A DNA stretch of 43,535 nt from an uncultured archaeon. GTDB lineage: Archaea > Thermoproteota > Nitrososphaeria_A > Caldarchaeales > Wolframiiraptoraceae. Each line of letters opens with the position of its first letter. Within the stretch, counting starts at the first letter, position 1. Positions 1 through 43,535 of the stretch are shown here, in pieces. The DNA lies in contig CALKCF010000008.1 in assembly GCA_938083505.1 (NCBI GenBank), positions 1 to 43,535 of the forward strand, in the 5' to 3' direction. Made by a program: the position numbers and the translations under genes. Under the pieces are notes generated by a model. That model had not been told where the DNA came from, did no database searches, and saw nothing but the letters and a program-made list of their open reading frames with translations.

Positions 1-352
1 GCTCGTTTCTAGAGGCATTCTACTGATTAGAACCCATGAAATTCCAAGAAATTAAAGCGCAGAAATCAGAAATTTGAAATGCATGACCAGAAGCACCCTT
101 GAGAATTTCAGGGTATTACATGCGAAATCTTCTAAGGAACAGCAGGATGGATTGACTGCGGTGAAGTAACTCTCAGACTTTCAGGAGCGTTGCTTATAGA
201 ACACTCGACGTGCAGAAGATTCCTGTCCTGGCTACCTCCTACATCCCTTTCAGCGAGGAAGCGGAGAAGCGTGGGATTAATGCGACGTATTGTCCCATTT
301 AACCGTTTGTCAAGCACCATCCTAATTAAGTGGTGCGGAATACATAATACGG

Positions 353-1078
353 ATGCTAAAAATAGAGAGACTTTACGTTACCGTCGGAGAGAGGCTCGTC
401 CTTAGCGACGTGAACCTGGAGATAGACGAGGGCGAGGTCCACGTGCTCTTCGGACCTAACGGCTCGGGGAAATCATCGCTGGTCATGACGATACTTGGCC
501 ATCCCTCCTACAAGGTCATAAGCGGAAGGATAATCTTCAAGGGCATCGACATAACGGAGATGCCGACGGAGGAGCGCATAAAGCTGGGCATAGCGGCAAC
601 CCTACAACACCCGCCCAAGCTGCAGGGCATAATGCTGAAGGACCTGCTGAACAGGATATCTGATGGAAGGCTCAGGGACGACGGGCTATTGAGGCTCATA
701 GACAAGCTTAGGATAAACGAGGACCTGCTAAACAGACACGTGAACGTTGGGTTCTCCGGAGGAGAGATAAAGAAGTGCGAGTTGGTGCAGGTCTTCGCGT
801 TAAACCCCGACCTCTTGCTGTTCGACGAGCCTGACTCCGGTGTAGACATTGAGAACTTAGAGCTGATAGGCAGGGCGATGTCGGAGCTGCTTGCTGGAAA
901 GTCCGCCTTGATAATCACGCACCACGGTCACATACTCAGGTACATAAAACCGGTAAGGGCGCATATAATGTTCAACGGGCAAATAGCCTGCAATGGAGAT
1001 CCCGAGGAGATGCTGAACCAGATATCTAAGAACGGTTACGGATGGTGTGAAAAGTGCATATCGATGAGGAGGAGCTGA
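353..1078 (+). CDS. sufC: Fe-S cluster assembly ABC ATPase SufC (SmsC-like)
   Basis: Walker A GPNGSGKS, signature FSGGE, Walker B LLLFDEPDSG; C-terminal C...CxxC (ACNG...WCEKC); overlaps a SufB/D-family gene. Confidence 0.93.
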   Translation: MLKIERLYVTVGERLVLSDVNLEIDEGEVHVLFGPNGSGKSSLVMTILGHPSYKVISGRIIFKGIDITEMPTEERIKLGIAATLQHPPKLQGIMLKDLLNRISDGRLRDDGLLRLIDKLRINEDLLNRHVNVGFSGGEIKKCELVQVFALNPDLLLFDEPDSGVDIENLELIGRAMSELLAGKSALIITHHGHILRYIKPVRAHIMFNGQIACNGDPEEMLNQISKNGYGWCEKCISMRRS

Positions 1079-2259
1079 ACAAGGCGTTAGATAAGCCCGC
1101 GGATTACGGTCCAGATTTAGACCTCTCAAGCTACCTTATAGAGCCAGAAGAGGCTGCAAGGCTTGATGAATCCATCCTGAAGAGGGCATACGACGTTGGC
1201 ATAGATTTATCCAGGAAGGATTCTGCTGGCAATTTCCTTCAGGTAGACCATAGCGTCATGGTAAAGGCGATACAGAAGAGGTTCGAGAATGATGTGGAAG
1301 TTATGACGATAGATGAGGCTATGGGAAAGTACGATTGGGTTAAAGGGCTCATGTGGAACCTCATATCACCATACAAGGACAAGTACACGGCTTTTGTGGC
1401 GAAGAATAGAAGGGGAGGTTACTTCATAAGGGTCTTGGAGGGAAGGCGCGTATACATACCCGTGCAAGCATGCCTCCTTCTGTACTCGCCGCACATCATG
1501 CAAGCCCTCCATAACTTGATAATCGCGGAGGATGGGACAGAAGCCCATATAATAACCGGCTGTACCCACCACACAAAGTCCGTGAAGGGCTTGCACTTAG
1601 GTATGACGGAGATCTACGTCAAGCGCAACGCGAAGCTCAGCTTTACCATGGTACACAAGTGGGGACCTGGCATGGACGTAAGACCTAGGACCGGGATACT
1701 TGTCGAGGAAGGTGGAACGATGTTCTACAACTACGTCCTACTAGGCGAGGTTGGGAGCATCCAAACCTACCCGGCGGTGACGCTTCTCGGAGATAACTCA
1801 AGAATATCTATGAACAATGTCGTGTATCTATCGGGAAGTTCGAATGCGGACCTTGGAGGCGGCGTAGCGATAAAGGGCTCCGGGTCAAGGGCAGAGCTCC
1901 TGACGAATTCTGTCGTTACTGATAGGGCAAAACTGGTAAGCAGAGGATCTATCGTGTCCGAGGCTCCCGGTACAAAAGGTCACATAAGCTGTAAGGGTTT
2001 GATGTTAAGCGATAGCGCGGAGATATCTGCCGTACCATTGCTCACGTCCAAAAATGCCGATTCTGAGCTCACACATGAAGCGGCAATAGGAAAGATCGCC
2101 GAGGAACAATTATTCTATCTCAGGTCTAGGGGCTTTAGGCTGGATGAGGCTGAGTCGCTTTTGGTCCGTGGATTCTTGGACATATCCTCCATGAAACTTC
2201 CAAAGCACGTGGAGAGGAGCATCAACACCATAATAGAGCAGACGATGAAGGGATTTTAA
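1054..2259 (+). CDS. sufB: SufB/SufD family Fe-S scaffold (SmsB-like)
   Basis: PVQACL, HNLIIAE, IITGCT, HISCKGL and LTHEAAIGKIAEEQLFYLRSRG motifs; coupled to sufC. Confidence 0.92.
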   Translation: MHIDEEELNKALDKPADYGPDLDLSSYLIEPEEAARLDESILKRAYDVGIDLSRKDSAGNFLQVDHSVMVKAIQKRFENDVEVMTIDEAMGKYDWVKGLMWNLISPYKDKYTAFVAKNRRGGYFIRVLEGRRVYIPVQACLLLYSPHIMQALHNLIIAEDGTEAHIITGCTHHTKSVKGLHLGMTEIYVKRNAKLSFTMVHKWGPGMDVRPRTGILVEEGGTMFYNYVLLGEVGSIQTYPAVTLLGDNSRISMNNVVYLSGSSNADLGGGVAIKGSGSRAELLTNSVVTDRAKLVSRGSIVSEAPGTKGHISCKGLMLSDSAEISAVPLLTSKNADSELTHEAAIGKIAEEQLFYLRSRGFRLDEAESLLVRGFLDISSMKLPKHVERSINTIIEQTMKGF

Positions 2260-2345
2260 ACTTCGACCGAGATGGGAGTTACAAAAGCTCGAGAAGGTTC
2301 ATTCAAAAAACAAAAATTTAAAAATACAAAGAGGCGCAAAAGTGT

Positions 2346-2984
2346 GTGAAAGTCTCTGTAATAGTACCAACTTTAGATATATCTAAGGCCCAGAAATACG
2401 TGGGAGAGTCTTTAAAAGATTGTCGAGTGAATATCACTTACGTAATCGATATCTACAAGAATGTATCAAAAACGAGGAATAAGGGTGCGGAAAAAGAGAA
2501 AGATGCTGATGTATTATTCTTTATTGACGATGACATGGAAATAGATCCAGAGCATTTTAGAAAATGGCTTGGTTTAATACTTGAGAATAGAAAAAATGTG
2601 ATTTGGAGCGAGCCACACCGTTTAATTTTTGGCATAGCTAGAGAGCTTTTCATACTAATTGGAGGCTTTGATGAAAGGTTACCTTTAATGTCAGAAGATA
2701 CTGAGATGTGGTATACATTAAAGAAACTTGAGAGGGCAGGAGTCTTACGGATAAACATCGTTGAGGAGGGATATGTCCACCACACGACACCAAAAGGATT
2801 TGAGAGAAAATGGTTAAACGAGAAGCACAGCGTTTACACATTCCTGAAGCATGATAGGAAGAGGCTCTTGCATGCCTTGAAGAGGTATCAAGATGGTTGG
2901 AAAATATTTTTGATGCGATACGTTTGGTTAGTTTGGGCGGTTTGGAAGCTTCTATTTTTCAAAAGAACTGATTGCAAATTCTAA
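2346..2984 (+). CDS. Glycosyltransferase family 2 (GT-A fold)
   Basis: VSVIVPT, RNKGA, FFIDDD (DxD-like), IGGFDE, SED motifs; visibly more AT-rich than sufCB. Confidence 0.85.
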   Translation: MKVSVIVPTLDISKAQKYVGESLKDCRVNITYVIDIYKNVSKTRNKGAEKEKDADVLFFIDDDMEIDPEHFRKWLGLILENRKNVIWSEPHRLIFGIARELFILIGGFDERLPLMSEDTEMWYTLKKLERAGVLRINIVEEGYVHHTTPKGFERKWLNEKHSVYTFLKHDRKRLLHALKRYQDGWKIFLMRYVWLVWAVWKLLFFKRTDCKF

Positions 2985-2995
2985 AAACTCTTAAG

Positions 2996-3089
2996 TGGGC
3001 CGGCCCGGACTCGAACCGGGGATTTCCACCGCTTCCTGTAGCCGTAGCCTAAGTCAGGGTGGCGTCATACCAGGCTAGACCACCGGCCC
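2996..3089 (-). tRNA. tRNA-Val(GAC) with 20-nt intron (3033-3052, most likely at position 36/37)
   Basis: Reverse strand folds as GGGCCGG/CCGGCCC acceptor, CCACC/GGTGG anticodon stem, GGTTCGAGTCC T arm; removing TTAGGCTACGGCTACAGGAA gives loop CTGACGC. Confidence 0.93.
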
Positions 3090-3201
3090 TCAAGATCACT
3101 AAAAATTCGAGCTATTGATATATATCTATATCCTTAACTTGATGGAATAGACGGCCCCTTATGGTCGACCGTTTCTTATGCTTTACGAATTCGGTGCGAG
3201 G

Positions 3202-3390
3202 TTACACGCGGTTATTGTTTGCTTGTTGCACTCTGCACGTCTGAGTCTCCTGCTCGTTGAACTTCTCCAGCAACCTTCGTATAGCATCTTTAACGAACTC
3301 TGCCCTGCTGCTGTAACCTGCCTTGTATAGTATTTTATCTATCTGAAGACCTATCTCCTCAGGAATCTTCACGGTCACGTAACGCGTCAT
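3202..3390 (-). CDS. Ribbon-helix-helix (CopG/Arc-like) DNA-binding protein
   Basis: YVTVKIPEE strand-helix followed by GYSSRAEFVKDAIRRLL, typical RHH. Confidence 0.85.
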   Translation of the reverse strand: MTRYVTVKIPEEIGLQIDKILYKAGYSSRAEFVKDAIRRLLEKFNEQETQTCRVQQANNNRV

Positions 3391-3608
3391 ATGGGCTCAC
3401 ATTATGCCAGTAAGAGTAGCCAATTGATAAATATAACCCAGTTTTTGTAAATTTTTATAAGAAAACATAGGGAGTCGTCTGAGACGATTTTGAACTTTTA
3501 TGTAATACTTTATATTATGGTGTAAAAATCTTAAAATGTGCATGCTACAATGATCGCATTAACATTCACGCATTTTTTGTACAACCACCCTTCGGGAGGT
3601 TTTAGGAC

Positions 3609-4406
3609 GTGGAGGATTTCCTGCTAATGCTGGAGGAGGTTCTAATAGACGCAGGCAAGGCTTTGTCCAACAAATCAAGGTATGATATATTGACGGCCCT
3701 ATCGAAAGGAAAGAGGACGATAATCCAGATCGCAAAAGAAACCGGCCTAAGTCAGATGACCGTTAGGTTTCACCTCAAGACACTCATCGAGGCCGGCTTG
3801 GTGAAAAAAAGCAGCGCGTGTAGGACTGGAGGTGCCGGAAGACCAGGCGCCTTTTATGAGCTCTCTAAATCTTTAACGATGATATCGTTCCCACCTAGGC
3901 AGTATATGCTTCTGTCATACATACTCTTGACAGCTCTCAAGGAATCTCTAGGAGAATTGCAGGCAAGGACTGTTCTGTACGATTTTGGTAAGAGATTAGG
4001 CCAGAGCTTCAGGATTGAGATAGAAAAAACTCTCATGAATGAGAATGAGCAAACTGCAGAAAAATTCGTCCACTGCCTAGTTAATCTCTGTTTTAAAAAG
4101 ATTGGAATAATCGCCGAAGCCCTTAAGAATAGCGACAAGGAGGTACTCATAAGGTTCTACAACTGTCCGTTCGAGGAGGTTACGCGAAGCTATGCTGGTC
4201 TGGTTTGCGAGGGGTTTGAAAACGGCCTTTATGACGGCCTGTACACGGGCTGTAGGAATCTTACATGGAAAAAGACAAAGAGTATGGCAAAGGGAGACGA
4301 GCACTGCGAGCATATACTATTCTTAGCTTTTGGTGTTAACAAAAAGACATTACACGAAAACAATATAAATAATCAGAAAGGTGTCAAATTCTTGATGCCC
4401 CGGTAG
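3609..4406 (+). CDS. ArsR-type wHTH transcriptional regulator with C-terminal V4R-like domain
   Basis: ALSNKSRYDIL...IAKETGLSQMTVRFHLKTL...GRP..Y; C-terminal NCPF...VC...GDEHC. Confidence 0.85.
   Translation: MEDFLLMLEEVLIDAGKALSNKSRYDILTALSKGKRTIIQIAKETGLSQMTVRFHLKTLIEAGLVKKSSACRTGGAGRPGAFYELSKSLTMISFPPRQYMLLSYILLTALKESLGELQARTVLYDFGKRLGQSFRIEIEKTLMNENEQTAEKFVHCLVNLCFKKIGIIAEALKNSDKEVLIRFYNCPFEEVTRSYAGLVCEGFENGLYDGLYTGCRNLTWKKTKSMAKGDEHCEHILFLAFGVNKKTLHENNINNQKGVKFLMPR
4361..4373 (+). promoter_or_regulatory. Probable TATA box of tRNA-Phe, inside the 3' end of the upstream CDS
   Basis: AATATAAATAA about 25-35 nt upstream of the tRNA 5' end at 4397. Confidence 0.5.
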
Positions 4407-4492
4407 CGCAGATCGGGAGCGCGCCCGGCTGAAGACCGGGGTGTCGTGGGTTCAAGATCTCCCTAAAGGAGATGGAAATCCCACCCGGGGCA
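4397..4492 (+). tRNA. tRNA-Phe(GAA) with 22-nt intron in the T-loop (4457-4478, position 59/60)
   Basis: GCCCCGG/CCGGGGC acceptor, CCCGG-CTGAAGA-CCGGG anticodon arm; strict BHB: GTGGG/CCCAC, bulge AAT, TTCA/TGGA, bulge AGA, TCTCC/GGAGA. Confidence 0.95.
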
Positions 4493-4500
4493 TCAAATTT

Positions 4501-5016
4501 TTACAGTCTAGCAAAGTATCTTCTCCACAACAAAGATGTAAGGAATCCGGCCAAAGTTCCGCTAATGGTGCCACCTGCCAGTATTGCGGCGTAAAGCCAA
4601 GGTGACCATGGCATAAAGCCCAGCACAACTGTTACATACATGCTTAGGAAACCGATGGTGCATGTGCTAACTGTTAATGCGATTATTAGTCTGCCAAGTT
4701 TTAGGCCACCACCTGATGTTCTTACTTTAAAAATATAAAAAAGACCGTCTATCATTAGACCATATACTACGGCGAAGAGCAAAGAGAACGGGAATAGGTA
4801 TAACCTCCACACCTGTGTTAACAGCCCACCTATCGTGGCGACGTATGTAGCGCCCATTCTACCAAGCATTAGGGACGAAATTGAGAGGAGCAGCGCCTGA
4901 ACTATCATGAGTGTTTTGTCAAGCGGTGATGGTATTATAAATTTAGATACAAAGATTATAACACCGAAGAGGGTGGCTACAGCGACCCTCATGGTTAAGG
5001 GCTTAGCAGTAACCAT
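4501..5016 (-). CDS. Membrane protein, ECF transporter S-component-like
   Basis: 171 aa with about 5-6 hydrophobic helices and a G-GAT-V-IGG pattern seen in S components; substrate unknown. Confidence 0.6.
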   Translation of the reverse strand: MVTAKPLTMRVAVATLFGVIIFVSKFIIPSPLDKTLMIVQALLLSISSLMLGRMGATYVATIGGLLTQVWRLYLFPFSLLFAVVYGLMIDGLFYIFKVRTSGGGLKLGRLIIALTVSTCTIGFLSMYVTVVLGFMPWSPWLYAAILAGGTISGTLAGFLTSLLWRRYFARL

Positions 5017-5150
5017 GTTCCGGGCACCTTACTCTACGCTTATCCTTAGCTTAAAAACGCTAATATTTTATTTTTAACGTTTTAACCAACAGTCATTATG
5101 AGCAGGTTTACAACAAGTAAAAATTTAATTTAAAGTTTTAAACAACTGTT

Positions 5151-5711
5151 ATGTTTAGCTCGGTGTTTTTCATGAGGACTGAGGATGAGGCGCTTTTAAG
5201 GGTTGCGGAGTTGATGGTCTTAAGCGCAAGGACTGCGCCGAAGGCGAGGGGTATGGACTCTTTAAGCACAGCAATCGTTTACGGCGACGATAAAGAAAGG
5301 TTAGCGAAAACTATGGAAGAGTTGGCGGATGAACTCGGACAGCCATTCTTTAAGCGGGATGCGCAGAACGTGAGACAATCATCAGTCGTTCTTTTGCTTG
5401 CTGTAAAGGCCACAGAACCAAAGCGGCTGGATTGTAGCGCATGTGGGTATAGAATGTGTAGCGATTTCGAGAAAGTACCAAAGAATGTGGGTAGGGCATA
5501 TAAGGGGCCGACATGCGCAATGTATATCATAGACCTAGGCATAGCTGCAGGTTCCGCTGCAAAGACAGCAAGCATCCTCAATGCTGACAACAGGATAATG
5601 TATACGGTCGGTACCGCGGCGCTCAGACTTGGCTTGATAGAGGGTGATGTCGCGCTTGGGATACCACTCTCAGCAACTGGAAAAAGCCCATACTTCGACA
5701 GAAAATTCTAA
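5151..5711 (+). CDS. DUF2148 / ferredoxin-domain Fe-S protein (nitroreductase-like fold)
   Basis: SARTAPKARG.D, CSACGYRMC, GPTC...DLGIA.GSA, DNRIMY, GKSPYFDR; start may be the internal M (MRTED). Confidence 0.85.
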   Translation: MFSSVFFMRTEDEALLRVAELMVLSARTAPKARGMDSLSTAIVYGDDKERLAKTMEELADELGQPFFKRDAQNVRQSSVVLLLAVKATEPKRLDCSACGYRMCSDFEKVPKNVGRAYKGPTCAMYIIDLGIAAGSAAKTASILNADNRIMYTVGTAALRLGLIEGDVALGIPLSATGKSPYFDRKF

Positions 5712-5856
5712 AAACACTCACCAAAATTTATTTTTGTAACACCAAATTAAGTACACTCGTAATCAAGATTTTATGTAACCCGCGTATGAGGTTTGTAGAA
5801 ATTTATTGATGAGACCAGATTATTCGCAAGTTTGTGACCCACATCGACACACAGTT

Positions 5857-7407
5857 TTAGCAGGCCTCTATAGTGCTCGGAGGCTTCGACGTCGTGGCAT
5901 AAACTACCATCGTCACGTTACCTACCTCATTCACTATTCTTTTTGAGATTCTGTCGAGTAAATCCATGTCTGCTCTATACCAGTCTGCCGTCATTCCGTC
6001 CTCACTTTCAACAGCCCTCACTATGACCACATAACCCTCAGCCCTAGCGTCGCCCATCACACCCGTCCATGAGCTGTCTGTTACTACTGCGAACGCCTGC
6101 CAAACCTTATCGTAGACCCCGGCATTCTTAAACTCCTCCTCGACTATTGCGTTAGCCTCTCTGCATATCCTGAGCTTTTCTTCTGTGACCTCACCGACTA
6201 TTCTGACGGCCAGTCCAGGTCCTGGGAATGGATGACGCGAAACTATCTCTTCAGGTATACCAAGCCTCTTAGCAACCTCCCTAACTTCATCCTTGTAAAG
6301 GTCCTTAAGGGGCTCCACGAGTTTCAACCTTAAACTCGCAGGAAGGCCTGCCACGTTGTGATGCGTTTTGATAAGAGCAGAGCCAGAGCCTGCAGAACCG
6401 CTCTCTATTCTGTCTGGATAAATCGTTCCTTGAGCCAGCCAGCGGACTTTCGGTATCTTCGCAGCCTCTTCTTCAAAAATCTTTGCGAACTCCTCACCAA
6501 TTATTTTCCTTTTCTCTTCCGGGTCTTTTACACCTTTAAGCCTTGACAAGAACCTTTCCGCTGCCTTCACGAAGATGAGGTTGGCTATGCCCATGCGCCT
6601 CAATGTAGCAACAACCTGCTCAGGTTCATCCTTCCTCATCAAACCATGGTCTACAAATATACAGTAGAGTCTCTTGTCAAGTACCCTGTTAAGTAGGACG
6701 GCTGTCGTGACGGAATCGACCCCTCCGCTAACTGCGCAGATCACGGACTCGTCTGGGGGGATTGTCGCGGCTATTTCCCTACTCAACTCCTCGACTCTAT
6801 CCACGGGTTTCCAATCACACCTAAAGCCGCAAACATCCACTAAGAACCTCTTAAGTATACTACTACCCATTTGGGTGTGTTTGACTTCAGGATGGAATTG
6901 GACTCCATAAATTGGTCTTTCGGCATGCTTCATGGCGGCAACCGCGCCTCTCTCAGTAAGCGCCAAGACCTTAAAGCCAGGCGGATGCCTCACCACGGAA
7001 TCCATGTGGCTCATCCATCCGATGAACTGATCAGGAACGTCCATTAACAGAACGTCCCGCTCAACGACCATGACACACGTCCTGCCGTACTCCATGATTG
7101 TCCCGCGCTTAAGCTCTCCATTAAAAGCCATCGCGATGAGTTGATGGCCATAACATATACCGAGCATAGGCACCTGAACGTTCAATAAATCCTCAGCCGA
7201 AAACTTTGGAGCGTTGGGCTCGTCGACGCTCCGAGGGGCTCCCGACAGGATGATGCCAAGTGTCTCATAATCTTCAGAAAAAATTTCCTCGGGAAACTTC
7301 GTGAAGGGCACTATTTCAGAGTACACGCCAAGCTCCCTGCACCTTCTGGCTATCAGATGTGTATACTGTCCGCCGAAGTCCACTATAGCTACCCTCTGTG
7401 ACCTCAT
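5857..7407 (-). CDS. guaA: GMP synthase (glutamine-hydrolysing), fused GATase + ATPPase
   Basis: DFGGQY, GICYGHQ, QFHPEV, SGGVDS, IKTHHNV, RHPFPGPGL, SKPPSTIE. Confidence 0.97.
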   Translation of the reverse strand: MRSQRVAIVDFGGQYTHLIARRCRELGVYSEIVPFTKFPEEIFSEDYETLGIILSGAPRSVDEPNAPKFSAEDLLNVQVPMLGICYGHQLIAMAFNGELKRGTIMEYGRTCVMVVERDVLLMDVPDQFIGWMSHMDSVVRHPPGFKVLALTERGAVAAMKHAERPIYGVQFHPEVKHTQMGSSILKRFLVDVCGFRCDWKPVDRVEELSREIAATIPPDESVICAVSGGVDSVTTAVLLNRVLDKRLYCIFVDHGLMRKDEPEQVVATLRRMGIANLIFVKAAERFLSRLKGVKDPEEKRKIIGEEFAKIFEEEAAKIPKVRWLAQGTIYPDRIESGSAGSGSALIKTHHNVAGLPASLRLKLVEPLKDLYKDEVREVAKRLGIPEEIVSRHPFPGPGLAVRIVGEVTEEKLRICREANAIVEEEFKNAGVYDKVWQAFAVVTDSSWTGVMGDARAEGYVVIVRAVESEDGMTADWYRADMDLLDRISKRIVNEVGNVTMVVYATTSKPPSTIEAC

Positions 7408-7575
7408 ACCCTACCCGTACTCAACTAAAGCATCGAATTAAAGCTGTCTATTGCCGTAATACTAAACGATTAGATGGAGTTCCTAGAAAATTTTCACAAA
7501 GTGGACATAGGCTATGCTATTTAGGCTAAATTTTAAGAACACCCAAATGTGTTTAAAACTTGTCAGACTTTGGAT

Positions 7576-7648
7576 GGGCCGGTGGTCTAGCGGCTATGAC
7601 GCTGCCCTTACGAGGCAGAGGTCGTGGGTTCGAGTCCCACCCGGCCCA
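7576..7648 (+). tRNA. tRNA-Val(TAC), intronless
   Basis: GGGCCGG/CCGGCCC acceptor, CTGCC-CTTACGA-GGCAG anticodon arm, GTGGG-TTCGAGT-CCCAC T arm. Confidence 0.97.
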
Positions 7649-7712
7649 CCTAAAATTTTTAAAATAATTTTTTTAAGTAAGTAAATGCATTAACTCTATA
7701 AATTATAACGAG

Positions 7713-9071
7713 GTGATATTTATTCCAGCGGTTAGTGGAGGTTCACAAAGCATAAATGAGAAAGTCGAGCTTATACACATAAAAGATCTGAAACCCGCAG
7801 TCTATATGGACATTAGAGAAGTGCTGTCGTCTTATACAAAAATATTAAGCACTGATATGGTGAACCGCCCGGTGGTTGTGGATGAAAACACTAAAGTGGT
7901 TCTTGAGGGGTATGAAACCTTCTATGCATTGGATCTTCTTTCAGTTGAAAAAATCCCCGTCATAAAAGTCAACCTATATAACATAAAGCTAATATCCCTG
8001 CAACCTAACCTAAACCCGGTAACTGCAAAGTCCATAATAGATGCTGGAGTCAAGGGGCCTAAACTGCCACCAAAAAGTTTCAAAGTTTTAGTTGAAATCC
8101 CTGAGATCAATGTTTCCTTAAAGGATTTGCTTCCATCGCCGGAAAAGGACGTTCGTGTTCTAAAGGTTTACAATAGCGTTTTGGAGCTACTCTATAAGGG
8201 CTGGCCTACGCCCCTGGTTAAGCTGAATTCTTTGTCAAACGATAAACGAAGTGTTTGGGCTAAGCTTGAAGGGTATAACCCGCTTAGCAACAGCGTAAAG
8301 GACAGGATAGGCTGGTCAATGCTCATGGACGCTTTAGATCGAGGAGAGTTAATGGAGATACTCTACGAGGCCACATCCACAAACACTGGAATAGCCCTAA
8401 CATCCATAGCTAACACCTTAGGGATTAAAGCTAAGCTTTTCATACCAAAGACTATTCAGAAGGTAAGCGACATCTACCTAAAGGTTTTAGGCGCAGAGAT
8501 TGTTAGACTTCCTGTAGGGTTGACGGTTGAGGCTATAGACCAAGTGAACTCCGAGGCAAAAGAACATAAGGCTATGCATCTGAATCAGTTTGAAAACGAC
8601 GCCAACCTTAAGGTCCACTTGAAATACACAGCCAAAGAGCTCGATGAGCAGCTTCTAAGTGTAGGATTAAAGCCCACTGTTATAATTGGTGGTTTAGGCA
8701 CCTCAGGCCACATGAGTGCCATATCTATCTACTTCAAGAACAAGTATGGAGATAGTGTGAAGATTGTTGGGGTTCAACCAGCACCAAACGAGGTGATCCC
8801 CGGAATAAGGAGAATAGAGACGGGAATGAAATGGTTCCATTGGACATCCTTCGACGAGATTGTAGATGTTACACAAAGGGAGGCAGTAGAAGCTGCCATC
8901 AACATTGCAAGGAGTGAGGGGCTACTAATAGGGTTAAGTGCCGGTGCCGTTGTACATGCATTCACCAAAATCTCACGTGACGGGGGTGTATACGTCCTAG
9001 TATTTCCCGACACAGGCTATAAGTACGCGGAACAATTTGAAAACTACTTTGCAAATCTTCAAAAAAAGTAG
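7713..9071 (+). CDS. cysM: PLP-dependent cysteine synthase (O-phosphoserine sulfhydrylase type) with N-terminal Ubl tail and degenerate ParB/SerK-like domain
   Basis: PTPLV, NP..SVKDR (PLP Lys), ATSTNTG, NQFEND, GLGTSGHM, IPGIRRIETG, PDTGYKY; about 140 extra N-terminal residues; true start uncertain. Confidence 0.88.
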   Translation: MIFIPAVSGGSQSINEKVELIHIKDLKPAVYMDIREVLSSYTKILSTDMVNRPVVVDENTKVVLEGYETFYALDLLSVEKIPVIKVNLYNIKLISLQPNLNPVTAKSIIDAGVKGPKLPPKSFKVLVEIPEINVSLKDLLPSPEKDVRVLKVYNSVLELLYKGWPTPLVKLNSLSNDKRSVWAKLEGYNPLSNSVKDRIGWSMLMDALDRGELMEILYEATSTNTGIALTSIANTLGIKAKLFIPKTIQKVSDIYLKVLGAEIVRLPVGLTVEAIDQVNSEAKEHKAMHLNQFENDANLKVHLKYTAKELDEQLLSVGLKPTVIIGGLGTSGHMSAISIYFKNKYGDSVKIVGVQPAPNEVIPGIRRIETGMKWFHWTSFDEIVDVTQREAVEAAINIARSEGLLIGLSAGAVVHAFTKISRDGGVYVLVFPDTGYKYAEQFENYFANLQKK

Positions 9072-9086
9072 AAGGGGAAAAGTGCA

Positions 9087-10133
9087 TTGAACGTTGATAT
9101 ACCCTTCGACCCCCAAATCTTTTATAGCAGACAAATAGTTCTCCGAGAGCTTGGACCACAAGGACAGAAAAAGCTAAAACAGTCCAGGGTTGCGATCATC
9201 GGAGTAGGCGGGCTCGGCAGCGTATCAGCACTTTACCTTGCCTTGGCAGGCGTGGGCTTCTTGAGGCTCATAGATCAAGACACTGTCGAGTTACATAACT
9301 TACATCGACAAGTTTTATATTCTCTGGAAAACCTTCGATATCCTAAGGTTGAGGCAGCCGCAAAAAGGATAAGGGACCTAAATCCGAACGTGGAAGTGGA
9401 GCCTATTCCGGAAAACATCCGAACAGACAATGTCGAAGAGTTGATTAAGGATGTGGACGTGGTTGTTGACGGATTGGACAACATAAGGACACGATACCTT
9501 CTCAATCGTGCGTGCGCTAAACATCGCATACCATACGTTTTCGGAGCGGCAATAGGTTTGGAGGGGAACCTATCAGTTTTTGCTCCACCTGAAACACCAT
9601 GTCTCGAATGTGTGTTCCCAAATTTCAAAGACGAAGAATTGCCGACATGTGACGTTAGAGGCGTACTTGGTTCAACAACAGGGATAATCGGCACCTTACA
9701 AGCCATGGAAACTATTAAGCTTCTAGCAAACATCGGCGAAACCTTGAAAGGTAAATTGCTTGTTTGCGATTTCGAAAACATGTATTTCGTCAAGTTAGAC
9801 ATCCCCAAGAGGTCGGACTGTCCTGTTTGTCAAGGTGTGACGACTGAAAAGTCACACATCAGTGAGCGACTGGCATGGTTATGCGGCCATAAAACCGTCA
9901 ACATTAATCCTTCCCGCCCTATGCTTCTTGATCTAGAAAGAATCTATGAAAAACTAGAAAAACGCTTTAAAATACTACTAAAGTCCTCCTTAGCCATAGT
10001 GTTTGAATTTTACGGTGGTGTTGAGGTTAGCTTATTCAAAAATGGAAGGATGCTCATCAAAAACGTTGAGGATGAAGAAAATGCATTAAAAATCTACAAA
10101 AGCATAATGAACGAATTGATAGTAGAGGTTTAA
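9087..10133 (+). CDS. ThiF/MoeB/UbaA-family E1-like adenylyltransferase with C-terminal extension
   Basis: YSRQ, GVGGLG, NLHRQ, DGLDN, CLEC/CPVC Zn motifs, catalytic Cys in TCDVRGV. Confidence 0.93.
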   Translation: MNVDIPFDPQIFYSRQIVLRELGPQGQKKLKQSRVAIIGVGGLGSVSALYLALAGVGFLRLIDQDTVELHNLHRQVLYSLENLRYPKVEAAAKRIRDLNPNVEVEPIPENIRTDNVEELIKDVDVVVDGLDNIRTRYLLNRACAKHRIPYVFGAAIGLEGNLSVFAPPETPCLECVFPNFKDEELPTCDVRGVLGSTTGIIGTLQAMETIKLLANIGETLKGKLLVCDFENMYFVKLDIPKRSDCPVCQGVTTEKSHISERLAWLCGHKTVNINPSRPMLLDLERIYEKLEKRFKILLKSSLAIVFEFYGGVEVSLFKNGRMLIKNVEDEENALKIYKSIMNELIVEV

Positions 10134-10199
10134 CGCATTTTCTGAACAATTTTTAAGGTAGTTTTTGTTTAATTCTTACCTTAGTAATGAAAGAATTTC

Positions 10200-10364
10200 C
10201 AATCCTAAAACGCGGGTTAATGGAGTACCCTCCAACTACCTTCCTTGTATGAAAACATTCATGACGGCTTTTCTCTTTCGTTTACTTTGCCGACCAAAAT
10301 TCCGCAAGCTTCAATTTAAACCTAAACATACCGTCTAAAGCTTCTTCTTAATCTTCAAGATCAT
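10200..10364 (-). pseudogene. Relic of a JAMM/MPN+ (M67, Mec-like) metallo-isopeptidase
   Basis: GGAGGT RBS then ATG (10364) MILKIKK, frameshifted LDGMFR, then IEACGILVGKV (EACGILVG at 10289-10312); stops and frameshifts; no intact HxH motif. Confidence 0.65.
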
Positions 10365-10400
10365 AAACTACCTCCAAACCCCAAACATGATGTACCAATT

Positions 10401-10478
10401 TTAATTTAACGTTGCTGTGTCTGCACAAATATCTGCAGCTTGTTCTATAAATTCTATCAAATCATTTGCTTTCTTAGG
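10401..10478 (-). pseudogene. Short relic resembling the C-terminus of a DUF47/PhoU-like protein
   Basis: Reverse frame reads NDLIEFIEQAADICADTA; short, motif recognition only. Confidence 0.4.
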
Positions 10479-10747
10479 TTATGCTTGTCGGCAATCACGA
10501 CGGACATTATACATAATGTATTAAAAAATGAAGACAGTCCGGTATTTTCTTGAAATAATCACGAACTCCTTGCTGATACCGACTGCTGTTGAACGTGTGC
10601 AAGTTTTCAACGAATTTCTTGCTAATTTTTCAGAAAATGTCATACTCTTTTCCTATATTAAATAATCGATGTGTGGCGCACGCCCTCCTCCCCCTGTGCG
10701 CGTATAATGTAAAACAGACGTGTTAGTTGTCGAGTTTATCAATACGT

Positions 10748-12670
10748 TTAGAGTTCTGCGAATATTTCGTTTATTGTTGCTGTGGCCACACACACATATG
10801 TGTCGGCAGCGCCATAGTATAGGAATATTCTATTATCTCGAACAACAGCTCCACATGGGAAGACGACATTTTTTACGTATCCCTCTCTTTCGTAAGATGC
10901 TTCTGGAGACAGAAGCGTCGTGGTTGTTCTGGCTATAACCTTCTCCGGTTTCTTAAGGTCTAAAAGTGCTGCGCCAACATGATAGAAGTTATCGTGGGAG
11001 ACACCATGATAGAAGATTAACCAACCCTTTTCTGTCCTGATTGGCGGTGTAGCCAAACCCACTTTCTTCCCATCCCACATTCCAACCCTTGATGCAAGCA
11101 AGCTGTGTGAGACAAGCATCGTCGGATCAACGGTCTCCAATGAGTCAATGTAATCGTAGGTTACGTTTATGCCGCCAGCTCTGTGTATGTAGAAATACTT
11201 CCCGTTTATGGGCTCTGGTATGATGCATGCATTTTTATCGTCTATGCCAGGCGGAGAGATTATCTTGGGCCTTGACCACTTCCAGTCCCGATTAAGGAAG
11301 TCATTTATCTTGATGGAAGTCACAGCAACCTTTGGCGGGTTAACGTTGTCGTAGGCAGTATAGAACATGTAAAGCTTATCTCCGACTTTCACGATTCTTG
11401 GGTCTTCGCATCCTGAATGGCCTGGTGTAGCCTTTCTCTCAAAAGGCTCCCTCGGAACATAAATTGGCTCATCTAAAATTTCTTCAATTGTGAAACCGTC
11501 GCTGGTTATTGCCAGACCTATCGTGGAAGTTTTATCCTGCGAGAGGGCTCTAAAGAGTATATAGATCTGGTCTTCAAGTTCTATAGCAGCCGGATTGAAG
11601 GTTGCGATGCTCCGCCACTCAAAGCGCCTGTCAGGCGAGATTATAGGGTTTTTAGCATACCTTTTAAATACCGATTTCAGACCACTTTTGAGAATTCTCT
11701 TGATGTGGCTCAATCTTGCTGTGGCTAAGCAACAGACGGTGTCGGCAGCCCCATAATAAAGCCTTATCCAGTCCTTATGCCTTATGACCGAGGATGGGAA
11801 GACAACCTTTGGGATGTGACCGTAAACCTCGTACACCTCTTCGGGAACCATAAAGGGATAATGGGTTTTGGCTATAATTCTACGCGGATCATCAAGGTCA
11901 AGGAGCAGAGCTTCAACACCGAAAACTCTTTCCGTGGGCGATTCTGAAAAATAGTTTTGGATGTAAGAGTATATGAGGAGCCAGCCCTCTTCTACTTCTA
12001 TAGGTGGAGCACCGACTTCAATATGATCCCTCGGCGATCGTCTAGGATCGGGTCTCAACGTCCAGCTCATAAATTCCCTATACCACTCCTCCATCTCAGT
12101 GTACCAGAGCGATGGGTCATCGCCAAGTTGGGCTACGCATATGTAGGCCGGCGGCCTGTCTGTGTGAACTGTCAGAATCGCCGTAAGCTTTCCGTTTATT
12201 CGTTTTGGGAAAAGCGCCATAGCCTTCGCGTTAAAAGGTGTGACAAGATATTTTCCCTCAATCTTTTCTAGATCCCTGCTCACGGCAACTCCAACCCTTA
12301 TCCCTTCGGCCTTAGGTGGCAGGCTGGATATCGCCGTGTAGAAAATGTAGTACTTTCCATCTATGTACGTCACTCGAGGATCCTCGCATCCGAATCTTTC
12401 CCATTCCATTTCCGGGTATATGAAGCATCGTCGTTCACCGAAGTGCACACCGTCTTTGCTTACGGCAATCCCTATTGAGCTGAAGCTTGACCCTTGCTTC
12501 TTCAGGAGGTCAGAAGAAGAAATTGCACGGTAAAGCATATAATACTTGCCGCCTCTCTGAATAACCGCCGGATTGAATGTGGCGTATGCCTCCCACGAGT
12601 TCTCTCTTACAGGAAGCAGGATCGGATTCTCATCACTACGACTAATCATAATGATTGCCTTAAATTTCAT
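10748..12670 (-). CDS. GH130-family glycoside phosphorylase/hydrolase with two tandem propeller domains
   Basis: Two copies of NP.I.P...FNPA...L.RA...GCEDPR...VVFP...YYGAADT. Confidence 0.9.
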   Translation of the reverse strand: MKFKAIIMISRSDENPILLPVRENSWEAYATFNPAVIQRGGKYYMLYRAISSSDLLKKQGSSFSSIGIAVSKDGVHFGERRCFIYPEMEWERFGCEDPRVTYIDGKYYIFYTAISSLPPKAEGIRVGVAVSRDLEKIEGKYLVTPFNAKAMALFPKRINGKLTAILTVHTDRPPAYICVAQLGDDPSLWYTEMEEWYREFMSWTLRPDPRRSPRDHIEVGAPPIEVEEGWLLIYSYIQNYFSESPTERVFGVEALLLDLDDPRRIIAKTHYPFMVPEEVYEVYGHIPKVVFPSSVIRHKDWIRLYYGAADTVCCLATARLSHIKRILKSGLKSVFKRYAKNPIISPDRRFEWRSIATFNPAAIELEDQIYILFRALSQDKTSTIGLAITSDGFTIEEILDEPIYVPREPFERKATPGHSGCEDPRIVKVGDKLYMFYTAYDNVNPPKVAVTSIKINDFLNRDWKWSRPKIISPPGIDDKNACIIPEPINGKYFYIHRAGGINVTYDYIDSLETVDPTMLVSHSLLASRVGMWDGKKVGLATPPIRTEKGWLIFYHGVSHDNFYHVGAALLDLKKPEKVIARTTTTLLSPEASYEREGYVKNVVFPCGAVVRDNRIFLYYGAADTYVCVATATINEIFAEL

Positions 12671-12685
12671 TAACTATTCAAACAT

Positions 12686-13750
12686 TTAAACATAATTTCT
12701 CCGCTCCCTCAGTAAAAGTTCAACAAGCTCTGTTATATTTCCTCTTGCAACGCAAACGTAGTTATCTGCAGCTCCATAGTAAACCAGTAGATCGTCATCT
12801 TTTACAACGGCACCAGTTACGTATATCACGCCAGGCTTGAATCCTTCATGCTCGTATTTCTCCGTAGGCTCCAGCACAGGATACTTACTTACAGCTATGA
12901 TTTGTCTTGGATCCTGCAGATCCAAAAGCATCATGCCCACTTTATATTTGCCGGGCTCCTTGGTATCTGCCGCATGGTAGAGGAGAAACCATCCCTCCGC
13001 GGTTTCTAGGGGTGGAGCTGCCACCCCCCTCACATACCCTTCCCAGAAATGTCTCCAAAGGATGCGGCCTTCATCGAAGATGCTCCGTATATAAAAGCCC
13101 TCAGCAACCTCAAGGGAGTCGAGAAACTCAATCTGTAAAGTCGGTGACAGACTATGTAGGATCGCATACTTACCCTTGAACTTTTTAGGAAACAAAACCC
13201 AGTTTTTGTGAGATTCCCCTGGAGGTGAAATAATCCTAGGCTTAGCCCAACGCCACCTTTTATCGAGGAAGTCCTCAACGCTTATTGAGGTTAAAGCCAC
13301 TCCTAGATTTAAACCGTCATAAGCCGCATACAGCATATAAAGCATACCTTCGTCCTCTACGTGAACAATTCTGGGATCCTCGGCGCCTATAAACGAGCCG
13401 CCTGAGGCGCTCATCAACGGACAAAACATGTTTTCAACCCTATGCTCGTAAACAGGATAGTCGAGTCGTTTGATAATTTCAAAACCATCAACGCTCGAAG
13501 CATAACCTAATCGTGAAACCAGATCATCACCGATAGCCCTATATAAAAGGTGAACCCTACCATCAACATAGACCGCTCCAGGATTAAACGTCTGTCTGCT
13601 CTCCCACCAGAAACCCTCTCTAGGTGAAATTATAGGGTTAAAAGAATACTTCTTAAAGATCTGCAAAAAACCAGCGGAACTACATCCAAGCATACTGTCC
13701 CTACAAACATTAATTAAAACAAAAGGTAAATATAAACCGATATTTGTCAT
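12686..13750 (-). CDS. GH130-family glycosidase, single domain
   Basis: NPIISP, TFNPGA, LYRA, AEDPR, KNWVLFP, YYGAAD; start likely downstream of 13750. Confidence 0.88.
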   Translation of the reverse strand: MTNIGLYLPFVLINVCRDSMLGCSSAGFLQIFKKYSFNPIISPREGFWWESRQTFNPGAVYVDGRVHLLYRAIGDDLVSRLGYASSVDGFEIIKRLDYPVYEHRVENMFCPLMSASGGSFIGAEDPRIVHVEDEGMLYMLYAAYDGLNLGVALTSISVEDFLDKRWRWAKPRIISPPGESHKNWVLFPKKFKGKYAILHSLSPTLQIEFLDSLEVAEGFYIRSIFDEGRILWRHFWEGYVRGVAAPPLETAEGWFLLYHAADTKEPGKYKVGMMLLDLQDPRQIIAVSKYPVLEPTEKYEHEGFKPGVIYVTGAVVKDDDLLVYYGAADNYVCVARGNITELVELLLRERRNYV

Positions 13751-13799
13751 TTATAATTTTAGCAAAATTACGGACAAGAGTATTTAGGATGTAGAGGGG

Positions 13800-14310
13800 C
13801 ACTCAAATCTACTATCTAACATTCTGCATTTTTCAGCTGATCCTTTGTTTATAGTGTTAACCTTTGAAGAAGCTCCCATGAAACGTTAAGACTTTACTTT
13901 AAAATTTCATCAAAAATTTCTTCGGCTCTTCTTAGGTTTAACGTGAGGGTGTCATCGACAAACTCCATGTTTTTAATTTTTGAACTCATCGTGCATAAGC
14001 TTGATTTCTCTAACAACATTTTTTGAGACTTCTATCACAGCAATATTCTCCAAAAAGGTGTGAAGGGTGCAAAAAGAGCATTTAAACGGGCATCCTATGC
14101 TGGTGATTATCGGCACGTGACTGATGCCTTGAAACATATATTTCTCTATAGAAAGTAGGTTAAGACTTGGAACTGGAGGTTATACCTCTAATGTCCTCTA
14201 GGCAGATCTCATGATCTATTTGTATTAATAAGTTCCTTGAAGATCTCCTTGGACAACAACGCTTATGCTTCTGCATTCGCCCAAGAGGACTTCCTCCAAG
14301 AAGAGGCACT
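13800..14310 (-). pseudogene. B12-binding radical SAM protein pseudogene
   Basis: Fragments in several frames: EEVLLGECRSISVVVQG, FKELI...EDIRGIT, PIITSIGCPFKCSFC (CxxxCxxC), KNVVREIK, EFVDDTLTLN...EIFDEIL; stops and frameshifts. Confidence 0.8.
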
Positions 14311-14449
14311 TCAAATCCTAATCATATATGGAGGCATAGATGAGTTAGTTTCAGTAGAGTTATGCTCTGAAACCTTGCTTACAGCTCTAGCTTTATCTTT
14401 ATAGAGTTAAATAGTGGTTTAAACACTTTCATTATCTTAGTGAAATTAT

Positions 14450-14830
14450 ATGGTTGAAAAAAAGCGACCTAGATTTATAATGTGTTTCTGCACTGGTGAA
14501 TGCCCCGGATTTGCAAAGTTGGAATTATGGAAGTTTATCAACTTTGTTAGAAAAGAACTTGACGTAGAATATGCCATCATCCATCCACAACTATGTGTTG
14601 ATGACGGGGACCGCTTTTTGAAGGATTATCTTAAAGCAGGTGATAATAACGTAACTTATATTATTGGTGGATGCGATCCTAAAATGCAGAGGAAGATGTT
14701 CAAGGATGCTTTTGCCGAGAAAGGTTTAGAATTTGATAAACAGGTAATTTCGCTGGATTTGAGAAACTTGGAAACTTCAGAGGCCATGAAGAAAGTTGAA
14801 GAAGTTGTTAACAAGTTGATGGCACAGTAA
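14450..14830 (+). CDS. Stand-alone HdrA N-terminal-like domain protein
   Basis: CFCTGEC, HPQLC, IIGGCDP...F, LDLRN match the Cys pattern of the HdrA N-terminal domain. Confidence 0.7.
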   Translation: MVEKKRPRFIMCFCTGECPGFAKLELWKFINFVRKELDVEYAIIHPQLCVDDGDRFLKDYLKAGDNNVTYIIGGCDPKMQRKMFKDAFAEKGLEFDKQVISLDLRNLETSEAMKKVEEVVNKLMAQ

Positions 14831-15169
14831 ATGGAGGAGGAGTCCTTGGCTTCTGAGAGTTCTCTAAATAATTCGGCGAAAAGTGAAAAACGTATCTTAA
14901 TTCCACGTGAAGAAATTCCATGGTTTCCTACAATTGATTATGAGAAATGCACTGGATGCCTTACATGTGTTAGGATCGATAAAGAGACCGGTCATGACGT
15001 CTTCGAGGTTGAGGGAAATACACCTCGTCCGGTGGTAAAGAATCCTTTTTCATGTGTTGTTGGATGCCAAACATGCGCAAAAATGTGTCCAAACAATGCA
15101 ATAACATTCCCATCAATAGATGAGTTAAGGAAGATTCTGAAAGAATTAAGACTGAAGTACTCTCAATAA
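14831..15169 (+). CDS. 4Fe-4S dicluster ferredoxin family protein
   Basis: WFPTIDYEKCTGCLTC and CVVGCQTCAKMCP. Confidence 0.88.
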   Translation: MEEESLASESSLNNSAKSEKRILIPREEIPWFPTIDYEKCTGCLTCVRIDKETGHDVFEVEGNTPRPVVKNPFSCVVGCQTCAKMCPNNAITFPSIDELRKILKELRLKYSQ

Positions 15170-15295
15170 ATTTATACTCCTTAACTTATATAAAGTTTTA
15201 GAAATTAAGAGTAAGAAAAATATGACAGGCTCCTTGGCTCAAAAAGGCATAGGGTTTCTATAATGTCAATATTAATAAGTCATAATACCAGTCGC

Positions 15296-15712
15296 TTATA
15301 GTTTTGCTTCTTTAATTATCATTTCTGCTATTTTCTTTACGTCCGCCTCATAAATGTCGAGGGTTGGCATCTTCTGCAGATATTTTGATACGTCAATTTC
15401 GTAGTCTATTCTTTTTTCAGCCTTCTCCAAGACTTTTGAAGCGCACCTCTTTCCACACCCGTTTATGACAATATTCTTTTTTGCTTTTTCCGCAATTTCC
15501 AAGTGCGGCTTTGAGCCAGCTGCAATAGCTACTATGCAGCACATCCTACCCTTATCTAATTTGGTGAGTAGAACGCCCGCAGCATGCCCTATCTGTCCGA
15601 CATTGGCTGCTCCATCACATATCCAAATCATGTTTTCATGCTCGGCAACCTCATAGCATAATGGAAGAATTTTGGGCTGAAACGTCACACCTATTTCTCC
15701 TTTCTTTGACAT
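15296..15712 (-). CDS. DGC-domain putative zinc-binding protein
   Basis: CDGAANVGQ, MCC, INGC..RCASK. Confidence 0.8.
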   Translation of the reverse strand: MSKKGEIGVTFQPKILPLCYEVAEHENMIWICDGAANVGQIGHAAGVLLTKLDKGRMCCIVAIAAGSKPHLEIAEKAKKNIVINGCGKRCASKVLEKAEKRIDYEIDVSKYLQKMPTLDIYEADVKKIAEMIIKEAKL

Positions 15713-15789
15713 TTATATATTTCACCTTCCTAAGCTATTCCTTCAATAACTAAATAAAATTAAAGACTTAATTCGTAATAATTTTAATA

Positions 15790-16520
15790 CTCTTTGTTTT
15801 TGCAGGAATCCTAGGAGGATTCTTGGGAACTGGTAGATGTGTTGTAATGCTTCTAGCCTTATACTTTCTCTCCAACTATAACTTGCCCGTAATCATCGAT
15901 ACGACAATCACTACCATCATTATAACAGCAGCATCAGGTTCGGTAGCTCACATAAAGATAAGAAATGTAGACTATAGAACTGCAACACTCATAACCATAT
16001 CAGGTGTGTTGCTCGGTTCGATTACTTTTCAATATCTAGTGGAACAATTGTAATTGCTAAAGATCATCTTAGGAGCGGCATTCCTCTACGTTCCTCTAAG
16101 GATGATATATAAAGGTTCTAGAAGAAGTGTGGAAGCAAAAACTGGAAATATCGTTCCTGGAGGCGCTTTAGCTAAGTCATCAATAGGGTTCGTTATAGGG
16201 GTATTAACGGGTATCATTAGTCTAGGAGGTGGTTATGCGTTAGTTCTTTCGATGATATGCCTTCTCGGAGCACCTGTTAAGATAACCATAGGAACGTCTT
16301 TAGCTTCATTCATAAGCATGACGCTCATTTCGGGAGCTTTCAAGATATACCAAGGATTGGTAGATGTTATTGTTGCATTATCGCTTGGAGCCGGAATGGC
16401 AATAGGAGCACAAATAGGTTCAAGACTTGTACCAAGGGTTCCAGCTTCATATATAAGATTGTCTTCATATACGTTTCTCTAAAGTTTATCTTAGGTGTTT
16501 TCGGAATAAACATATAACTA
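15790..16520 (+). pseudogene. TauE/SafE sulfite-exporter family pseudogene
   Basis: GILGGFLGTG, VDYR, G..TG...LGGG, AIGAQIGS; in-frame TAA at 16051-16053, no clear start, apparent 3' frameshift. Confidence 0.78.
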
Positions 16521-16561
16521 GTTCTCGACACTCACAACGCATATGCTGGCACATACATTCA

Positions 16562-17092
16562 CTAGGCGAGACGTATCACCTTCTTTTCTCTTGCTGATGG
16601 TACCACCTTGATCTTCGCATTCTCGAACTTTATGAAGAACTCATGATGTTGCTGGAGCCAGTCAAGAAAGACTGCGAGTGCCGCAACTTCAGATATTGGT
16701 TGGTTCGTCACGGAGACGTTCCACGTTGCCATCTCGTAAACTTTCTTCGGCACCTTCTCAGAACCTACGATTATTAGTTTATCCTTGTTGGATAACCTTA
16801 TCTCCTCGATGACCTCGGGTAGCGGAAGTCCGTACATGGTCAGGTGCACCACTTCTCCTCCAGATTCAAACCACTCTTTTATGACGTTCATCCAATCTCG
16901 TCTCATATCAACGAAGAACTTGCCGCCGAATCTCTGCACAACATCTTCCACGGACCTTTTTACTCCTTCATCAGGCTGTCCTGATATGATGACGCCGTCG
17001 CAACCAAAAGCCCTAGCAGTAAGGCAAACGTGTGTCGTAACTCTTTCGTCCCTATGTATCCTATGACCCAGTCTCAGAACAACCAATTTCAT
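16562..17092 (-). CDS. trm56: tRNA (cytidine56-2'-O)-methyltransferase aTrm56
   Basis: VLRLGHR..RD.RVTTHV.LTARAFG, VHLTMYG, VTNQP.SEV. Confidence 0.95.
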   Translation of the reverse strand: MKLVVLRLGHRIHRDERVTTHVCLTARAFGCDGVIISGQPDEGVKRSVEDVVQRFGGKFFVDMRRDWMNVIKEWFESGGEVVHLTMYGLPLPEVIEEIRLSNKDKLIIVGSEKVPKKVYEMATWNVSVTNQPISEVAALAVFLDWLQQHHEFFIKFENAKIKVVPSAREKKVIRLA

Positions 17093-17115
17093 ACAACGTA
17101 AATGTAAAAAAGGTA

Positions 17116-17631
17116 CTAAATCGACTTTTCTAGGATTTGAAGCTTTTGCTTAAGTGTTTCTATTATTTTGCTATTATCATAGTAGTTCAGCAGGTTGCCG
17201 CATACCGGACACTTGAAGAGCTTATCGAGTGCTTCCTCGAAGGCATACTTTCTGCAACCTTTTGTACCGCAGTAGTAAAACTGATGGCTCTGCTCGTACT
17301 CTAGCTTAGCCTTAAGTCTTTCGACCATCCTCCTAATTTGGGTTTTTATGTAACCTAGGACCTGATCCTGCTGGACCCTCCATCTGAATATTCTATGTCC
17401 TGTCTCCTTATTCTTTGCTACATCGTATGTAAGAAGCGAGTAATCGATGAGTCTATGGAGAATTTTCCTCACATCCTTCGCATTCATCCCTAAGGCAGAC
17501 GCTATCTCCTCATCACTTTTGGATGGGTTCTTCATTAAAAATTTCACTATGCTAACTGCATCTTCGCCGCCAACGAGTCTCATGACCTCGAGAACCGTGT
17601 CCTCATCAACTATTAGTAAGAAGTCTAGCAC
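17116..17631 (-). CDS. tfe: Transcription initiation factor E alpha
   Basis: wHTH (DEEIA..LG...VRKIL) plus Zn ribbon YYC...C..FEEA...FKCPVCG; adjacent to trm56. Confidence 0.93.
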   Translation of the reverse strand: MLDFLLIVDEDTVLEVMRLVGGEDAVSIVKFLMKNPSKSDEEIASALGMNAKDVRKILHRLIDYSLLTYDVAKNKETGHRIFRWRVQQDQVLGYIKTQIRRMVERLKAKLEYEQSHQFYYCGTKGCRKYAFEEALDKLFKCPVCGNLLNYYDNSKIIETLKQKLQILEKSI

Positions 17632-17731
17632 CCTCCCAAAATACGTATAGCATGCACAAAAATATAAAGCAATCGCTAGAGGTATGAATAATACAGATTA
17701 ATGATACTTGTTATGGCCTCTATAATTCACA

Positions 17732-18830
17732 CTAACCAACGAGCGAACGAGTTGCTTGCCATATTAGGGCGTAATTTTTAGCTTCTAATCGAATGGTGGC
17801 GTGTACAGCTTTTTGGCAATATCGTAAAGCTGCAATTCTTTCATCATTCTTCACTGGTATAGGCAGCGTTACCTGAACTACGCCTGGCAGCCTACCTATT
17901 TCTAAGGCACCAGCCACGGTCGCCCTGTTCCTTACTTCATCCACAGACATGTCAAATAACTCAGAGGCTCTCGAAAAACCTACCTCAAGCAGCTTTGTTT
18001 ATGTTCGGACCGGTTCCTATAACCTGGACTGGCAACTATGGTTCTGGTTCTAAAACCGTACTCGTTCGCTAAACTTTTAACAAGCGCCCACTCTTCAGCA
18101 CAAAATGGTCTAGCTAGTGGTGGCAGGTCTTCAAGTGGTAGGAACAAAAGCGGCCCTTTTAAGTTCAGATCTTTTATTACGTTTACCCTTACCTTAACTT
18201 CGGCTGAGATATCCGTTGTATGCCCGGCCACCTCACCATCTCCTTGCTGGGCATGCACGTCACCAGCATAAACGCCAGCACCATCCAGCTTCACTGGCGC
18301 GATGAGTACTGCACCTTCCCTCACGGAGTCTATGTCAAGATGACCGTCCGTTATACACTCCTCGTACTGTTGTTCAGTTATCGCATATTTGTGGGGTGCA
18401 CCTATGAGGAATGTGCCAAAGTCTCCGGCATTATGTGAATCAGGTATGTCAACACTAGGTGTTGTTCCAAGCTGGCCTTGGGCATTTCTTTGCGACGAAA
18501 GGATCTCAAACATAAGCACCGTTAACTGGCTTGTCGGTTCCAGAGGATGTTGCTTTAGACCTAACTCTTATGGATTCTATAGTTATTGCCACGGCATCGC
18601 CGACACTTGCACCCTCAACTGCCACAGGAACATTAACTTCATGTCCTCCCCGTATACTCGGTGTGATCATCGGACCCCAGCATCCTGGTGTTGTTATGTA
18701 AATTATAAGACTGCCATCTTTAACTGGACCTAACATCTTTACGCCAGGCCCTATAATACCGTCTGTAAACTTATCATTTAATAAAACATCCAACAATTTC
18801 TGTACATCTTTATTGTACGAGGAATCTTCG
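17732..18830 (-). pseudogene. Acetamidase/formamidase family pseudogene in three frames
   Basis: Pieces PGCWGPMITP..RGGHEV, SHNAGDFG...TDGHLD.D.VREG...GDVHAQQGDGE, NRATVAG..EIGRLPG are collinear but frameshifted. Confidence 0.85.
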
Positions 18831-18866
18831 TTTAATATTATTGTTACATTTGTTTATTAAAGTTTT

Positions 18867-19667
18867 TTGGTAAGATCTACGATTGATTTGTTTAGAATGT
18901 TTGCCATACCTATAGCCGAAAGGACTTGGAGGAAGGATAACTCTAGGGTTCTGTCTGATATGAATTCTTGGTTACGTATACTATTGGAGAAGGCTGAAAC
19001 GCAGGCTTCAGTTGAATTTAATGATGACGGTTGGCTTGTCATTAAGGGTGATGGGGCAAAATTTGCACTTAACGTGTTGAATAAGATTTGTTACTATCCA
19101 TTATCCATCGGACAAGTAGAGGAAAGGGCCTCAAAAGTTTACCGCATTGATTCATCTAAGACAATACATGTCATATATCCAAATGAAGACGGTAGAACGT
19201 CAACTACTACTATCACTGTTAAAGAACTTATGGCGCGATTGAAGATAAAAAGGATAGGGCGGAGTGAGTTTATCAAAAAGTTCGGCATAGTCGAGAGACT
19301 GCCCTTAAGCATCCTTCTTACGAAAGGGACTATTTCGGATCTTTCCGTTAATTTTTTCACGAATTTTCTGATGGGCGGGTTGGACATAGTCTTAGCTCTA
19401 GACCTTACGCCGGTCGAAGCTGATGAGTTAATAAGTTCAAAAGAAGTTAGTGATAATGTGGTTGAGATGAAAGTCCTCACACCTTTTAGCTATGCCTTTT
19501 TGGTTAAGCTGGGCGTCGAACCGTCTAGCGTAAGGGCATTATTATCTGAAATCGCAAAATCTATTGGGGCCAGGCCGCTTATGTTCGTGCTCAGATGGGA
19601 AGAGGTTGCAAGGCATGTTGTATCCAAGCGGCAGATGTTTAGTTTTAGTTATGTGAGTAAATGTTAA
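18867..19667 (+). CDS. Hypothetical protein, possibly DUF2110-like
   Basis: Long ORF; DGWLVIKGDGAKFALNVL segment resembles archaeal DUF2110 proteins (weak). Confidence 0.5.
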   Translation: MVRSTIDLFRMFAIPIAERTWRKDNSRVLSDMNSWLRILLEKAETQASVEFNDDGWLVIKGDGAKFALNVLNKICYYPLSIGQVEERASKVYRIDSSKTIHVIYPNEDGRTSTTTITVKELMARLKIKRIGRSEFIKKFGIVERLPLSILLTKGTISDLSVNFFTNFLMGGLDIVLALDLTPVEADELISSKEVSDNVVEMKVLTPFSYAFLVKLGVEPSSVRALLSEIAKSIGARPLMFVLRWEEVARHVVSKRQMFSFSYVSKC

Positions 19668-19718
19668 AAACTAAAAAACTCTTAAATAGGTATAGCAAAA
19701 CGTCTTATGTGAACGTAT

Positions 19719-20534
19719 TTGGGTAGGTACTTATGCTTACCAATCGTTATGTTTAAACATGGCAGAAGGATAACGACACTCGACCTCATCTTAAAAGACG
19801 TGCCTGGTACCCTTGCAAAAGTTTTCAGCGTCATATACGCTAAAAATATTAACGTCGTTGGTTGCATAACGAACGCCGTAGCAGAAGAAAGCGGGGGCGT
19901 ATTCTGCGTAGTTTACTTGGATGCTACAGACGTTCCAGCCCAAGATTTTAGGAACTTATTAAACGAACTTAAAAACATGGAAGAAGTCTATTATGTTGAT
20001 TACGAAGAGTTCGACATAGATTCCATAGGATCAGCGGCTTTCTCGCAATACTACGAAGAACTCTGCATACATGACGAGAGAGCAACGATTTTTACTTCTG
20101 CACATTTAAAGGGATTATTTAACGGTCTGTACAAAAAGTTTGGAAAGGGGGCAGCAATCTTCCTGTATCATTTAGGCTTAGACGTTGGAGAGTTCATGGC
20201 TAATACTTATAAGCCCATGTTAGAGGCTGGAGCATCGCCAAAAACTTTACTAGAACTCGCATTACAAACAGAAAGAGCATCTGGTTGGTTTTCGAAATAT
20301 GAGCTCGATGTTATCTCGAAAGACGAATTTCGTATTAAGATATGGAAGAATGCTGAATGCGCTTTTCTGTCGAATGTTGCGAATGTTCCAACTGGTAACT
20401 TACGCAAAGGCATTTTGATAGGCTACCTATCAAAGTTGTTCGGTGGAGAGTGGACCGTGAATGAGGTTGAATGTGTAAATACTGGTAGTGAAGTGTGTCT
20501 ATTTCACGTAAAGAAAGAAAAACCTATTTCTTGA
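19719..20534 (+). CDS. ACT-domain + V4R-domain protein
   Basis: DVPGTLAKV...NINV (ACT); SGW, NAEC, G...G.L, EVECVNTGSEVCLF (V4R). Confidence 0.82.
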   Translation: MGRYLCLPIVMFKHGRRITTLDLILKDVPGTLAKVFSVIYAKNINVVGCITNAVAEESGGVFCVVYLDATDVPAQDFRNLLNELKNMEEVYYVDYEEFDIDSIGSAAFSQYYEELCIHDERATIFTSAHLKGLFNGLYKKFGKGAAIFLYHLGLDVGEFMANTYKPMLEAGASPKTLLELALQTERASGWFSKYELDVISKDEFRIKIWKNAECAFLSNVANVPTGNLRKGILIGYLSKLFGGEWTVNEVECVNTGSEVCLFHVKKEKPIS

Positions 20535-20594
20535 TGAGAATATCGTCAAATATAATATTAGCATACAGATTCTCAGCTAAAAGGGTGGCGGGCA

Positions 20595-21248
20595 TTGTCC
20601 GTAAGCTTTGGTGGGAAGTACCTACCGACGAAACTTGAGCTAATAAGGATACGCCGCTCTTTGCAGGTTGCCCAGAATGTTTACAGGATACTAGAAGACA
20701 AGAGGGACATACTCGTAAGGAGGCTGAACGAACTCATAGAAGAGGCTGAAGGAGCGAGGCGGAAACTTATTGAACCACTTATGAAAGCATACGATGCACT
20801 ACACGAAAGTTTGCTCAGCATGGGACCTTTGAGGTTGCAGAGCATTGTCGCCAACATTCCCGAAACCGTTTCGGTTAGGGCGAAATCTAGGACTATTATA
20901 GGGATAAACATACCGATTGTTGAGTCGGACGGTGGAAAGATAGAGCTTACATATGGCTTCGCTGATACGTCCGTCTCGCTTGACGAGGCGGCTAGCATGT
21001 TTAGGGAGCTGGTTAGTATTATCTGTAAAGCGGCAGAACTTGAAAATGCTATCTTCAGGCTTGCAGATGAGCTGAAGAAGACCCAACGTCTTCTTAATGC
21101 TCTCGAACATGTCGTCATACCAAGATACAGGGAGGCGATAAAGTTCATATCCATGAGGCTTGATGAGAGGGAGAGGGAAGACTTCGTCAAGCTGAAGCAT
21201 ATTAAAAGGAGGCTTGAGTTGAGAGGGGCGGGCTCGTATGCAAGTTAA
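20595..21248 (+). CDS. atpD: A/V-type ATP synthase subunit D
   Basis: PTKLEL, LEDKRD.L, ELKKTQR.LNALE.VVIP, LDERERE. Confidence 0.95.
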   Translation: MSVSFGGKYLPTKLELIRIRRSLQVAQNVYRILEDKRDILVRRLNELIEEAEGARRKLIEPLMKAYDALHESLLSMGPLRLQSIVANIPETVSVRAKSRTIIGINIPIVESDGGKIELTYGFADTSVSLDEAASMFRELVSIICKAAELENAIFRLADELKKTQRLLNALEHVVIPRYREAIKFISMRLDEREREDFVKLKHIKRRLELRGAGSYAS

Positions 21249-21384
21249 GGAGGTTGAGAAGGCTTTCGATAGGGCCAAAAGGGCTGTGAAGGACAAAAAA
21301 GAGGCATACGTGAAAGATATAGAATCCAAGATTGAAGGACTTTTGAGAAGGATTTACGAAGTTTTGAACAAGCAAAAACGATAG
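21238..21384 (+). CDS. 48-aa charged helical protein overlapping atpD; probable small ATP synthase subunit
   Basis: Not in the ORF track: MQVKEVEKAFDRAKRAVKDKKEAYVKDIESKIEGLLRRIYEVLNKQKR; same position as the small gene between D and K in crenarchaeal/thaumarchaeal operons. Confidence 0.65.
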   Translation: MQVKEVEKAFDRAKRAVKDKKEAYVKDIESKIEGLLRRIYEVLNKQKR

Positions 21385-21402
21385 TATGAAAAGGGAAGTT
21401 AT

Positions 21403-21618
21403 ATGAAGGTCTCAGATAAAAACAAAAAGAAATTTCTTGAGATCTTGAGGGAAGGATTAAAAGAAGAGCTCGATATGCGAAGGAGAATCCATCGCGAGAT
21501 CCTATCTTGTGAGAGGGGTAAAGTTAGGAAAACGTTATCACAAGAGGTTGAAACATCTAAAAGACGCAAGCCATCCTATATACTAAGAACCTTGAGGGGG
21601 CTCTCCTGGGTGTTTTGA
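21403..21618 (+). CDS. Hypothetical basic protein
   Basis: ATG ORF, same strand, overlaps the next ORF. Confidence 0.45.
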   Translation: MKVSDKNKKKFLEILREGLKEELDMRRRIHREILSCERGKVRKTLSQEVETSKRRKPSYILRTLRGLSWVF

Positions 21619-21818
21619 TGCGGTTTAGGGAACTACTACTAAGGTCAACGATATTGGCCATATTGTTCACAGGCCCCCCAATAATTTTGCTGGTAATCTT
21701 AAAGGCGCTTAATTTGCTCAATACATTCTCGATATTAGGCTGGGGGATATTTGCGTTATGCTGGACGGTATTTGTGGTAACATTTATTGAAAGGTATAAG
21801 GGACGCGTTTTTCGGTAA
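21615..21818 (+). CDS. Small two-TM membrane protein
   Basis: Two hydrophobic segments, basic C-terminus. Confidence 0.55.
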   Translation: MMRFRELLLRSTILAILFTGPPIILLVILKALNLLNTFSILGWGIFALCWTVFVVTFIERYKGRVFR

Positions 21819-21838
21819 GCCTTATAAGATGCTAAGCG

Positions 21839-22189
21839 TTGAAAGCTTCACGCAAAAGGGGTGCTCTCAAGGTGTTAAACTCAAGCATTATCGGTCAGTT
21901 GGTGTTTGTGTCCTTGTTCGTACTTTCTTTGTTAGTATCGTTTACGACGCCTGTAGCTGCTGCCCCAGAGGAAGCTCCGGAGCTCTTCCCAAAGACGCTT
22001 TCTGCTGCTATAGCATTTAGCGTCGCCGTCATATCAGCTGGCTTCGGTATCGCGAGGGCCGGCTCGGCTGGCTTGGCTGCTGCTGCCGAGAGACCTGAGA
22101 TAAGGACTACCGCGATAATAGTAGCTGCGTTCGCCGAGGCACTAGCTATCTACGGCATAGTTATCGCATTCTTCATACTCGGTGCGTAG
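21839..22189 (+). CDS. atpK: A/V-type ATP synthase proteolipid subunit K/c with N-terminal leader helix
   Basis: AGFGIARAGSAGLAAAAERPE...FAEALAIYG; single hairpin with essential Glu. Confidence 0.93.
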   Translation: MKASRKRGALKVLNSSIIGQLVFVSLFVLSLLVSFTTPVAAAPEEAPELFPKTLSAAIAFSVAVISAGFGIARAGSAGLAAAAERPEIRTTAIIVAAFAEALAIYGIVIAFFILGA

Positions 22190-22223
22190 AACCTAAAAAC
22201 CAATTTTTTAACATTCGTTTAAC

Positions 22224-22285
22224 GGTGGCTCTGACAAATGCCTCCTCGTCACTAGTCCGCGTAACTCTGGTTCTTCATCGCCACC
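22224..22285 (-). ncRNA. C/D-box 2'-O-methylation guide sRNA
   Basis: GGTGGC/GCCACC terminal stem; C GCGATGA, D' CGGA, C' GTGACGA, D CAGA; guides antisense to GUAACUCUG and CAAAUGCCU, conserved LSU rRNA segments. Confidence 0.75.
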
Positions 22286-22369
22286 ATTAGGATACGTTGT
22301 GTGGCCCCTATTTAATTTTCGTTATCAGTAGTTTAAAATATATAAGTCTGGGTTCTTACAACATGTAGA

Positions 22370-23005
22370 ATGCGCTACATCCAAGAAAGGCCTAGAGTGG
22401 TTTATGCCATCATATTGATCAATCTAGCAGTTTTTGTTTACATGTTTATGTTATCAACTAGGGAGGTGGTGGGGCTTGTGTATACCTTTGGTGTCGTCCC
22501 GGCGTTAATAATGAACGGTACAGCCTTTCATAGCCTCATAACATCCATGTTTTTGCACGCAGATTTTTTTCATATATTCTTCAACATGTATGCGCTCTTT
22601 CTCCTTGGTAGGGACTGTGAGGTTGTCTATGGTTCCAAAAGATTCACTTTAATGTACTTTCTGTCCGGCATACTCGCAGGCATATTACATTCCACTTACG
22701 TATACATTCTATTCCCGTGGGATGCGTACAAACCTGCAATAGGTGCTTCAGGTGCGATATTCGGTGTGATGGCGAGCTATGCCGTGTCATTTCCATTCAG
22801 GAGGTTATTCGTGTTCTTTGGTTTAATTCCCGTTGCAGCACCTGCAATCGTCGTGATATTTGGGCTGGCATTGATACAGTTATTTTATGCAATAATGATG
22901 CCCCTTGGTTCGGTTGCCTACGTCGCGCACATAGGAGGTTTCGTCACAGGTCTAATACTAACATTAATCTATAGGGCCGGGTTTAGGAGATACTACTACG
23001 CATGA
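22370..23005 (+). CDS. Rhomboid family intramembrane serine protease
   Basis: TSMFLH..HIFFNM, GASGA (Ser), AHIGG (His). Confidence 0.95.
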   Translation: MRYIQERPRVVYAIILINLAVFVYMFMLSTREVVGLVYTFGVVPALIMNGTAFHSLITSMFLHADFFHIFFNMYALFLLGRDCEVVYGSKRFTLMYFLSGILAGILHSTYVYILFPWDAYKPAIGASGAIFGVMASYAVSFPFRRLFVFFGLIPVAAPAIVVIFGLALIQLFYAIMMPLGSVAYVAHIGGFVTGLILTLIYRAGFRRYYYA

Positions 23006-23010
23006 TTCGA

Positions 23011-23205
23011 CTACCCTGCAACCCTTAGAACTACGTCCAGCATATACTTGCTTATTTCTGCTCCAAGCTCCTTAAGGAAAACAGCAAGTGCTACGACGAC
23101 CATCAACGTCACCAAGAATATTAAGAATAAGACCACTATTGCGAAAATCTCCCTGAAACCAGCCGCGGATATCGAGATTCTTAGCGACATCGAGCTCCCA
23201 TACAC
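23011..23205 (-). CDS. Small single-TM membrane protein
   Basis: Long hydrophobic stretch; fills the gap between neighbouring genes. Confidence 0.45.
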   Translation of the reverse strand: MYGSSMSLRISISAAGFREIFAIVVLFLIFLVTLMVVVALAVFLKELGAEISKYMLDVVLRVAG

Positions 23206-23292
23206 ACTGATATGCGAAAAATATAACTATTTTTTCAGAATCGTAAAATAATTTTTAATATTTAGAGACTTTTGAATAAACTGTGGTGACAG

Positions 23293-23922
23293 TTGTCGAA
23301 GGCTTTCCTTAAAGCTCAAGAATATGTTAAGGAGCAGCTACGAAGGGGTGTTCCAAGGATAACGATCCAAGAAAGGATGACAGAGTTCGAAGCGGATGGT
23401 TTTGTAGTCAACAGAGCATACTTCATCGGCAAGCCGATAATCGGCATGGAGAAAAATATGAACGTCAAGTTCGATAAAAACTTCATAGCGTTTGTAAGAA
23501 AGTTTGCGAAGCTTAGAAACCTTGACGTCGAGGTTGTTGGGGGCGGGATTTTCTTAAAGAGGGGCGAGGAGGTTGTTGCATGGTTAAGAGAGGACTTCTT
23601 CGGAGCTGATAATGCAACCTTATTTGAAGAATTGGGCAAGGAGGTCTATGGGATACATTCTAACCATGAGAAGAAATTCAAGCATGATTTGGCGGATTCA
23701 TTTCTGGAGTTACTTGCGGATTCAAGGTCGGGTGTGAGGTTCATAGCATTCATGTTTGTCCTTTCACTAATCGTCACAGCACTTGCCGCACCTTTTATAA
23801 CACTACCCCCACACATACCCAGATGGTCCATACTCTTAATCGTACCTATTGTGGTAACCTTTCTACTTTGCGCCGTCAGGCTTTACGCAAAATCAAAGCG
23901 TATACTTTTAGTAAAGATTTGA
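23293..23922 (+). CDS. Hypothetical protein with two C-terminal TM helices
   Basis: 209-aa ORF, soluble N-terminus, hydrophobic C-terminal hairpin. Confidence 0.65.
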   Translation: MSKAFLKAQEYVKEQLRRGVPRITIQERMTEFEADGFVVNRAYFIGKPIIGMEKNMNVKFDKNFIAFVRKFAKLRNLDVEVVGGGIFLKRGEEVVAWLREDFFGADNATLFEELGKEVYGIHSNHEKKFKHDLADSFLELLADSRSGVRFIAFMFVLSLIVTALAAPFITLPPHIPRWSILLIVPIVVTFLLCAVRLYAKSKRILLVKI

Positions 23923-23974
23923 TGAGAGTTTAAATATAGGATTATACGCTCGACGTCGCAGAGGTGCCAACTTC

Positions 23975-24628
23975 TTGCTTTATAACAACTACATGCTAAA
24001 GCCCCCAAACTACAAGTTTGGCACCTTTCATTACAGTTTAGGCAATTCCAAGAAGGTGATAGAATCCGTTGAGGAGGAAGTTGTACCAAGGAGCGATGTT
24101 GAAGAAGTATTGAGGAAGTACAAGCTTGGATGTGTTTACAAAGAGAAGAGAAGAGGGCTGAAGTATGTCATTTACAAATTGAAGAACCTATCACTTATTA
24201 AGTATATAATAAACTGGGGAAGGCTCTGTTCGATGTGGCCTGTTCATCTTACGACGGCATGCTGTTCCGTCGAGTTTGCAGCCCTAAGTGGACCAAGGTA
24301 CGATCCCGAAAGGTTTGGCTGGCTTACTGCTGTCGGCTCTTTAAGGCAATCGGACATCCTCCTGATTGAGGGCACTGTTACTACGAAAATGGCTCAAAGA
24401 GTCAGGCTGATCTACGATCAAATGCCAGAGCCGAAGTGGGTCATAGCTATGGGGGCTTGTGCAATAAGTGGTGGGCTTTACGCAAAGGACTCTTATAATG
24501 TGATTCAGGGCATAGACGATATAATCCCCGTAGACGTCTACATACCGGGATGCCCGCCGAGGCCTGAGACATTATTCCAAGGGATATTGATGCTTAGAGA
24601 CAAGATAATGAATGAGGTGATCAAGTAA
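23975..24628 (+). CDS. nuoB: Complex I-like subunit B
   Basis: TACCSVE, DQMPEPKWVIAMGACA, VDVYIPGCPPRPE; true start likely the GTG near 24056. Confidence 0.95.
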   Translation: MLYNNYMLKPPNYKFGTFHYSLGNSKKVIESVEEEVVPRSDVEEVLRKYKLGCVYKEKRRGLKYVIYKLKNLSLIKYIINWGRLCSMWPVHLTTACCSVEFAALSGPRYDPERFGWLTAVGSLRQSDILLIEGTVTTKMAQRVRLIYDQMPEPKWVIAMGACAISGGLYAKDSYNVIQGIDDIIPVDVYIPGCPPRPETLFQGILMLRDKIMNEVIK

Positions 24629-24630
24629 GC

Positions 24631-25134
24631 TTGTCGGACGCAGAAGAAATCTTGGCTAGGTTAATCGAAGATCTAAAGAAAAAGTTTGGTGATAAGATCC
24701 TTGAAGTGAATTTAGAACCTAAGAAGATAGCGAAATTTACCGTCACACCTGAGTGTATCAAAGAGGTTGCGCAGTACTTGAAGTCGGAATGGACAATAGA
24801 TTACATAAAAGGTGTAACGGGCGTAGATTTATCCAGGTTGCCTGACAAGGCGCAAGAGGTGTTAGAAGTTATCTATCATATCGGTAGCATATCCTCAGAA
24901 ATGTTTAGAGGCGTGACTCTCTCACTATCGACGAAGGTTAGCATATCAAATCCGGTCGTGCCGTCATTAAGCAACATTTGGAAAGGTGCGGAGATGCATG
25001 AGCGTGAAGCGTATGAAATGTTGGGTATCAATTTCGAAGGGCATCCAGACCTGAGGAAGTTACTTTTACCCGAGTTTTGGTCAGACAAACCTCCGCTGAG
25101 GAAGGATTATGTTGTTCCGGGGAGAGGGTGTTGA
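24631..25134 (+). CDS. nuoC: Complex I-like subunit C
   Basis: TGVD, EREAYEMLGINFEGHPDLR.LLLP, PLRKD. Confidence 0.93.
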   Translation: MSDAEEILARLIEDLKKKFGDKILEVNLEPKKIAKFTVTPECIKEVAQYLKSEWTIDYIKGVTGVDLSRLPDKAQEVLEVIYHIGSISSEMFRGVTLSLSTKVSISNPVVPSLSNIWKGAEMHEREAYEMLGINFEGHPDLRKLLLPEFWSDKPPLRKDYVVPGRGC

Positions 25135-26353
25135 AGTGGTCAAAGAGAAAGTTAAATCATTAGAGGTGTACGAGGCTGGACCAATGCTCACGTTCAGTAT
25201 GGGGCCGCAACATCCTGGGACCGGCCACTTTAGAATGATAATCACAGTTGTCGGTGACACAGTTGTTAGATGCGATCCGGACCCTGGCTTTGTTCATAGA
25301 GGCGAGGAGAAGTTATGCGAGTACAAGACATGGATAACAAACATACCCCACCTTGAGAGGCCGGCGATACTTGATGCTGCCGGCATGATTTATCCTTACG
25401 TTCTAGCGGTAGAGAGGCTCATGGACATCGAGCCTCCAGAGAGGGCTAAGTATCTAAGGGTTATAATGGCCGAGCTTCAAAGGATATGCAGCCACCTTTA
25501 CTGGCTAGGATTGATGGGAGTTTTCGCGGGCCATGCAACGATATATATGTGGTGTTTCGGTGATCGAGAGTACCTCGTGGACTTGACGCAGTTAATAGGT
25601 GGCCAGAGGATAACGCATTCATATTTCGTTCCTGGAGGTGTTAGGAACGATGCACCATCTAAAGTTCCAAAAGAGCTCGTGAAAGACTTTAGGAGATACT
25701 ACCGCATGATGCTAGGAAAAGATTATCCTGGTGGCGAGGTGCCTGAGGATTTTCGAAAGTATGTTCTTGCTGTATGTGAGTTTTTCGATACAAGACTTGA
25801 CGAGTACTACCCGATGCTTCTTGACAGCCCGCTATTCATTTACAGGACAAGAGGTGTCGGCATACTTAAAAGGGAGGACGCCATATCTTTAGGTGTAGTT
25901 GGTCCTGTTCTTAGGGGCTCTGGTGTGAAATCTGATACGAGAATAGACGAGCCATACGATGCGTATCCGTACCTCAAATTTAACGTTCCGACCATGGATG
26001 GTTGTGATAGTTATTCAAGAATAATGGTAGGCTACTACGAGATGAGGGAGAGCGTCAGGATAATTAAGCAGGCTGTCGAGCAGATGCCTGAGGGGCCTGT
26101 TAAGCTTAAGCAGCACCCTGTCACAATAAAGGTTCCTGCTGGTGAGGTTTTTGCAAGCGCAGAAGCTGCTAGGGGACAGTGTTCATATTATATTAGGAGT
26201 GACGGTACGGATAAACCCTATAGGGTGAAGATCTGCTCGCCATCGTTCAGAAACCTCATAGCGATACCTCACCTTATTAAGGATGTAAGGATTGCAGACA
26301 TACCGATAATTTACTGGTCGCTGAATTATTGGCCAGTAGAGTGTGATAGGTGA
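25109..26353 (+). CDS. nuoD: Complex I-like subunit D
   Basis: GPQHP, G.VHRG.EK, AEL.RI.SHL, E.ARG, PSF.NL, YWPVECDR; no CxxC NiFe motifs. Confidence 0.95.
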   Translation: MLFRGEGVEVVKEKVKSLEVYEAGPMLTFSMGPQHPGTGHFRMIITVVGDTVVRCDPDPGFVHRGEEKLCEYKTWITNIPHLERPAILDAAGMIYPYVLAVERLMDIEPPERAKYLRVIMAELQRICSHLYWLGLMGVFAGHATIYMWCFGDREYLVDLTQLIGGQRITHSYFVPGGVRNDAPSKVPKELVKDFRRYYRMMLGKDYPGGEVPEDFRKYVLAVCEFFDTRLDEYYPMLLDSPLFIYRTRGVGILKREDAISLGVVGPVLRGSGVKSDTRIDEPYDAYPYLKFNVPTMDGCDSYSRIMVGYYEMRESVRIIKQAVEQMPEGPVKLKQHPVTIKVPAGEVFASAEAARGQCSYYIRSDGTDKPYRVKICSPSFRNLIAIPHLIKDVRIADIPIIYWSLNYWPVECDR

Positions 26354-26359
26354 GGGCGT

Positions 26360-27283
26360 ATGAGTATACTACGTGATGTTAAAAGGACTTTAATGCCGAT
26401 ATATTCTGGACTGAAGCATGTGTTTCTGAAACCGTATACAATAAAGTGGCCGTACGAAAGGGTTCCGAATCTGTCAGATGAGGGCTATAGGTTCGACCCT
26501 AAGACAGGTATAGGATATCCTGGTAATAAGGGAAGGCACTTGCTTTACATGGAAAAGTGTACCGGCTGCGGCTCTTGCGACTTAACGTGTCAGAACATAG
26601 CAGAGGCAATAACAATGACGTATGGTTTCGATGTCGTCATAATTTTGGATGAGAATTGTTATGAGGCCTTTAAAGGATCTAAGCCAGAAATCGTTAAGGC
26701 CCTGGATGTAATATTAAGTTCGTTTTCAGCAGAACCTAGCAATATTCAGTATAACTCTCTTAGTTCCTTTTTCTGGACACTGACGGGTGTTAAACAAGTT
26801 ACAAAAGTAGATGGAGGGTACGAGATTAAGCTGAGCCTCGAGCCAATCTTTGATGTGAGGGCTGTTGAGGTTCTTTACCAGAAGATTTATCCCGCCGTCG
26901 AAAGACTTAAAGCTACAGGCTGGGAGTTAAGAAAGCTCGAGGTAACGACGGAGTCCACGTCTGTCGAGCTTTCAAAACAAGATTTTACGATAAACATCCT
27001 CATACGCAAAATAGACATGGGATACAAGCATAACAGGAGGTCATTGTTTCCGTCGATCGACTACGGTAGGTGCGTAATGTGCGGCCTTTGTGTTGATGCA
27101 TGTCCATTCCAAGCTCTGGAGATGACAAGCGAGTTTGAGTTATCGGCCATCAGTAGGAGGGAACTGATATATACACCAACCATGCTAGCCAAAAGACCAG
27201 AAGAGTTTAACATTACTGGTGTTCCTCCAGAGCTTAACGTTATAGAAAGAATGAGGATGGTCTTCAGGAGGATTATTTGGTAA
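26360..27283 (+). CDS. nuoI: Complex I-like subunit I with a large insertion between the Fe-S motifs
   Basis: T.KWPYE, GRH, CTGCGSCDLTC ... IDYGRCVMCGLCVDACP; 160 aa separate the two motifs. Confidence 0.9.
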   Translation: MSILRDVKRTLMPIYSGLKHVFLKPYTIKWPYERVPNLSDEGYRFDPKTGIGYPGNKGRHLLYMEKCTGCGSCDLTCQNIAEAITMTYGFDVVIILDENCYEAFKGSKPEIVKALDVILSSFSAEPSNIQYNSLSSFFWTLTGVKQVTKVDGGYEIKLSLEPIFDVRAVEVLYQKIYPAVERLKATGWELRKLEVTTESTSVELSKQDFTINILIRKIDMGYKHNRRSLFPSIDYGRCVMCGLCVDACPFQALEMTSEFELSAISRRELIYTPTMLAKRPEEFNITGVPPELNVIERMRMVFRRIIW

Positions 27284-27630
27284 TGACGGAAAAAGCATCA
27301 CCGCTTGAGTTAAGAGGAGAGGCCCTAATTTTAAGGGACAGAATAAGGGACGTTCTCAAGAACCTAAGAGCATTTGTTGAAGTTGAAGACTATTCTTTCG
27401 TTAAGAAGGCACAGCAACTATGTGAGAGCTTAGATAGCAAGGAGCTCTCAGGTCTCGAAGACTTAAAGAACAATGTCAGGGCCATATATCTAGCGTACAG
27501 GCAAGCAGATGGTAAGTTAGATGTGGAAACTCATGCTCACTTAGTCAGTCAAGCCGTATACGCAATAGTAAGAGCCAACATATTGTTAACAGGTTTGGAG
27601 TTTAAAGTTAAGAGGATGCGTGGTTTCTAA
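27277..27630 (+). CDS. Hypothetical helical protein inside the nuo cluster
   Basis: Overlaps the nuoI stop, RBS-like GGAGG upstream, 14 nt before nuoA. Confidence 0.7.
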   Translation: MVMTEKASPLELRGEALILRDRIRDVLKNLRAFVEVEDYSFVKKAQQLCESLDSKELSGLEDLKNNVRAIYLAYRQADGKLDVETHAHLVSQAVYAIVRANILLTGLEFKVKRMRGF

Positions 27631-27644
27631 AGTTTGGTGTTGTT

Positions 27645-27998
27645 ATGAGCGTAGATGCCTTTTTAATGTTCGTCGTGGTGGCTTTCTTAGTATCGTTACT
27701 ATTTGTACTGTTGGGAATGCTTCTGAGCCATAGAAGGGAAAAAAGGACAAAAGTCCTCACATTCGAGTGCGGACAAAAACCCTTTGAGTGGCCCACGCTA
27801 CAATTCCCTATACAATATTTCCCTTACCTCATAATTTACGTCGTTTACGCGGTCATAGCCATACTAATCCTAATCTCTTTGTTCTACGTCTTCGAGATTC
27901 CGGACGCTCTCATGAAGATAACAATTTTCTTAGCAATCCTTACGTTCTCCTCAATATTCCTAAGCATGAACTTAAAGAGACTGGTTCAGAAGATATGA
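27645..27998 (+). CDS. nuoA: Complex I-like subunit A
   Basis: Three TMs, FECG..P, F.IQYF. Confidence 0.88.
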   Translation: MSVDAFLMFVVVAFLVSLLFVLLGMLLSHRREKRTKVLTFECGQKPFEWPTLQFPIQYFPYLIIYVVYAVIAILILISLFYVFEIPDALMKITIFLAILTFSSIFLSMNLKRLVQKI

Positions 27999-27999
27999 G

Positions 28000-29079
28000 G
28001 TGAGCGGGTTGTCGTCCTTAATCTTTCAAGAGCTCGCAAGGGCTGCCGCTAATTTCCTTAGCGGGTTACCACAGCCGTTAAAGGACTTCATACTGTTCTT
28101 ACATAGCGACGCTTTCATAAAAGCGATAATATTTCCTGGGTTGCTCTTCATACTAACCTTTGTTATGTTTACGATATGGTTTGAAAGAAAACTTCTAGCC
28201 AGAGTGATGGTAAGGTTAGGACCACTCCATGTAGGCAAGTATGCAGGTCTTCTCCAGCTCGTTGCTGATGCCGTGAAACTTTTGTCGAAAGAGCTGATAG
28301 TTCCTGAGAAGGCCATAAAGCCACTTTACGTTTCTATGCCAATCTTATGTTGCACTCTCTCGATGCTAACTTTTGCCTTCTTACCGCTCGGCCCCGGTTG
28401 GGTAATATATCCATCTGATATCAGCCTCCTGTTGGTCTTTGTTATGTTGGCGATCACACCAATCACGATACTCGTGGCCGGATGGGCATCAAGAAGCAAG
28501 TACAGCTTTATCGGAATGGTTAGGTTTGCATTTCAAGTGTTCTCGTACGAGGTGCCGTTCTTTTTGGCGATTGCTGGTGTAACCTTGGCCGCAAGGTCTT
28601 TCAACTTAGAGAAGATCGTGGAGGCGCAGGCAGGACTGCCGTTCATAATACCAGCACTGTTAGGTTTTATCGTATTTTTGATAACCGCCATAGCAGAAGT
28701 TGAGAGGGTTCCATTTGATCTGCCGACGGCTGAGCAGGAGCTGGTCAGTGGATGGCAGACAGAGTACACAGGTGCATACTTCGCGCTGTTTTACCTTGCT
28801 GCTTACATAAAGCTCGATGTTATCGCAATCCTCACTACCTTGCTCTTCCTTGGGGGCTGGCATGGACCGTTAATACCAAACATACCCGAAAGCATTCTAG
28901 GACATTTCTGGTTAATACTCAAGAGTCTAATCGTCGTTTTCTTAGTATTGCTGCTTAGAGGTGTTTTTCCAAGGATCACTTTGGATAAGCTGCTCGATCT
29001 TGGATGGAGGGTCCTTATACCGCTATCGCTCCTGAACCTTCTTATCGTCGCCATCCTAATTCAAATAGGTCTGCTTTAA
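28000..29079 (+). CDS. nuoH: Complex I-like subunit H
   Basis: WFERK..AR...R.GP, GLLQ..ADA.KL..KE, SYE, AE..R.PFDLP.AEQELV.G..TEY. Confidence 0.95.
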   Translation: MSGLSSLIFQELARAAANFLSGLPQPLKDFILFLHSDAFIKAIIFPGLLFILTFVMFTIWFERKLLARVMVRLGPLHVGKYAGLLQLVADAVKLLSKELIVPEKAIKPLYVSMPILCCTLSMLTFAFLPLGPGWVIYPSDISLLLVFVMLAITPITILVAGWASRSKYSFIGMVRFAFQVFSYEVPFFLAIAGVTLAARSFNLEKIVEAQAGLPFIIPALLGFIVFLITAIAEVERVPFDLPTAEQELVSGWQTEYTGAYFALFYLAAYIKLDVIAILTTLLFLGGWHGPLIPNIPESILGHFWLILKSLIVVFLVLLLRGVFPRITLDKLLDLGWRVLIPLSLLNLLIVAILIQIGLL

Positions 29080-29088
29080 TGTGTTAGC

Positions 29089-30399
29089 TTAAGGCTCAAG
29101 CCTGAATTTATCCCTCGGAAAAAGTATGACTTCGCGAATGTTCGTCCTCCTGGTAAGAACCATCATCAGCCTATCAAACCCAAGACCCCATCCGGCATGT
29201 ACGGGCATTCCATAATCGAAGACCGAAAGGTGACTTTTGAAGCTCCCGGGATTTAGACCTTGCTCCTTTAGCCTCTTCTCCAGCAAACTCCTGTTGGATA
29301 TCCTTGTTCCTCCTGAGGCGAGCTCGAGCCACTGGTACATCAGGTCGAACGACTCCGAGACTTCCGGGTCTTCCTCGCAAGGTTGAATGTAGAAAGGCTT
29401 CGTCTTCGTCGGGAAGTGTGTTATGAAATAGTAGTAGGGATGTTTTTTCCCGAGTATCCTATTCTCCTCGGTTCCAAAGTCATCACCCCATTTCAGTTCC
29501 CTGCCTTCTTTTCTTAGCTCCTCCAACATTTCCTTGTAAGTAAACCTCTTTAACGGTAACTGGATTGGCTTAAGCGTAACGTTCAGAAGATTCAACTCCT
29601 CCGCATTATTCTTAATAACTGTGTCAATTACGTATGCGAGCAATCTTTCTAATACGTTCATGACGTCGTAAATGTCAGCGAACGCCATCTCAATATCCAC
29701 AGACGTAAACTCACTGACGTGTCTTCTAGTATGCGATTCTTCAGCCCTGAAGAATGGGCCTATCTCAAAGACCTTCTCAAAAACCGTCGTTAGCTGTTCT
29801 TTGTAAAGTTGTGGACTCTGGGCAAGGTATGCAGTCTTATCAAAGTATTGTACTGGAAAAAGTGCGGCGCCACCCTCCGTGGCCGTTGCTATTATTTTTG
29901 GTGTTCTGATCTCTACGAAGCCCTCATTTAAGAAAAACTTTCTTATCGCTTCAAGCACCGTTGTAGCTATCTTGAATATTGCTTTGTTCTCTGGTTTTCG
30001 GAGGTCAAGTATCCTATAGTTAAGCCTTGTATCAAGACCGGCCGGGACTTTTCCTGTTACGTCATAGGGTATCGGTTGCCTTGCCTTACTGAGGATTCCT
30101 AACTTCTTTAGCCTTACTTCTACACCGAGTCTCGCCTTCGGCTCTTCGCTGACGATGCCGCTAACATACACGACGTCTTCATTGCCGAGCTCTTCCAACA
30201 TTGAAAGCTCATCTTTTGACAACTCAGACTTCTTGACAGTAACTTGGCATATTCCAGAAACATCACGAAGCAGGATGAATTTTATGCCGCCTAAGTCCCT
30301 AATCTCATGAACCCATCCCACTATATGGACTTCTTGACCATTTAATTCCGGTTTTATCTGACGTGCAACATGGGTTCTAATCCAAGTCTTCTTTACCAA
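29089..30399 (-). CDS. aspS: Aspartyl-tRNA synthetase (archaeal type)
   Basis: GWVHEIRDLG, TEGGA, LAQSPQLYK, FRAE, H.GWGLG.DR, LFPRD. Confidence 0.96.
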   Translation of the reverse strand: MVKKTWIRTHVARQIKPELNGQEVHIVGWVHEIRDLGGIKFILLRDVSGICQVTVKKSELSKDELSMLEELGNEDVVYVSGIVSEEPKARLGVEVRLKKLGILSKARQPIPYDVTGKVPAGLDTRLNYRILDLRKPENKAIFKIATTVLEAIRKFFLNEGFVEIRTPKIIATATEGGAALFPVQYFDKTAYLAQSPQLYKEQLTTVFEKVFEIGPFFRAEESHTRRHVSEFTSVDIEMAFADIYDVMNVLERLLAYVIDTVIKNNAEELNLLNVTLKPIQLPLKRFTYKEMLEELRKEGRELKWGDDFGTEENRILGKKHPYYYFITHFPTKTKPFYIQPCEEDPEVSESFDLMYQWLELASGGTRISNRSLLEKRLKEQGLNPGSFKSHLSVFDYGMPVHAGWGLGFDRLMMVLTRRTNIREVILFPRDKFRLEP

Positions 30400-30443
30400 T
30401 AAAGATCATCCCACATTTTTAGATTTAAATAACATTATTCTAT

Positions 30444-31040
30444 CTATCTTTTATTCCTATCTTTGGGGGTACCTACTTCCTTCGTCAATTCTTGCTTTAC
30501 TTGACGCGCTATTTTCCATGATCTTCTTGCGAAATCTACCTTAAGGCTTATGTTCTTCGTTACCCTTGAAATTTCTTGGAGAGACTCAACGCCAAGTTTC
30601 AGACGCCTCTCATCATCAAGAATTATCCTTATCTCCATAGAGTTGTCTGGTAACCATATCTTGTTGATAGCAACTATCCTTGCCGGTGCGACAAGCGGTT
30701 CCAAGAACCTGCCAATATCAGGGGAATCTTCTACAAGCTTAATATTTTTTCCTAAAATATCTGAAAGTTTCCTTTTTAGTGTTATCAATGTTTGTTGAGA
30801 TATCATGCTTAGATTTCCATTTCTTAGCATAACAACTATCGCATCCTTGGTGTCCACACTCTTTACATAACACATAGACTGGAGTTGGTGAAAATTCTTC
30901 TCAAGTTCTAGGAGAGTCCTCATCACTTTTATATCTAGCTCTGATACCTCACCACGCCTGATCTTCTCTTCGCACCTTTCGCAGAATATACCTGTCTTTA
31001 AGTCGAATACACATACCGGTATTTCCATCCTGCACACCAC
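30444..31040 (-). CDS. Archaeal NusA-like (KH) protein with N-terminal Cys motif
   Basis: IPVC.FD.KTG.FC..C, LVAPARI...N.IWLPD; upstream of aspS. Confidence 0.75.
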   Translation of the reverse strand: MVCRMEIPVCVFDLKTGIFCERCEEKIRRGEVSELDIKVMRTLLELEKNFHQLQSMCYVKSVDTKDAIVVMLRNGNLSMISQQTLITLKRKLSDILGKNIKLVEDSPDIGRFLEPLVAPARIVAINKIWLPDNSMEIRIILDDERRLKLGVESLQEISRVTKNISLKVDFARRSWKIARQVKQELTKEVGTPKDRNKR

Positions 31041-31045
31041 CGAGT

Positions 31046-31100
31046 AGCCCGCGTTGCGCGACTGGGCGCGACCAGCAGTTGTATAGCTGACGGGCTTTTT
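31046..31100 (+). other. GC-rich three-way-junction RNA structure followed by a T-tract
   Basis: AGCCCG/CGGGCT closing stem, GTTGCGC/GCGCGAC and CAGC/GCTG hairpins, then TTTT. Confidence 0.5.
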
Positions 31101-31110
31101 GGAAGGCCGG

Positions 31111-31392
31111 CTACCTACTGATGCTGATCTCTATCGTGCTCACGTTTATCGTGCGGTTATCCTGAGTCGTCACTTGGTCGGTACCTATCTTTATGTCTGT
31201 TATTTTCAGATCGTTGTAGAACCTCTTCTGTAATATCTGAACGAGATCGACCGCCTTGCTTATCGCCCGTCCCCTGGCCTTTACGATTAAGCTATTAGAG
31301 CCGCCCTGAAGACTTGTCAAGCAGGCGAGTACGTAATTCATCAAGGGCTTCTTACCTACCAGTATTGCAGATATTGGCTGTTCTTTTGACAT
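31111..31392 (-). CDS. albA: Chromatin protein Alba
   Basis: VGKKP.MNYVLA, KARGRAISKAVD, VSTIEI. Confidence 0.97.
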   Translation of the reverse strand: MSKEQPISAILVGKKPLMNYVLACLTSLQGGSNSLIVKARGRAISKAVDLVQILQKRFYNDLKITDIKIGTDQVTTQDNRTINVSTIEISISR

Positions 31393-31542
31393 TTTTCTTC
31401 ACCAGCCTCTTTTTCTGCTAGCGGGGCTACTATGGATAGCTCCTGAACCCTAAATAAATACTTTCTCTGAAGGGTAGAGGCTTTCTACTAGGATAAAGTT
31501 TAAGAAAGGCCTTATTTAGCGGCTCTAAGGTAGACTATTGCC

Positions 31543-31704
31543 ATGCCGATAAGAGATACTGAGCTACTGCAATTGGCTCAAAGACGTAAGCTATATGTGA
31601 AGATATGCAGAAATTGTGGTGCGAGGAATGCAGCTTCTGCAAAGAAGTGCAGAAAGTGTAGGAGCAAAAATCTCAGATGGAAGAGGCGAGAAATAAAGCG
31701 CTAA
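31543..31704 (+). CDS. rpl40e: 50S ribosomal protein L40e
   Basis: Not in the ORF track: MPIRD...KICRNCGARNA..A.KCRKC.S.NLR.K (53 aa). Confidence 0.95.
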   Translation: MPIRDTELLQLAQRRKLYVKICRNCGARNAASAKKCRKCRSKNLRWKRREIKR

Positions 31705-31805
31705 ACTGCGATAGCTTACTTGGGCAAGACTCCCCAATCGGTAATTTATTCTTAAAGCGGCCGTATCTTTTGATTCCCGTCCAGGCAGTAACCGATGGAA
31801 AACGG

Positions 31806-32684
31806 CTACTCTAAGCCGGTCAACTCTTCTAACAACGTTATTAGTGATTGGGTACCATCGAGCCCATGTCCTTTCTGGTCTAGGGCCTTAATAAGCTCAG
31901 CTACCAGGTTGGTGCCAAGCAAAGACAGCCCAAGCCGCTCAGCTACTTCCCGAACGATACGCAGGTCTTTCCGTAAGTGTTGAACCTTAAAGCCCGGTGT
32001 TAAGTCCCGCTTTACCATCCTTGGTCCGAGCATGGTAAGCTGCCAAGAGCTTCCTGCACCTGTGCCAACAACCTCGATAACCTTCTGCTGGTCAAGACCG
32101 GCCTTCTTTGCTAGAAGGAGGACCTCACAGGTTGCGAGTAGGTTAAGGCTGACTGCTATCTGATTGCAAAGCTTTGTGAAAGCACCCATTCCCGGGCCAC
32201 CCATGTAAAAAATTTTATCACCCATGCTTCTGAAAATCGGTAGAGCACGCTCATAAGCTTCATACCTTCCACCAACCATGATTGTGAGTGTACCTGCTTC
32301 TGCAGCCATTGTGCTTCCAGAAACTGGAGCGTCGAGAAAATCTATACCTCTACTTGCTAACATTTTGTGAAGCTCTTGGGATAGATACGGCGAGACCGTG
32401 GACATGTCGATGACAACCATACCTTTCCTGACACCTTCGATTACACCGTTGCTTCCAGCGATGACGGCCTGCACATCTGGATTGTCGGGCAGCATCGTGA
32501 TGACGAACTCTGAATGCTCGGCCACCTCACGGGGCGATGCTGCAGGAATGGCACCTAAGGCTGCTAGCTCCTCAACAGGTTTAGAACTTCGATTATGCAC
32601 TACTAATTTATATCCGGCCTTCAGCAACCTAGTCGCCATAGGCTTCCCCATAAGCCCAAGACCTATAAAACCAACGGAAATCAT
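31806..32684 (-). CDS. NAD(P)-dependent beta-hydroxyacid dehydrogenase (3-hydroxyisobutyrate / tartronate semialdehyde reductase family)
   Basis: GFIGLGLMGKPMA, DAPVSG, GTLTIMVGG, KLCNQ, KDL. Confidence 0.92.
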   Translation of the reverse strand: MISVGFIGLGLMGKPMATRLLKAGYKLVVHNRSSKPVEELAALGAIPAASPREVAEHSEFVITMLPDNPDVQAVIAGSNGVIEGVRKGMVVIDMSTVSPYLSQELHKMLASRGIDFLDAPVSGSTMAAEAGTLTIMVGGRYEAYERALPIFRSMGDKIFYMGGPGMGAFTKLCNQIAVSLNLLATCEVLLLAKKAGLDQQKVIEVVGTGAGSSWQLTMLGPRMVKRDLTPGFKVQHLRKDLRIVREVAERLGLSLLGTNLVAELIKALDQKGHGLDGTQSLITLLEELTGLE

Positions 32685-32831
32685 TGTGTAAAAATTGCGA
32701 CCGATAGATTTTTAGTTTTTCGGATTGGTAAGCATGAATATTTAGGATTAAAAATGGTACCATTCGAGTTCTCATTCAACGCTCGTCATTAACTTCTAGG
32801 TAATACAAGACCTTTAATCTAAGAGTTCTCT

Positions 32832-33213
32832 TCATCCACCTGCCCTTAACAGACCTAGCTCCACTCTTAGCTTTAGCATCTTGTTGAAGGCATCGTCGCC
32901 AGAGCTATAAGTCTTAATGCTCACTATTGGGGCGGGATCTACTATGGCAAGGCTCCTCCCTGTGCTAAAGCCTGGCAGACTCTTAAAGGGCTTCCAGACC
33001 GTGGAGATACTAACGAGTATCTCAAACTTGTCCTTTTTACCAAAAGACCCTGTAGTCACCTTCACTCTCTTTCTTGACTTCAAAAGTTATACTCAAGTTA
33101 CTCAAGACTCTCTTCACATCTTCGAGTATCGTCTCTGGAAAGAAGAGCGTAATCACCCACTCGTCTATTAGCCTCACATCTACCCCATTTTTAAGACGTG
33201 TGCACCCTTGCAT
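32832..33213 (-). pseudogene. Frameshifted hypothetical gene (ends ...LLRAGG)
   Basis: Upstream frame ...RLIDEWVITLFFPE...EGDYRVFW* (stop at 33037) joins the 32832-33083 frame if one T of the T4 run at 33042-33045 is removed; may be a sequencing error. Confidence 0.55.
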
Positions 33214-33369
33214 AAATCTTTTACAAGTCGTAATGAACTAATCTGACTTTTTAGGTTATTTCCTTTAAAGTCCCTTCATGGGACCTCTTGCTTTCCCAAG
33301 ATATCTTCGAAATCCTTATCCTACATTACGGGCAGACAAACGTGTAGCATCTAACAATATAGTTCTAGA

Positions 33370-33477
33370 TGGGGCCGGTGGGGTTCGAACCCACGACCTC
33401 CGCCGTTTCCCAGCCGTATTAAAGTGCCGTGAGGGCGGCCTTATGCAGAACGTGTCATACCGCTAGACCACGGCCCC
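33370..33477 (-). tRNA. tRNA-Val(CAC) with two introns: 14 nt at 25/26 (33440-33453) and 22 nt in the anticodon loop (about 33407-33428)
   Basis: GGGGCCG/CGGCCCC acceptor, CCGCC/GGCGG anticodon stem, GTGGG-TTCGAAC-CCCAC T arm; first intron has BHB GCGG/CCGC, TATG/CATA with ACA and AGG bulges. Confidence 0.9.
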
Positions 33478-33532
33478 AATACTCGCAGACTATTTTAAGT
33501 TTCCCCTAAATAACTCTTAAAGACGTGAAGTT

Positions 33533-34393
33533 TTAAACTCTCCGTCCAATATTTTCCGGGAACACCTTCTTCTTACCTATGAGGAGCGATGCCGTCAACC
33601 CAAACGCCAGCACAACGCCACCTGCTATTACGAATAAGTTCTTGACCCAAAAGATGTACTCAGGCCTGATAACTTTGCTGAAGATTGCCTCACCGAAGGG
33701 CGTCATAACTACGCCTACGTAAATTGCCATGAATAACAAGAATATCATGATTGAGTTATATAGCAGATCTCTAGGTCTCTCTTTGCCGAAAACCTCAGGT
33801 TTCACGACCATTGCGAGCCTCTCAGATATGATGGGTGCTATTCCTCTGTAAAGTGGAGGCACTAACGAAATTACGAACGGAATCATTGTAACCATCCAGA
33901 ACAGCGTAAGGCCGAGTATCGTAAGAAGCTTCTCACCAATCGTCCACGCTACCCAGTTTGGTACGACAAATGAAAAGTATGCTGTTACGCCGGTCGCTGC
34001 TACGAAGTTCCCGAGGAATAATGATATAACGCTACTGGAAATGAAGGAATTCCACGTCTTACCCTTAGACAGCAACCAACCCAATAAGTAGAAGCCTATG
34101 AAGTTTCCTGGAACGCCAGACATCAAGCTTAAAGCTGGATTGCTCAGGCCGAACATAGCGAGGATAAAGCTGGCCATAAATGTACCTATTGCGGCACCTG
34201 CCCCGGCTACGAAGGGTGTGGAGGTCACTGCAAACAAAGCAGGCACTATAACACCCGGCCTGAAGTGGCCTACACCCCAAGGAGTTGGTATCGGCGAGGT
34301 TGTCGTGATGGCGGCTGCGTAGAGAGCAGCGCATATCGCGATAAGCGCAACGGTCTTGCTTACATTCTTACGACCTTCTTTCTCGTCGGGCAT
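33533..34393 (-). CDS. ECF transporter S-component-like membrane protein with C-terminal TM extension
   Basis: VALIAICAALYA, FRPGV..PA..A, GAGAAIG; about 8 TMs. Confidence 0.7.
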   Translation of the reverse strand: MPDEKEGRKNVSKTVALIAICAALYAAAITTTSPIPTPWGVGHFRPGVIVPALFAVTSTPFVAGAGAAIGTFMASFILAMFGLSNPALSLMSGVPGNFIGFYLLGWLLSKGKTWNSFISSSVISLFLGNFVAATGVTAYFSFVVPNWVAWTIGEKLLTILGLTLFWMVTMIPFVISLVPPLYRGIAPIISERLAMVVKPEVFGKERPRDLLYNSIMIFLLFMAIYVGVVMTPFGEAIFSKVIRPEYIFWVKNLFVIAGGVVLAFGLTASLLIGKKKVFPENIGRRV

Positions 34394-34485
34394 AATTACC
34401 CATAGGTTACTTAAGTTTAGGTTTTAAAAAACTAACCGAATTAAATTACATAAATTACGTAATTTTAATTTTTGAACACGGTCCA

Positions 34486-35901
34486 TCATCCGCTCTTTGA
34501 CTTATAATACTTGCGAATGTGCTCCTCCTTTATCTTCGTCAATTCATATTCAGGTAGGCTCGATAGTATATCCCAAGCTATTTCCAGCGTCTCGTCCAAA
34601 GATCTGTTCTCCTCGTAGCCTTGCTTCAAGAACTTCTGCTCGAATAGGTCGCCGAACTCCAGATACTTTATGTCTATTGCGGACAGGCCGGATCTTCCGA
34701 CTATCTCCGCTAGGGCCCTTAACTGAACGGCCCTCGAGTACGCTGCGTAAAGCTGATTGGATACATCACCATGGTCTGCCCTAGTCTTCTTCTCAGCGAT
34801 TATTCCGGGCCCCATTAACCTACTTAATGACATTAACACATTTATCGGTGGGTATATTCCCTTTCTGTAAAGTTCTCTGCTAAGAACTATCTGACCTTCT
34901 GTGATGTAACCAGTTAGGTCCGGTATAGGATGTGTAATGTCGTCGCTCGGCATACTTAAGATAGGCATTTGTGTCACGCTACCCTTCTTCCCCTTTATCC
35001 TTCCAGCTCTCTCGTATATCGATGCCAAGTCCGTGTACATGTACCCTGGATACCCTTTCCTTCCTGGAACTTCTTCTCTCGCGGCGCTTATTTCTCGTAA
35101 GCTTTCGCAGTAGTTGGTAATATCCGTCAAGATTACTAGCACATGATAATCGTGCCAGAAAGCAAGGTACTCGGCTAGTGTTAGCGCTATTCTTGGTGTT
35201 ATGAGTCTTTCTATTGCTGGGTCGTCCGCCAAGTTTAAGAAAAGGGCACTTCTGGATATCGCTCCGCTCTTCTCAAGGCTTTCCTTGAAGAATCTAGCTT
35301 CATCGTTCTGAACACCTATGGCAGCAAACACGACCGCGAACTCTTCCTCTTTGCCAGGTACTGTGGCTTGTTTAGCTATTTGTGCCGCTAACATATTGTG
35401 TGGCAATCCAGCACCAGAGAATATTGGTAGCTTCTGACCCCTGACGAGTGAGTTCATCCCGTCTATTGCTGATATGCCTGTCTGTATGAAGTCGCTGGGA
35501 TATTCGCGCCTTTCGGGGTTAATAGGCTCACCGTTAACATCCCTAAATTCCCTCGGTATTGGTTCTGGTAACCCATCAAGCGGTCTTCCGAGGCCGTCGA
35601 AGACCCTACCAAGCATGTCCTCCGACACACCAAGCTCCATAATTCTGCCTAGGAACCTTGCAACAGTACCTTCTACCGAGAGACCTTGTGTTCCTTCGAA
35701 TACTTGGACGACTGCCTTGTCCATTCCAACCTCAAGAACCTTTGCTAAGCGTCTCTCACCATCTTTCGTTTCTATCTCCACGAGTTCATCATAAGATGCC
35801 TTAGTTACACCGTCTATCACCATCAACGGACCTCTTATTTCGCTGATAGTTCCGTAAGTTAGACCAGCCGGTACAGACCTTCTTTCTTTACTCAAGCTCA
35901 T
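34486..35901 (-). CDS. atpB: A/V-type ATP synthase subunit B
   Basis: [48 protein letters not shown]. Confidence 0.97.
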
Positions 35902-37709
35902 ATCGTTGTCATGACCTCCTTTGCCATGAGCTTCTCGAACTCGGACTTCATTGTCTCAAGCAATGTATCAAGTTTCTCAACCTCGTCGTTCCTAACTTCC
36001 GACTTAGCCCTGATGAGTTTGAATATTATCGGCATACTCCTTATGCTCTTCAATGGTACGCCCCGTCTAAGGGCTTCCACCGACAGCTTGTGAAACTCTG
36101 CAAAGAGCCTCAGAAGCTTGAATTGCTTCTTCGCGTCGCAATAGGCATCCACTTCGTCATAAACGCTCTGTTGCAAGAATCCTTCCTTTATCATCCTGGC
36201 CACATCTAACAGCAACTTCTCTTCGTCAGGTAGCGCTTCTGGTCCAAGGAGCCTAACTATCTCTAAGAGTTCGTCCTCCCTTCGTAATATAGAATATACA
36301 TAGGACCTGAGCTCCAACCAGTCTTTGCTCACGTGCGACTCCCAGTATACCTTGACTGTGTCTACATAACCAGAATAACTTGTTATCCAGTTGATTGCCG
36401 GATAATGTCTGCTGTAAGCCAAGTTTGGGTCAAGGCCCCAGAAGGTCCTTATGAAGCGCATTGTATGTGTGGTCACTGGTTCCGTGAAGTCGCCACCAGG
36501 TGGGCTGACGGCACCTATCAGCGTAACGCTTCCGACCCTTTCGGGTCTTCCAATAGTCTCAACCCTTCCGGCCCTTTCATAGAACTCGGCAAGCCTGCTA
36601 GCAAGGTAGCTTGGATAACCCTCTTCAGCTGGCATCTCCTCGAGCCTACCACTTATCTCCCTGAGCGCCTCGGCCCACCTACTTGTTGAGTCCGCAACCA
36701 GAAGCACATCGTAACCCATATCTCTATAGAACTCTGCCATAGCGACGCCTGTGTATATGCTGGCTTCCCTCGCGGCCACGGGCATGTTGCTCGTATTCGC
36801 TATCAAGGCTGTCCTTTCCATAAGTGGTCTTCCACTGTATGGGTCTGTTAGTTCCGGGAATTTTGTCAAGACTTCTGCCTCTTCGTTCCCTCTCTCACCG
36901 CAACCAACATGAAATATCACATTAGCATCGCTCCACTTGGCTAGGTTGTGTAGTATAACGGTCTTGCCCGTACCGAATGCCCCGGGTATACACCCGGTTC
37001 CTCCCTTCGCTATCGGGAAGAAGGTATCTATGACTCTTTGACCCGTGATGAGCGGTACCTCCGGGTTAAGTCTCCTTTTGAAAGGCCTTGGTGTTCTGAC
37101 AGGCCAGCGATGGTACAACTTTATCTCCTCACTCACCCCACCTTTAGATAGTACCGCGATAACATCCTCAAGTGTGTAGTCCCCCTCTTCCGCTATGCTA
37201 ACGACCTCTCCGCCTTTGCTATTAGGCGGCACCATTATCTTGCACTCGATCAAGGGCGTCTCTTGGACAACGCCTACGAAATCCCCTGGACTGAGCACAC
37301 TCCCTTTCTTTACGAGTGGCCTAAACCTCCACTTTTTCTCAAAGGGCAGTGGAGGGACGTGGACACCTCTCTTCACGAACGGTCCGACGGTAGAGGCAAT
37401 CCTGTCTAGGGGTCTTTGAACTCCATCATATACACTCCCTATTATTCCAGGGCCCAGCATGACTGAAAGTGGTTGTCCGGTACAATAAACAGGCTCTCCT
37501 GGCGATAGCCCGCTCGTGTTCTCATAAACCTGTATGAAGGCCGTGTCGCCACTCAGCCTTATTATCTCGCCTATGAGTCTCTCCTCGCCTACGTAAACCA
37601 TCTCGTACATCTTCGCGCCAAGCATACCGTCTGCCTTTACCGCGGGTCCTGCAATCCATATTATCCTACCTTTTTTGACTTCCATAAAACGCCCACCACT
37701 TACCAACAT
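35898..37709 (-). CDS. atpA: A/V-type ATP synthase subunit A
   Basis: P-loop [39 protein letters not shown]; no intein; start likely MEVKK. Confidence 0.97.
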
Positions 37710-37729
37710 CGACGATTTATATTAATATA

Positions 37730-38332
37730 TTATTCAGCGGTAAGTAGCTTAGCGACTTCCCTTCGAAGAAGCGGCCTTAGACGTCTCAGCCTTCCTTCAA
37801 CTGTGTTATCAAAGACTTTCTTCCCATCCAGGCTGCTAACCTTTAAACCCGCTCTACATTCTATCGGTTCATCGCTGACATATACCTTAAAGCCCGTATT
37901 TTTAGAAACTTCGTCGACCAGTTCCTTCAGTATGTTCATGCCCTCTGCGTTCGTCCACACTTTTGCATCACTTCCCACGGCGTTTATACCCTCAAGAAGT
38001 AGCCTCCTCATGATCTCCTTGTAATCCGGCATAGTCGAGGCGTGTCTTAACTTTTCCATGGCACGCCCTATGGCCATGTTAACGTATTCTTCGATGAGTG
38101 TAAGCATCTCATTCCTAGCCTCAACCTCCGCCATGCCCAATATCCTAGATCTCTCGAGTTCCGCCTGCCTCTTGGCCGATTCTATTATTTCCGTAGCTTC
38201 AGAGTCTGTCTCGTGCATCTTATTATCTAAAAGTTCCATGGCATCCTTCTCGGCCGAGTCTAGCAGAGAAAGGCACTCCTTCATGGCATCCTCCGCGACC
38301 TTTTTGATAATTCTTTCCAAGGCGTCTGACAT
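37730..38332 (-). CDS. atpE: A/V-type ATP synthase subunit E
   Basis: N-terminal coiled coil, C-terminal AG..V...DG...FDNT.E.RL; directly upstream of atpA. Confidence 0.9.
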   Translation of the reverse strand: MSDALERIIKKVAEDAMKECLSLLDSAEKDAMELLDNKMHETDSEATEIIESAKRQAELERSRILGMAEVEARNEMLTLIEEYVNMAIGRAMEKLRHASTMPDYKEIMRRLLLEGINAVGSDAKVWTNAEGMNILKELVDEVSKNTGFKVYVSDEPIECRAGLKVSSLDGKKVFDNTVEGRLRRLRPLLRREVAKLLTAE

Positions 38333-38442
38333 AACTTTTCAGACAATAACGGCTCTATTCCGGGTATATAAATTGATACGTCAACTGCAACGATGAAGGG
38401 AGGGCCTTCCTTGAAATACAGAAAAATATAAAAAGAATTATT

Positions 38443-39024
38443 ATGGTAAAATTTTATTTGATTTTGACAGGAGAAAGAGGTTATGCCGTACTTATTATAG
38501 CCGCGTCGTTTACCCTTATGATTATGCCTTTTTATATTACGTTTAATGAGCTTCTCACGGAGATCATAAAATCGATCGGTTTATGGTGGTTCATAGAGGC
38601 ATACATTGCACCACTCGTGGCACATCTTGCGGCATCTATGCTGAGCCTTTTCGGATTTAATGTTACATTATCGGGCCCACTCATTTACCTAAATGCGCCA
38701 AGCGGGGCGGTAGCTTTATACATAGCTTGGAACTGTATAGGCTGGCAGAGCCTTGTTATATTCTCTGCCATATCCTACCTCGTTCTCAAAGAGTCGCATC
38801 TTTCCCGTGTCGAAAAGTTTACAATGTTATTTTTAGGTTTTCAGGGAACGATTTTAGTAAACATACTTAGGATAGCACTCGTGGCTCTTATAGCGATATA
38901 TTTTGGGAAGGGTCCGGCCATAATATTCCATGACTACTTTGGTAGCTTCCTCACGTTCGGTTGGCTCACGCTCTTCTGGTTCATAAGCACACGCACTGGT
39001 GGTGAGAATGTTGCAGGTACTTGA
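38443..39024 (+). CDS. Exosortase/archaeosortase family transpeptidase
   Basis: Multi-TM with IAWNCIG (Cys), VNILRI (Arg), FHDYFG (His). Confidence 0.88.
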   Translation: MVKFYLILTGERGYAVLIIAASFTLMIMPFYITFNELLTEIIKSIGLWWFIEAYIAPLVAHLAASMLSLFGFNVTLSGPLIYLNAPSGAVALYIAWNCIGWQSLVIFSAISYLVLKESHLSRVEKFTMLFLGFQGTILVNILRIALVALIAIYFGKGPAIIFHDYFGSFLTFGWLTLFWFISTRTGGENVAGT

Positions 39025-41461
39025 GCTACTGCCATACGTCAGCCTAGCTTTTGGTTTACTTTTCTTTACGTATGCACTAAGATACTATCTAGCGCTGGCG
39101 TACACGGCATATATACTTTTCAGAGGGCGCAAATACAACAACTATGGAAAAAACGATTTCCAAACTAATGGTGGTCTAAAGTTAAGAAATTACGCGAACG
39201 GTGGCACGTCTTCCTACCCTTTTTTTAACGGCAACCACTTTCCGATGGTGAGCATACACATACCCCTATACAACGAGGAAAGGGTTGCGGCGAGACTAAT
39301 GGAAGCCCTCCTTTCATTAGAGTACCCAAGATACGAGGTAATCGTCGTGGACGACTCGACCGACTCGACACCCGTTATATTAAAGCGTTATGAAAAAGAC
39401 CCACGCGTGAAGATAATACATAGGCAGAATAGGAGCGGCTTCAAAGGTGGAGCGTTACGTGAAGCGCTCAAAATTATGAGCGATGAGGCTGAGTACGTCG
39501 TTGTATTCGATGCAGACTTCATACCACCGAAGGACATAATCCAAAGGTTGCTTAGCGAGTTCAGCAACGCATACAGCAACGCCAAGTTTGATGAGAAGAA
39601 AAACGGCAAAAACTTACGTAAAATATTAGACGAACTCTACAACTCAAGGGAAATCGTCGCGGTTCAAGGCTACCAGTGGCACGTCCTGAACGCTTCTGAG
39701 AACTGGATAACGAAGGCCGTGAGTGCTGAGTACGCGGGCAACTATTTGGTTGAGAGGTTATTCGTGAACAGTTTGATGCTAGGCGTACGCATGATATCCG
39801 GCAGCGTCTTTATGATAAGGGCTGACATACTACGCCAGTATGGCTGGAGGGACAGCCTGACAGAGGACTGGGACTTGACGCTTAGGCTTTATCGTGATGG
39901 TTACAAAGTCAGATACACCCAGCTGGCAGCCGCACCTGCCGAGTGCCCTGCCACCCTTACGTCGCTAATTAGACAGAGGGCCCGATGGGCTGAGGGCCAC
40001 ACGTTTGCCGTGAAGCGTTATTTCATGGAGATACTTAGGAGCAAGTTCTTATCTTTAAGGGAGAAGTTGGAGTTTCTCTACTTATCTCCGTACTACCTCA
40101 GCAGCTTATTCCTCATACTTGGGACAGCCTTATGGTTGACTGCGGAACTCTTGAGGGTAAAGATACCGTTCTGGACCTCGACTTTTGGGTGGTCGCTACT
40201 AATTACCAACATGATGGCCATACCACTCGTCAACCTGACCGGTCTGTGGCTAGAGTACAGAGCTTCTAAGCATTGGCATGGAGCCTTCACCTTCATCCCG
40301 CTCATGCATGTCTTAGCAATATTCCAAGCAGTAGCCGCGCTTAAGGGACTATTCGGTAAAAAGGAGTCCGCTTGGTTCAGGACACTGAAGACTGGGAAGA
40401 TTACTGAGGGCATCTTTGCGTATATCACGAGAATCCTTAAGGGCAGAAGACCTACGAAGAAAAGGTCAGGGATAGTATCTTGTGCGATCCTATCGCTCCT
40501 ATCCTCCTTCTTGGCCTACGCCCTCATTAAGCTCCTAATGAAGAGCGCTGAGGAGTCTGGAAGGATACCGCAGCCAGCCGAGTACGCCATCCTGATGGCC
40601 AGCATATCCGTGGGAATCACTACACTCGTTTGGTTAATGAGTCGAGGTACCCGAATAGGGGGCATGATGCCCAAGCTACTCATAAGCATCGCCGTCATGG
40701 CATCCTCCTACGTTCTCTTGAGACTTCTCTTCGGCGCGGAGTCCTTTACGTTCTATGAGTTTGCCTCTGCCATGACATCTGCTTGCTTGGGAATGTGCCT
40801 CTTCTATAGTTCAAGGTTCAGCCCAAATGCCTTCGCGTTGAAGAAGGCCGGCATACTCTTCGTGATGGTGTCGTTCATGCTTCTCTTGACATTCCAGCCG
40901 GTGCAGCATACCCAAGCTTATGTGCCCCAAGAGACCCTGTACCTTTATCCTAACGGTACTCACATACCGCCTCCTTATGGTATGATGAGTAATAGGCTGC
41001 CTGAAGGGTTCCAAATTTTGTGGATAAGAACGTTTTATTGGAAGTCTACGTCAGCCTATGACTTCACTCCGCAGGACAAAGGAACCTGGGTCTTTCACTT
41101 CGCTGGGAAAAACTCACCAAATCAGTTGGAACTTAGAGTTGGTGTTAGGGTTTATGTCTCGAACGACCCCGAAAGTCCTCCGTCCAAGCTTATAAAGATA
41201 GGAGAAGCATTCTTCACAATAACAGAAATAGATGAATTTGATATAGATGTCCCAATAGAAGTGAATCCTCCGGAGTGCACCGGCTGCTACATATTCCTCA
41301 GTTTAACACCATTTGGACGGGTAGAAATGTACACAGGATATATGAAAAAATACACATACCTCGTGATACCGGAGAACTTTCTGGCATTCATGCCGTTCGC
41401 ATTATTGCTACTGCTGGCCAGAAGAGCATTCCGGAAACCAAGGCAATTAGTTCATCATTGA
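38999..41461 (+). CDS. Cellulose-synthase-like processive GT2 with C-terminal extracellular domain and PEF-CTERM-like tail
   Basis: VVDDS.D, FKGGAL, FDADF, TED, QRARW motifs; many TMs; ends VIPEN + hydrophobic helix + RRAFRK. Confidence 0.88.
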   Translation: MVRMLQVLELLPYVSLAFGLLFFTYALRYYLALAYTAYILFRGRKYNNYGKNDFQTNGGLKLRNYANGGTSSYPFFNGNHFPMVSIHIPLYNEERVAARLMEALLSLEYPRYEVIVVDDSTDSTPVILKRYEKDPRVKIIHRQNRSGFKGGALREALKIMSDEAEYVVVFDADFIPPKDIIQRLLSEFSNAYSNAKFDEKKNGKNLRKILDELYNSREIVAVQGYQWHVLNASENWITKAVSAEYAGNYLVERLFVNSLMLGVRMISGSVFMIRADILRQYGWRDSLTEDWDLTLRLYRDGYKVRYTQLAAAPAECPATLTSLIRQRARWAEGHTFAVKRYFMEILRSKFLSLREKLEFLYLSPYYLSSLFLILGTALWLTAELLRVKIPFWTSTFGWSLLITNMMAIPLVNLTGLWLEYRASKHWHGAFTFIPLMHVLAIFQAVAALKGLFGKKESAWFRTLKTGKITEGIFAYITRILKGRRPTKKRSGIVSCAILSLLSSFLAYALIKLLMKSAEESGRIPQPAEYAILMASISVGITTLVWLMSRGTRIGGMMPKLLISIAVMASSYVLLRLLFGAESFTFYEFASAMTSACLGMCLFYSSRFSPNAFALKKAGILFVMVSFMLLLTFQPVQHTQAYVPQETLYLYPNGTHIPPPYGMMSNRLPEGFQILWIRTFYWKSTSAYDFTPQDKGTWVFHFAGKNSPNQLELRVGVRVYVSNDPESPPSKLIKIGEAFFTITEIDEFDIDVPIEVNPPECTGCYIFLSLTPFGRVEMYTGYMKKYTYLVIPENFLAFMPFALLLLLARRAFRKPRQLVHH

Positions 41462-41493
41462 GGTAGAAAAATTTTCGTGTATGATGAACTAAT
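41446..41493. repeat. Perfect 13-bp inverted repeat with 22-bp spacer
   Basis: ATTAGTTCATCAT (41446-41458) and ATGATGAACTAAT (41481-41493). Confidence 0.85.
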
Positions 41494-41582
41494 ATCCATA
41501 GATTCTGAGTTCTCCAGAAGTGAAACGCATACTTATTTTTAGAGTTTTCTCGGAACTCAAAATGGTTTAAAAGCTTTTCGGA

Positions 41583-42302
41583 TTAAAAGACCCAGACCTT
41601 TCTGCTCAGATATGGCTCAAGCATTTTTCTATTGACCCAAAGAGTATAAACGAGCGCGCTGGCCTGCTTCACAAATCTTGGGGTAGGGCCACTTTTGCGA
41701 ATGATTTTCCTTGCTTCCTTTATCCTTTCGATCATTTCATGGCTTGGGAGCTCATCGAAAAACTCTCGGCCATAATATCTGGCAGCTCGCTGCAATAGCG
41801 AATAAATATTGGTTCCGGAAGGTGGAAGGTCTTCATAGCCGATGCCTTTCGGTAAACGCAATGCAATCTTCTTTCCACCATCTATCAGGAATAGCCCCTG
41901 AAGGTCATATGCGATCCTCGCGCGGGGCATCGATCCGACAACCCAGCTAGAAAATTCAAAAATCGCCCGCACCTTCATGATCAGCCTAGCCTCCCGCATA
42001 ATCGCGATCCATCCCTCATCCCATGCATCGTAGATCGGCCGATCGAAGTCCTCCTCATTAGGCTGACTTTTCACTAAATAGTACACCACCTTTTTCCCCT
42101 CTCGATAGCCCCTGACGAAACCCCTCTTCTCAGCATCTTTTAGCACCCTCGCGGCCCTCGTCCTATTATGCCCCCTAACAAGCTCAGAAAATGTTTTTGG
42201 CCCCTCGATTAGCGGCGAGAGGATCTTGCAGTATAAATTATCGGATACTCCTAATGGGCTCTTCGGCCTTCCTCTATGTTTTTTTCCGGAATCTACGACC
42301 AT
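41583..42302 (-). CDS. Winged-HTH regulator with N-terminal AT-hook-like motif
   Basis: KHRGRPKS; IL..L.EGPKTFSEL...RVLK.AEKRGFV...EGKKVVYYL. Confidence 0.7.
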   Translation of the reverse strand: MVVDSGKKHRGRPKSPLGVSDNLYCKILSPLIEGPKTFSELVRGHNRTRAARVLKDAEKRGFVRGYREGKKVVYYLVKSQPNEEDFDRPIYDAWDEGWIAIMREARLIMKVRAIFEFSSWVVGSMPRARIAYDLQGLFLIDGGKKIALRLPKGIGYEDLPPSGTNIYSLLQRAARYYGREFFDELPSHEMIERIKEARKIIRKSGPTPRFVKQASALVYTLWVNRKMLEPYLSRKVWVF

Positions 42303-42361
42303 CAGTACCCAAGAAACGCGCCGATATAAATATTTTATTCTTCAATGTTTGATTTTTTGAA

Positions 42362-42502
42362 ATGAAAACCAAAATTCTTCGAAAGGTCCTGACAGTCGGT
42401 TCGAGTAAGCTGGTCACCCTGCCACCAAACTTCTCAGCCTCATACGTTTGGATTCTATGCGAAAACGGGAGAATAGTTATCGAACCGGCGGAGGTCAGGT
42501 AA
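42362..42502 (+). CDS. AbrB/MazE/SpoVT-like small DNA-binding protein
   Basis: Not in the ORF track: MKTKILRKVLTVGSSKLVTLPP...ENGRIVIEP (46 aa); stop abuts the next ATG. Confidence 0.75.
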   Translation: MKTKILRKVLTVGSSKLVTLPPNFSASYVWILCENGRIVIEPAEVR

Positions 42503-43018
42503 ATGTCATTAGAGCGTTACCGAGCGCTCGAAATTAGTGCTGCGAGTACGAAGAAAATAATTGAGGAGCTGGAGGCGAGGCTGAAAAAGATAGATTCTAC
42601 ACCGGCAATTGAATTCGGTGGCAAGGCTAATCAGCTATTAAGCCGTAAGACCGTAGAACTCGTCCTTGAAGATCAAAAAGCGAAACTAACACGTATCGAG
42701 GCCGAGCTGGCCCAAATCCGCCGCGAGCTCGAGAAGAGCCTGCCTGAGAAAGAGTCAGAGTGGCGTGAAAAAGTCACGAAACACAAAGAGCTACTGGATA
42801 AAATATCAAAAAACGTGAAAAATCTTCTTCACTTGACCGGGGAAATTTTGGAGCATGAAAAGAATATGAGAGCTAACGAGAACTATTACTTTTTGTGCCA
42901 AATTTTACAGCATGAGCCCTCGGTCCCTAAGCCCAATTACTTTGGAGACATCTTAGTATACCTCAAAGGTGAATGCGAGCGCTTTTTGCGAGTTTTAGGT
43001 GAGAAGATTGAAGTTTAG
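42503..43018 (+). CDS. Coiled-coil hypothetical protein
   Basis: E/K/L-rich heptads; coupled to flanking ORFs. Confidence 0.7.
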   Translation: MSLERYRALEISAASTKKIIEELEARLKKIDSTPAIEFGGKANQLLSRKTVELVLEDQKAKLTRIEAELAQIRRELEKSLPEKESEWREKVTKHKELLDKISKNVKNLLHLTGEILEHEKNMRANENYYFLCQILQHEPSVPKPNYFGDILVYLKGECERFLRVLGEKIEV

Positions 43019-43193
43019 GCCTCAGGCCTCATTTGCGGATGAAAGGGGGCGGGTTTCTTGCGATGGTTGCGGCCGACTCGTGAAGCGAGATGAGGTCTAT
43101 AAAGTGAATTTTGGGCCGAGAGACGTAGATTATGGGGAATATTGCATAGTATGTTTTCTAAAAATGTTAAAGCGTAGGGGGGCAAGGAAATGA
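42999..43193 (+). CDS. Small zinc-finger protein
   Basis: CDGC...YCIVC. Confidence 0.65.
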   Translation: MRRLKFRPQASFADERGRVSCDGCGRLVKRDEVYKVNFGPRDVDYGEYCIVCFLKMLKRRGARK

Positions 43194-43411
43194 GTGAACG
43201 GTATGCTTTTGGGATAATTTTCAGGGCCGCTGACCCCGATGCATTAACAAAGGTCTCAAATTACATTAAGAATCTAAATTATGAAATAGCATATATGACT
43301 GGTCCGAACCCACCTGAGATTCGTCTATTTATCAAGCACTATGCCCTTCAGCCACTTTCCGTGAAAGGTGCAAAGTCGCATGCTAAAAGAGTGGGTTCAA
43401 AAATACCTTGA
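43190..43411 (+). CDS. Hypothetical protein
   Basis: ATGA overlap with the previous ORF. Confidence 0.55.
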   Translation: MSERYAFGIIFRAADPDALTKVSNYIKNLNYEIAYMTGPNPPEIRLFIKHYALQPLSVKGAKSHAKRVGSKIP

Positions 43412-43535
43412 AAAGGGTTTAACCCCTATCCCACTCGCCCCCCAGGGGAAGAATGCAATCATTCTCAACTGGCCGAATCGAAGCCGAGAAGAGCTTGTGG
43501 AATTTTTCGAAAAATTTCACAATTGTAACATTGGT
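43380..43535 (+). CDS. Bifunctional DNA primase-polymerase (prim-pol) N-terminus, truncated by the window end
   Basis: MLKEWVQKYLEKGLTPIPLAPQGKNAIILNW...NCNIG fits the Y..G..PIPL....K......W...NIG prim-pol pattern. Confidence 0.75.
   Translation, partial: MLKEWVQKYLEKGLTPIPLAPQGKNAIILNWPNRSREELVEFFEKFHNCNIG

Follow-up and report, generated by a model that had tools for sequence, protein, structure and literature searches.

Operons that combine a ThiS/MoaD-type carrier, a JAB protease, an E1 and a cysteine synthase were described by Iyer, Burroughs and Aravind in 2006 (Table 1, rows 4c/4d; PMC1779556). In the same survey, ThiS-ThiG, MoaD-MoaE, ThiS-sulfite reductase and Ubl-ThiF fusions were reported, and no fusion of a carrier with a cysteine synthase (PMC1779556). 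Cleavage of a fused carrier after Gly-Gly is known for MoaX (MoaD-MoaE) of M. tuberculosis (PMC4326299), and the MoaD-MoaE protein of D. radiodurans is cut by DRJAMM (PMC8832034). Thiocarboxylate-dependent homocysteine synthesis by MetM/MetO has been listed in GapMind 2026 (Table 2; PMC13759103). The SerK protein of T. kodakarensis (5X0B) is a free serine kinase (PMC5120207).

We analysed a stretch of 43,535 nucleotides from an uncultured archaeon (GCA_938083505.1, CALKCF010000008.1:1-43535; hereafter the window). Downstream of an in-frame TAA (7674-7676), the plus strand reads VSKCINSINYNEVIFIPAVSGGSQSINEK and stays open to 9071. NEVIFIPAVSGGSQS is read in frame at the 5' end of the cysteine-synthase gene, with PAVSGG encoded at 7725-7742; a preliminary description had reported this reading, and it was reproduced. 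The interpretation we favour, with a probability of roughly 0.85, is that this tail is the molecular scar of an inserted fragment of a foreign sulfur-carrier operon, of which CysM and ThiF were kept while the native gene was replaced. The features of the locus were as follows.

5857..7407, minus strand: guaA, the 5' neighbour of the tRNA-Val gene
7576..7650, plus strand: tRNA-Val(TAC), found with ARAGORN
7663..15775, no strand: island absent here from the closest relatives G004 and G002, by nucleotide synteny
7663..7709, plus strand: AT-rich junction filler of 47 nt, matching neither genus relatives nor the donor-type operon
7710..7742, plus strand: carrier-domain remnant E-V-I-F-I-P-A-V-S-G-G, 11 codons, by alignments A1-A3, blastn and CysO 3DWG_C
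7713..7715, plus strand: GTG, probable present start codon, the sole canonical in-frame start before the conserved domain
7713..9071, plus strand: ORF of 452 aa with carrier tail, degenerate SerK-like domain and OPSS-type (O-phosphoserine sulfhydrylase) PLP domain, by Pfam, hhalign and Foldseek
9087..10133, plus strand: ThiF-family E1 of 348 aa without a rhodanese domain, by Pfam ThiF (E 2e-81) and tblastn
10166..10243, plus strand: 5' stub of a class-V cysteine desulfurase gene, by blastn and tblastn (E 0.008)
10268..10315, minus strand: inverted Prok-JAB (JAMM) scrap, codons 23-38, with the EACGILVG motif, by blastn and tblastn

When the first 170 residues of the protein were used as query, 66 relatives were found. 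Those nearest to the query, with 533-545 aa and 71-84% identity over the region in common, carried a Pfam ThiS domain ahead of the same enzyme; they are three-part fusions, in which a ThiS/CysO-type carrier is followed by a degenerate SerK-like domain and then by O-phosphoserine sulfhydrylase. Inspection of homologue N-termini, as the preliminary description had proposed, thus revealed a full ThiS/MoaD-family domain in frame, with PAVSGG conserved and the same enzyme downstream. PAVSGG was kept in all 12 carrier-bearing relatives (as PAVSGS in one of them). The best PDB match of the lost carrier domain was CysO of M. tuberculosis in its complex with CysM (3DWG chain C, E 6e-12), whose sequence ends DGDSVTILPAVAGG.

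Alignment A1 with eight full-length homologues placed EVIFIPAVSGGS in register, codon for codon, with DGDEV[LA]FIPAVSGGS, which ends the Pfam ThiS domain. The remnant at 7710-7742 was aligned with the last beta-strand and terminal Gly-Gly of sulfur carriers of the CysO/ThiS type, and in-frame homology to the ThiS-domain end was seen in at least 11 homologues. In the nucleotide comparison with L126, the closest homologue, window 7710-7752 was 84% identical (blastn, E 4e-8). As judged from these alignments, the tail shares its ancestry with the end of a sulfur-carrier domain and does not resemble it by chance, and the earlier assignment to a MoaD/SAMP-type carrier end holds.

The similarity does not extend further upstream. 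In an ungapped comparison, the 12-48 nt 5' of GAG 7710 resembled L126, L004 and L006 at the random level (null fraction 0.2-0.7), and the ...INYN stretch before GAG 7710 showed no similarity to the homologues beyond random positions. A tblastn search of the full fusion protein on the 7408-7709 side gave residues 81-95 as the sole match, with no further carrier upstream. An earlier impression of 48% identity 5' of GAG 7710 was rejected, as the ungapped comparison was no better than random. Homology therefore begins abruptly at GAG 7710, with the break between 7709 and 7710, and 11 carrier codons survive. The preliminary description had counted about 22 codons up to Gly-Gly; 11 of these (7710-7742) are homologous, and since the stretch before GAG 7710 is no better than random, the remainder is partly unrelated AT-rich filler. 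In place of a complete beta-grasp carrier domain (PF02597, about 65-100 residues), 11 homologous codons remain; no Pfam ThiS match was found in the window ORF or, in the whole-genome search, on contig C8. The Gly-Gly lies at residues 9-10 of the 452-aa protein, with no folded carrier ahead that a protease could free.

A maximum-likelihood tree of the shared region was made by a quick IQ-TREE search with SH-aLRT support. The window protein fell within a clade of four carrier-fused proteins (support 99%). The enclosing clade of 18 members (support 100%), made up of 12 fused proteins, five carrier-less ones and the window protein, was itself nested among SerK-fused forms. The nesting within a carrier-fused clade indicates that the ancestor was fused and that the carrier was lost here. 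Descent of the tail from a ThiS/MoaD/CysO domain was seen both in this position and in the alignment with P0001-P0004 and others. On this tree the carrier is lost at least twice, in the window gene and on the branch of P0028, P0030, P0035 and P0040. No tail remnant was found in the carrier-less P0028, P0030 and P0040, nor upstream of the P0030-type gene (L127). Two earlier suggestions were upheld with refinements. An ancestral Ubl-GG-ParB-CysM polyprotein had been proposed; the carrier-enzyme fusion exists in the relatives, but the middle domain is degenerate SerK-like and not ParB proper. Deletion of most of the Ubl beside tRNA-Val had also been proposed; the carrier was indeed lost here, but the break is the end of an acquired operon fragment and not merely a local deletion.

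The relatives define a family, found mainly in Bathyarchaeia, in which by domain content a CysO-type carrier is in one chain with an O-phosphoserine sulfhydrylase. No description of a carrier-O-phosphoserine sulfhydrylase fusion was found in the literature searched. Because an E1 needs a free carrier C-terminus, the intact fusions are presumably cut after Gly-Gly. The family should need JAMM cleavage at this site, which is a testable prediction on the processing of archaeal ubiquitin-like precursors.

In the 452-aa ORF, the tail (residues 1-10) is followed by the SerK-like domain (about residues 16-150, nt 7758-8180) and the PLP domain (residues 163-430, nt 8199-9002). Pfam detected PALP alone, at residues 163-430. 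The PLP domain had its closest match in the O-phosphoserine sulfhydrylase of Aeropyrum pernix (1WKV, E 3e-60). The PLP lysine K196 and R366 of the IPGIRR motif were aligned with K127 and R297 of 1WKV and are invariant in the family; R297 of the A. pernix enzyme is, we assume, the residue that binds the substrate phosphate. The AlphaFold model of the protein (mean pLDDT of 81) matched the whole A. pernix chain at a TM-score of 0.84 (Foldseek). The middle domain (residues 16-150, model pLDDT about 90) was 55-76% identical to the seven carrier-fused members aligned and 42-76% over all 16 rows, and hhalign related it to SerK-type domains (98.9%, E 1e-17). A SerK/SbnI-type serine-kinase domain forms the N-terminus of the family members of 574-590 aa, of which the middle domain is a diverged copy; the intact copy in those members matched SerK 5X0B with an E of 1e-12. 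In the window, the DGEHR motif is replaced by EGYET, and with this motif lost, kinase activity of the middle domain is unlikely. Among the features of the carrier-SerK-like-OPSS family, the window gene thus has the PLP residues and the middle domain and lacks the N-terminal ThiS domain. Compared with the rest of its family, the gene annotated as 'pyridoxal-phosphate dependent enzyme' is truncated at the 5' end, which calls for caution by annotators.

In four independent records, the donor-type operon has the order ThrC-like PLP enzyme, fusion gene, ThiF, class-V aminotransferase. The last of these has the full Aminotran_5 signature of a cysteine desulfurase, and a Prok-JAB protease is encoded a few kb away. 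Remains of this operon were found in the window beyond CysM. The window ThiF, which is intact, was 80-82% identical to the E1 of donor-type operons. The homology to L126 ran beyond the ThiF stop (window 10100-10223 against L126 5609-5736, 79%, E 2e-22, blastn) into the desulfurase stub, in which the A of the ATG is gone and three indels lie within the first 59 coding nt. About 45 nt further on, the JAMM scrap matched the L126 JAB gene over 29 nt at 86% (E 1e-4; tblastn E 0.003); these statistics are marginal, and the match is to the same operon. Desulfurase and JAB are present in this neighbourhood as stub and scrap alone.

The same guaA(-)/tRNA-Val(+) pair occurs in each of the six other genus genomes. 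Similarity to the genus relatives stopped at 7648-7662, the synteny with G004 and G002 at about 7658, and came back at 15776 (G004) or 16572 (G002). The island between these points is a mosaic of the foreign CysM-ThiF fragment, two GH130 genes and three small ORFs. The GH130 genes look native to the genus, being 71-84% identical to copies at other sites in genus genomes. Compared with G041, a genome with the fused gene, CysM was 81% and ThiF 82% identical, but GuaA 52% and AspRS 56%; within the genus, the identities were 84-89% for GuaA, 88-93% for AtpA and 87-95% for AspRS. The six other genus genomes had no close CysM homologue (best paralogue about 35%), and in G004 and G006, the genus genomes tested for ThiF, 40-46% paralogues only were found. 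The discordance between CysM/ThiF and GuaA/AspRS, together with the absence from the genus, indicates that the fragment was acquired horizontally by this lineage from a distant one. It is not marked as foreign by GC, which equals the genome mean, and its GC3 is slightly below that of two native genes. No partial tRNA-Val copy or att-like repeat and no integrase-like ORF were found in 7650-16200, so it is not a classical integrative element. On the 3' side of tRNA-Val, G003, G005 and G006 each have a different sequence, and the G001 contig ends soon after the tRNA; by this comparison the region looks like a rearrangement hot spot.

No ATG, GTG or TTG other than GTG 7713 lies in frame ahead of the conserved domain, and the public protein collection contains a 452-aa protein with exactly this start; the only other members of its 90% cluster are unrelated 55-aa sequences, a clustering oddity. 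L126 reads GAT GAG GTG for D-E-V. Since the Val codon is already GTG there, the present start codon corresponds to an ancestral internal codon. The region 7651-7712 has a GC content of 0.145 and contains TATA-like hexamers at -56 to -54, -42, -16 and -10 relative to GTG 7713. Across the genome, the peak of such hexamers is at -40 to -26, and that of Shine-Dalgarno-like motifs at -14 to -9. The hexamer at -42 lies just beyond the former peak, and no Shine-Dalgarno-like motif was found ahead of GTG 7713 at the preferred -14 to -9. The ancestral GAGGT sits 12 nt 5' of the in-frame ATT 7722, which is the spacing of the Shine-Dalgarno-like peak. Whether GTG 7713 or ATT 7722 serves as start, PAVSGG would be part of the product.

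The state of the native genes bears on whether the acquired ones are in use. On contig C3 (199973-200931), adjoining an intact JAB gene, lies the native cysM-like gene; set against its intact 326-aa counterpart in G004, it shows a 2-bp deletion and a 1-bp insertion, both of which could be sequencing errors. Apart from the window gene, this broken gene is the sole cysteine-synthase-type PALP gene in the genome. The frameshifts suggest replacement by the foreign copy, which is the simplest reading, and the window protein is probably the cell's only intact cysteine synthase.

The whole fragment might instead be a dying relic, with CysM and ThiF unexpressed or useless and disabling mutations still to come. 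Both of its flanks are decayed, the operon's own carrier, desulfurase and protease have been lost, and the genome is small (1.15 Mb) with other pseudogenes (native cysM, and TauE at 15776-16482); the lack of a canonical promoter and Shine-Dalgarno arrangement ahead of GTG 7713 would also fit. However, CysM and ThiF comprise 2406 coding nt (800 codons) without a stop or frameshift, against the three indels in the neighbouring 59-nt stub. The dN/dS values against L126 were 0.15 for CysM and 0.11 for ThiF, equal to that of two intact homologues (0.14), although such pairwise values mostly reflect evolution before transfer. The catalytic residues are invariant, and the gene is the sole intact one of its type in the genome. 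A relic is thus considered unlikely, and CysM and ThiF are probably still in use.

The tail itself might act as a tethered mimic of a carrier C-terminal tail, that is, as a regulatory or recruiting peptide for the sulfhydrylase channel, the E1 or a JAMM protease. If so, a 10-residue tail would gate the enzyme or recruit native carrier machinery in trans, and a domain fragment would have been reused after transfer. In line with this, 10 of the 11 tail residues are identical to those of the fused homologues, and five to six of the seven nucleotide changes relative to L004 are synonymous. The C-terminal tail of the carrier is reportedly the part that enters the active site in the CysM-CysO complex (3DWG). 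The substitution pattern is, however, accounted for by the tail's past as part of an intact carrier domain, and the absence of indels in 33 nt is not significant (about 1.7 expected from the rate in the stub). Moreover, the carrier-less P0028, P0030 and P0040 have no such tail, and residues 1-15 of the model, tail included, are predicted to be disordered (pLDDT <50, AF2). A working tail is therefore regarded as very improbable. Since no beta-grasp is possible and the Gly-Gly is not a free C-terminus, the tail cannot be adenylated or carry sulfur; it is most likely a translated, functionless vestige.

An assembly chimera, in which a contig of another organism was joined at or near the conserved tRNA-Val, was given hardly any credence. 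tRNA genes are conserved repeats able to mis-join metagenomic contigs, the closest relatives of the fragment are from a distant lineage, and the left junction, which was not matched in public metagenome contigs by exact-pattern scans, is known from this contig alone. Nevertheless, no tRNA precedes the gene in donor-type operons, so that there is no shared sequence for a mis-join, and genus homology runs 8-12 nt past the tRNA and is then followed by 47 nt of unrelated filler. The right side is joined to the genus-type GH130 genes and then, from 15776, to genus synteny; the arrangement of ThiF, a 615-bp spacer and GH130 recurs in an independent Logan assembly, and the GC at the genome mean also speaks against a join. 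Finally, the idea that GAGGTGA is merely a ribosome-binding site and PAVSGG accidental, which the preliminary description had named as its own possible undoing, can be dismissed: GAGGT does lie at the favoured distance from ATT 7722, but this string is ancestral Glu-Val coding sequence that was at most reused, and a chance origin is refuted by alignment A1 with its in-frame homology in at least 11 homologues, the 84% nucleotide identity with L126 and the nesting in the tree.

The scar reading implies the following history. The single polypeptide encoded by the ancestral gene would have had a CysO-type carrier with a terminal Gly-Gly in front, a degenerate SerK-like domain in the middle and CysM/OPSS behind. 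The gene would have belonged to an operon with the order ThrC-like enzyme, fusion gene, ThiF E1 and cysteine desulfurase, in whose vicinity a JAMM protease was also encoded. Part of an operon like this, originating in a distant lineage, would then have been inserted just 3' of tRNA-Val. Its left end would have fallen inside the carrier-coding part, so that only the last 11 carrier codons were left, and its right end would remain as the frameshifted desulfurase stub and the JAMM scrap. Translation would most likely proceed from GTG 7713, a former internal Val codon, under a promoter in the AT-rich filler, giving a product M-IFIPAVSGG... The rest of the protein and the E1 were presumably kept by selection.

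On this history, the organism's pathway must run on mixed native and foreign parts. Three other ThiS-family genes were found in the genome, all of them separate: a MoaD-like gene by MoeA on C6, a gene by aldehyde:ferredoxin oxidoreductase on C1, and a gene after a ThrC-like gene on C4. The C4 carrier (104 aa) ends ...DGDEVLILPAIGGG (...LPAIGGG) plus 11 residues, and the same type was present in three other genus genomes examined, with extensions of 5-6 residues. It was considered as the severed missing half of the fusion and rejected: being 42-45% identical to the lost domain and shared by three other genus genomes, it is native. The sulfur donor would be free sulfide or a carrier acting in trans, for which the native C4 protein is the best candidate; the C4 carrier and the C3 JAB gene are candidate trans partners for a CysO/CysM-type pathway.

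The locus would thus offer a clean, datable case of remodelling in a small archaeal genome, in which a foreign fragment landed by a tRNA gene, a Val codon became a start codon, useless flanks decayed, two genes were kept and the native cysteine synthase was lost. The tail alone is a scar and not a device; the interest lies in the family it revealed and the history it records.

Compared with the CysO/CysM/Mec+/MoeZ pathway of M. tuberculosis, the lost domain is CysO-like with the same ...LPAV[AS]GG end, the PLP enzyme is of the CysM/OPSS type with an E1 after it, and the ancestral operon includes a JAMM protease. In the relatives, however, the carrier is fused to the enzyme via the degenerate SerK-like domain and must be cut out, whereas in the window the E1 is without rhodanese, 11 residues are left of the carrier, and a scrap is left of the protease. 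The O-phosphoserine sulfhydrylase of A. pernix (1WKV, 3VSC, 6L0P) is the best sequence and structural match of the window protein, including the N-terminal domain; to our knowledge it is not fused to a carrier, whereas the window protein has a vestigial tail and adjoins an E1. With regard to SerK/SbnI, the N-terminal domain of the 574-590 aa members is alike, and the window middle domain is a diverged copy without DGEHR.

MoaX and the DRJAMM substrate are alike in that carrier and partner enzyme are made as one chain, with the carrier at the N-terminus and its GG in the interior, and they provide a precedent for cleavage of the fused relatives; the partner enzyme and the pathway differ, and the window protein has nothing left to cleave. 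MetM/MetO resembles the donor-type operons and the native C4 pair in gene order, with a ThrC-like PLP enzyme directly before the carrier, but the C4 carrier extends 5-11 residues past GGG in the four genus genomes examined. The operons of Iyer et al. have the same component set as the archaeal ancestral operon, to which the latter adds a ThrC-like enzyme and a cysteine desulfurase.

The right border of the island that lies 3' of tRNA-Val(TAC) is formed by a TauE/SafE-family gene:

window 15776-16482, TauE/SafE-family gene, pseudogene

The start of this gene was missing, having been lost at the island junction, an in-frame stop was present at the position where genome G004, the closest relative, has VEQLSLLK, and the C-terminus was changed. 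In the genome G003 (locus L039), the two genes of window 1-2265, at the contig start, were found immediately 3' of tRNA-Val in inverted orientation, and giant ORFs were observed close to the tRNA-Val 3' site in G005 (2461 aa) and G003 (2075 aa). Within the genus, the tRNA-Val flank seems to act as a hot spot for rearrangement.

Elsewhere in the own genome, locus L130 on contig C3 carries a native cysM-like gene and an adjoining JAMM gene:

contig C3 199973-200931, minus strand, native cysM-like gene, broken
contig C3 199447-199869, minus strand, JAMM (Mec+-like) gene, intact

Compared with the intact 326-aa gene of G004, the native cysM-like gene is interrupted by two indels, one removing 2 bp and one adding 1 bp.

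Among the carrier-less family members, P0059 (458 aa) begins with ...KRVDIPIEAL, the residues that close the SerK-type N-terminal domain in the 576-aa forms, and is a second case of an N-terminal domain cut down to a short tail. On a contig of Ca. Zestomicrobium tamdykulense (L082), the SerK, middle, OPSS and desulfurase parts were scattered across many short ORFs; either the assembly is heavily frameshifted or this copy of the operon has decayed. Foldseek aligned 443 columns between the AlphaFold model of the 452-aa protein (mbd8e9966cfed) and 6L0P/1WKV, so the degenerate SerK-like domain seems to be the counterpart of the N-terminal domain in A. pernix OPSS. The archaeal OPSS N-domain in general may have derived from a serine kinase.

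In the 90% identity cluster, the representative grouped with the 452-aa protein (window 7713-9068) was an unrelated 55-aa sequence (MLKVRLIINEGQ...), and this grouping is a database clustering artefact. Separately, A-type ATPase subunit A of genome G014 (contig C20 1706-4942) was matched as two pieces with ∼1.4 kb between them, both within ∼1100-aa open frames, which suggests an intein.

The own genome also encodes an enzyme and carrier pair on contig C4 (locus L002):

contig C4 63115-64338 (L002 217-1440), ThrC-like PLP enzyme gene
contig C4 64345-64659 (L002 1447-1761), ThiS-type carrier gene, 104 aa, directly after the ThrC-like gene

The carrier ends in LPAIGGG followed by 11 residues. The same carrier was found in three further genomes examined within the genus, with a variable extension of 5-6 residues after GGG. 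Since the extension varies among these genomes, the carrier is predicted to be a precursor requiring trimming, and this pair of ThrC-like enzyme and ThiS-type carrier resembles MetM/MetO.

Follow-up and report, generated by a model that had tools for sequence, protein, structure and literature searches.

Two overlapping genes lie on the forward strand of the window (the whole stretch of 43,535 nucleotides that was analysed, from a hot-spring archaeon). The upstream gene (P0001) encodes a small protein of the exosortase/archaeosortase superfamily, and the downstream gene (P0002) a family-2 glycosyltransferase (GT2). Their features are given below, one per line. Coordinates are those of the window; +, forward strand. 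The basis of each assignment is given in brackets.

38443-39024, +: mini exosortase/archaeosortase-family gene, 193 aa (PF09721 and TIGR04178 matches).
38734-38736, +: codon of Cys98, the presumed catalytic nucleophile, in the motif WNCIGWQ (sequence check and homologue alignment).
38869-38871, +: codon of Arg143, in the N-x-x-R motif NILRI (sequence check and homologue alignment).
38929-38931, +: codon of His163, in the motif FHDY (sequence check and homologue alignment).
38999-41461, +: GT2 synthase gene, 820 aa from GTG 38999 or 817 aa from ATG 39008 (database call).
39230-40048, +: cytoplasmic GT2 catalytic domain with D, DxD, TED and QRARW (Pfam, invariant columns, Foldseek).
40049-40408, +: interface helices and three channel helices (AF2 helices 353-452, pLDDT about 90).
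40373-40396, +: conserved WFRTLKTG motif at the end of the channel-helix segment (invariant in family alignments).
40472-40891, +: five lineage-specific TM helices, aa 492-631, predicted to lead from the cytoplasm to the outside (AF2 pLDDT about 50, hydropathy, positive-inside rule).
40910-41365, +: predicted extracytoplasmic beta-sandwich domain, aa 638-789 (AF2 all-beta, pLDDT 86-96).
41363-41377, +: VIPEN tail signature, directly after the last beta-strand of the ectodomain (sequence check, AF2).
41378-41419, +: hydrophobic helix of the tail, 14 residues (sequence check, hydropathy, AF2).
41420-41443, +: basic cluster RRAFRKPR, predicted on the cytoplasmic side (sequence check, loop charges).

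The protein encoded by P0001 is a member of the exosortase/archaeosortase superfamily: it scores above the cut-off of both signature models (PF09721, 53.8 bits, cut-off 25.7; TIGR04178, 47 bits, cut-off 23). Cys98, Arg143 and His163 are all intact, as the initial annotation had read them. The three residues are invariant across 64 related sortase domains, fused forms included (Cys, 64/64; Arg and His, counted where the homologue sequence is not truncated). The name archaeosortase, used in the same annotation, stands at the level of the superfamily and falls at the level of a named subfamily. The protein is below the curated cut-off of every one of these (ArtC/E/F, XrtA/D/G/K/R/S/V/W/X, CrtA/C, thaumarchaeosortase). 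The best scores are those of CrtC (38.8, cut-off 225), ArtC (35.3, cut-off 100) and XrtG (29, cut-off 102.75); XrtA scores 21.8 bits (cut-off 208), and ArtA is absent among the NCBIfam matches. The closest relatives are found in both Archaea and Bacteria. For both reasons the name is a loose one.

This sortase is the sole superfamily match in its own genome (1.15 Mb, 98.5% complete). Its gene shares 17-26 nt with the GT2 gene, depending on the start chosen for the latter; the overlap had been noted from the sequence at the outset. A sortase with five helices, which would have its active site on the wrong face, was considered and rejected: in fused homologues the second 'helix' proves amphipathic and is placed outside by the model. 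The description of the two genes as a clean insertion was also rejected. Synteny with module-less congeners stops at atpE, and the next 2 kb downstream differ as well, which indicates a variable region rather than a clean indel.

The GT2 matches PF00535, PF13641 and PF13632. The motifs VVDDS, DAD, TED and QRARW (39974-39988), which make up the full D, DxD, TED, QxxRW signature initially claimed, are present and invariant in family alignments. Foldseek searches with the AF2 model retrieve BcsA (E 9e-16), CvHAS (4e-13) and PcManGT (6e-13); these whole-protein searches are filled by GT2 matches, and the ectodomain is thus not separately represented in them. Structure comparison (VIA) of a fused relative gives Z scores of 28, 25 and 23.5 to processive GT2 structures (Z 23.5: 4p00). 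As modelled, the protein is a processive membrane GT2, with a GT-A domain packed on a TM channel fold and all four motifs. No equivalog match to a synthase of known product was obtained: PgaC scores 101.5 (cut-off 422), CelA 64 (699) and NodC 45 (550). The cytoplasmic loop that follows WFRTLKTG contains 13 Lys/Arg. The segment of five TM helices corresponds mostly to one helix in relatives. The ectodomain contains a CxxC that is conserved and a single N-x-T sequon; it matches nothing in Pfam or NCBIfam.

The C-terminal end of the GT2 has the layout of a tripartite sorting signal: a motif predicted to be extracytoplasmic, a helix and a basic cluster. The initial reading of VIPEN, a hydrophobic helix and a basic end was correct; the helix has 14 residues and the end reads RRAFRKPR. 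[VI]PE is the core of PEP-CTERM/PEF-CTERM signals. In the family logo of the motif the conserved positions are V/I (86%), P, E (97%) and N (46%). Searches with aa 770-820 and aa 640-820 gave no NCBIfam match at E up to 10, and hence no match of the tail to an existing CTERM model, in a type of search whose HMMER filters can drop weak short matches. A permissive tail pattern is matched by five of the 1899 ORFs in the same genome that are >=100 aa long, and of these only the GT2 is convincing; this is the outcome of the scan for other IPE-tailed proteins that the initial annotation had proposed.

The predicted topology places IPEN on the outer face of the membrane, although the five helices that decide it are modelled at low confidence. 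These five helices follow a strongly basic cytoplasmic loop, and the orientation follows from the positive-inside rule. The helix count is odd in 92 of 105 family representatives, and three independent fusion architectures have coherent topologies. Around the motif itself the AF2 pLDDT is below 50 in both models (P0002 and a natural fusion, P0056).

The tail is found at the C-terminal end of 103 of 149 family representatives (<=50% identity); in two others a fused sortase follows the tail. Profiles of the ectodomains of different lineages give hhalign probabilities of 65%, 1% and 0.6%. The tail is kept, while in these alignments the ectodomains show no or weak similarity between lineages. The GT2 cores are mutually homologous; the signal is otherwise shared across unalignable ectodomains, sortase paralogues and non-GT2 proteins. 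The family comprises 404 clusters at E <=1e-30 and is found in Caldarchaeales, Bathyarchaeia, Nitrososphaerales, Chloroflexota, Dormibacterota and Patescibacteria. Of six relatives whose annotation was inspected, only two carry names, both just 'glycosyltransferase'.

The sortase accompanies the tail. Across species genomes, a sortase is encoded within 1 kb of 33/37 tailed GT2s vs 0/7 tail-less ones. Five genomes have no sortase in the flank of the tailed GT2 (some flanks are short), and four of these have one elsewhere. The two genes are direct neighbours or share an operon in 6/6 orthologous Caldarchaeales loci (five relatives and this window) and in 4/4 distant contexts with varied gene orders. 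Among 41 Caldarchaeales genomes, the sortase family and the GT2 orthologue occur together in the same six, with one sortase copy each, and neither occurs in the other 35. The relatives share kinship; since they are not independent, these counts of conservation and adjacency overstate the statistical support. Three outcomes had been named beforehand as speaking against the initial interpretation: a tail not conserved in homologues, tailed GT2s without a sortase, and a motif in the cytoplasm. All three came out favourably, and the interpretation is thus supported.

In some lineages the two proteins are one. The first form of fusion is GT2-ectodomain-FPIEVPEN-TM-basic-sortase (e.g. P0056) and is a single gene in Nitrososphaerales. 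The second, in Bathyarchaeia, is sortase-TM-ectodomain-VPE tail. All fusions retain the Cys/Arg/His of the sortase. In the GT2-first forms the tail directly precedes the sortase domain. Tripartite signals away from the C-terminus can be processed by ArtA, which is a precedent for fused forms (PMC9263693). A permanent fusion with the enzyme could just as well point to a stable complex as opposed to turnover.

The GT2 is the only plausible substrate of the sole sortase in this genome. What is found is the pattern of a dedicated one-to-one sorting system: an enzyme adjacent to a single target, with a sporadic distribution. The dedicated two-gene system first proposed is borne out by the single sortase, the single plausible substrate and the phyletic concordance (6/6 and 0/35). 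The module is probably a one-enzyme/one-substrate system of exosortase type, in which the sortase recognises and processes the GT2's own tail. By analogy with known members of the superfamily, processing would consist of cleavage of the tail by the sortase and joining of the new C-terminus.

The steps would be as follows. The GT2 is a membrane-embedded glycan synthase of the cellulose-, hyaluronan- or chitin-synthase-like kind. Its chain is predicted to cross the membrane again and to place the beta-sandwich on the outer face, followed by the tripartite end ([VI]PE-x, helix, basic residues). The co-translated sortase, with a Cys98/Arg143/His163 site predicted in the outer leaflet, would recognise this tail. 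On the model of ArtA and exosortases, Cys98 would attack at or just after the PE motif, and the C-terminal helix and basic tail would be removed. To resolve the acyl-enzyme, the new C-terminus of the ectodomain would be passed to an acceptor; candidates are a lipid head-group amine, water or a glycan. The ectodomain would remain tethered to the synthase via the upstream helices. A cleaved polytopic GT2 would still be membrane-bound, so the usual rationale, a helix exchanged for an anchor, is not obvious. One speculative and rather doubtful version is that the mini-sortase joins the C-terminus of the ectodomain (...[VI]PE) to the glycan extruded by the same polypeptide, or to a neighbouring ectodomain, and so forms a protein-tethered or cross-linked exopolysaccharide anchor. 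If glycan joining were true, exosortases and exopolysaccharides would for the first time be linked directly by a mechanism, and the natural fusions would be polyproteins that process themselves and thereby set the enzyme free.

An alternative without cleavage is unlikely, yet has several observations on its side. The ectodomain and helix would be a permanent BcsB-like module, and the VPE-helix would dock in a sortase-like structural or glycan-handling subunit. The existence of fusions in both orders suggests that the two proteins form a stable physical complex, and the ectodomain would in any case stay anchored by the upstream helices after a cut. Some Bathyarchaeia paralogues with the degenerate motifs VVDER, VIEEE and VVSEN retain the helix and the basic tail. 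Synthases are known to use outer partners anchored C-terminally, BcsA-BcsB being the precedent. Against docking, the Cys, Arg and His do not vary across the 64 sortase domains, those of fusions included, which points to selection on catalysis, and the P and E at the start of the helix are kept in more than 100 clusters. The motif is also identical with the core of PEP-CTERM, the presumed cleavage target of exosortases, and the same kind of tail is carried by an ordinary secreted protein: at one locus (L023), a non-GT2 protein with a signal peptide ends in IPEF-TM-RRRG, 2.4 kb from the GT2/sortase pair.

Further tailed non-GT2 proteins of this sort in some loci give some room to another explanation, in which the sortase acts on other secreted proteins, the GT2 is a co-regulated exopolysaccharide gene and its tail is a mere membrane anchor. 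Exosortase genes are common in exopolysaccharide loci, as in the classical PEP-CTERM/EPS case, and NCBIfam contains XrtG- and XrtP-associated GT2 families. This explanation is nevertheless very improbable: no second convincing tail was found in the 98.5%-complete genome, the sortase tracks the tail and not the GT2 core (none of the seven tail-less homologues has one nearby), and the tail stands directly before the sortase domain in fusions. Chance likeness, i.e. an ordinary tail anchor whose helix is capped by Pro-Glu, beside an unrelated membrane protein, is effectively refuted. Pro and Glu are common N-cap residues of helices, and the tail matches no CTERM model; but [VI]P[ED] stands at the start of the helix in 72 of 99 family representatives (the remainder are mostly truncated forms or VPEIP variants) vs 3 of 241 ORFs with a C-terminal TM helix and basic cluster in the same genome. 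The phyletic concordance and the recurrence of the adjacency in Archaea and Bacteria likewise speak against chance. The processing of the GT2 tail by its own sortase is therefore retained as the preferred reading.

Exosortases and archaeosortases are widespread, and their tie to exopolysaccharide loci is an old puzzle. To our knowledge, their chemistry is hardly known apart from ArtA. A literature search that covered subscription journals thinly found neither a GT2 with an exosortase signal nor a sortase/GT2 module described, and no NCBIfam or Pfam model describing such a module was found, in agreement with the initial remark that no characterised example was known. The natural fusions in both domain orders are new here; the pair itself belongs to a known kind, the dedicated exosortase system, and varies it in that the cargo is a synthase. 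The enzyme, its apparent sole substrate and a polysaccharide synthase are compressed here into a pair of overlapping genes, and in Nitrososphaerales into a single one. The module offers a minimal expressible system for asking about the cut site, the acceptor and the role of exosortases. The family is large, and the six relatives inspected bear at most the name 'glycosyltransferase': a whole envelope system appears to be unlabelled.

Known systems resemble the module in part. One-to-one C-terminal sorting systems such as JDVT-CTERM have a single target beside the processing enzyme and a sporadic distribution (10.1101/2023.06.07.544157). The argument is of the same kind here (conserved two-gene neighbourhood, one target per genome, sporadic distribution), whereas the enzyme is exosortase-like instead of Rce1-like, the motif differs and the target is a glycan synthase. 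ArtA/PGF-CTERM of Haloferax volcanii likewise combines an archaeal superfamily member with a tripartite signal. The Cys and Arg of ArtA are needed for activity (PMC9263693). The attachment of lipid to the new C-terminus in that system is the model for the step proposed here; its motif, however, is PGF and not [VI]PE, and its substrates are the S-layer glycoprotein and other secreted proteins. BcsA-BcsB (and BcsAB fusions) also associates a processive GT2 with a beta-rich partner outside the cytoplasm that is anchored through a C-terminal helix, but has no sortase or VPE motif; the P0002 ectodomain has no BcsB similarity detectable in Pfam/NCBIfam searches.

The PEP-CTERM/exosortase A system (EpsH, XrtA) shares the tripartite signal ([VI]PE core, helix, Arg/Lys cluster), the superfamily with its conserved Cys and Arg, and the genomic tie to exopolysaccharide synthesis. 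The classical system has many secreted targets per genome, Gram-negative hosts and an enzyme of 260-500 aa with about 8 helices; the present one has a single target, a polytopic synthase, and an enzyme of roughly 4 helices, and the hosts of the module are Archaea and mostly monoderm or ultra-small bacteria. The XrtG system of Firmicutes (TIGR03110, TIGR03111) also has an exosortase-family protein of about 190 aa in a conserved cassette with family-2 glycosyltransferases, and a PTPS-related membrane protein (PF10131) adjoins the module in one relative (L025), as in XrtG cassettes. The proteins differ in sequence: P0001 scores 29 bits vs a cut-off of 102.75 (TIGR03110), and P0002 31.1 vs 363.95 (TIGR03111). 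In XrtG systems a separate Firmicu-CTERM protein is reportedly the target, whereas here the signal is carried by the GT2 itself.

The best-supported reading of the pair formed by P0001 (exosortase/archaeosortase-family protein; hereafter, sortase) and P0002 (GT2 synthase) is a dedicated exosortase-type system whose signal is carried by the synthase's own ectodomain. The putative signal is a C-terminal tail: [VI]PE motif, hydrophobic helix, basic cluster. The features are as follows.

38443-39024, + strand: P0001 sortase gene (193 aa, ORF call).
38999-41461, + strand: P0002 GT2 gene (820 aa, ORF call), overlapping the P0001 gene.
41363-41377, + strand: VIPEN motif, continuing directly from the last beta-sandwich strand of P0002.

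The public protein call for P0002 starts at ATG 39008 (817 aa).

P0001 exceeds the curated cut-off of PF09721 (53.8 vs 25.7 bits) and that of TIGR04178, the exosortase/archaeosortase signature (47 vs 23), as expected in the initial annotation. It is far under all named-subfamily cut-offs (CrtC, 38.8/225; ArtC, 35.3/100; XrtG, 29/102.75; XrtA, 21.8/208). Judged by these scores, it is a superfamily member belonging to no named subfamily. Cys98 (WNCIGWQ), Arg143 (N-x-x-R) and His163 (FHDY) are all present; at the related loci, Cys, Arg and His never vary, whether in free-standing sortases (49), in N-terminal sortase-domain paralogues (11) or in longer ORFs that contain the fused sortase (4). In the AF2 model of the fused relative (a natural GT2-ectodomain-tail-sortase protein), the sortase part has one helix, outside helices/hairpins up to the Cys, then three helices. 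This model gives a predicted N-in/C-in topology, in which the catalytic residues would face the outer leaflet.

P0002 matches PF00535, PF13641 and PF13632. Its motifs VVDDS, DAD, TED and QRARW, and WFRTLKTG past the third channel helix, are invariant throughout the GT2 family alignments. In structure searches, its AF2 model (mean pLDDT 78) hits BcsA (E 9e-16), Chlorella virus hyaluronan synthase (CvHAS) and crenarchaeal PcManGT; the model of the fused relative gives Z 28 with PcManGT, Z 25 with CvHAS and Z 23.5 with BcsA. Given these matches, and with scores well under every equivalog cut-off tested (PgaC, CelA, NodC), P0002 is a processive-synthase-like GT2, with no product assigned. The two relatives that bear a name at NCBI are both simply called 'glycosyltransferase'.

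Tail conservation and the membrane side of the motif were both named initially as tests of the reading, and the results on both support it. Among the best 120 relatives (90% clusters), nearly all full-length ones end in [VIM]PE-x, helix and basic cluster, or run into a sortase domain. The tail ends 103 of 149 representatives (≤50% identity), and in 2 more it is followed by a fused sortase; most of the other 44 are VPEIP-x-K variants, fragments or short forms (about 500 aa). In an unbiased comparison of anchors, picked on a C-terminal helix plus basic cluster, [VI]P[ED] is found at the helix start in 72/99 family members vs 3/241 ORFs of the own genome. The ectodomain profile of Caldarchaeales is weakly similar to that of Bathyarchaeia (hhalign probability 65%) and has no similarity to those of Nitrososphaerales (1%) and Chloroflexota (0.6%). 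The tail is thus the conserved piece, because ectodomain profiles differ between lineages. The VPEIP-x-K variants (GT2 representatives P0148, P0170, P0182, P0184, P0191) have this motif ahead of the helix and a conserved cytoplasmic extension past it, ending in …LTGR…(D/E)(D/E)LPV.

In P0002, aa 449-491 form a cytoplasmic loop that contains 13 Lys/Arg. Five helices come next (aa 492-631; AF2 and hydropathy, low pLDDT), whose short loops satisfy the positive-inside rule, and then a beta-sandwich (aa 646-789; AF2, pLDDT 86-96). VIPEN is followed by a 14-residue helix, then RRAFRKPR. The number of hydrophobic segments from the cytoplasmic W-x-RT-x-K motif to the tail is odd in 92 of 105 tailed representatives (one in 77). 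Compared with GT domains, ectodomains have twice the N-x-S/T sequon density and half the Lys+Arg content. Three independent architectures (tailed GT2; tailed GT2 plus sortase domain; sortase, helix, ectodomain and tail) agree on an outer position for the motif and an inner one for the basic cluster. The ectodomain (aa 638-789 of P0002, window 40910-41365) has a C-x-x-C (PECTGCY) that is invariant across Caldarchaeales and Ignisphaera relatives and that could form a disulfide or bind a metal on the outer face.

The expected association of tailed GT2s with a sortase holds. A sortase gene lies within 1 kb of 33/37 tailed GT2s (a 34th is in the same operon) vs 0/7 tail-less ones (80 loci of species-representative genomes; complete GT2 ORFs, flanks of 1.5 kb or more on each side). 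Exosortase-family genes are found elsewhere in 4/5 genomes whose tailed GT2 lacks a flanking sortase. The sortase is directly upstream of the GT2 at 5/5 orthologous loci of relatives; in four distant contexts, it precedes the GT2 (Ignisphaera), overlaps it on the downstream side, lies downstream in convergent orientation, or comes after a second tailed GT2. Of 41 Caldarchaeales genomes, exactly the 6 with the GT2 orthologue carry the exosortase signature (6/6 vs 0/35), single-copy and adjacent to it; the other 35 have neither. These figures are given as counts, without P-values, because kin are not independent. P0001 is the sole exosortase-family member of its own genome (1.15 Mb, 98.5% complete), and the scan of its 1899 ORFs for other tailed proteins, suggested initially, found P0002 as the only convincing tail.

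The pair is divergent from an A/V-type ATPase operon (atpE/A/B). The best matches outside the own genome are from Candidatus Terraquivivens MAGs (Caldarchaeales, 'Aigarchaeota'; GT2 identity 73-74%). In Ca. Terraquivivens tikiterensis, the GT2 orthologue is in two ORFs (L027:932-2953, 673 aa, and 2970-3434, 154 aa; same as L005), either by frameshift or by assembly error; the 154-aa ORF carries the tail KYTYLVIPEN. In module-bearing congeners, atpE adjoins the module every time. Synteny with three congeners without the module (L111-L113; window 38400-43535 compared) stops directly after atpE, and the next 5 kb has no counterpart in them. This stretch takes in, besides the module, ORFs 41583-42302 (-) and 42503-43018 (+), which have no Pfam match; the region is thus variable and not a clean two-gene insertion. 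ARAGORN also calls a 95-nt tRNA-Ser (anticodon ACT, window 2995-3089, -); its anticodon and length are unusual, so the call may be wrong or the gene may contain an archaeal intron.

By analogy with ArtA and the exosortase/archaeosortase family, Cys98 would cleave the tail and the new C-terminus of the ectodomain would be passed to an acceptor. The ectodomain would remain tethered through upstream helices. Processing could serve maturation or activation, a lipid anchor, glycan tethering, or ectodomain cross-linking. In the main rival reading, the tail helix docks permanently within a stable synthase-sortase complex. Fusions of both genes (Nitrososphaerales and others) are compatible with such docking too; that the catalytic residues and the tail P-E are strictly conserved fits it poorly. 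The fused order is GT2, one helix, ectodomain, FPIEVPE[ND], 20-residue helix, charged linker and sortase domain (Cys/Arg/His intact); the putative signal thus directly precedes the enzyme. Self-processing is conceivable, because processing by ArtA is reported for tripartite signals located away from the C-terminus (PMC9263693).

In Bathyarchaeia, the gene after a tailed GT2 encodes a protein of about 435 aa, at times with a second such gene behind it, and a plain sortase gene comes last.

L031, L033, L039, L045, L063, L079, L083 (e.g. L039:8189-9499, 9477-10772): loci of the ~435-aa genes.

Each protein starts with a sortase domain in which Cys, Arg and His are intact; a helix, an ectodomain that is a homologue of the GT2's, and a tail come after it. 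The tail is intact in some (VVPEN/K) and degenerate in others: the second copy has lost the Pro (VVDER, VIEEE) or reads VVSEN. These proteins are enzymes bearing their own signal, at times disabled. Some loci also encode non-GT2 proteins with the same tail. By its sequence, a 990-aa protein (L023:11009-13981, -; N-terminal signal peptide, CarboxypepD_reg domains, end VPIPEF, helix, RRRG) is a classical-looking candidate second substrate; a GT2 with a VPEY tail lies 2.4 kb away, together with its sortase.

Recognition of the tail by the sortase is strongly supported by these sequence comparisons. The feature described in the initial annotation is real, and the reading given there, in which the sortase would process or lipid-anchor part of the GT2 itself, holds to the limit of sequence evidence. 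The pair offers a minimal system for studying the unsolved chemistry of exosortases.

No description of a sortase/tailed-GT2 module was found in a literature search or in two domain libraries (Pfam, NCBIfam). Among cassettes, that of XrtG and its associated GT2s comes closest. Neither P0001 nor P0002 reaches the models of that cassette, and the cargo here is the GT2 itself. The pair of Ignisphaera is adjoined by a membrane protein of 871 aa (L025:8881-11496, -) from the PTPS_related family (PF10131), which is a family of XrtG cassettes; no PF10131-type gene is near the pair in the window. In its working, the P0001/P0002 system would be like PEP-CTERM/exosortase or PGF-CTERM/ArtA; the [VI]PE core is common to it and the PEP-CTERM signals. 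Under published criteria, the pair is a 'dedicated' one-to-one sorting system (10.1101/2023.06.07.544157).

Follow-up and report, generated by a model that had tools for sequence, protein, structure and literature searches.

A GT2 synthase fused through an internal signal-peptide-like segment to a predicted archaeosortase substrate in an uncultured archaeon

In the window analysed here, a stretch of 43,535 nucleotides from an uncultured archaeon, a gene for a membrane-bound family 2 glycosyltransferase (GT2) continues into a signal-peptide-like segment, a small jelly-roll domain and a C-terminal sorting signal, directly downstream of a gene for a short archaeosortase-family enzyme. We think it probable, on balance, that this gene encodes a two-part precursor, composed of a synthase and an exported module, which is cut by signal peptidase I and by the archaeosortase. 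The predicted location of the module, the conservation of the fusion and the shuffled architectures in which the module occurs all support its being an autonomous exported archaeosortase substrate. The two genes are as follows.

38443..39024, + strand: short archaeosortase-family gene, 193 aa, overlapping the start of the synthase gene (TIGR04178, PF09721)
39008..41461, + strand: GT2 synthase precursor ORF, 817 aa from ATG 39008 or 820 aa from GTG 38999

The synthase gene probably starts at ATG 39008 rather than at GTG 38999, a choice that shifts residue numbers by 3 and leaves nucleotide coordinates unchanged. Its ORF matches PF00535, PF13641 and PF13632, and the product has the motifs and layout of processive membrane GT2 enzymes of the BcsA / PgaC / NodC / HAS type (D, DxD, TED and QxxRW, with helices after the catalytic domain): DDSxD, DAD, TED and QRxRW, at D115/D116, D168-A-D170, T285-E-D287 and Q323-R-x-R-W327, are invariant in a 29-sequence alignment. 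The best NCBIfam match, the PgaC/IcaA equivalog TIGR03937, is reached at 101.5 bits against a cut-off of 422.3, and the model of the XrtG-associated GT2 (TIGR03111) at 31.1 bits against 363.95, so that the protein belongs to neither of these families as curated. Two further features separate its catalytic part from the exported module.

40361..40408, + strand: cytoplasmic linker motif specific to the family (KESAWFRTLKTG...), with 13 Lys/Arg in the stretch after it (translation, alignments, charge count)
40472..40813, + strand: four additional, lineage-specific membrane helices separating the linker from the signal-like helix (hydropathy profile)

The linker motif is invariant across the family alignments, and a pattern built on it, from an alignment including the conserved linker, was used to fetch 55 related loci. 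Where four extra helices sit here, relatives have 0 or 2, and the number of helices between linker and module is always odd (1, 3 or 5); there are also relatives in which no helix follows the linker, and it runs instead into a tail (charged or coiled-coil) or a zinc ribbon. The full-length AlphaFold2 model places five helices after the linker at low confidence, its pLDDT of 63 being too weak to define how the module and the helices pack on the synthase. The C-terminal tail is basic, as is the linker, and the jelly-roll domain is predicted to lie outside the cell. A cytoplasmic location, which an earlier note on this DNA had named as fatal to the idea of an exported module, is thus at odds with the basic linker, the odd helix count and the full-length model alike.

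The module itself comprises three consecutive features.

40832..40918, + strand: internal signal-peptide-like segment, residues 612-640, with KK, a hydrophobic core 16 residues long and a flexible c-region whose last residues are T-Q-A
40919..41365, + strand: predicted extracytoplasmic jelly-roll domain, ~150 aa, galactose-binding / CBM-like (AlphaFold2 fold, structural matches)
41366..41458, + strand: tripartite C-terminal sorting signal, composed of IPEN, a hydrophobic helix and a basic cluster (translation)

Translation of 40832-40936 bears out the basic, hydrophobic and polar segment that the earlier note had placed up to T-Q-A at residue 640 (nt 40918), and shows a Q/P/H/T-rich c-region followed by YVPQET. 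The segment has the layout of a Sec-type signal peptide (basic n, hydrophobic h and polar c regions, small residues at -3 and -1) at an internal rather than N-terminal position, the latter being found only in standalone homologues. In an AlphaFold2 model of residues 612-820 (31-sequence alignment, mean pLDDT 89.4, above 90 across most of the jelly-roll domain), a helix spans the hydrophobic core of the segment, residues 641-791 fold as a beta-sandwich and a C-terminal helix follows, such that the beta-rich soluble domain with a CTGC motif and the IPEN tail described beforehand are both recovered. The eight residues up to T-Q-A are the sole stretch of the module model with pLDDT below 50; since the c-region is the only disordered part, the T-Q-A site would be accessible. 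The site was looked for as a test of cleavage: all 30 aligned family members have the n/h/c pattern, with position -1 occupied by a small residue and position -3 by a small or aliphatic one. The pattern holds across groups sharing less than 20% identity and is accompanied in every group by a c-region ending in Ala or Gly. When residues are shuffled within the segment, the joint p for the (-3,-1) pattern is ~1e-3 to 2e-4, a modest level of support because the composition of the segment is already small and polar. Comparison of architectures is the stronger evidence for its signal-peptide nature, as the segment aligns with the N-terminal signal peptide of a standalone homologue, and cleavage by signal peptidase after T-Q-A is what these sequence features suggest.

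The fusion of synthase and module is found in 38 distinct sequences from several lineages, with two congeners (G003, G005) carrying it at 47-57% identity and about 36 further sequences coming from independent metagenomes. Homologues in which the module is a gene of its own, proposed earlier as a point to check, do exist. In a genome of another Thermoproteota lineage (G184) the gene order is archaeosortase, a 268-aa protein with N-terminal signal peptide, module and IPEN tail, and a GT2 of the same family without the module; hhalign aligns the module family with this 268-aa protein at 96% probability and E 4e-9 over 189 columns, signal peptide and tail included. Four more 90%-identity clusters from independent assemblies contain the standalone form (258-272 aa), and a search for the form of G184 in 40 relatives of that genome did not find it. 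In a third lineage, all six genomes of another genus (6/6) encode a 436-aa protein in which archaeosortase, signal-like helix and module are fused, twice in tandem. A 410-aa standalone protein of G325, with a signal peptide and two modules, adjoins an archaeosortase; its hhalign match to the module family is weak (31% probability), and it is linked mainly by its tail, the adjoining archaeosortase and a PepX_C Pfam hit. Across all three architectures, the module is accompanied by a tail of the form [VIL]PE[NYT]. A phmmer search with the module against 1.84 billion representatives returned 7 proteins, all fused forms or fragments.

Several apparent split forms were rejected along the way. P0008 (243 aa) lies on a 1168-bp contig and its mate at 90% identity is a 1022-aa fusion, so it was not taken as standalone; P0003 (154 aa) reflects a frameshift within the domain in Ca. 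Terraquivivens tikiterensis (G006) and not a clean split; and L017 and L018 are decayed remnants, in which a synthase truncated at its N-terminus and part of a second module (159 aa) lie beside an IS-like gene.

The same data can be read with the internal segment as an uncleaved signal-anchor, a permanent helix tying the jelly-roll domain to the synthase while the archaeosortase processes the C-terminal tail only, which would leave the domain capping the glycan exit in a fixed position, attached to the enzyme at one end and to a lipid at the other; we regard this as possible but rather doubtful. The hydrophobic core reaches 19-23 residues in many members, namely those of Bathyarchaeia type, a length that also fits a permanent membrane anchor, and composition largely accounts for the (-3,-1) pattern in the shuffle test, whereas the flexible c-region with its Ala or Gly end in every group and the genuine N-terminal signal peptide that the helix forms in standalone homologues speak against such an anchor. 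Similarly, a lasting link would agree with the retention of the fusion in 38 distinct sequences and with the fact that BcsB acts while bound to BcsA, but the module also sits behind an archaeosortase, a quite different protein, and therefore does not need a specific covalent partner. The fused state is old and widespread, and the covalent link could itself be useful.

As to the fold of the domain, for which a CBM, a jelly-roll and an Ig fold had been proposed as candidates, AlphaFold2 and structural comparison agree on a jelly-roll with CBM-like matches. Of known structures, 8yzn_A (Z 14.2) and 6nff_A (Z 12.3) match it best, followed among others by the BcsB structures 6yg8_A (Z 9.6) and 5eiy_B (Z 8.2) and by many CBMs near Z 8. 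Because PepX/CocE C-terminal domains match the module better (Z 10-14) than BcsB does, the likeness to BcsB holds at the level of fold class only. The ESM Atlas gives, as a lead only, clusters of archaeal hypothetical proteins 250-261 aa long (score 0.94) and, at lower scores, IPTL-CTERM and PEP-CTERM proteins.

The enzyme encoded upstream is a clear member of its family (TIGR04178, 47 bits against a cut-off of 23; PF09721, 53.8 bits against 25.7) and the single such match in the 1.15-Mb genome. Its motifs WNC98xGWQ, R143 and FH163 are invariant among 12 family members, and C98, R143 and H163 correspond to the conserved active-site Cys, Arg and His, which would be catalytic going by published work on ArtA. 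Its best specific matches are ArtC and cyanoexosortase C, although ArtC (TIGR03762) is matched at 35.3 bits against a cut-off of 100, over its C-terminal half only, and XrtG (TIGR03110) at 29 bits against 102.75. To our knowledge, no biochemical study has dealt with archaeosortases this short. In the window and in four relatives (G003, G005, G006 and G020), the gene runs into the start of the synthase gene, and an archaeosortase adjoins only 8 of the 55 fetched loci, being absent beside most of those of Bathyarchaeia type. The same genome encodes one signal peptidase I, of archaeal type (TIGR02228, 94.9 bits).

A motif, a hydrophobic helix and a basic cluster are the defining form of exosortase/archaeosortase signals, and the tail at hand has all three, with IPEN at 41366-41377, a 14-residue hydrophobic stretch and RRAFRKPRQ, together with a co-occurring enzyme. 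It could nonetheless be a plain anchor, so that the module would be held by two helices without any processing and the archaeosortase would act elsewhere or otherwise in glycan export, a reading that we consider very improbable. Curated NCBIfam sorting-domain models, searched up to E 10, do not match the tail, and the scarcity of adjacent archaeosortases among Bathyarchaeia-type loci points the same way. Against it, nothing in the entire module except the P and E of the motif is invariant among 26 sequences, the genome has a single archaeosortase and a single ORF with a tail of this type, in overlapping genes, and the tail keeps company with the module however the latter is arranged. An artefact confined to this assembly, in which two separate genes were fused by loss of a stop codon (the case that the earlier note had cautioned against) or by a frameshift, can be dismissed, given that the ORF is continuous and the fusion recurs in the congeners and in 38 distinct sequences overall, the frameshifted domain of G006 being the one observation in its favour.

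In the mechanism that we infer for the two-part precursor, including both cleavages, the acceptor and the role of the module, the first part would be a processive GT2 synthase, built of a single N-terminal helix, a catalytic domain in the cytoplasm, a channel region in the membrane and the basic cytoplasmic linker. The second would start with the signal-like helix, carrying the jelly-roll domain across to the outer side of the membrane, and end with IPEN, helix and basic cluster. Signal peptidase I would cut after T-Q-A, freeing the N-terminus of the module and leaving the signal-like helix behind as the last helix of the synthase, while the archaeosortase would cut at IPEN and, by analogy with ArtA, transfer the new C-terminus to a membrane lipid or other acceptor. 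The product would be a surface-anchored protein of carbohydrate-binding type, ~150 aa long and made once per synthase, whose most likely role is that of a BcsB-like partner receiving or guiding the emerging glycan. The earlier description of a complete secreted sortase substrate fused behind the synthase therefore stands as to the secreted substrate, seen standalone in G184 and four further clusters and behind archaeosortases in six genomes, but not as to the sortase, the enzyme implied being the exosortase-family archaeosortase encoded directly upstream. A variant that we find improbable has the archaeosortase joining the cut module to the synthase's own glycan or glycan carrier instead of a lipid; if true, every synthase molecule would furnish its polymer with one protein that caps or anchors it. 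That would provide the chemical connection long sought between exosortase-family enzymes and the production of polysaccharides, and explain the repeated fusion of the module to either partner.

Individual elements of this arrangement have counterparts elsewhere. FbcH, the cytochrome b-c1 precursor of Bradyrhizobium, is a polytopic protein with an internal signal peptide and an exported anchored domain, from which signal peptidase yields two subunits; the archaeal ORF likewise combines a polytopic protein, an internal signal-peptide-like segment and an exported, C-terminally anchored domain, whereas FbcH belongs to an unrelated bacterial family and involves no sorting-enzyme step. The XrtG system of Firmicutes consists of a ~190-aa exosortase-family protein, a PgaC-like GT2 and a secreted protein that carries a sorting signal at its C-terminus, encoded by adjacent genes (PMC12854382). 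The same three parts are present here and the split locus of G184 has that very layout, but the target is fused behind the synthase (or, in another genus, behind the archaeosortase), the signal is [VIL]PE[NYT] instead of Firmicu-CTERM and the host is an archaeon; by analogy, the archaeal system would work like XrtG, of which it is not a member. A passage in PMC9757748, citing Iyer 2013, describes AcsAB, the BcsA-BcsB fusion of Komagataeibacter hansenii, as cleaved after translation. There too, one ORF holds a processive GT2 followed by an exported jelly-roll sugar-binding partner and a C-terminal membrane helix; the module here is, however, one 150-aa domain as opposed to ~700 aa in BcsB, has no sequence similarity to BcsB and precedes a helix that bears an archaeosortase motif. 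For the enzyme, a passage in PMC5244752, citing Haft 2012, links ArtC to PEF-CTERM. Both the ArtC/PEF-CTERM and ArtA/PGF-CTERM pairs share with the present one a tripartite signal of P-E motif, helix and basic cluster and the Cys/Arg/His signature of the enzyme. They differ in serving many surface proteins where a single dedicated target, itself part of a membrane enzyme, is predicted here, and the motif has N, Y or T in place of the F of PEF-CTERM.

Ever since exosortase-family enzymes were first described, their gene neighbourhoods have connected them with polysaccharide loci. Here, enzyme, single candidate substrate and synthase are packed in one or two genes, and the module occurs either on its own or joined to the synthase or to the archaeosortase; the arrangement directly identifies the predicted substrate and argues for joint action of the three parts in a single machine. 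What is new is the internal signal-peptide-like segment together with the split and fused forms of the module. If cleaved, the segment would be an internal signal peptide separating a polytopic enzyme from its exported partner, which is rare in prokaryotes, and the locus offers a simple test system with one predicted signal peptidase site, one predicted archaeosortase site and one small folded domain. Overall, these findings point to a surface-glycan machine in uncultured Aigarchaeota and Bathyarchaeia.

Our analysis supports the reading that the GT2 synthase gene of the window carries, fused behind the synthase, a complete archaeosortase substrate: a signal-like helix (residues 612-640, counted from GTG 38999), a module (residues 641-791) and a tail. 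An earlier note, made from the sequence alone, had proposed such a secreted sortase substrate, and the proposal is supported, with an archaeosortase as the enzyme implied, the same unit standing alone in one genome and behind archaeosortases in another genus. The features concerned are the following.

38999 or 39008 to 41461, + strand: GT2 synthase, a single continuous ORF by translation
38443-39024, directly upstream of the synthase and overlapping its start: exosortase/archaeosortase family gene, 193 aa (TIGR04178 47 bits; PF09721 53.8 bits)
40361-40408, after the synthase membrane region: family-specific motif KESAWFRTLKTG... (the linker), by translation

Matches to PF00535, PF13641 and PF13632 mark the first 350 residues of the synthase as a GT2 domain, and the motifs of processive membrane synthases (DDSxD, DAD, TED and QRxRW) are all present and invariant across 29 relatives. 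Among named matches, PgaC/IcaA and cellulose synthase rank highest, each under its equivalog cut-off. ATG 39008, preceded by GGTGGTGAG, is a likelier start than GTG 38999 and would give a 17-nt overlap with the archaeosortase gene (window 38999-39024). The latter is the sole exosortase/archaeosortase gene of the genome; its WNC98xGWQ, R143 and FH163 are invariant in 12 relatives, and among specific models its nearest are cyanoexosortase C and ArtC. The window is a complete contig of this archaeal genome (1.15 Mb, 98.5% complete), which among named organisms is most closely related to Candidatus Terraquivivens MAGs (Aigarchaeota / Nitrososphaerota). Synthases vary elsewhere in the family: those of the G184 genome and P0007 type (L083:7115-9844; P0007) have their GT2 domain interrupted by a long insertion made of repeating coiled-coil-like units, with a weak Pfam GvpG match (28.4 bits, under the cut-off), and some linker-bearing ones (L035, L041, L046, L068) end about 100 residues past the linker in a CxxC...CxxC zinc ribbon, without the module.

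By translation the internal segment comprises two Lys, a 16-residue hydrophobic core and a Pro/Gln/His/Thr stretch to T-Q-A (nt 40918), followed by YVPQET, exactly as first described; the tail consists of IPEN, 14 hydrophobic residues and RRAFRKPRQ. An AlphaFold2 model of residues 612-820, built from a 31-sequence alignment (mean pLDDT 89.4, pTM 0.77), features the hydrophobic core as a helix, residues 641-791 as a beta-sandwich of high confidence and another helix over the C-terminal hydrophobic stretch, with pLDDT below 50 solely in the eight residues running up to T-Q-A. The closest structural neighbours of the module are the C-terminal jelly-rolls of CocE/PepX-type hydrolases (8yzn_A, Z 14.2; 6nff_A, Z 12.3; 4pf1_A, Z 11.1; 1lns_A, Z 10.2). 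The sugar-binding domains of BcsB rank next (6yg8_A, Z 9.6; 5eiy_B, Z 8.2), along with numerous carbohydrate-binding modules at Z close to 8. The predicted structure has the fold of a galactose-binding / CBM-like sandwich.

A search of 400 genomes of the phylum with a module profile returned three further architectures. On a 177-kb contig of the G184 genome, a KaiC-like ATPase, a 210-aa archaeosortase (TIGR04178, 26.5 bits), a separate 268-aa ORF and a 909-aa GT2 follow one another; the 268-aa protein is an N-terminal signal peptide, module and IPEN tail, and the GT2 keeps the family linker and ends in a cytoplasmic coiled coil without the module. The module family aligns with the 268-aa protein from signal peptide through tail (hhalign probability 96%, E 4e-9, 189 columns), and the internal segment of the synthase corresponds in position to a true signal peptide. 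The module as a separate gene, which the note had suggested looking for, thus exists, and the split is genuine because JGI and Logan assemblies supply four additional 90%-identity clusters of the standalone protein (258-272 aa, 83-100% identical); among 40 relatives of G184 it was not found. In all six genomes searched of genus g147, a tandem pair of genes, each encoding about 430 aa, comes behind the synthase-module gene, and a third, plain archaeosortase comes after the pair; each tandem product joins archaeosortase, basic stretch, signal-like helix (ending V-S-A, V-Y-A, V-A-A or similar), module and PEN/SEN tail. Finally, in G325 a 410-aa standalone protein adjoining an archaeosortase starts with a signal peptide, continues with two modules and closes with a VPEL tail; it matches Pfam PepX_C directly. 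The module is therefore a separable substrate, and signal-like helix, module and tail are an independent building block, either free-standing or fused behind synthase or archaeosortase.

Thirteen Lys/Arg occupy the stretch after the KESAWFRTLKTG motif, and the linker is placed in the cytoplasm because in relatives it leads to a zinc ribbon or to a long tail, charged or coiled-coil, without any more helices. Between linker and module lie five helices in the source synthase; a second group has three and a large Bathyarchaeia-type group one, so that the number is invariably odd. The end of the tail is basic, which fits a cytoplasmic position. Together these predict that the jelly-roll domain is extracellular, against the cytoplasmic location that the note named as refuting its reading. 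The four extra membrane helices before the signal-like helix (40472-40813) are confined to Terraquivivens; in a sister group there are two, and the Bathyarchaeia-type group lacks them.

Whether the signal-like helix is cut at T-Q-A is the more finely balanced point, the main rival being a signal-anchor that stays uncleaved. In 30/30 aligned members the last residue of the flexible c-region is Ala (or Gly) and position -3 is small or aliphatic, a gene for an archaeal signal peptidase I is present in the source genome (TIGR02228, 94.9 bits), and the unit tolerates whichever upstream partner, or none, all of which speak for cleavage. Hydrophobic cores of 19-23 residues in many Bathyarchaeia-type members are of a length that suits an anchor, however, and when each 13-residue window was shuffled in 19 representatives, a usable (-3,-1) site survived most shuffles (joint probability about 1.5e-3 under a loose rule, 2e-4 under a strict one), a result we count as neutral or adverse to cleavage. 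On balance, we place signal peptidase cleavage at T-Q-A a little above even chances.

The fusion recurs in two congeners (G003, G005; 47-57% module identity) and a sister genus (G020), each with an archaeosortase gene of 186-196 aa overlapping the synthase start. A linker-motif scan retrieved 49 metagenome and 6 genome loci, and the complete arrangement of linker, signal-like helix, 150-200-aa module and [VIL]PE[NYT], helix and basic tail is found in 38 distinct sequences. A stop codon lost in this assembly alone, the artefact initially entertained, is ruled out by this recurrence. In 26 of the 38 sequences the module is just 13-51% identical to the source, and the P and E of the tail motif are the sole invariant residues, as would be expected of an enzyme recognition site.

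Individual loci are disrupted. In Ca. Terraquivivens tikiterensis (L013 / L064, a 4874-base contig), a frameshift inside the jelly-roll domain yields ORFs of 673 and 154 aa, either a pseudogene or a sequencing error. At L017:2952-4724 and L018:3951-5846, a synthase that lacks its N-terminal part but has its module precedes part of a second module (159 aa), next to a small IS-like gene; these look like decayed remnants of a tandem pair. Downstream of the synthase, congeners encode a 134-aa gene, a ParA-like ATPase, a 345-aa gene and a CDC48-type ATPase, which in the source genome form the very beginning of another contig (C3, 15-4462); the window ends in unrelated small genes (41583-43535), pointing to an insertion or assembly break directly after the synthase. 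Bathyarchaeia-type loci include a PadR regulator and, adjoining the synthase, a ParA/MinD-family ATPase (AAA_31 70.7 bits; ParA 58.4 bits; a weaker match is present in Aigarchaeota loci) that recalls BcsQ of cellulose operons:

L019:2597-3391: ParA/MinD-family ATPase
L015:410-1219: ParA/MinD-family ATPase
L010:3362-4210: ParA/MinD-family ATPase

A few genes from the synthase, large proteins of about 1000 aa carry at their C-terminus a PEF-CTERM-like tail (PIPEFP, helix, RRR; L019:8321-11416, L020:8793-10736 and L042:9341-12313, all minus strand), suggesting that these Bathyarchaeia-type genomes probably own a general archaeosortase system as well.

No curated sorting-signal model matches the tail. 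The signal of ArtC is described as PEF-CTERM (PMC5244752, citing Haft 2012), of which the archaeal PE[NYT] motif looks like a variant. The Firmicutes XrtG system has neighbouring genes for a short exosortase, GT2 glycosyltransferases and a Firmicu-CTERM protein (PMC12854382); the archaeal set of short archaeosortase, tagged protein and GT2 appears to be a functional match, although its proteins miss all family cut-offs by a wide margin. With synthase and exported partner in one gene, the fused form also recalls AcsAB, a single-gene BcsA-BcsB fusion cited as being cut post-translationally (PMC9757748, citing Iyer 2013). Double cleavage of the archaeal precursor is predicted as likely, and the modelled fold of the module would suit a role as glycan-handling partner.
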